DNA from: a bacterium
Lineage (GTDB): Bacteria > Zhuqueibacterota > Zhuqueibacteria > Oceanimicrobiales > Oceanimicrobiaceae
Direction of reading: 5' to 3'
Assembly: GCA_046757025.1 (NCBI GenBank)
Contig: JBHHXN010000111.1
Span: 1 to 17,683, forward strand
DNA length: 17,683 nucleotides
Shown here: positions 1 to 17,683 of the stretch, in pieces
How the letters are laid out: every line of letters starts with the position of its first letter
Position numbering within the stretch: the stretch's first letter is position 1
The notes under the pieces: model-generated
The model's database searches: none
Told to the model about the DNA's origin: nothing
Seen by the model: only the letters and a program-made list of their open reading frames with translations
Translations under genes and position numbers: made by a program

Positions 1-87
1 CCTCTTAATTAACAGTTGGTTTATGAATCACGTCACGAAGTGAGAAATGTTAATCTCCTTATTTAAATTGATTGCATAAATTTTAAA

Positions 88-271
88 GTTACAATTCAGC
101 CGGGGTGGTCATTCTGAGCACCAACTCCGGATTCTTTGCCCAACTCCACTGGTGCGGAAGTACGAGGAGTCGCTTTACCGGTTCACAAGATGCTTCGCGC
201 AGGTTCTTCCGGCGGGATGCTCAGCATTTGAGAGTTTACGCTCAGCATGACGGATTAGACTGATCAGTTAC
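88..271. mobile_element. MITE-like element, family 1 (GTAACTATTCAGCC-type ends), copy 1, with internal REP-like palindrome
   Basis: Ends GTTACAATTCAGCC (88-101) and GACTGATCAGTTAC (258-271) are imperfect inverted repeats. A perfect 8-bp direct repeat ATTTTAAA flanks it (80-87 and 272-279). Hand alignment gives about 78% identity over the full length to 10139-10323. Internal inverted arms GTCATTCTGAGC...GCTCAGCATGAC. Confidence 0.85.
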
Positions 272-352
272 ATTTTAAAAGAATAAAATTAAAAAGCAAG
301 TGAAATTAAAAGTTGCTGTGTTATTTTAATTTAACTTATAAACGTATTTTGA

Positions 353-850
353 CATTCTAGACGGCTATTGTTAAAACAGCTGTATGATTTTCTTAAGGAC
401 TCTGGTAAAAGTAGTGCTGAGAATGTCGTTTTGTGTGATTTGCATTAAGAAGCAGTTAAAATCTATCCTGCAATCGAAGGTGTTCAAAGTAAAAAAGATT
501 TTTTCGGAATGACGACTATTTATCAATTTCGAAATAAAAATACCCGAATAGATGAATTTACGATGTTACAAAAGTCAAATGCGAATTCAAAAATCTTAAT
601 CAATAACTCCTTTTATGAAGTCATTTTTCCCTGGAACCTCACACTGAAAGATCCTTCGACTTATTCAGCAGAGAAATCAATTCGCATTTTAGAGGCTGTT
701 AATTTTGAAAAAATCTCACTTTTTAAGTTATTTGTGAAATGTCAGCACGGAAATAAAAACAAAGGGGACCCCTTTCCATCTTGTATCCTATTCCTCCTCA
801 AACCCTACTCCCATTCAATGGTACTGGGCGGTTTGGAGCTGATATCGTAA
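353..850 (+). pseudogene. Possible degraded AT-rich gene remnant of unknown family
   Basis: The frame of ORF 509-850 extends upstream to 353 with a single in-frame TAA at 446-448 (RLLLKQLYDFLKDSGKSSAENVVLCDLH*EAVKIYPAIEGVQSKKDFFGMTT...). No family is recognised and the 3' end overlaps guaA. Confidence 0.2.
751..775 (-). terminator. Possible weak intrinsic terminator after guaA
   Basis: The minus strand reads AAAGGG-GTC-CCCTTT followed by GTTTTTATTT, about 30 nt after the guaA stop. The stem is short. Confidence 0.35.
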
Positions 851-2361
851 ACCACACGATTCACTCCCCTGACTTCATTGATGATGCGATTTGATATTGT
901 TGCCAGCAGTTCGGCGGGAATTCTTGCCCAGTCCGCGGTCATGCCGTCCACGCTGGTGACCGCACGCAATCCGATGACGTTGTCGTAGGTGCGCTGATCG
1001 CCCATCACGCCCACGGTCTTCACGGGAAGCAAAACCGCAAAGGCTTGCCAGATTTTATCATACCAGTGGTTATTTTTGAGCTCCTCGATGTAAATCCAAT
1101 CGACTTCCTGTAGAAGTTGAATCCGCTCCAGAGTCACCTCGCCTAAAATCCGTACCGCCAGGCCAGGGCCGGGAAAGGGATGTCGATTCAGCATGTCCTC
1201 CGGCAGACCCAGAGCTTTGCCCACGGTGCGCACTTCGTCTTTGAACAGATCCCGCAACGGCTCCACCAGCTTTAAATTCATTTTCTCAGGTAAGCCTCCT
1301 ACGTTGTGATGGGTTTTGATGGTGACCGCCGGTCCTTTCACCGAAGCGCTCTCGATGACGTCCGGATACAGCGTTCCCTGAACCAAATACTCCACATCGG
1401 AGAGTTTTTCGGATTCCTGTTCAAAAATCTCTATAAAAGTATTGCCGATGATTTTTCTTTTCTCCTCGGGATCGGTGACGTTATGCAGGCGACTTAGAAA
1501 CCGCTCGGCCGCATCGACGATTAAAATGTTTGAATTAAAATACTCTGTAAAGGTATCTTCTACTTGCAAGGCTTCGTTTTTGCGCAAAAGCCCGGTATCC
1601 ACGAAGATGCACTGCAGCTTGTTTCCCACCGCTTTGAACACCAACGCCGCCGCCACGGCCGAGTCCACACCGCCGCTTAAGCCACAAATCGCTTTGGAAG
1701 AACCGATGGTTTCCTTCAGCTCGGCAACGGCGGTGTGGATAAAGGACTCCGAAGACCAGTTACCGCGACATTTGCAAATTTCAAATAAAAAGTTTTTCAG
1801 AATTTGCTTGCCCTGCACCGTATGCGCAACTTCCGGATGAAACTGCACACAGTAAAGTTGGCGGGCGGGCTGCACCACTGCCGCGTAGTGTGAGGAATCG
1901 GTACACGCCAGAACTTCGAATCCGGACGGCAGCTCAGTCAGCGAATCACCGTGGCTCATCCAGACCCGGGTAGTGGCGCCGAGGTCGCGAAACAGCTTCT
2001 CGTGATTTTCGATTTTGAGCTCCGCAAGCCCATACTCGCGCCTTTCTGCTTTAGCTACCTGGCCGCCGTAAAAATGACTGACGAGCTGCAATCCGTAACA
2101 AATGCCCAAAATCGGAATGGACAGTTCGAACAGTCCTTCCTCCGGTACGGGCGCATCGCGGTCATATACCGAAGCCGGTCCGCCGGATAAAATAATGCCC
2201 TTCGGCTGGTGTTTTTTTATCTCTTGAAGAGAATAGTTAAACGGTTTGATCTCTGAGTAAACCCCCAGCTCCCGTACTTTGCGGGTAATGAGCTGGGTAT
2301 ATTGCGAACCGAAGTCGAGAATCAGAATATATTCTTCAGGATGGCGTTTCATAGAAACCAT
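805..2361 (-). CDS. guaA: GMP synthase (glutamine-hydrolysing)
   Basis: Class I glutamine amidotransferase motifs [13 protein letters not shown] and QFHPEV; ATP-PPase motif [28 protein letters not shown]-terminal [14 protein letters not shown] overlap with the surE stop. Confidence 0.99.
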
Positions 2362-3125
2362 CAGGGTGTGATGTTCCAGGATTTTAATTCATCCAAATAT
2401 CCGTAATTTGTCAGGTCGTAATGGATGGGGGTGATGGATACCTGGTTATTTTTGATGGCGCAGTCGTCCACGCTGCTGTCTTCTTCCAATTGAACTTTTT
2501 TGCCGGTCAACCAGTAATAAACCCGGTTTTGCGGATCGGTTCGTTTATCGAATCTCTCTCGGTAGGTCGCCTGTCCCTGGCGAGTGACCACCACGCCGTT
2601 GATTTCATCTTCGGTCACCGGCGGCACATTCACGTTCAAAAAGGTGCCGGCAGGCAGGCCTTTCGCCAAAATCATTTTTGCCAGTTTGCGGGCAAATTTA
2701 GCTGCGTAAGCAAATTCCGCTTCGGTATAGGTGGTCAAAGAAATGGCAAAGGAAGGGATGTTTAAAATGGTACCTTCGGTTGCGGCCGAAACGGTTCCGG
2801 AATAAATGATGTTGATGCCGGTGTTGGAACCGAAGTTAATGCCGGAAATCAGCAAATCCGGCTTAAAATCGAGCAGGGCCCAGTAGGCGATTTTCACGCA
2901 ATCTGCAGGGGTACCGTTGACGGCGTACCCAAAAAATTCGCCGTTTTTTTCATAGTTCCACACCCGTAGCGGGTCGGACAGGGTGATTGCGTGGCCCACC
3001 GCGCTTTTTTCGCTATCAGGCGCCACCACAACCACTTCCCCGATCTTTCTAATTTGTGAATGCAGCGCGGCCAGTCCCGGAGCATGGATTCCATCATCGT
3101 TGGTCAAAAGAATTTTAGGTTTCAT
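2361..3125 (-). CDS. surE: 5'/3'-nucleotidase SurE
   Basis: Motifs [24 protein letters not shown] and [14 protein letters not shown] at 3125 was chosen; an alternative TTG at 3140 overlaps the accD stop. Confidence 0.97.
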
Positions 3126-3136
3126 GCGTGTTGATT

Positions 3137-4087
3137 TCAATTTTTTGAAGGAGGTCGATCAAAATCCTCCACCGCTGCCACGGTCTTTTCAACCAGATTT
3201 TCGACTTGTTTCACATCTACCGATCCGTTTGTGGAATCGCTGTTCAGGGCGTTATCAGAAGCAAAATCCAGAACGATCTTCAGTTTGGCACGCATTTCGT
3301 GTCGACTCACTACGGCGTCCACGAATCCGTGACGAAGCTGAAACTCCGAACGTTGAAAGCCGTCTGGTAAATCCTGACCAATGGTCTGTTTGATAACTCG
3401 GGGGCCGGCGAATCCGATGAGGGCTCCGGGCTCGGACAGGATCACATCACCCAGCATGGCGTAGCTGGCGGTGACGCCGCCCGTGGTGGGATCGGTTAAA
3501 ACCGAAATGAAGAGCACACCGGCATCGGACAAACGCGCCAGACGCGCCGAAGTCTTGGCTAATTGCATAAGCGAGATCGCACCTTCCATCATGCGGGCAC
3601 CTCCGGAAGCCGACAAAATGATCAGCGGCCATTTGCGCTGCAACGCCTCGTCGGTGGCACGGGCAATTTTCTCGCCCACTACCGAACCCATGCTGCCGCC
3701 GATGAAGCGAAAATCCATCACGCAAAAAACCACTTTGTGACCGTAAATGGCGCCAAAACCCGTACGTACCGCATCGTTGATACCGGTTCTTTTCCGGGCG
3801 TCTTTGATTTGATCCGAGTACTTTTTCAGGGCTTTGAATTTCAGAAAATCCACCGAGGATATCTGCGCGTTGATTTCATCGAACTGACCGTCATCCAACA
3901 AAATTTTTATGTAGTCAGAGCTTTTGATTCTGAAATGGAACTGACATTTCGTACAAACATAATAATTGCTTTCTAACTGGCGCTTGTAAATGATTTCCTG
4001 ACAACCGTCACATTTCACCCACAATTCGGGCATGTCTTTCCGTTTTTGCGGCTTCAGACCCTTTTTCGCTCTTTTAAACCAATCCAT
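3137..4087 (-). CDS. accD: Acetyl-CoA carboxylase carboxyltransferase beta subunit
   Basis: N-terminal C4 zinc finger (WVKCDGC...CTKC), GGSMGSVVGEK, SGGARMMEG, PTTGGVTAS and GFAGPRVI. Shine-Dalgarno AGGAGG upstream. Confidence 0.98.
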   Translation of the reverse strand: MDWFKRAKKGLKPQKRKDMPELWVKCDGCQEIIYKRQLESNYYVCTKCQFHFRIKSSDYIKILLDDGQFDEINAQISSVDFLKFKALKKYSDQIKDARKRTGINDAVRTGFGAIYGHKVVFCVMDFRFIGGSMGSVVGEKIARATDEALQRKWPLIILSASGGARMMEGAISLMQLAKTSARLARLSDAGVLFISVLTDPTTGGVTASYAMLGDVILSEPGALIGFAGPRVIKQTIGQDLPDGFQRSEFQLRHGFVDAVVSRHEMRAKLKIVLDFASDNALNSDSTNGSVDVKQVENLVEKTVAAVEDFDRPPSKN

Positions 4088-4101
4088 ACCACTAAACCCT
4101 C

Positions 4102-4608
4102 CTAAATAGATAGACTCATCAAAAGTGCATCTTCTTTATCTTTTGAGTAATAGTTCTTACGAATTCCAAAAATTGTAAAACCGTGCTTCAAATATAACTT
4201 TTGTGCTGGCACATTCGACCTGCGCACTTCTAAATAAATAAACTGAACTCCTTTATACTTGCAGTACTCCAACAAAGTTCGAAGTAAAAAAGAACCCAGA
4301 GAGTTTTTTCTAAATTTTGGATGGATGCCAAAAGTGCCAATATGAGCTTCATTGTCGTACATCCAGCCGATGGAATAACCGATGACATTTCCGCGATGCT
4401 CGATGACCAGAGCATACGAATGCGGGTTGACCAGCAATTCATGCGTAAGGCTGTTTGGCGACCACGGTGTTGAAAAACTGGCCTTTTCCAGCTCGGCAAC
4501 CGCCGGCAGATCCGGAATTTGCATGGTTCGAACACGGAACGCTCGTTCACCATTTGCAATGGTGGTGGAACCCCTTACTTGAATATCCTCAACGTTTGTC
4601 ATAATCAT
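4102..4608 (-). CDS. rimI: RimI-family GNAT N-acetyltransferase (ribosomal protein S18 alanine acetyltransferase type)
   Basis: Motifs ELEKASFSTPWS, LEVRRSNVPAQKLY and GIRKNYY...EDALLM. Usual position after tsaB. The exact start is uncertain. Confidence 0.9.
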   Translation of the reverse strand: MIMTNVEDIQVRGSTTIANGERAFRVRTMQIPDLPAVAELEKASFSTPWSPNSLTHELLVNPHSYALVIEHRGNVIGYSIGWMYDNEAHIGTFGIHPKFRKNSLGSFLLRTLLEYCKYKGVQFIYLEVRRSNVPAQKLYLKHGFTIFGIRKNYYSKDKEDALLMSLSI

Positions 4609-5272
4609 AAACTTTGCGTTTGGGCTCGAAATCCTTTAAATAAAACGGTTCCAGCGAATCCAGATCGGCCGTTTCCTTTTTTAACAGCTTCTCGTAGCCC
4701 ATCTGTGCAACCGTAAACGGACGAATCACTCGGTAGTCAGCCGGCGCCCAGACAATTTTTTCACTATCCAGATTTTCCATGGCCAATTCTGTGGGGCACA
4801 CAACAAACGTTCTTTCGGATAAATTTTCAATCGCCTCGCGCAACGGCATAATTCGATAATCGCCACAACGACGGAGAATTTCAGAATCTTTCTCATACAA
4901 GCCAAAGTACACTTCCGTAGCCCGCGCTTTGATGACGACACAAATCCGTCCGCTCCAGAAATTGACGGCCTGTGCCAATGCGTCCAGACTGTTCACACTC
5001 AGTACGGGAATGTCTAATACGAATGCCAGTCCTTTGGCCGCAGCCAGCCCGATTCTCAACCCGGTGAAAGAACCCGGTCCCGTCACCAGGGCCAGGCCAG
5101 AGAGGTCGGTAAGCTGCCAGCCCGCTTCCGCGACCAAATTCTGAATGGCGGAAATCAGTTTTTCGTTGTGCACATTTTTTCGATTCAAAACGTATTCCGC
5201 CACCAGCTGGTTGTTTTCCGTGAGGGCGATGCCACAAACATCGGTGGCGGTTGTGATGGCCAGCAGTCTCAT
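4589..5272 (-). CDS. tsaB: tRNA t6A37 biosynthesis protein TsaB
   Basis: N-terminus MRLLAITTAT, signature GPGSFTGLRIG and C-terminal LEPFYLK. ATGA overlap with tsaE. Confidence 0.95.
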   Translation of the reverse strand: MRLLAITTATDVCGIALTENNQLVAEYVLNRKNVHNEKLISAIQNLVAEAGWQLTDLSGLALVTGPGSFTGLRIGLAAAKGLAFVLDIPVLSVNSLDALAQAVNFWSGRICVVIKARATEVYFGLYEKDSEILRRCGDYRIMPLREAIENLSERTFVVCPTELAMENLDSEKIVWAPADYRVIRPFTVAQMGYEKLLKKETADLDSLEPFYLKDFEPKRKVYDYDKR

Positions 5273-5775
5273 TTGACTTTGAATCGGATGATTCTGCAGC
5301 TTTCCGCCCCCTTATGAGTCTCGTGCTGCAGCCACACTTCGAAACGTTTTGCGGGTAAAAATTCCACGGCGCGATCCGCCCATTCGATCAAACAAATCCC
5401 GCGGCCGTAAAAATATTCATCGCATCCCAGTTCGAGAATTTCGCTGGCAGTTTGTATGCGATAGAAATCAAAATGGTAAACGGGTAGCTGGCCCTGGTAT
5501 TCATGAATCAACGTGAAAGTCGGGCTGGTGGCTTCATCCTCAACCTGCAAACCCGCACAAACGCCTTTGATAAAGGTGGTTTTGCCGCTGCCCAGATCGC
5601 CAAACAGCGCAACCACCGAACCCGGCGTCAGAGTCGCAGCTAACTGTTCGCCAAGGCTTAAAGTCTCTTCAGCACTGGTTGAAATGATTTCCTCATCGAG
5701 TTTAAGCGGTTCAGCGGATGTAGTGGCTGCCTGTGTGTCATGCCTTTTCATTTTAATGCAAACAATCGCACTCAA
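5269..5775 (-). CDS. tsaE: tRNA t6A37 biosynthesis ATPase TsaE
   Basis: P-loop GDLGSGKTT, TSPTFTL, HFDFYR and LIEWA. The start is either TTG 5775 (just after the upstream stop) or ATG 5751. Confidence 0.96.
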   Translation of the reverse strand: MSAIVCIKMKRHDTQAATTSAEPLKLDEEIISTSAEETLSLGEQLAATLTPGSVVALFGDLGSGKTTFIKGVCAGLQVEDEATSPTFTLIHEYQGQLPVYHFDFYRIQTASEILELGCDEYFYGRGICLIEWADRAVEFLPAKRFEVWLQHETHKGAESCRIIRFKVK

Positions 5776-5776
5776 A

Positions 5777-7342
5777 TCAAGCTGTTTTGGGTTCCATAGT
5801 CACCACCGGTAAAATCATCTCCTCGATGGATGCACCGCCGTGTTGCAAACTGTCCCGGAAATAATTCAGATAATGATGATAATTCGTCGGATAAACAAAA
5901 TAATAATCTTCTTTGGCAATTAAAAAATTGGCGTTGAGCCCTTTTGCAGGCAGCTTATATTGCGCGGGATCCTTTATGACGATCGCCTGCTTGGGATCTA
6001 CTTTCAGGCTTTTGCCAATTTTGTAGCGCAAATTGGTGGAGGTCTCGCGATCACCGATTACTTTCGCCCCGCGCATGCCGCGAACGCTGCCGTGATCCGA
6101 GGTCACCACCACGTAGCAATTACGACTTGAAAGCTCCTTCAGGATTTGAAAGATGTACGAATGCTCGAACCAGGATTTGGTGAGCGAACGATAGGCCGAT
6201 TCATCGGGTGTAATCTCACGCAAAATCTCCGAATCGCTACGGCTGTGCGCCAGCATGTCCACAAAATTCACTACGATGGCCAACAGCGGAATGTTCGAGT
6301 AGGTGGAAATCTTGTTCACTAGATTTTTAGCCTCGTTGACGTCCAATATTTTCACGTACTTGGAATCGGGCTTGAGCTGGATGCCCAGGCGCTGTAACTG
6401 GTAATCCAGCAGTTGATGTTCAAAGCGATTCAGGCTCAGCTCGTCGTCCAAGCCGTCTGACCAAAGCTCGGGATACTGTTCTTCAATTTCTCCTGGAAAC
6501 AGTCCGCTGAAAATCGCATTTCTCGAATAGGGCGTGGCCGTGGGTAAAATGGAAAAATAGATCTCTTTCTTTAAATCGTAATAAGGATAAAGCAGGGGAG
6601 CGAGGGTCAACCACTGGTCCAGCCGCAAATTATCGATCACCAAAAACACCACATTCTTTTTTTCGTTCAGAAGCGGCGCCACAAAATTTTTCACCAGTTC
6701 TGTGGAAAGAACCGGGGCATCGATTTCTTTGTGAATCCACAACGGGTAATTCTTTTCCACAAACCGGCCAAATTCGGCGTTACACTCACGCATCTGATCG
6801 CGCAGCGTTTGTTTCAGACCCAGCTCTTTGTGTTGATCGGTTTCAATTTCCCATTCACAAATCATGGAATAGATTTTGATCCAGTCGCGCCAGTCCTGTG
6901 GTTGCAGCAGCATCTGGGAAATTTCATTGAATTCAGAAATATAGTCGCGAGAAATCCGCTCGCCGGTAATTTTATTTCGCTCCAGGATTTTTTTACAGAT
7001 CAACAAGATTTGACTGGGGTTGACCGGTTTGGTCAAATAATCGTCAATTTTACTGCCAATGGCGTCCACCATGAGCGATTCTTCTTCACTTTTCGTGACC
7101 ATCACCACCGGCAGCGACGGATCCATTTCTTTAATTTCTGCCAACGCCGTCAGCCCGTCTTTGCCGTGCAACATTTCATCCAGCAAGACCATATCGAATT
7201 TCTCTTTGGCAATCAATGCCAGGGCGTCATCGGCATTAGTCACCGGCGTGAGCCGATAACCCTTTTCCTCTAAAAATAGAATATGAGACCGCAACAATTC
7301 GATCTCATCATCCACCCAGAGTATTTTTCCTTTTAAGGCCAT
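5777..7342 (-). CDS. porX: PorX-like response regulator: receiver domain fused to a PglZ (alkaline-phosphatase superfamily) domain
   Basis: Receiver residues WVDDE, LLDEM, MVTKSEEE and YLTKPVNPSQIL; PglZ motifs IDNLRLDQW, LPTATPYSRNAIFSG, NFVDMLAH, SDHG and QHGGAS. Directly upstream of tsaE, as in Bacteroidota. Start moved to ATG 7342 (521 aa) because the TTG at 7378 lies in the -10 box. Confidence 0.9.
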   Translation of the reverse strand: MALKGKILWVDDEIELLRSHILFLEEKGYRLTPVTNADDALALIAKEKFDMVLLDEMLHGKDGLTALAEIKEMDPSLPVVMVTKSEEESLMVDAIGSKIDDYLTKPVNPSQILLICKKILERNKITGERISRDYISEFNEISQMLLQPQDWRDWIKIYSMICEWEIETDQHKELGLKQTLRDQMRECNAEFGRFVEKNYPLWIHKEIDAPVLSTELVKNFVAPLLNEKKNVVFLVIDNLRLDQWLTLAPLLYPYYDLKKEIYFSILPTATPYSRNAIFSGLFPGEIEEQYPELWSDGLDDELSLNRFEHQLLDYQLQRLGIQLKPDSKYVKILDVNEAKNLVNKISTYSNIPLLAIVVNFVDMLAHSRSDSEILREITPDESAYRSLTKSWFEHSYIFQILKELSSRNCYVVVTSDHGSVRGMRGAKVIGDRETSTNLRYKIGKSLKVDPKQAIVIKDPAQYKLPAKGLNANFLIAKEDYYFVYPTNYHHYLNYFRDSLQHGGASIEEMILPVVTMEPKTA

Positions 7343-7376
7343 AATTTTCGTTTTTAAACCCACAAATGCTAATTTC

Positions 7377-7405
7377 AAAATAGTAAATTTTCACTCCATT
7401 GTCAA
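7377..7405 (-). promoter_or_regulatory. Sigma70-type promoter of the porX-guaA operon
   Basis: Minus strand TTGACA (7405-7400), 17-nt spacer, TATTTT (7382-7377), about 35 nt upstream of the porX ATG. Confidence 0.7.
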
Positions 7406-7496
7406 CAGCATTTTAGCCCGGCTGACCTCTCTTAAATTGAACGATTCCTGACCGAGTGGGGACAAAGTGCTGGAGTGAAGGGAAAAACACGGCGAA

Positions 7497-7579
7497 GAGC
7501 CTGTGTGAAACGCACAACCTACCTCTGCATTCAAGATGTTGTAGGTTTTTAGTCAGCATACCGACTTTTCACATAATCG
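7497..7579. repeat. Degenerate MITE-like element with GAG(G/C)CTGTGTGAAAAGTC-type ends
   Basis: GAGCCTGTGTGAAA (7497-7510) matches 10018-10031 at 13/14. GACTTTTCACA (7563-7573) is the exact reverse complement of TGTGAAAAGTC (10025-10035). Internal arms AACCTAC/GTAGGTT. Confidence 0.4.
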
Positions 7580-7664
7580 GTGAAACATGAACACCCTTGA
7601 TTCTGAACACTTGAATCCCTTAATGGGACCAGTCAACACAAAATCGCTCAATTCAAGTACCAAT

Positions 7665-7840
7665 AACTCCGTCCGTAGTGACCTGTTCCAAGCGTCCCGG
7701 TGTTCAGCAAGAAATTGTGGAATACGGTCAGGTGGTTTAAGCGGGAAGCCATTGGTGAGTTAGGCACGTGATTCCCGATGAGCTTGTCCTTGCATGCCGT
7801 AAACAGGAAGCATTTGAGAATGACGCTTACGGATGGACAC
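7665..7840. mobile_element. MITE-like element, family 2, inverted and degenerate copy of 12705-12825
   Basis: Right end TACGGATGGACAC (7828-7840) is identical to 12813-12825. 7736-7778 matches the reverse complement of the 12.7-kb element's interior at 37/43. Left end TCCGTCCGTA (7668-7677) is degenerate. Confidence 0.75.
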
Positions 7841-8016
7841 GAATGAGGTAAAGCTTCTCGAGCAATACTTAAAAAGAAAGTTTGAAGACAAGTTGAGATA
7901 GTTGGATGAGAAGTAATAGTTGGTGGAACATCTAAAAAGGTTCTCCCCGCAATTCCCCTCAGATGCCTAAAAACACCGCCAGTTTCACGACAAATTATAG
8001 CGAATCTACTATTGCC

Positions 8017-9762
8017 CTATTTTTCTTCCACCAGATAAATTGTGACGCCCCAGTGTGCCGGATCGTAGGGCGGAGCCACATTCCAGTCGTTGAAAGAATG
8101 GGAATCATCGGTTTCGTAATAAACGATGTACTCACCTTTTTTGAGAAGGATGGTGTCGTCGAACAGGCGATTTTTGGAAGCGCCGCCGGCGTGGTCGGTT
8201 TGGTTGTAGGTCATCTCCCAAACCACTCGCCGGGAATCGGCGTCTTCGATCCAGGCATAGTCGTACATTTTTCCGCCTTTGCCCTCGCCGATGGCATAAA
8301 TACGGATTTCACTATCTTTTCGCAAAGTAAATCTTTTGCGTTCTCGTTCATAATCGCTGACCCGAACGATCTGTGCAAGGACGGATTTGTCTTCGCTGGC
8401 CTCATACTTAGCCACATCTTTTTTGTTGAAATGTTTTTCCGCGCAGGAAATGGTGATGCCCCACTTTTCCTGGTCGATGGGCGGCGCCGTGTTCCAATTC
8501 CAATAAGAGTGCGAGCCATCGGTGACGTAATTGACAATATAATTGCCTTTATCAAACTCCATCACTTCATCAAACAAGCGATTTTTTTCGCCCCCACCTG
8601 CATGCTCAGAATTATAAAAATCCATCTCCCAGATTTTCTTGTGGGTTTTTGCGTCCACAATCCAGCCGTAATCAAACATTTCATTTCTGCGGCCTTCGCC
8701 CAGCGCATAAATCCTGAGATGCATGGGTTTTTTGAGTGTGAAGCCGCCGTTGAGGAACTCATTATCCCGCACCCGCGTGAACTGCAAAATGATATTTTCT
8801 TCTGGCATGTCTTCGTAATCGAACAGCTCAACATACTTTTTCATGACGGGATCTTCCACTTTCAGGGTCATGCCCCAAAACATGGGATCGTAGGGCGGTG
8901 CGGCATTCCAGCGTCTGTAGGAATGAGAATCATCTGTGATAAACGTCGCAACATAGCGGCCCGCCGGCAGCGACACGACTTCATCAACCATGCGGTTTTT
9001 GCGCGCACCGCCAGCCGATTCGGTGTTGCGATAGGTCATCTTCCAGACTTTCTCGCGGGTTTGAGTGTTGATGATCCACCCATAATCATAGGTGCCGTCT
9101 TTTCGTATTTCTCCAAGCGCGTAAACTCGCAAATCCAGCGGTCTTTTCAGTTCAAAGCCGTATTCCAAATGTGCCTCATCTCTCAAAGCAGTCATGGAAA
9201 CAACGGTGTTTTTATTGAAGCTCTTGTGCAGTTCCGCGACTTCTTCTTCGTCGTACGACCTGCCATCTCCTCGAACCACGATTTTAAACTTACGCCATTC
9301 TTCTTTAAACGCGCCATATTCATCCACATAATCATCGCTGTCGAAAATTTCGTGCAAAATTCGACCGATGAAGTCTCCGAATCCATCCACTTGCCAGCTG
9401 GATGAGAAAGGATAAGAAGAGTAGTAAACTTCGTATTCACCTTCCGCCAGCTCTATAACATCTCGGTACTCCTGAGTTCTTCTATCTCGCTCTATGATTT
9501 CAGCGTCCTCCATTTCCCAGATTACCTGACGGGTCTGCGTGTCGAGTATCCAGGCGCGGGTGTAAACTAAACCGCCTCTTTTCCGCCCACGAAATCCTAC
9601 TGCTTCGATCTCGACCTCTTGCTCGTAGTTGAGTTTAAACCCCTGAAAATTGATCTCTTCCGGCGAAATGTTCTGGATGCTTACCAATATGTCGGTCTGC
9701 GCATTACCAAACGGTACCGCCGCGATGAGACTGAACACCATAATCATTGTGAATTTATTCAT
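8017..9762 (-). CDS. Uncharacterised exported protein with four tandem ~137-aa beta-rich repeats (581 aa)
   Basis: ATG 9762 with GGAG 9 nt upstream. Signal peptide MNKFTMIMVFSLIAAVPFGNA|Q. Repeats 2-4 share RxYAxGE...DYxWI...WxM...AGGxxKNR...TDxSHS...WNxAPPxD...WGxT; repeat 1 is divergent. Confidence 0.9.
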   Translation of the reverse strand: MNKFTMIMVFSLIAAVPFGNAQTDILVSIQNISPEEINFQGFKLNYEQEVEIEAVGFRGRKRGGLVYTRAWILDTQTRQVIWEMEDAEIIERDRRTQEYRDVIELAEGEYEVYYSSYPFSSSWQVDGFGDFIGRILHEIFDSDDYVDEYGAFKEEWRKFKIVVRGDGRSYDEEEVAELHKSFNKNTVVSMTALRDEAHLEYGFELKRPLDLRVYALGEIRKDGTYDYGWIINTQTREKVWKMTYRNTESAGGARKNRMVDEVVSLPAGRYVATFITDDSHSYRRWNAAPPYDPMFWGMTLKVEDPVMKKYVELFDYEDMPEENIILQFTRVRDNEFLNGGFTLKKPMHLRIYALGEGRRNEMFDYGWIVDAKTHKKIWEMDFYNSEHAGGGEKNRLFDEVMEFDKGNYIVNYVTDGSHSYWNWNTAPPIDQEKWGITISCAEKHFNKKDVAKYEASEDKSVLAQIVRVSDYERERKRFTLRKDSEIRIYAIGEGKGGKMYDYAWIEDADSRRVVWEMTYNQTDHAGGASKNRLFDDTILLKKGEYIVYYETDDSHSFNDWNVAPPYDPAHWGVTIYLVEEK

Positions 9763-10017
9763 AACGGGATTCTCCAAACGGTCCGATTTGATTTTGGAAA
9801 TTGAGACGAATAGAATTGCTGTAATTCCAAGTCCATTTTTATACGCTTTGTGCATAAATTTGTTACCATTTTTTTTCTGATAAAACCGCAGCCAAACGGT
9901 CTGAAATCAGTTCATTTTATTAGTCAAGCCAACTTTTGTAATTTGTAAAAAAGTATAATGAGCTTGCATTTTTTACAAATGAAGTAGGGTGTCAATGCAT
10001 TGGGAGCTCACCCTTTG

Positions 10018-10138
10018 GAGGCTGTGTGAAAAGTCAAGCACAGGGATTTTTATCATTCTCCGCTTTGCGGGACAGGCGGTAAGAATCTTTATGGTATGAC
10101 GTAAGGCGCTGTTTATTAAAAGATTCTTCCAGAATAAC
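10018..10138. repeat. Left end of a MITE-like element plus a REP-like palindrome interrupted by the family-1 MITE
   Basis: GAGGCTGTGTGAAAAGTC at 10018-10035. TCATTCT (10053-10059) pairs with AGAATGA (10324-10330), on the far side of the insert. AAGAATCTTT (10081-10090) and AAAGATTCTT (10119-10128) are a perfect inverted pair. Confidence 0.55.
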
Positions 10139-10323
10139 GTAACTATTCCTTCTGGGTTGTCATTCTGAGCACAAACTCTTGATTCTTTGCTCATCTTCAC
10201 TGGTGCAGATGTGCGAAGAATCTCTTAACCGGTTCGTAAGTTGCTTCGCGCAGGTACCTCCGGGTGACATGCTCAGCATTTTGGAGTATGCGCTCAGTAC
10301 GGCGGTTTAGGCTGAATAGTTAC
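10139..10323. mobile_element. MITE-like element, family 1, copy 2
   Basis: Ends GTAACTATTC and GAATAGTTAC are a perfect 10-bp inverted repeat. Flanks AGAATAAC (10131-10138) and AGAATGAC (10324-10331) form a 7/8 direct repeat. About 78% identical to 88-271 by hand alignment. Confidence 0.85.
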
Positions 10324-10524
10324 AGAATGACGATTAAGATGTTTTTGGTTTATAGTTAGCATTTCGGCTTCTCTCACCCTCTGATCAGCGTGATATCGCT
10401 CCTTACCCTGTCAAGCCGAGACCCGGACACTCACGCCCGCGCTGCGACGAGTCGTACAATACAGGATAAAAAAATCACCATTTGGTTTTATCGAAATACT
10501 GCGCGCAGATAAGAAGTTTCTTTT

Positions 10525-10887
10525 TTAATTCTGTTTTTCTTCTTTGGACTTTGCGATCATGCGTTTGGCCAGAAAATAATAAGCGATCAGCGCCACGCCC
10601 GCCATGATGAACATCCCACTGATCGTCGCTTCTTCATGAAAAGAATAGGGCACAAACTGGCCGATCAAAATCGCAGCGCCCACGGCGATTAAAACCATGC
10701 CCCATTTCAATGAGGCGGGCGCCTGAGATTCCAGCCGATTGCTGTACAAATATTTGACGTTCTCATCAATCAAACCCTTGTCGATCAATTTTCGTCTAAC
10801 GGCGTTATCCGATAAAATTTTGATTATCGCCACAAAAGAAAAAAAGATGGCGGGCACGATGATGATAGGTACCATTTCTCCTGACAT
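10525..10887 (-). CDS. DUF6249-like small membrane protein (about 3 TM helices)
   Basis: Hydrophobic N-terminal helix, RRKLIDKG, SLKWGMVLIAVG and a C-terminal helix AGVALIAYYF. Shine-Dalgarno AAGGAG. Divergent from an ECF sigma gene. The family call is from recognition, not a search. Confidence 0.85.
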   Translation of the reverse strand: MSGEMVPIIIVPAIFFSFVAIIKILSDNAVRRKLIDKGLIDENVKYLYSNRLESQAPASLKWGMVLIAVGAAILIGQFVPYSFHEEATISGMFIMAGVALIAYYFLAKRMIAKSKEEKQN

Positions 10888-10951
10888 AATGAACTCCTTT
10901 ATTATTTTGAATTCAATTGATTTTTTTCTATTTTACAAATTCTGCTACATC

Positions 10952-10978
10952 AGACAAAACAGGCAATGAAATGTTGCA
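10952..10978 (-). promoter_or_regulatory. ECF-type promoter for the DUF6249-like gene
   Basis: Minus strand TGCAAC (10978-10973), 16-nt spacer, TGTCT (10956-10952). Confidence 0.75.
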
Positions 10979-10998
10979 CAAAAATGGAAAAATATTTT

Positions 10999-11025
10999 TG
11001 CAACAAAATAGTCAATGATTTGTCT
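10999..11025 (+). promoter_or_regulatory. ECF-type autoregulatory promoter for the sigma/anti-sigma operon
   Basis: TGCAAC (10999-11004), 16-nt spacer, TGTCT (11021-11025), 20 nt before the sigma ATG. The boxes and spacing are identical to the divergent promoter. Confidence 0.75.
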
Positions 11026-11045
11026 TACTGTAATAAGGAAACGCA

Positions 11046-11618
11046 ATGACTGACGACAAGATTATCATTGACAAAATATTGGCCGGCGACACCCGCGTCT
11101 TCCAGTCCCTGATCGAATCCCACCAGAGACTGGTAAGCCACATCGTGGTCAGGATGATAACCAACCGAGCCGACGTGGAAGACGTGTGTCAGGAGATTTT
11201 TATGAAGGTTTATCAGTACCTGGGAAATTTTAATTTTGAATCAAAGCTTTCTACCTGGATTGCGAAAATCGCTTACAACACCGTCATCAATTATTTAAAG
11301 AAAAAGAAACTGCCGCTGTACGACGACCGCGTTCTGGATGACAAAACGCTTGAAAATTACCCCAGCCGCAATCATACGCCCGAGGCGCACACAACGAACC
11401 GGGATATGGCTTCGCGATTGCAAGAAGAAATCGCTAAATTGCCGGCGCAGTTTAGAGCGATTCTCACCTTTTACCATCTTAATGAAATGAGCTACCGGGA
11501 AATCGTCGAAGTGATGGGTTTGCCGGAAGGCACGGTGAAGAGCTATCTTTTTCGAGCCAGAAAGGTATTAAAAGAAAATTTGATCGCCAAATATCAGCAG
11601 GAGGAATTATGGCATTGA
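11046..11618 (+). CDS. ECF-family RNA polymerase sigma factor (SigW/RpoE-like)
   Basis: Region 2 (DVEDVCQEIFMKVY...SKLSTWIAKIAYNTVINYL) and region 4 (MSYREIVEVMGLPEGTVKSYLFRAR). 190 aa with no region 3. Confidence 0.96.
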   Translation: MTDDKIIIDKILAGDTRVFQSLIESHQRLVSHIVVRMITNRADVEDVCQEIFMKVYQYLGNFNFESKLSTWIAKIAYNTVINYLKKKKLPLYDDRVLDDKTLENYPSRNHTPEAHTTNRDMASRLQEEIAKLPAQFRAILTFYHLNEMSYREIVEVMGLPEGTVKSYLFRARKVLKENLIAKYQQEELWH

Positions 11619-12130
11619 GACATTTGACTGACGATGAAATTCAAGAATTCCTGGCGGGAAACAAGCCAAAAAAGCAGGAATGGCTGAGTTTGCACCTGAA
11701 GAACTGTGATGTCTGTCAGCGCCATTTGCTGCGATATCAAAATCTGGTCACAGCGCTGGAGAAGGAAGTGGAGTTCAACTTACCCGCTGATTTTTCCATT
11801 TCTGTGATCAAAAAGATTGCCACGGAATCCGTGGAATCTTCGCAAAACCGCCTGTTAAATTTCATCCTGGTTGCTGCGGCTTTACTGATTGGAATGGGAA
11901 CCGCCCTTTTCTTCACCGACTTAAAACCTATTCTTGACACTTTCAAACAACTGACCGAAATGCAGAAATATTTCAATTTTAACTGGCTACCGATTTTGAT
12001 TAAATATGTCGACGGTCTCAACCTGAATATCGGGTTACTGGGATTTGCGCTGCTGATCTTGTCCGTTGTCAGCGCCATAGATCATTTCATTTTGCAATCG
12101 AAACACAAACTCACTTCTTTTCTCAGATAG
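11609..12130 (+). CDS. Putative membrane-bound zinc-binding (ZAS) anti-sigma factor
   Basis: HLT...HLKNCDVC (HxxxCxxC) followed by two hydrophobic helices. Overlaps the sigma stop; Shine-Dalgarno GGAGG. Confidence 0.85.
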   Translation: MALRHLTDDEIQEFLAGNKPKKQEWLSLHLKNCDVCQRHLLRYQNLVTALEKEVEFNLPADFSISVIKKIATESVESSQNRLLNFILVAAALLIGMGTALFFTDLKPILDTFKQLTEMQKYFNFNWLPILIKYVDGLNLNIGLLGFALLILSVVSAIDHFILQSKHKLTSFLR

Positions 12131-12189
12131 TTTAAGCGAGAGAAGAAGCCGACCCCCAGCACATCCACCAGGTTACGTTTATAAACTTA

Positions 12190-12349
12190 GTATTCCATTT
12201 CAAAATTGATTGTCGGGTACCTATCTTCATGCTGAGTCAAATTCAAATTCGGAAAACCATGATCTTCACCCTGAGCGAAGCAGATGGGTGAAGATCGGTA
12301 GCTGCTATTATCTCTTGTGATCCCTACAACCATTTCTGAAATGGAGCAC
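12190..12349. mobile_element. MITE-like element, family 3, with internal hairpin
   Basis: Ends GTATTCCATTTCAAAATTG and CATTTCTGAAATGGAGCAC are inverted at 15/19 and flanked by TTA on both sides (12187-12189, 12350-12352). Perfect internal 11-bp stem GATCTTCACCC/GGGTGAAGATC (12261-12296). Confidence 0.65.
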
Positions 12350-12372
12350 TTAGCCAGCCTGAACTCGGGCAG

Positions 12373-12401
12373 CCCCCTTGTTTCGAAAGAATAAGGGGGG
12401 G
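12373..12401. repeat. CCCCCTT...AAGGGGG hairpin (REP-like or terminator-like)
   Basis: CCCCCTTGTTTCGAAAGAATAAGGGGGGG. No U-tract follows. Confidence 0.35.
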
Positions 12402-12542
12402 GAGTTCACAAAGAATGGTTTACGTCTGAAGTGGAATTCAAACCAAATAGCCGCCATAACAGAATGGAGATGTAATTTCCTCATTTATGTCAAGCTTCTT
12501 GAAACCACATTATGATCCGATGAATTACTGTGTCTCTAAATA

Positions 12543-12698
12543 GTGCCTGACCGAAAACTCACGAAATGCGCGATTTAACAACCACTTCGCGAAGGCGTTC
12601 CTTTCGACAAAGCTCAGGACCGGCCCCGCCGAGCCATACCGGAATTCACCCTCTGTCAGGAGGCCTTCGGGAAGGTAGGATCGTTTTCGGTTGAGCTC
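12543..12698. mobile_element. MITE-like element, family 4, with nested palindromes
   Basis: Ends GTGCCTGACCGAAAAC and GTTTTCGGTTGAGCTC are inverted at 12/16, with TA on both flanks. Internal arms are CTTCGCGAAGGCGT..CCCGCC and GTCAGGAGGCCTTCGGGAAG. Confidence 0.6.
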
Positions 12699-12704
12699 TA
12701 ATTA

Positions 12705-12825
12705 GTGTCCATCCGTAGTCGTCATTCCCGAATGCCGTTGTCGGGAATCTCATGCCTAACGGACCAATGGATTCCCACTTAAAGATTGCGGAAATGACAA
12801 AAAAAGGCTCTTTACGGATGGACAC
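12705..12825. mobile_element. MITE-like element, family 2, with perfect ends and internal REP-like palindrome
   Basis: GTGTCCATCCGTA/TACGGATGGACAC is a perfect inverted repeat that extends to 19 bp with the flanking TAATTA (12699-12717 and 12813-12831). The interior reads GTCATTCCCG..CGGGAATC...GATTCCC..CGGAAATGAC. A second copy lies at about 7665-7840. Confidence 0.85.
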
Positions 12826-12945
12826 TAATTAACCTATCAGCTAAAATTCCATGTGCAAGTGTGCAGCCCCTGGCAGGAGACCCTGTTTCCAGGGTCATGT
12901 TGAGCTTGAAGAAACGCTGGGCGCGGAAGGAATCCTTTTCTTTTC

Positions 12946-12979
12946 TTGCGCTGAAGTAACAAAATTAGTATATTGTTAC
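12946..12979 (+). promoter_or_regulatory. Sigma70-type promoter overlapped by a palindromic operator-like site
   Basis: TTGCGC (12946-12951), 17-nt spacer, TATATT (12969-12974). The inverted repeat GTAACAA-N10-TTGTTAC (12956-12979) covers the spacer and the -10 box. Confidence 0.55.
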
Positions 12980-13108
12980 AAGACAAAAAGATTTCCTGTA
13001 CTTTTTTTACAGAGAACCATCCATGCCTACTCATAACTGAGCTATTACTGTTGGTCTTCTTAAGTTAGCTCTGGTATTCAATAAATCCACATTAGAAGGG
13101 AGGAGAGA

Positions 13109-16100
13109 ATGGCTATCACCATCGGTATAGACATAGGCGCCATCAGTACAAAAATCGGGATAGTGGGTCATCCCGATCACAGCGATTTTTTTGAATCCCT
13201 GAAAGGAAAAAATCTGTTCGTGCCAATAACACACCGTGCGATACGGCCCTTTTTGATTACTCGTTATACGCGCAGCCGAGGTAAACCAGCGGAGACGACC
13301 CTGCAACTGCTACAGCAGATGAATGCCCTTTTAACAAATCCGGATATTCGCGGAATCAGAATCTGCGGCTCAGGGGATGCCCTGTTGAGCAAATATTTAA
13401 ACACCAATATAGCGAATGAATTTACGGCAATTGCCAAAGGGATCGAGTTCTTATATCCTGAAGTACGTACTGTTTTCGAAATTGGTGGAGCCAATTCCCG
13501 CTATCTAAGGCTGGAACTGGATGCAAACACCGGAATAGTCGGACTAATAGATTATGGCAAGAGTGGGGATTGTGCTGCGGGGACCGGCGCTTTCCTCGAC
13601 CAACAGGCTTCACGCATGAAATATCATATTGAAGACATTGGGGAGCTTGTAGCAGGATGTTCCACGGCGGCCAAAATCGCCGGACGCTGTTCGGTTTTTG
13701 CAAAATCAGACATGATTCATGCTCAGCAGAAGGGGTATAAACCCGAAGAGATATTAAAAGGATTATGTGAGGCGGTAGCCCGAAATTTCAAAAGCAACAT
13801 CGTGTGCGGAAAAGCGGTGCAGCCACCGGTCGCTTTCCTGGGCGGTGTGGCTGCCAATAAGGGTGTTGAAATCGCACTCCGTTCACTTTATCATCTCAAA
13901 GATGAGGAGTTGTTTGTACCGCCTTTATTTCACTGGGTTGCGGCTTTGGGCGCCGCAATGATTGAATATGAGGTCTCGCGGGAAAATGATGAACAGAAAT
14001 TGTCATTCTTCCTCAAAGATCGCGCACCCGTTAAGACCGACGCAAAACAATTTCCCGTCAGTCAATTTTTGAGCCTGGACAAGGTGGTGCTTTTACGCGA
14101 TCGGGTAATGAATACCCCGAATCGAAAATCAGAAGCCAAGATGGAAGCCTATTTGGGCATCGATATCGGTTCGGTAAGCACAAATCTGGCTGTTATTGAT
14201 ACGGATGGTAATATACTTAAAGAGATATACACAAAAACTGAGAGTCGCCCTATTGAGGTCGTAAATCTCGGACTTCAGGAAATACAGGCCGAAATTGGAG
14301 ACGACATCGAGATACGTGGCGTCGGTACCACGGGCTCCGGAAGAGAGCTCATCGGCAATCTCATCGGCGCTGACACAATCAATGATGAAATTACCGCCCA
14401 CAAAACCGGCGCGGATTTTGTGGGTAAAAAGATGCTGAACAAAACGGTGGATACGATTTTCGAAATTGGTGGCCAGGATTCCAAGTTTATCAGCCTGGAA
14501 AACGGCATTGTTGTTGACTTTGCCATGAATGAGGCCTGTGCTGCGGGAACGGGTTCTTTTTTGGAGGAGCGGGCGGAAGAATTGGAGATAAGCATTAAGG
14601 ATCAGTTTGCTCAGCTCTCTCTGCAATCTCGCGGCCCTATCCGCCTGGGAGAACGTTGCACCGTTTTTATGGAGAGGGATGTTACCGCATATCAGCAATC
14701 GGGAGCGTTGAAAGAGGACTTGGTCGCGGGCCTGGCTTATTCCGTGGTTTACAATTATCTGAACCGGGTGGTTCGCGGGCGAAAAATCGGAGAGGTTATT
14801 TTCTTTCAAGGTGGCACGGCATACAACAATGCCGTGGCTGCGGCTTTTTCCCGGGTTTTAGGAAAAGAAATTATCGTGCCGCCATATAATGGCGTAATCG
14901 GCGCCATCGGAGCAGCCTTACTGGCAAAGGACAAAATGCAAAGCAGTAACCAGAATACCTCTTTTCGAGGATACTCTCTGGAAAATGTTGATTATACACT
15001 CCGCGAATTTACCTGTAAAGCATGTTCAAATTACTGCAACATGCAAGCCTTCACTGTTGAGGAGGAGACAACCTACTGGGGCGATCAGTGCTCGGATAAG
15101 TTCAGGAAACGAGCCAAGAATGGGAAACAGGCGAATATAGAAGACCTGTTTCAGAGCCGGAGCGATATTCTTTTTGAAGGATACGACCCGAAGAGAAATG
15201 AAGAAGGTGTGACTATCGGTATCCCATTGTGTATGTACACTTATGATTGGTTTCCCTTTTGGAAAAGCTACCTCTATGAATTGGGGTTCAACATTGTTGT
15301 GTCAGACCCCACAAACAAAATGACCAAAAACAAGGGGCATGAAGCCACTGTGGCGGAACCGTGTTTTCCGATTACGGTTTCTCACGGCCACGTTCTCAGT
15401 CTTTTTCAGCAGGATGTCGATTTCGTGCTGGTTCCCAATATGATTAATCTAAAACCGGTTGCGGCCGAGGTTAAATCCTATTTCTGCCCCTGGGGGCAGA
15501 CTCTGCCTTTTACTATCAGTCATTCGCCACTGGTGGAAAAATATAATGATCGCATCCTGAAACCGACTCTGGAGTTTGGATACGGCGAAAAAGTCGTGCA
15601 AAATTCACTCTCCGAGATGGTTCGACAATTCGGAATTTTTCAGAACCGGTCAAATAGAGCTTTTCAAAAAGCATATAACCGGCAGATAGAATTCCAACAA
15701 AAGCTCTATACGCATGGAGAGAGCATTTTAAAAAAAATTCAATCGTTGGGGGAGAAAGCCATTGTGCTGGTGGGCCGGCCTTATAATATTTATGATAGTG
15801 GGGTAAATATCGACATTCCAAGGAAGATCCGGGATTACTATGGGGTCAATCTGATACCTTTGGATTTCCTGAACGTGGAACATATCGATATTCGCGCCAT
15901 AAATGACAATATGTTCTGGAGCTACGGCCGGAAAATAATTGCCACCGCACGTTTTGTTCGAGACTATCCAAATCTGGATCTCATTTATTTGACCAATTTC
16001 AAATGCGGTCCGGATTCATATATTAAGCACTATATTTCAGATGCGTTGGCAAGGCCATTTCTCGTTCTGCAGTTCGATGAGCACAGCAACGACGCCGGCT

Positions 16101-16150
16101 ATCTTACCCGATGTGAGGCCTATTTAACCAGCAAACGTTTTATCAGCTAA
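13109..16150 (+). CDS. PlsA-like Fe-S protein: two BadF/BadG/BcrA/BcrD (ASKHA) activase domains plus a DUF2229 reductase/dehydratase-like domain
   Basis: Two copies of GIDIGxxST, EIGG, CAAGTG, RCxVF, GGxAxN and GAA. Cys cluster FTCKACSNYC...GDQC. C-terminal AEPCFP, LVGRPYN, FKCGPD and DEHS..AG..TRCEA. Shine-Dalgarno GGGAGGAG. Confidence 0.9.
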   Translation: MAITIGIDIGAISTKIGIVGHPDHSDFFESLKGKNLFVPITHRAIRPFLITRYTRSRGKPAETTLQLLQQMNALLTNPDIRGIRICGSGDALLSKYLNTNIANEFTAIAKGIEFLYPEVRTVFEIGGANSRYLRLELDANTGIVGLIDYGKSGDCAAGTGAFLDQQASRMKYHIEDIGELVAGCSTAAKIAGRCSVFAKSDMIHAQQKGYKPEEILKGLCEAVARNFKSNIVCGKAVQPPVAFLGGVAANKGVEIALRSLYHLKDEELFVPPLFHWVAALGAAMIEYEVSRENDEQKLSFFLKDRAPVKTDAKQFPVSQFLSLDKVVLLRDRVMNTPNRKSEAKMEAYLGIDIGSVSTNLAVIDTDGNILKEIYTKTESRPIEVVNLGLQEIQAEIGDDIEIRGVGTTGSGRELIGNLIGADTINDEITAHKTGADFVGKKMLNKTVDTIFEIGGQDSKFISLENGIVVDFAMNEACAAGTGSFLEERAEELEISIKDQFAQLSLQSRGPIRLGERCTVFMERDVTAYQQSGALKEDLVAGLAYSVVYNYLNRVVRGRKIGEVIFFQGGTAYNNAVAAAFSRVLGKEIIVPPYNGVIGAIGAALLAKDKMQSSNQNTSFRGYSLENVDYTLREFTCKACSNYCNMQAFTVEEETTYWGDQCSDKFRKRAKNGKQANIEDLFQSRSDILFEGYDPKRNEEGVTIGIPLCMYTYDWFPFWKSYLYELGFNIVVSDPTNKMTKNKGHEATVAEPCFPITVSHGHVLSLFQQDVDFVLVPNMINLKPVAAEVKSYFCPWGQTLPFTISHSPLVEKYNDRILKPTLEFGYGEKVVQNSLSEMVRQFGIFQNRSNRAFQKAYNRQIEFQQKLYTHGESILKKIQSLGEKAIVLVGRPYNIYDSGVNIDIPRKIRDYYGVNLIPLDFLNVEHIDIRAINDNMFWSYGRKIIATARFVRDYPNLDLIYLTNFKCGPDSYIKHYISDALARPFLVLQFDEHSNDAGYLTRCEAYLTSKRFIS

Positions 16151-16168
16151 TCAAAAAGGGAGTGGACC

Positions 16169-17494
16169 ATGATCCAGCTTAAAAATAAAGATGGGCATCC
16201 TGGAAACAGTATAACTGAGAAGGAATATTACGATCCCTTGAAAGGGCGCAAAGTTTATGTGCCTCAAATGAGCGTTGAAGGTACCGCCTGTGTTGTAGCA
16301 GCGTTACGAGCAATTGGGCTTGAAGCGGAAGTTTACCCTGCACCCGATGAAGAAACTTTGAGACTGGGAGGACAGTTGACCTCGGGAGATGAATGCTATC
16401 CGCAGATAATAACTCTGGGAAATTTTTTGAAAATAGTAAAGGACAAGGATTTCGACCCAGATCGAACAGCCTTTTTTATGGCTACCTCTGGCGGCCCCTG
16501 TCGATTTGGCCAGTACGTTCCTTTTATGAAGAAGGTGTTTCGGGATATGGGTTACTCCCAGGTTCCCATTTTTTCTCCCATGGCTGATACCGGTTATGGA
16601 GTGTACTACAGTGGCGCTGCTGATTTCCCAAGGATGGCCATGCGTGCTTTGATGTGTGGCGACATTCTTCGAAAACTCTTGCTCAAAACCCGACCTTATG
16701 AAATAAATTCCGGGGAAACTGACAGGGTGCATCAGGAATGTTTACAGTTGATATGCAAGATCATAGAAATCCCTGAAAAATCCAGTAAAGAGAAGATGCA
16801 AGATTTGCTTTGTGGCCTGGAGGAAATCCGGGATCGCTTCCGGAAAATAAAAATAAAGAGTAACCGGGATAAACTGTTTATCGGCGTGGTTGGCGAGATA
16901 TATTGTCGGCTCGAAGAGTTTTCAAATAACTTTTTAATTCGCACAGTTGAAAGACTTGGCGGGGAAATCTGGATAGCAAATATATCGGAGTGGCTGACTT
17001 ATGTAAATTTCATGCACACCCACCGCTTGACCATCCTGAACAAAACGTTTTCAAAAGATATGCTCAAAATGAGAATCAAAACGGCTATCCTGCATAGTGA
17101 CGAGAAAAAGCTGTATAAACTATTTAAAGATGATTTTAGAGGTTATGAAGAGGCGGACCACGTGGGCGAGATTCTGGCAAGAGGCGCGCCATACCTACCT
17201 TATCGGGGTGCCTTAGGAGAAATGGCGTTGAGCGTTGGGACGAGTCTATATTTCTATGAAAAGGGTATTGACGGGATTATCGATATCAGTCCTTTCACCT
17301 GCATGAATGGAATCATCACCGAGGCCGTCTATCCCAAAATAAGCAAAGACCATAACAATTTGCCCATGCGTGTTTTCTACTTTGACGGCACTGAAACGAA
17401 TATGGAGCGGGACGTGAGTATCTTTCTTGATTTGGCACGCACATACCGCCGGCGAAAGAAGAAAACCCGGGTGTATCCTCGAGTTTTCTACTAG
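16169..17494 (+). CDS. PlsR-like 2-hydroxyacyl-CoA dehydratase-type Fe-S partner subunit
   Basis: Motifs DECYP, GGPCRFGQY, GVVGEIY, GEMA and PFTCM. Starts 18 nt after the activase gene; Shine-Dalgarno AGGGAG. Confidence 0.85.
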   Translation: MIQLKNKDGHPGNSITEKEYYDPLKGRKVYVPQMSVEGTACVVAALRAIGLEAEVYPAPDEETLRLGGQLTSGDECYPQIITLGNFLKIVKDKDFDPDRTAFFMATSGGPCRFGQYVPFMKKVFRDMGYSQVPIFSPMADTGYGVYYSGAADFPRMAMRALMCGDILRKLLLKTRPYEINSGETDRVHQECLQLICKIIEIPEKSSKEKMQDLLCGLEEIRDRFRKIKIKSNRDKLFIGVVGEIYCRLEEFSNNFLIRTVERLGGEIWIANISEWLTYVNFMHTHRLTILNKTFSKDMLKMRIKTAILHSDEKKLYKLFKDDFRGYEEADHVGEILARGAPYLPYRGALGEMALSVGTSLYFYEKGIDGIIDISPFTCMNGIITEAVYPKISKDHNNLPMRVFYFDGTETNMERDVSIFLDLARTYRRRKKKTRVYPRVFY

Positions 17495-17572
17495 CCGTCG
17501 TAAAGCGCCGGCTGGTAAGAATTGACCGCAATTTCATGACGATGTCAACTTTTTGAACGAAAAACCCAAGGC

Positions 17573-17667
17573 TGTCATTCCTGCGAATGCAGGAATCTCC
17601 TCTGGCTTCCATTTAAACTAATTCAGCGTACAAGTCTTTCCATTCTGGATTCATTTCTCGAATGACA
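17573..17667. repeat. REP-like palindrome of the GTCATTCC...GAATGAC type
   Basis: The hairpin TGTCATTCCTGCGAATGCAGGAATC is paired with a degenerate distal arm GGATTC..GAATGACA. Same motif class as 12721-12798. Confidence 0.6.
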
Positions 17668-17683
17668 TTCGCTTTGTATTCCC

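Follow-up and report, generated by a model that had tools for sequence, protein, structure and literature searches.

The two adjacent genes at the end of the stretch of DNA analysed here (17,683 nucleotides; hereafter the window) encode a protein pair that likely forms ether lipids from ester-linked membrane phospholipids under anoxia, an assignment made by sequence comparison. It represents a large branch of the known PlsA/PlsR-Ger family in a typical way and is not a new system; enzymes of this type have been known since 2021-2022. By its sequence relationships, it belongs to a very large clade of split forms that differs from the clade containing PlsA and has an extra conserved cysteine. 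To our knowledge, no member of this split clade has been tested.

The gene pair and its conserved cysteines

The original prediction described a 1013-aa activase-activase-cysteine linker-DUF2229 protein followed by a 441-aa subunit with three cysteine motifs, and the reading frames, domains, and motifs were all confirmed (Table 1). Both frames were open, with a gap of 18 nt. In P0001, Pfam matched BcrAD_BadFG twice (E 7e-72) and DUF2229 once, at residues 702-920 (E 1e-53), which gives the BBD core: a pair of PF01869 activase domains with PF09989 after them. The linker cysteines had the spacing C636-x2-C639-x3-C643...C661. P0002 contained the motifs ECYP (C76), GPCRFG (C111), and PFTCM (C378). 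The contig ended 189 nt past the P0002 stop codon, and therefore an additional downstream gene is possible.

Table 1. Features of the gene pair and its upstream region (window coordinates)
Feature	Position	Strand	Support
Possible promoter, 8/12 consensus matches by eye, with an overlapping 24-nt palindrome (putative operator)	12946..12979	+	
RBS-like purine stretch 5' of the P0001 gene	13097..13105	+	sequence reading
P0001, PlsA-type gene, 1013 aa: activase 1, activase 2, Cys4 linker, reductase domain 1	13109..16150	+	
P0001 activase (ASKHA ATPase) domain 1, with C155 and C194	13109..13978	+	PF01869
P0001 activase domain 2, with C477 and C517	14141..14944	+	PF01869 at residues 349-606
P0001 linker CxxCxxxC...C (C636, C639, C643, C661), putative relay site for Fe-S or a metal	15014..15091	+	
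P0001 reductase domain 1 (DUF2229 and C-terminal part), with C752, C793, and C966	15212..16147	+	PF09989 at 15212-15868
RBS-like purine stretch in the intergenic gap	16157..16162	+	sequence reading
P0002, PlsR-type gene, 441 aa: reductase domain 2, with C76, C111, C378, and clade-specific C246 (GEIYCR)	16169..17494	+	

The C. perfringens plasmalogen synthase PlsA/PlsR is CPE1195/CPE1194 (Jackson et al. 2021, as reported in PMC12838417, PMC9702350, and PMC8788747). The Clostridium plsA-plsR orthologue used for comparison (L025) was retrieved with a published plsA primer, and the two plsA primers span 4199 bp in it, the stated length of the C. perfringens plsA-plsR fragment. Both systems have two genes (975 + 420 aa in Clostridium, 1013 + 441 aa in the window) with the same split point and the same activase-activase-linker-reductase order. 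P0001 and P0002 aligned with the orthologue end to end, at only 28% identity (1015 columns, E 2e-117) and 23% identity (E 5e-28), respectively, and all 14 conserved cysteines of the family, predicted to bind Fe-S (4 activase, 4 linker, 3 + 3 reductase) were present. Seven of the P0001 positions (C155, C194, C477, C517, C752, C793, and C966) were kept in 30/30 PlsA-type rows, the four linker cysteines in 29/30, and three positions in 31/32 PlsR-type rows. Thus the second reductase domain, homologous to PlsR, is present as the adjacent gene; in fused homologues the chain runs on into a P0002-like tail of 424-521 aa at the point where P0001 and P0002 are split. The tested fused PlsA proteins of E. 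faecalis, L. cremoris, and B. longum (PMC12838417) have the same domain order but in one chain from one gene, and a fused Listeria homologue was 29% identical to P0001 and 23% to P0002. The two tested Ger enzymes (T. maritima Tmari_0479 and D. alkenivorans SHJ90043) have, as described, the same BBD core as the window, but each is a single gene. That core is reported to be conserved in alkyl-ether producers (PMC13159169, PMC11150832), with an "architecture 2" BBD listed for Edaphobacter aggregans (PMC13159169), and no diagnostic Ger motif is known (PMC13274423).

P0002 had no match in Pfam or NCBIfam, HGD-D included, and none below E 0.39 among the sequences of solved structures, where a search with an alignment (A2) was also empty; a single-protein scan of named genomes gave 48 pattern matches, of which none was confirmed, and the ESM Atlas returned solely unnamed or DUF2229 clusters. 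There were 3751 P0002 relatives among 7997 scored candidates, and chance resemblance was ruled out. The AlphaFold model of P0002 (pLDDT 89) matched the dehydratase/reductase subunit fold, with HadC (3o3m_B) at Z 13.6 (rmsd 4.2, 273 aligned), BzdN (8s02_B) at Z 13.5, MbdN at Z 12.4, and DCCP at Z 11.9, compared to Z 6.2 for the next unrelated structure; the PDB hits of activase domain 2 of P0001 were 4eht, 1hux, 9gai, and 7yyl. HadBC/HadI, BzdNO/MbdNOPQ, and DCCP/DCCP-R therefore share the activase ATPase fold and the three-cysteine Fe-S subunit fold with the window. In contrast, their reductase subunits are 10-13% identical to that of the window, their activases are unfused, they have neither a Cys4 linker nor DUF2229, and their substrates are soluble CoA-thioesters or small molecules. 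P0002 had no transmembrane segment (maximum KD19 1.22). Its basic charge (pI 8.7, against 5.1-5.9 in six soluble controls) was considered as a sign of membrane binding and rejected, as the median across 120 P0002-type proteins was 5.95.

Phylogenetic placement, distribution, and host genome

In a quick activase tree of 68 rows, seven soluble dehydratase (HAD) and benzoyl-CoA reductase (BCR) activases fell on one side of a branch with SH-aLRT 99 and the window activases fell with PlsA, so that the grouping with soluble systems named in the original prediction as counting against it was not observed. The window pair lay outside the Clostridium/Listeria PlsA clade, in which the Listeria protein was placed, and formed separate clades in both reductase trees. 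A single clade of all split forms was rejected (AU p 7e-7). As the split forms are not one clade and the pair is outside the PlsA clade, the split layout, although common to both systems, which are homologous, is not diagnostic, and we rejected it as evidence for orthology with the C. perfringens genes. The motifs also differ: GEIxCR, GPCRFGQY, and PFTCMNG in the window clade correspond to GEIYLK, GGCRASNY, and PFGCLPN in PlsR, and the fourth cysteine, in GE[IVL][YF]CR, occurred in 120/120 P0002-type proteins and is absent from PlsR. The reductase and activase trees were built without Ger sequences and so do not have tested enzymes on both sides of the window clade.

Of 41 relatives, 17 had a PlsA-type gene, and the same 17 had a PlsR-type gene; the PlsR-type gene came directly after the PlsA-type gene in 69/80 metagenomic loci and 15/20 same-phylum loci. 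Of 133 genomes searched from the phylum, 81 carried the family, usually with a single match and in varying gene neighbourhoods, the pattern that a housekeeping function would give; Ger homologues are known already from numerous FCB and candidate phyla (PMC13159169). A homologue of the tetraether synthase Tes adjoined the PlsR-type gene in 10/80 metagenomic loci of the window clade, whereas none of the 20 same-phylum loci had Tes in the vicinity. All five of the Tes neighbours tested passed NF045702, and the seven Tes-linked members that were placed fell inside the window clade (98/98) on two sub-branches. Because these loci are related to each other, the ten amount to about two independent cases. 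The adjacency gives indirect support for a lipid role. No lipid gene was found flanking the window operon. A Paraclostridium BBD protein that is without the linker and tail cysteines adjoins ABC-transporter genes, which suggests that the BBD module can be reused elsewhere.

The host, probably KSB1 (Zhuqueibacterota), carries a second, fused family member on contig C39, and thus its capacity for ether lipids would not rest on the window pair alone. Its genome also encodes PlsY and six POR_N matches, and no Tes above the cut-off. As two full oxidase subunits are present, the host is likely facultative, which supports the facultative option of the anaerobic or facultative lifestyle originally proposed.

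Proposed reaction and alternative explanations

Every family member for which PMC12838417, PMC13159169, or PMC11150832 demonstrates an activity makes ether lipids. By analogy with HgdC/HadI dimers, the two ATPase domains of P0001 would hold one bridging [4Fe-4S] cluster, which, as in the HgdC/HadI, BCR, and PlsAR families, would be reduced by ferredoxin or flavodoxin. Driven by ATP hydrolysis, electrons of low potential would then pass via the Cys4 linker to the clusters held by three cysteines each in reductase domains 1 and 2, with P0002 pairing with reductase domain 1 as HadB and HadC do, a pairing suggested by the fused homologues and the fold. The sn-1 ester carbonyl would be reduced in two single-electron steps and, after protonation and loss of water, yield a vinyl ether, which may be reduced further to an alkyl ether. 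From the position of the clade outside that of PlsA and the Tes homologues beside some of its members, we infer, tentatively and at a little under an even chance, that the product is an alkyl ether, in preference to plasmalogen, which we consider possible but doubtful.

The strongest competing explanation, which we judge quite unlikely, is that the same radical chemistry acts on a different substrate (a lipid without glycerol, or some other acyl ester), or that the pair carries out just part of the reaction and depends on the C39 paralogue or host factors. A separate clade with its own fourth cysteine, a second family member in the same genome, and the degenerate Paraclostridium protein in its transporter context would all fit. 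So would the inactivity of Ger2 of D. alkenivorans (PMC11150832) and of the T. geofontis and Kuenenia homologues (PMC13159169 supplement) in E. coli. None of the three yielded ethers, and Sporomusa ovata makes no ethers despite its BBD homologue (PMC13159169 supplement); these findings count against the ether-lipid assignment itself. Several points speak against the competing explanation: the authors name inclusion bodies as a possible cause of the negative expression results, all cluster ligands are retained in the window pair, Tes is linked to members of the clade, and many relatives carry the window clade as their sole match.

A fused-activase system of the soluble 2-hydroxyacyl-CoA dehydratase or benzoyl-CoA reductase type shares the folds and would fit the TIGR00241 activase domain scoring above cut-off, but it is largely refuted and very improbable: the BcrA/D and BzdQ models scored far under cut-off (149 vs 578 bits), the activase tree separates the soluble activases, and none of the 37 recurrent neighbours scanned was a CoA-transferase or acyl-CoA dehydrogenase. 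Moreover, P0002 has no HGD-D, whereas the host's own HGD-D pair (E 8e-65, 2e-58) sits in a separate benzoyl-CoA-type cluster on C87, alongside which there is an activase pair on C161. Least probable of all, with a chance that we consider slight, is that the genes were acquired laterally and are now decaying or silent, with no function at present. With the window query the family was missing from 19/20 genomes of the host's own family, same-class copies were not the nearest relatives, and GC3 was at the 11th-13th percentile of long ORFs; on the other hand, both frames are intact with every conserved cysteine, the terminal branches are short (0.15, 0.26), and RBS-like sites are present.

If the ether-lipid assignment holds, the potential producers of the non-isoprenoid ether lipids used as environmental biomarkers would include one more common phylum of uncultured sediment bacteria. 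A bolder reading, speculative and on balance unlikely, would give the GE[IVL][YF]CR split clade the main role in forming ether bonds among uncultured bacteria of sediment and soil (KSB1, Latescibacterota, Poribacteria, Acidobacteriota, and others), with the clade making saturated mono- and diethers, in some lineages feeding an adjacent Tes to give bacterial tetraethers, and in the host sharing the work (sn-1 vs sn-2, or vinyl vs alkyl) with the fused C39 paralogue. A genome with both a split and a fused paralogue lets the determinants of vinyl vs alkyl and sn-1 vs sn-2 be tested, and the split form, as two smaller genes, could be easier to express than the 150-160 kDa Ger proteins, which formed inclusion bodies.

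The upstream region

The putative promoter in Table 1 was absent from the promoter-scan calls, and the window's promoter and terminator counts were near shuffled-sequence levels. No FNR, Rex, or CRP consensus box was found upstream at ≤2 mismatches, and Rfam had no match within the window. The 24-nt palindrome was the sole exact copy of its pattern genome-wide. Elsewhere in the window, the ORF at 10525-10887 lies on the minus strand.

The gene pair and its products

The gene pair named in the original prediction, which encodes an A-type, PlsA-like protein (P0001) and an R-type, PlsR-like protein (P0002), proved to be real, its co-oriented reading frames being separated by 18 nt; the contig, all of which lies in the window, ends 189 nt beyond the P0002 stop codon. 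P0001 carries two BcrAD_BadFG domains and DUF2229 (PF09989, already present in the published literature). The generic activase model TIGR00241 was the sole NCBIfam model passed, and PDB matches to its activase domain were HadI, HgdC, MbdQ/P, and DCCP-R. The A gene is indeed annotated at source as 'CoA-substrate-specific enzyme activase', as had been anticipated; R-type proteins are labeled 'nucleotide-binding protein' or hypothetical. Family-model searches with P0002 gave no match. When its predicted structure (pLDDT 89.3) was searched with Foldseek, DCCP, HadB/HadC, BzdNO, and MbdNO were matched, and VIA-align gave Z values of 11.9-13.6 for these and 6.2 for the next row.

Some 130 nt before the operon lies a 24-nt palindrome, a possible operator, whose pattern has no other exact copy in the genome. 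A MITE-like element bounded by perfect inverted ends of 19 nt stands at two places in the window, and these ends match exactly 20 times across the genome. The window also encodes, close to genes for an ECF sigma factor and its anti-sigma-like partner, a 612-aa protein that gave no Pfam match and is built with internal repeats, each about 138 aa long.

Coordinates of the gene pair and of other features in the window, the host genome (G000), and related loci
Feature	Position	Context	State
P0001 ORF, 1013 aa	13109-16150	same strand as P0002	intact
P0002 ORF, 441 aa	16169-17494	same strand as P0001	intact
MITE-like element	12699-12831 and 7736-7847		
24-nt palindrome	12956-12979		
612-aa repeat protein	8017-9855	- strand	
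Fused family member P0122 (L021), 1466 aa	G000:C39:7339-11739		
Benzoyl-CoA-pathway-like cluster, reductase subunits	G000:C87:14096-21064	contig end	below Bcr/Bzd equivalog cut-offs
Activase pair going with that cluster	G000:C161:9984-11644	contig end	below Bcr/Bzd equivalog cut-offs
Paraclostridium plasmid BBD protein	L024:3782-7630		
B12-binding radical SAM protein	L050:88-1965	genome G007	

Relation to PlsA/PlsR and to fused homologues

The C. perfringens PlsA/PlsR system (Jackson et al. 2021) is described in PMC12838417, PMC9702350, and PMC8788747. A published C. perfringens plsA primer had matches in two Clostridium sp. genomes; at the Clostridium locus L025 the reverse primer fits with one mismatch, and the primer-to-primer span is 4199 bp, the length given for the functional plsA-plsR fragment. 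L025, from a strain not among the tested ones, was treated as a plsA-plsR orthologue. P0001 is 28% identical to its PlsA over 1015 columns, and P0002 is 23% identical to its PlsR (E 5e-28). Of the P0001 cysteines, seven are invariant across the family (30/30 rows) and the four in the linker are kept in 29/30, and three cysteines of P0002 are kept in 31 of 32 rows; the sole exception to linker and P0002 cysteine conservation is a Paraclostridium plasmid protein. This protein, which lacks the cysteines of both linker and tail, is encoded next to a cupin gene and genes for an NMT1-type ABC transporter and may have a different function. A fourth cysteine, in GE[IVL][YF]CR, is a feature of the window's clade: it was found in 120/120 P0002-type proteins (P0002 plus the 119 top matches to it), and neither PlsR nor the fused clades have it. 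In 12 intact fused homologues, a tail of 424-521 aa begins where the window pair is split.

Trees of reductase domain 2 (P0002; 32 rows) and reductase domain 1 (the DUF2229-containing part of P0001; 30 rows), built by the careful method with no Ger included, placed the pair in a split clade (support 100/99 and 92/97, respectively) separate from the Clostridium/Fusobacterium/Listeria/Collinsella clade. A constraint uniting 17 split forms against 12 fused forms was rejected (p-AU 7e-7), and therefore fission or fusion was recurrent; the deep branching order is unsure because of the long branches of Paraclostridium, Monoglobus, Brevibacillus, and Haliovirga. The split layout noted in the original prediction is shared with PlsA/PlsR, as are the full-length homology and the conserved cysteines, but it is not diagnostic: the pair lies outside the Clostridium clade and split forms are not monophyletic.

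Gene neighborhoods and probable function

A was followed directly by R at 69 of 80 metagenomic loci (7 lacked A upstream and 4 were too short), these being the best 80 of more than 596 and biased toward the query, and at 15/20 same-phylum loci; the other neighbors differ between loci. In family f6, A and R lie on separate contigs in 4/4 genomes, both retained (L032, L033, L034, L037; L061, L062, L064, L065), and the gene ahead of A encodes a conserved protein of 346 aa that has no significant match in Pfam and is not found in G000. A homologue of tetraether synthase (Tes) occurs near R at 10 of the best 80 metagenomic loci (L095, L103, L110, L111, L116, L127, L129, L132, L144, L160) and at 0/20 same-phylum loci; five of the ten homologues were scanned and all passed NF045702. 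A, R, and Tes stand in a row at L127 and L132, and L095, L144, and L160 have an additional radical SAM gene downstream. The seven of these loci placed in the tree (two short loci and one near-duplicate were left out) occupy two sub-branches within the window's clade, which ties membrane-lipid synthesis to that clade, not to the window locus itself. For S. usitatus, PlsAR and Tes homologues were jointly proposed as a brGDGT route.

We consider ether-lipid formation by the pair probable. With the cluster roles in HgdC/HadBC as background, ATP-driven electrons would leave the activase cluster and reach both reductase clusters by way of the linker. The sn-1 ester would then be reduced, followed by dehydration, in line with the PlsAR proposal. 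PMC11868695 and PMC13274423 describe PlsA and Ger as indistinguishable by sequence, and PMC11150832 and PMC13159169 report some homologues that gave no ethers upon expression. We regard another or a partial substrate as unlikely. That the pair is a soluble HAD/BCR system is decidedly improbable. Its structural matches include such enzymes, but the host has its own separate benzoyl-CoA-pathway-like cluster with an activase pair. In a tree of 68 activase rows, built by the quick method alone, seven soluble activases fell on one side of one branch (SH-aLRT 99) with both window domains apart; a grouping with soluble systems, named in the original prediction as counting against it, was thus not seen for these domains. 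A silent copy is the least probable reading, and both frames are intact.

The pair is an additional member of a known enzyme family, not a new system. Ger homologues are already reported from numerous candidate phyla and from Calditrichaeota, Zixibacteria, and Latescibacteria (PMC13159169); KSB1 (Zhuqueibacterota) is not named in the passages covered of its supplements or of PMC11868695, and a literature search on ether lipids in this phylum retrieved two titles, both on other topics. Clade members may already be included in Data S1/S2 of PMC13159169 (Ger trees) and the supplements of bioRxiv 2026.06.23.733905.

Host genome and distribution

Named relatives of a PorX-like protein encoded near the pair are mostly from KSB1/Zhuqueibacterota, and the host is therefore probably a KSB1 member. 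The host genome has two full-length COX1 matches, six POR_N matches, and PlsY, and a scan for Tes gave nothing over the cut-off. The COX1 matches support a facultative lifestyle, one of the two options suggested earlier, and PMC11683472 is consistent with this. A second, fused family member (P0122) is 31% identical to P0001 and belongs to a different clade. The family is present in 1/20 genomes of the host's own family and 81/133 of the phylum, and 81/133 aside, a split by COX1 (match with E below 1e-100) gave 4/26 genomes where it is present and 13/15 where it is not, kin not being independent. The closest proteins (80% and 69%) are other than the same-class copies, one of them being labeled Desulfobacterales. 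The GC3 of the pair is lowish, and lateral acquisition, in either direction, is possible. In genome G007, a B12-binding radical SAM protein has a weak C-terminal DUF2229 match.
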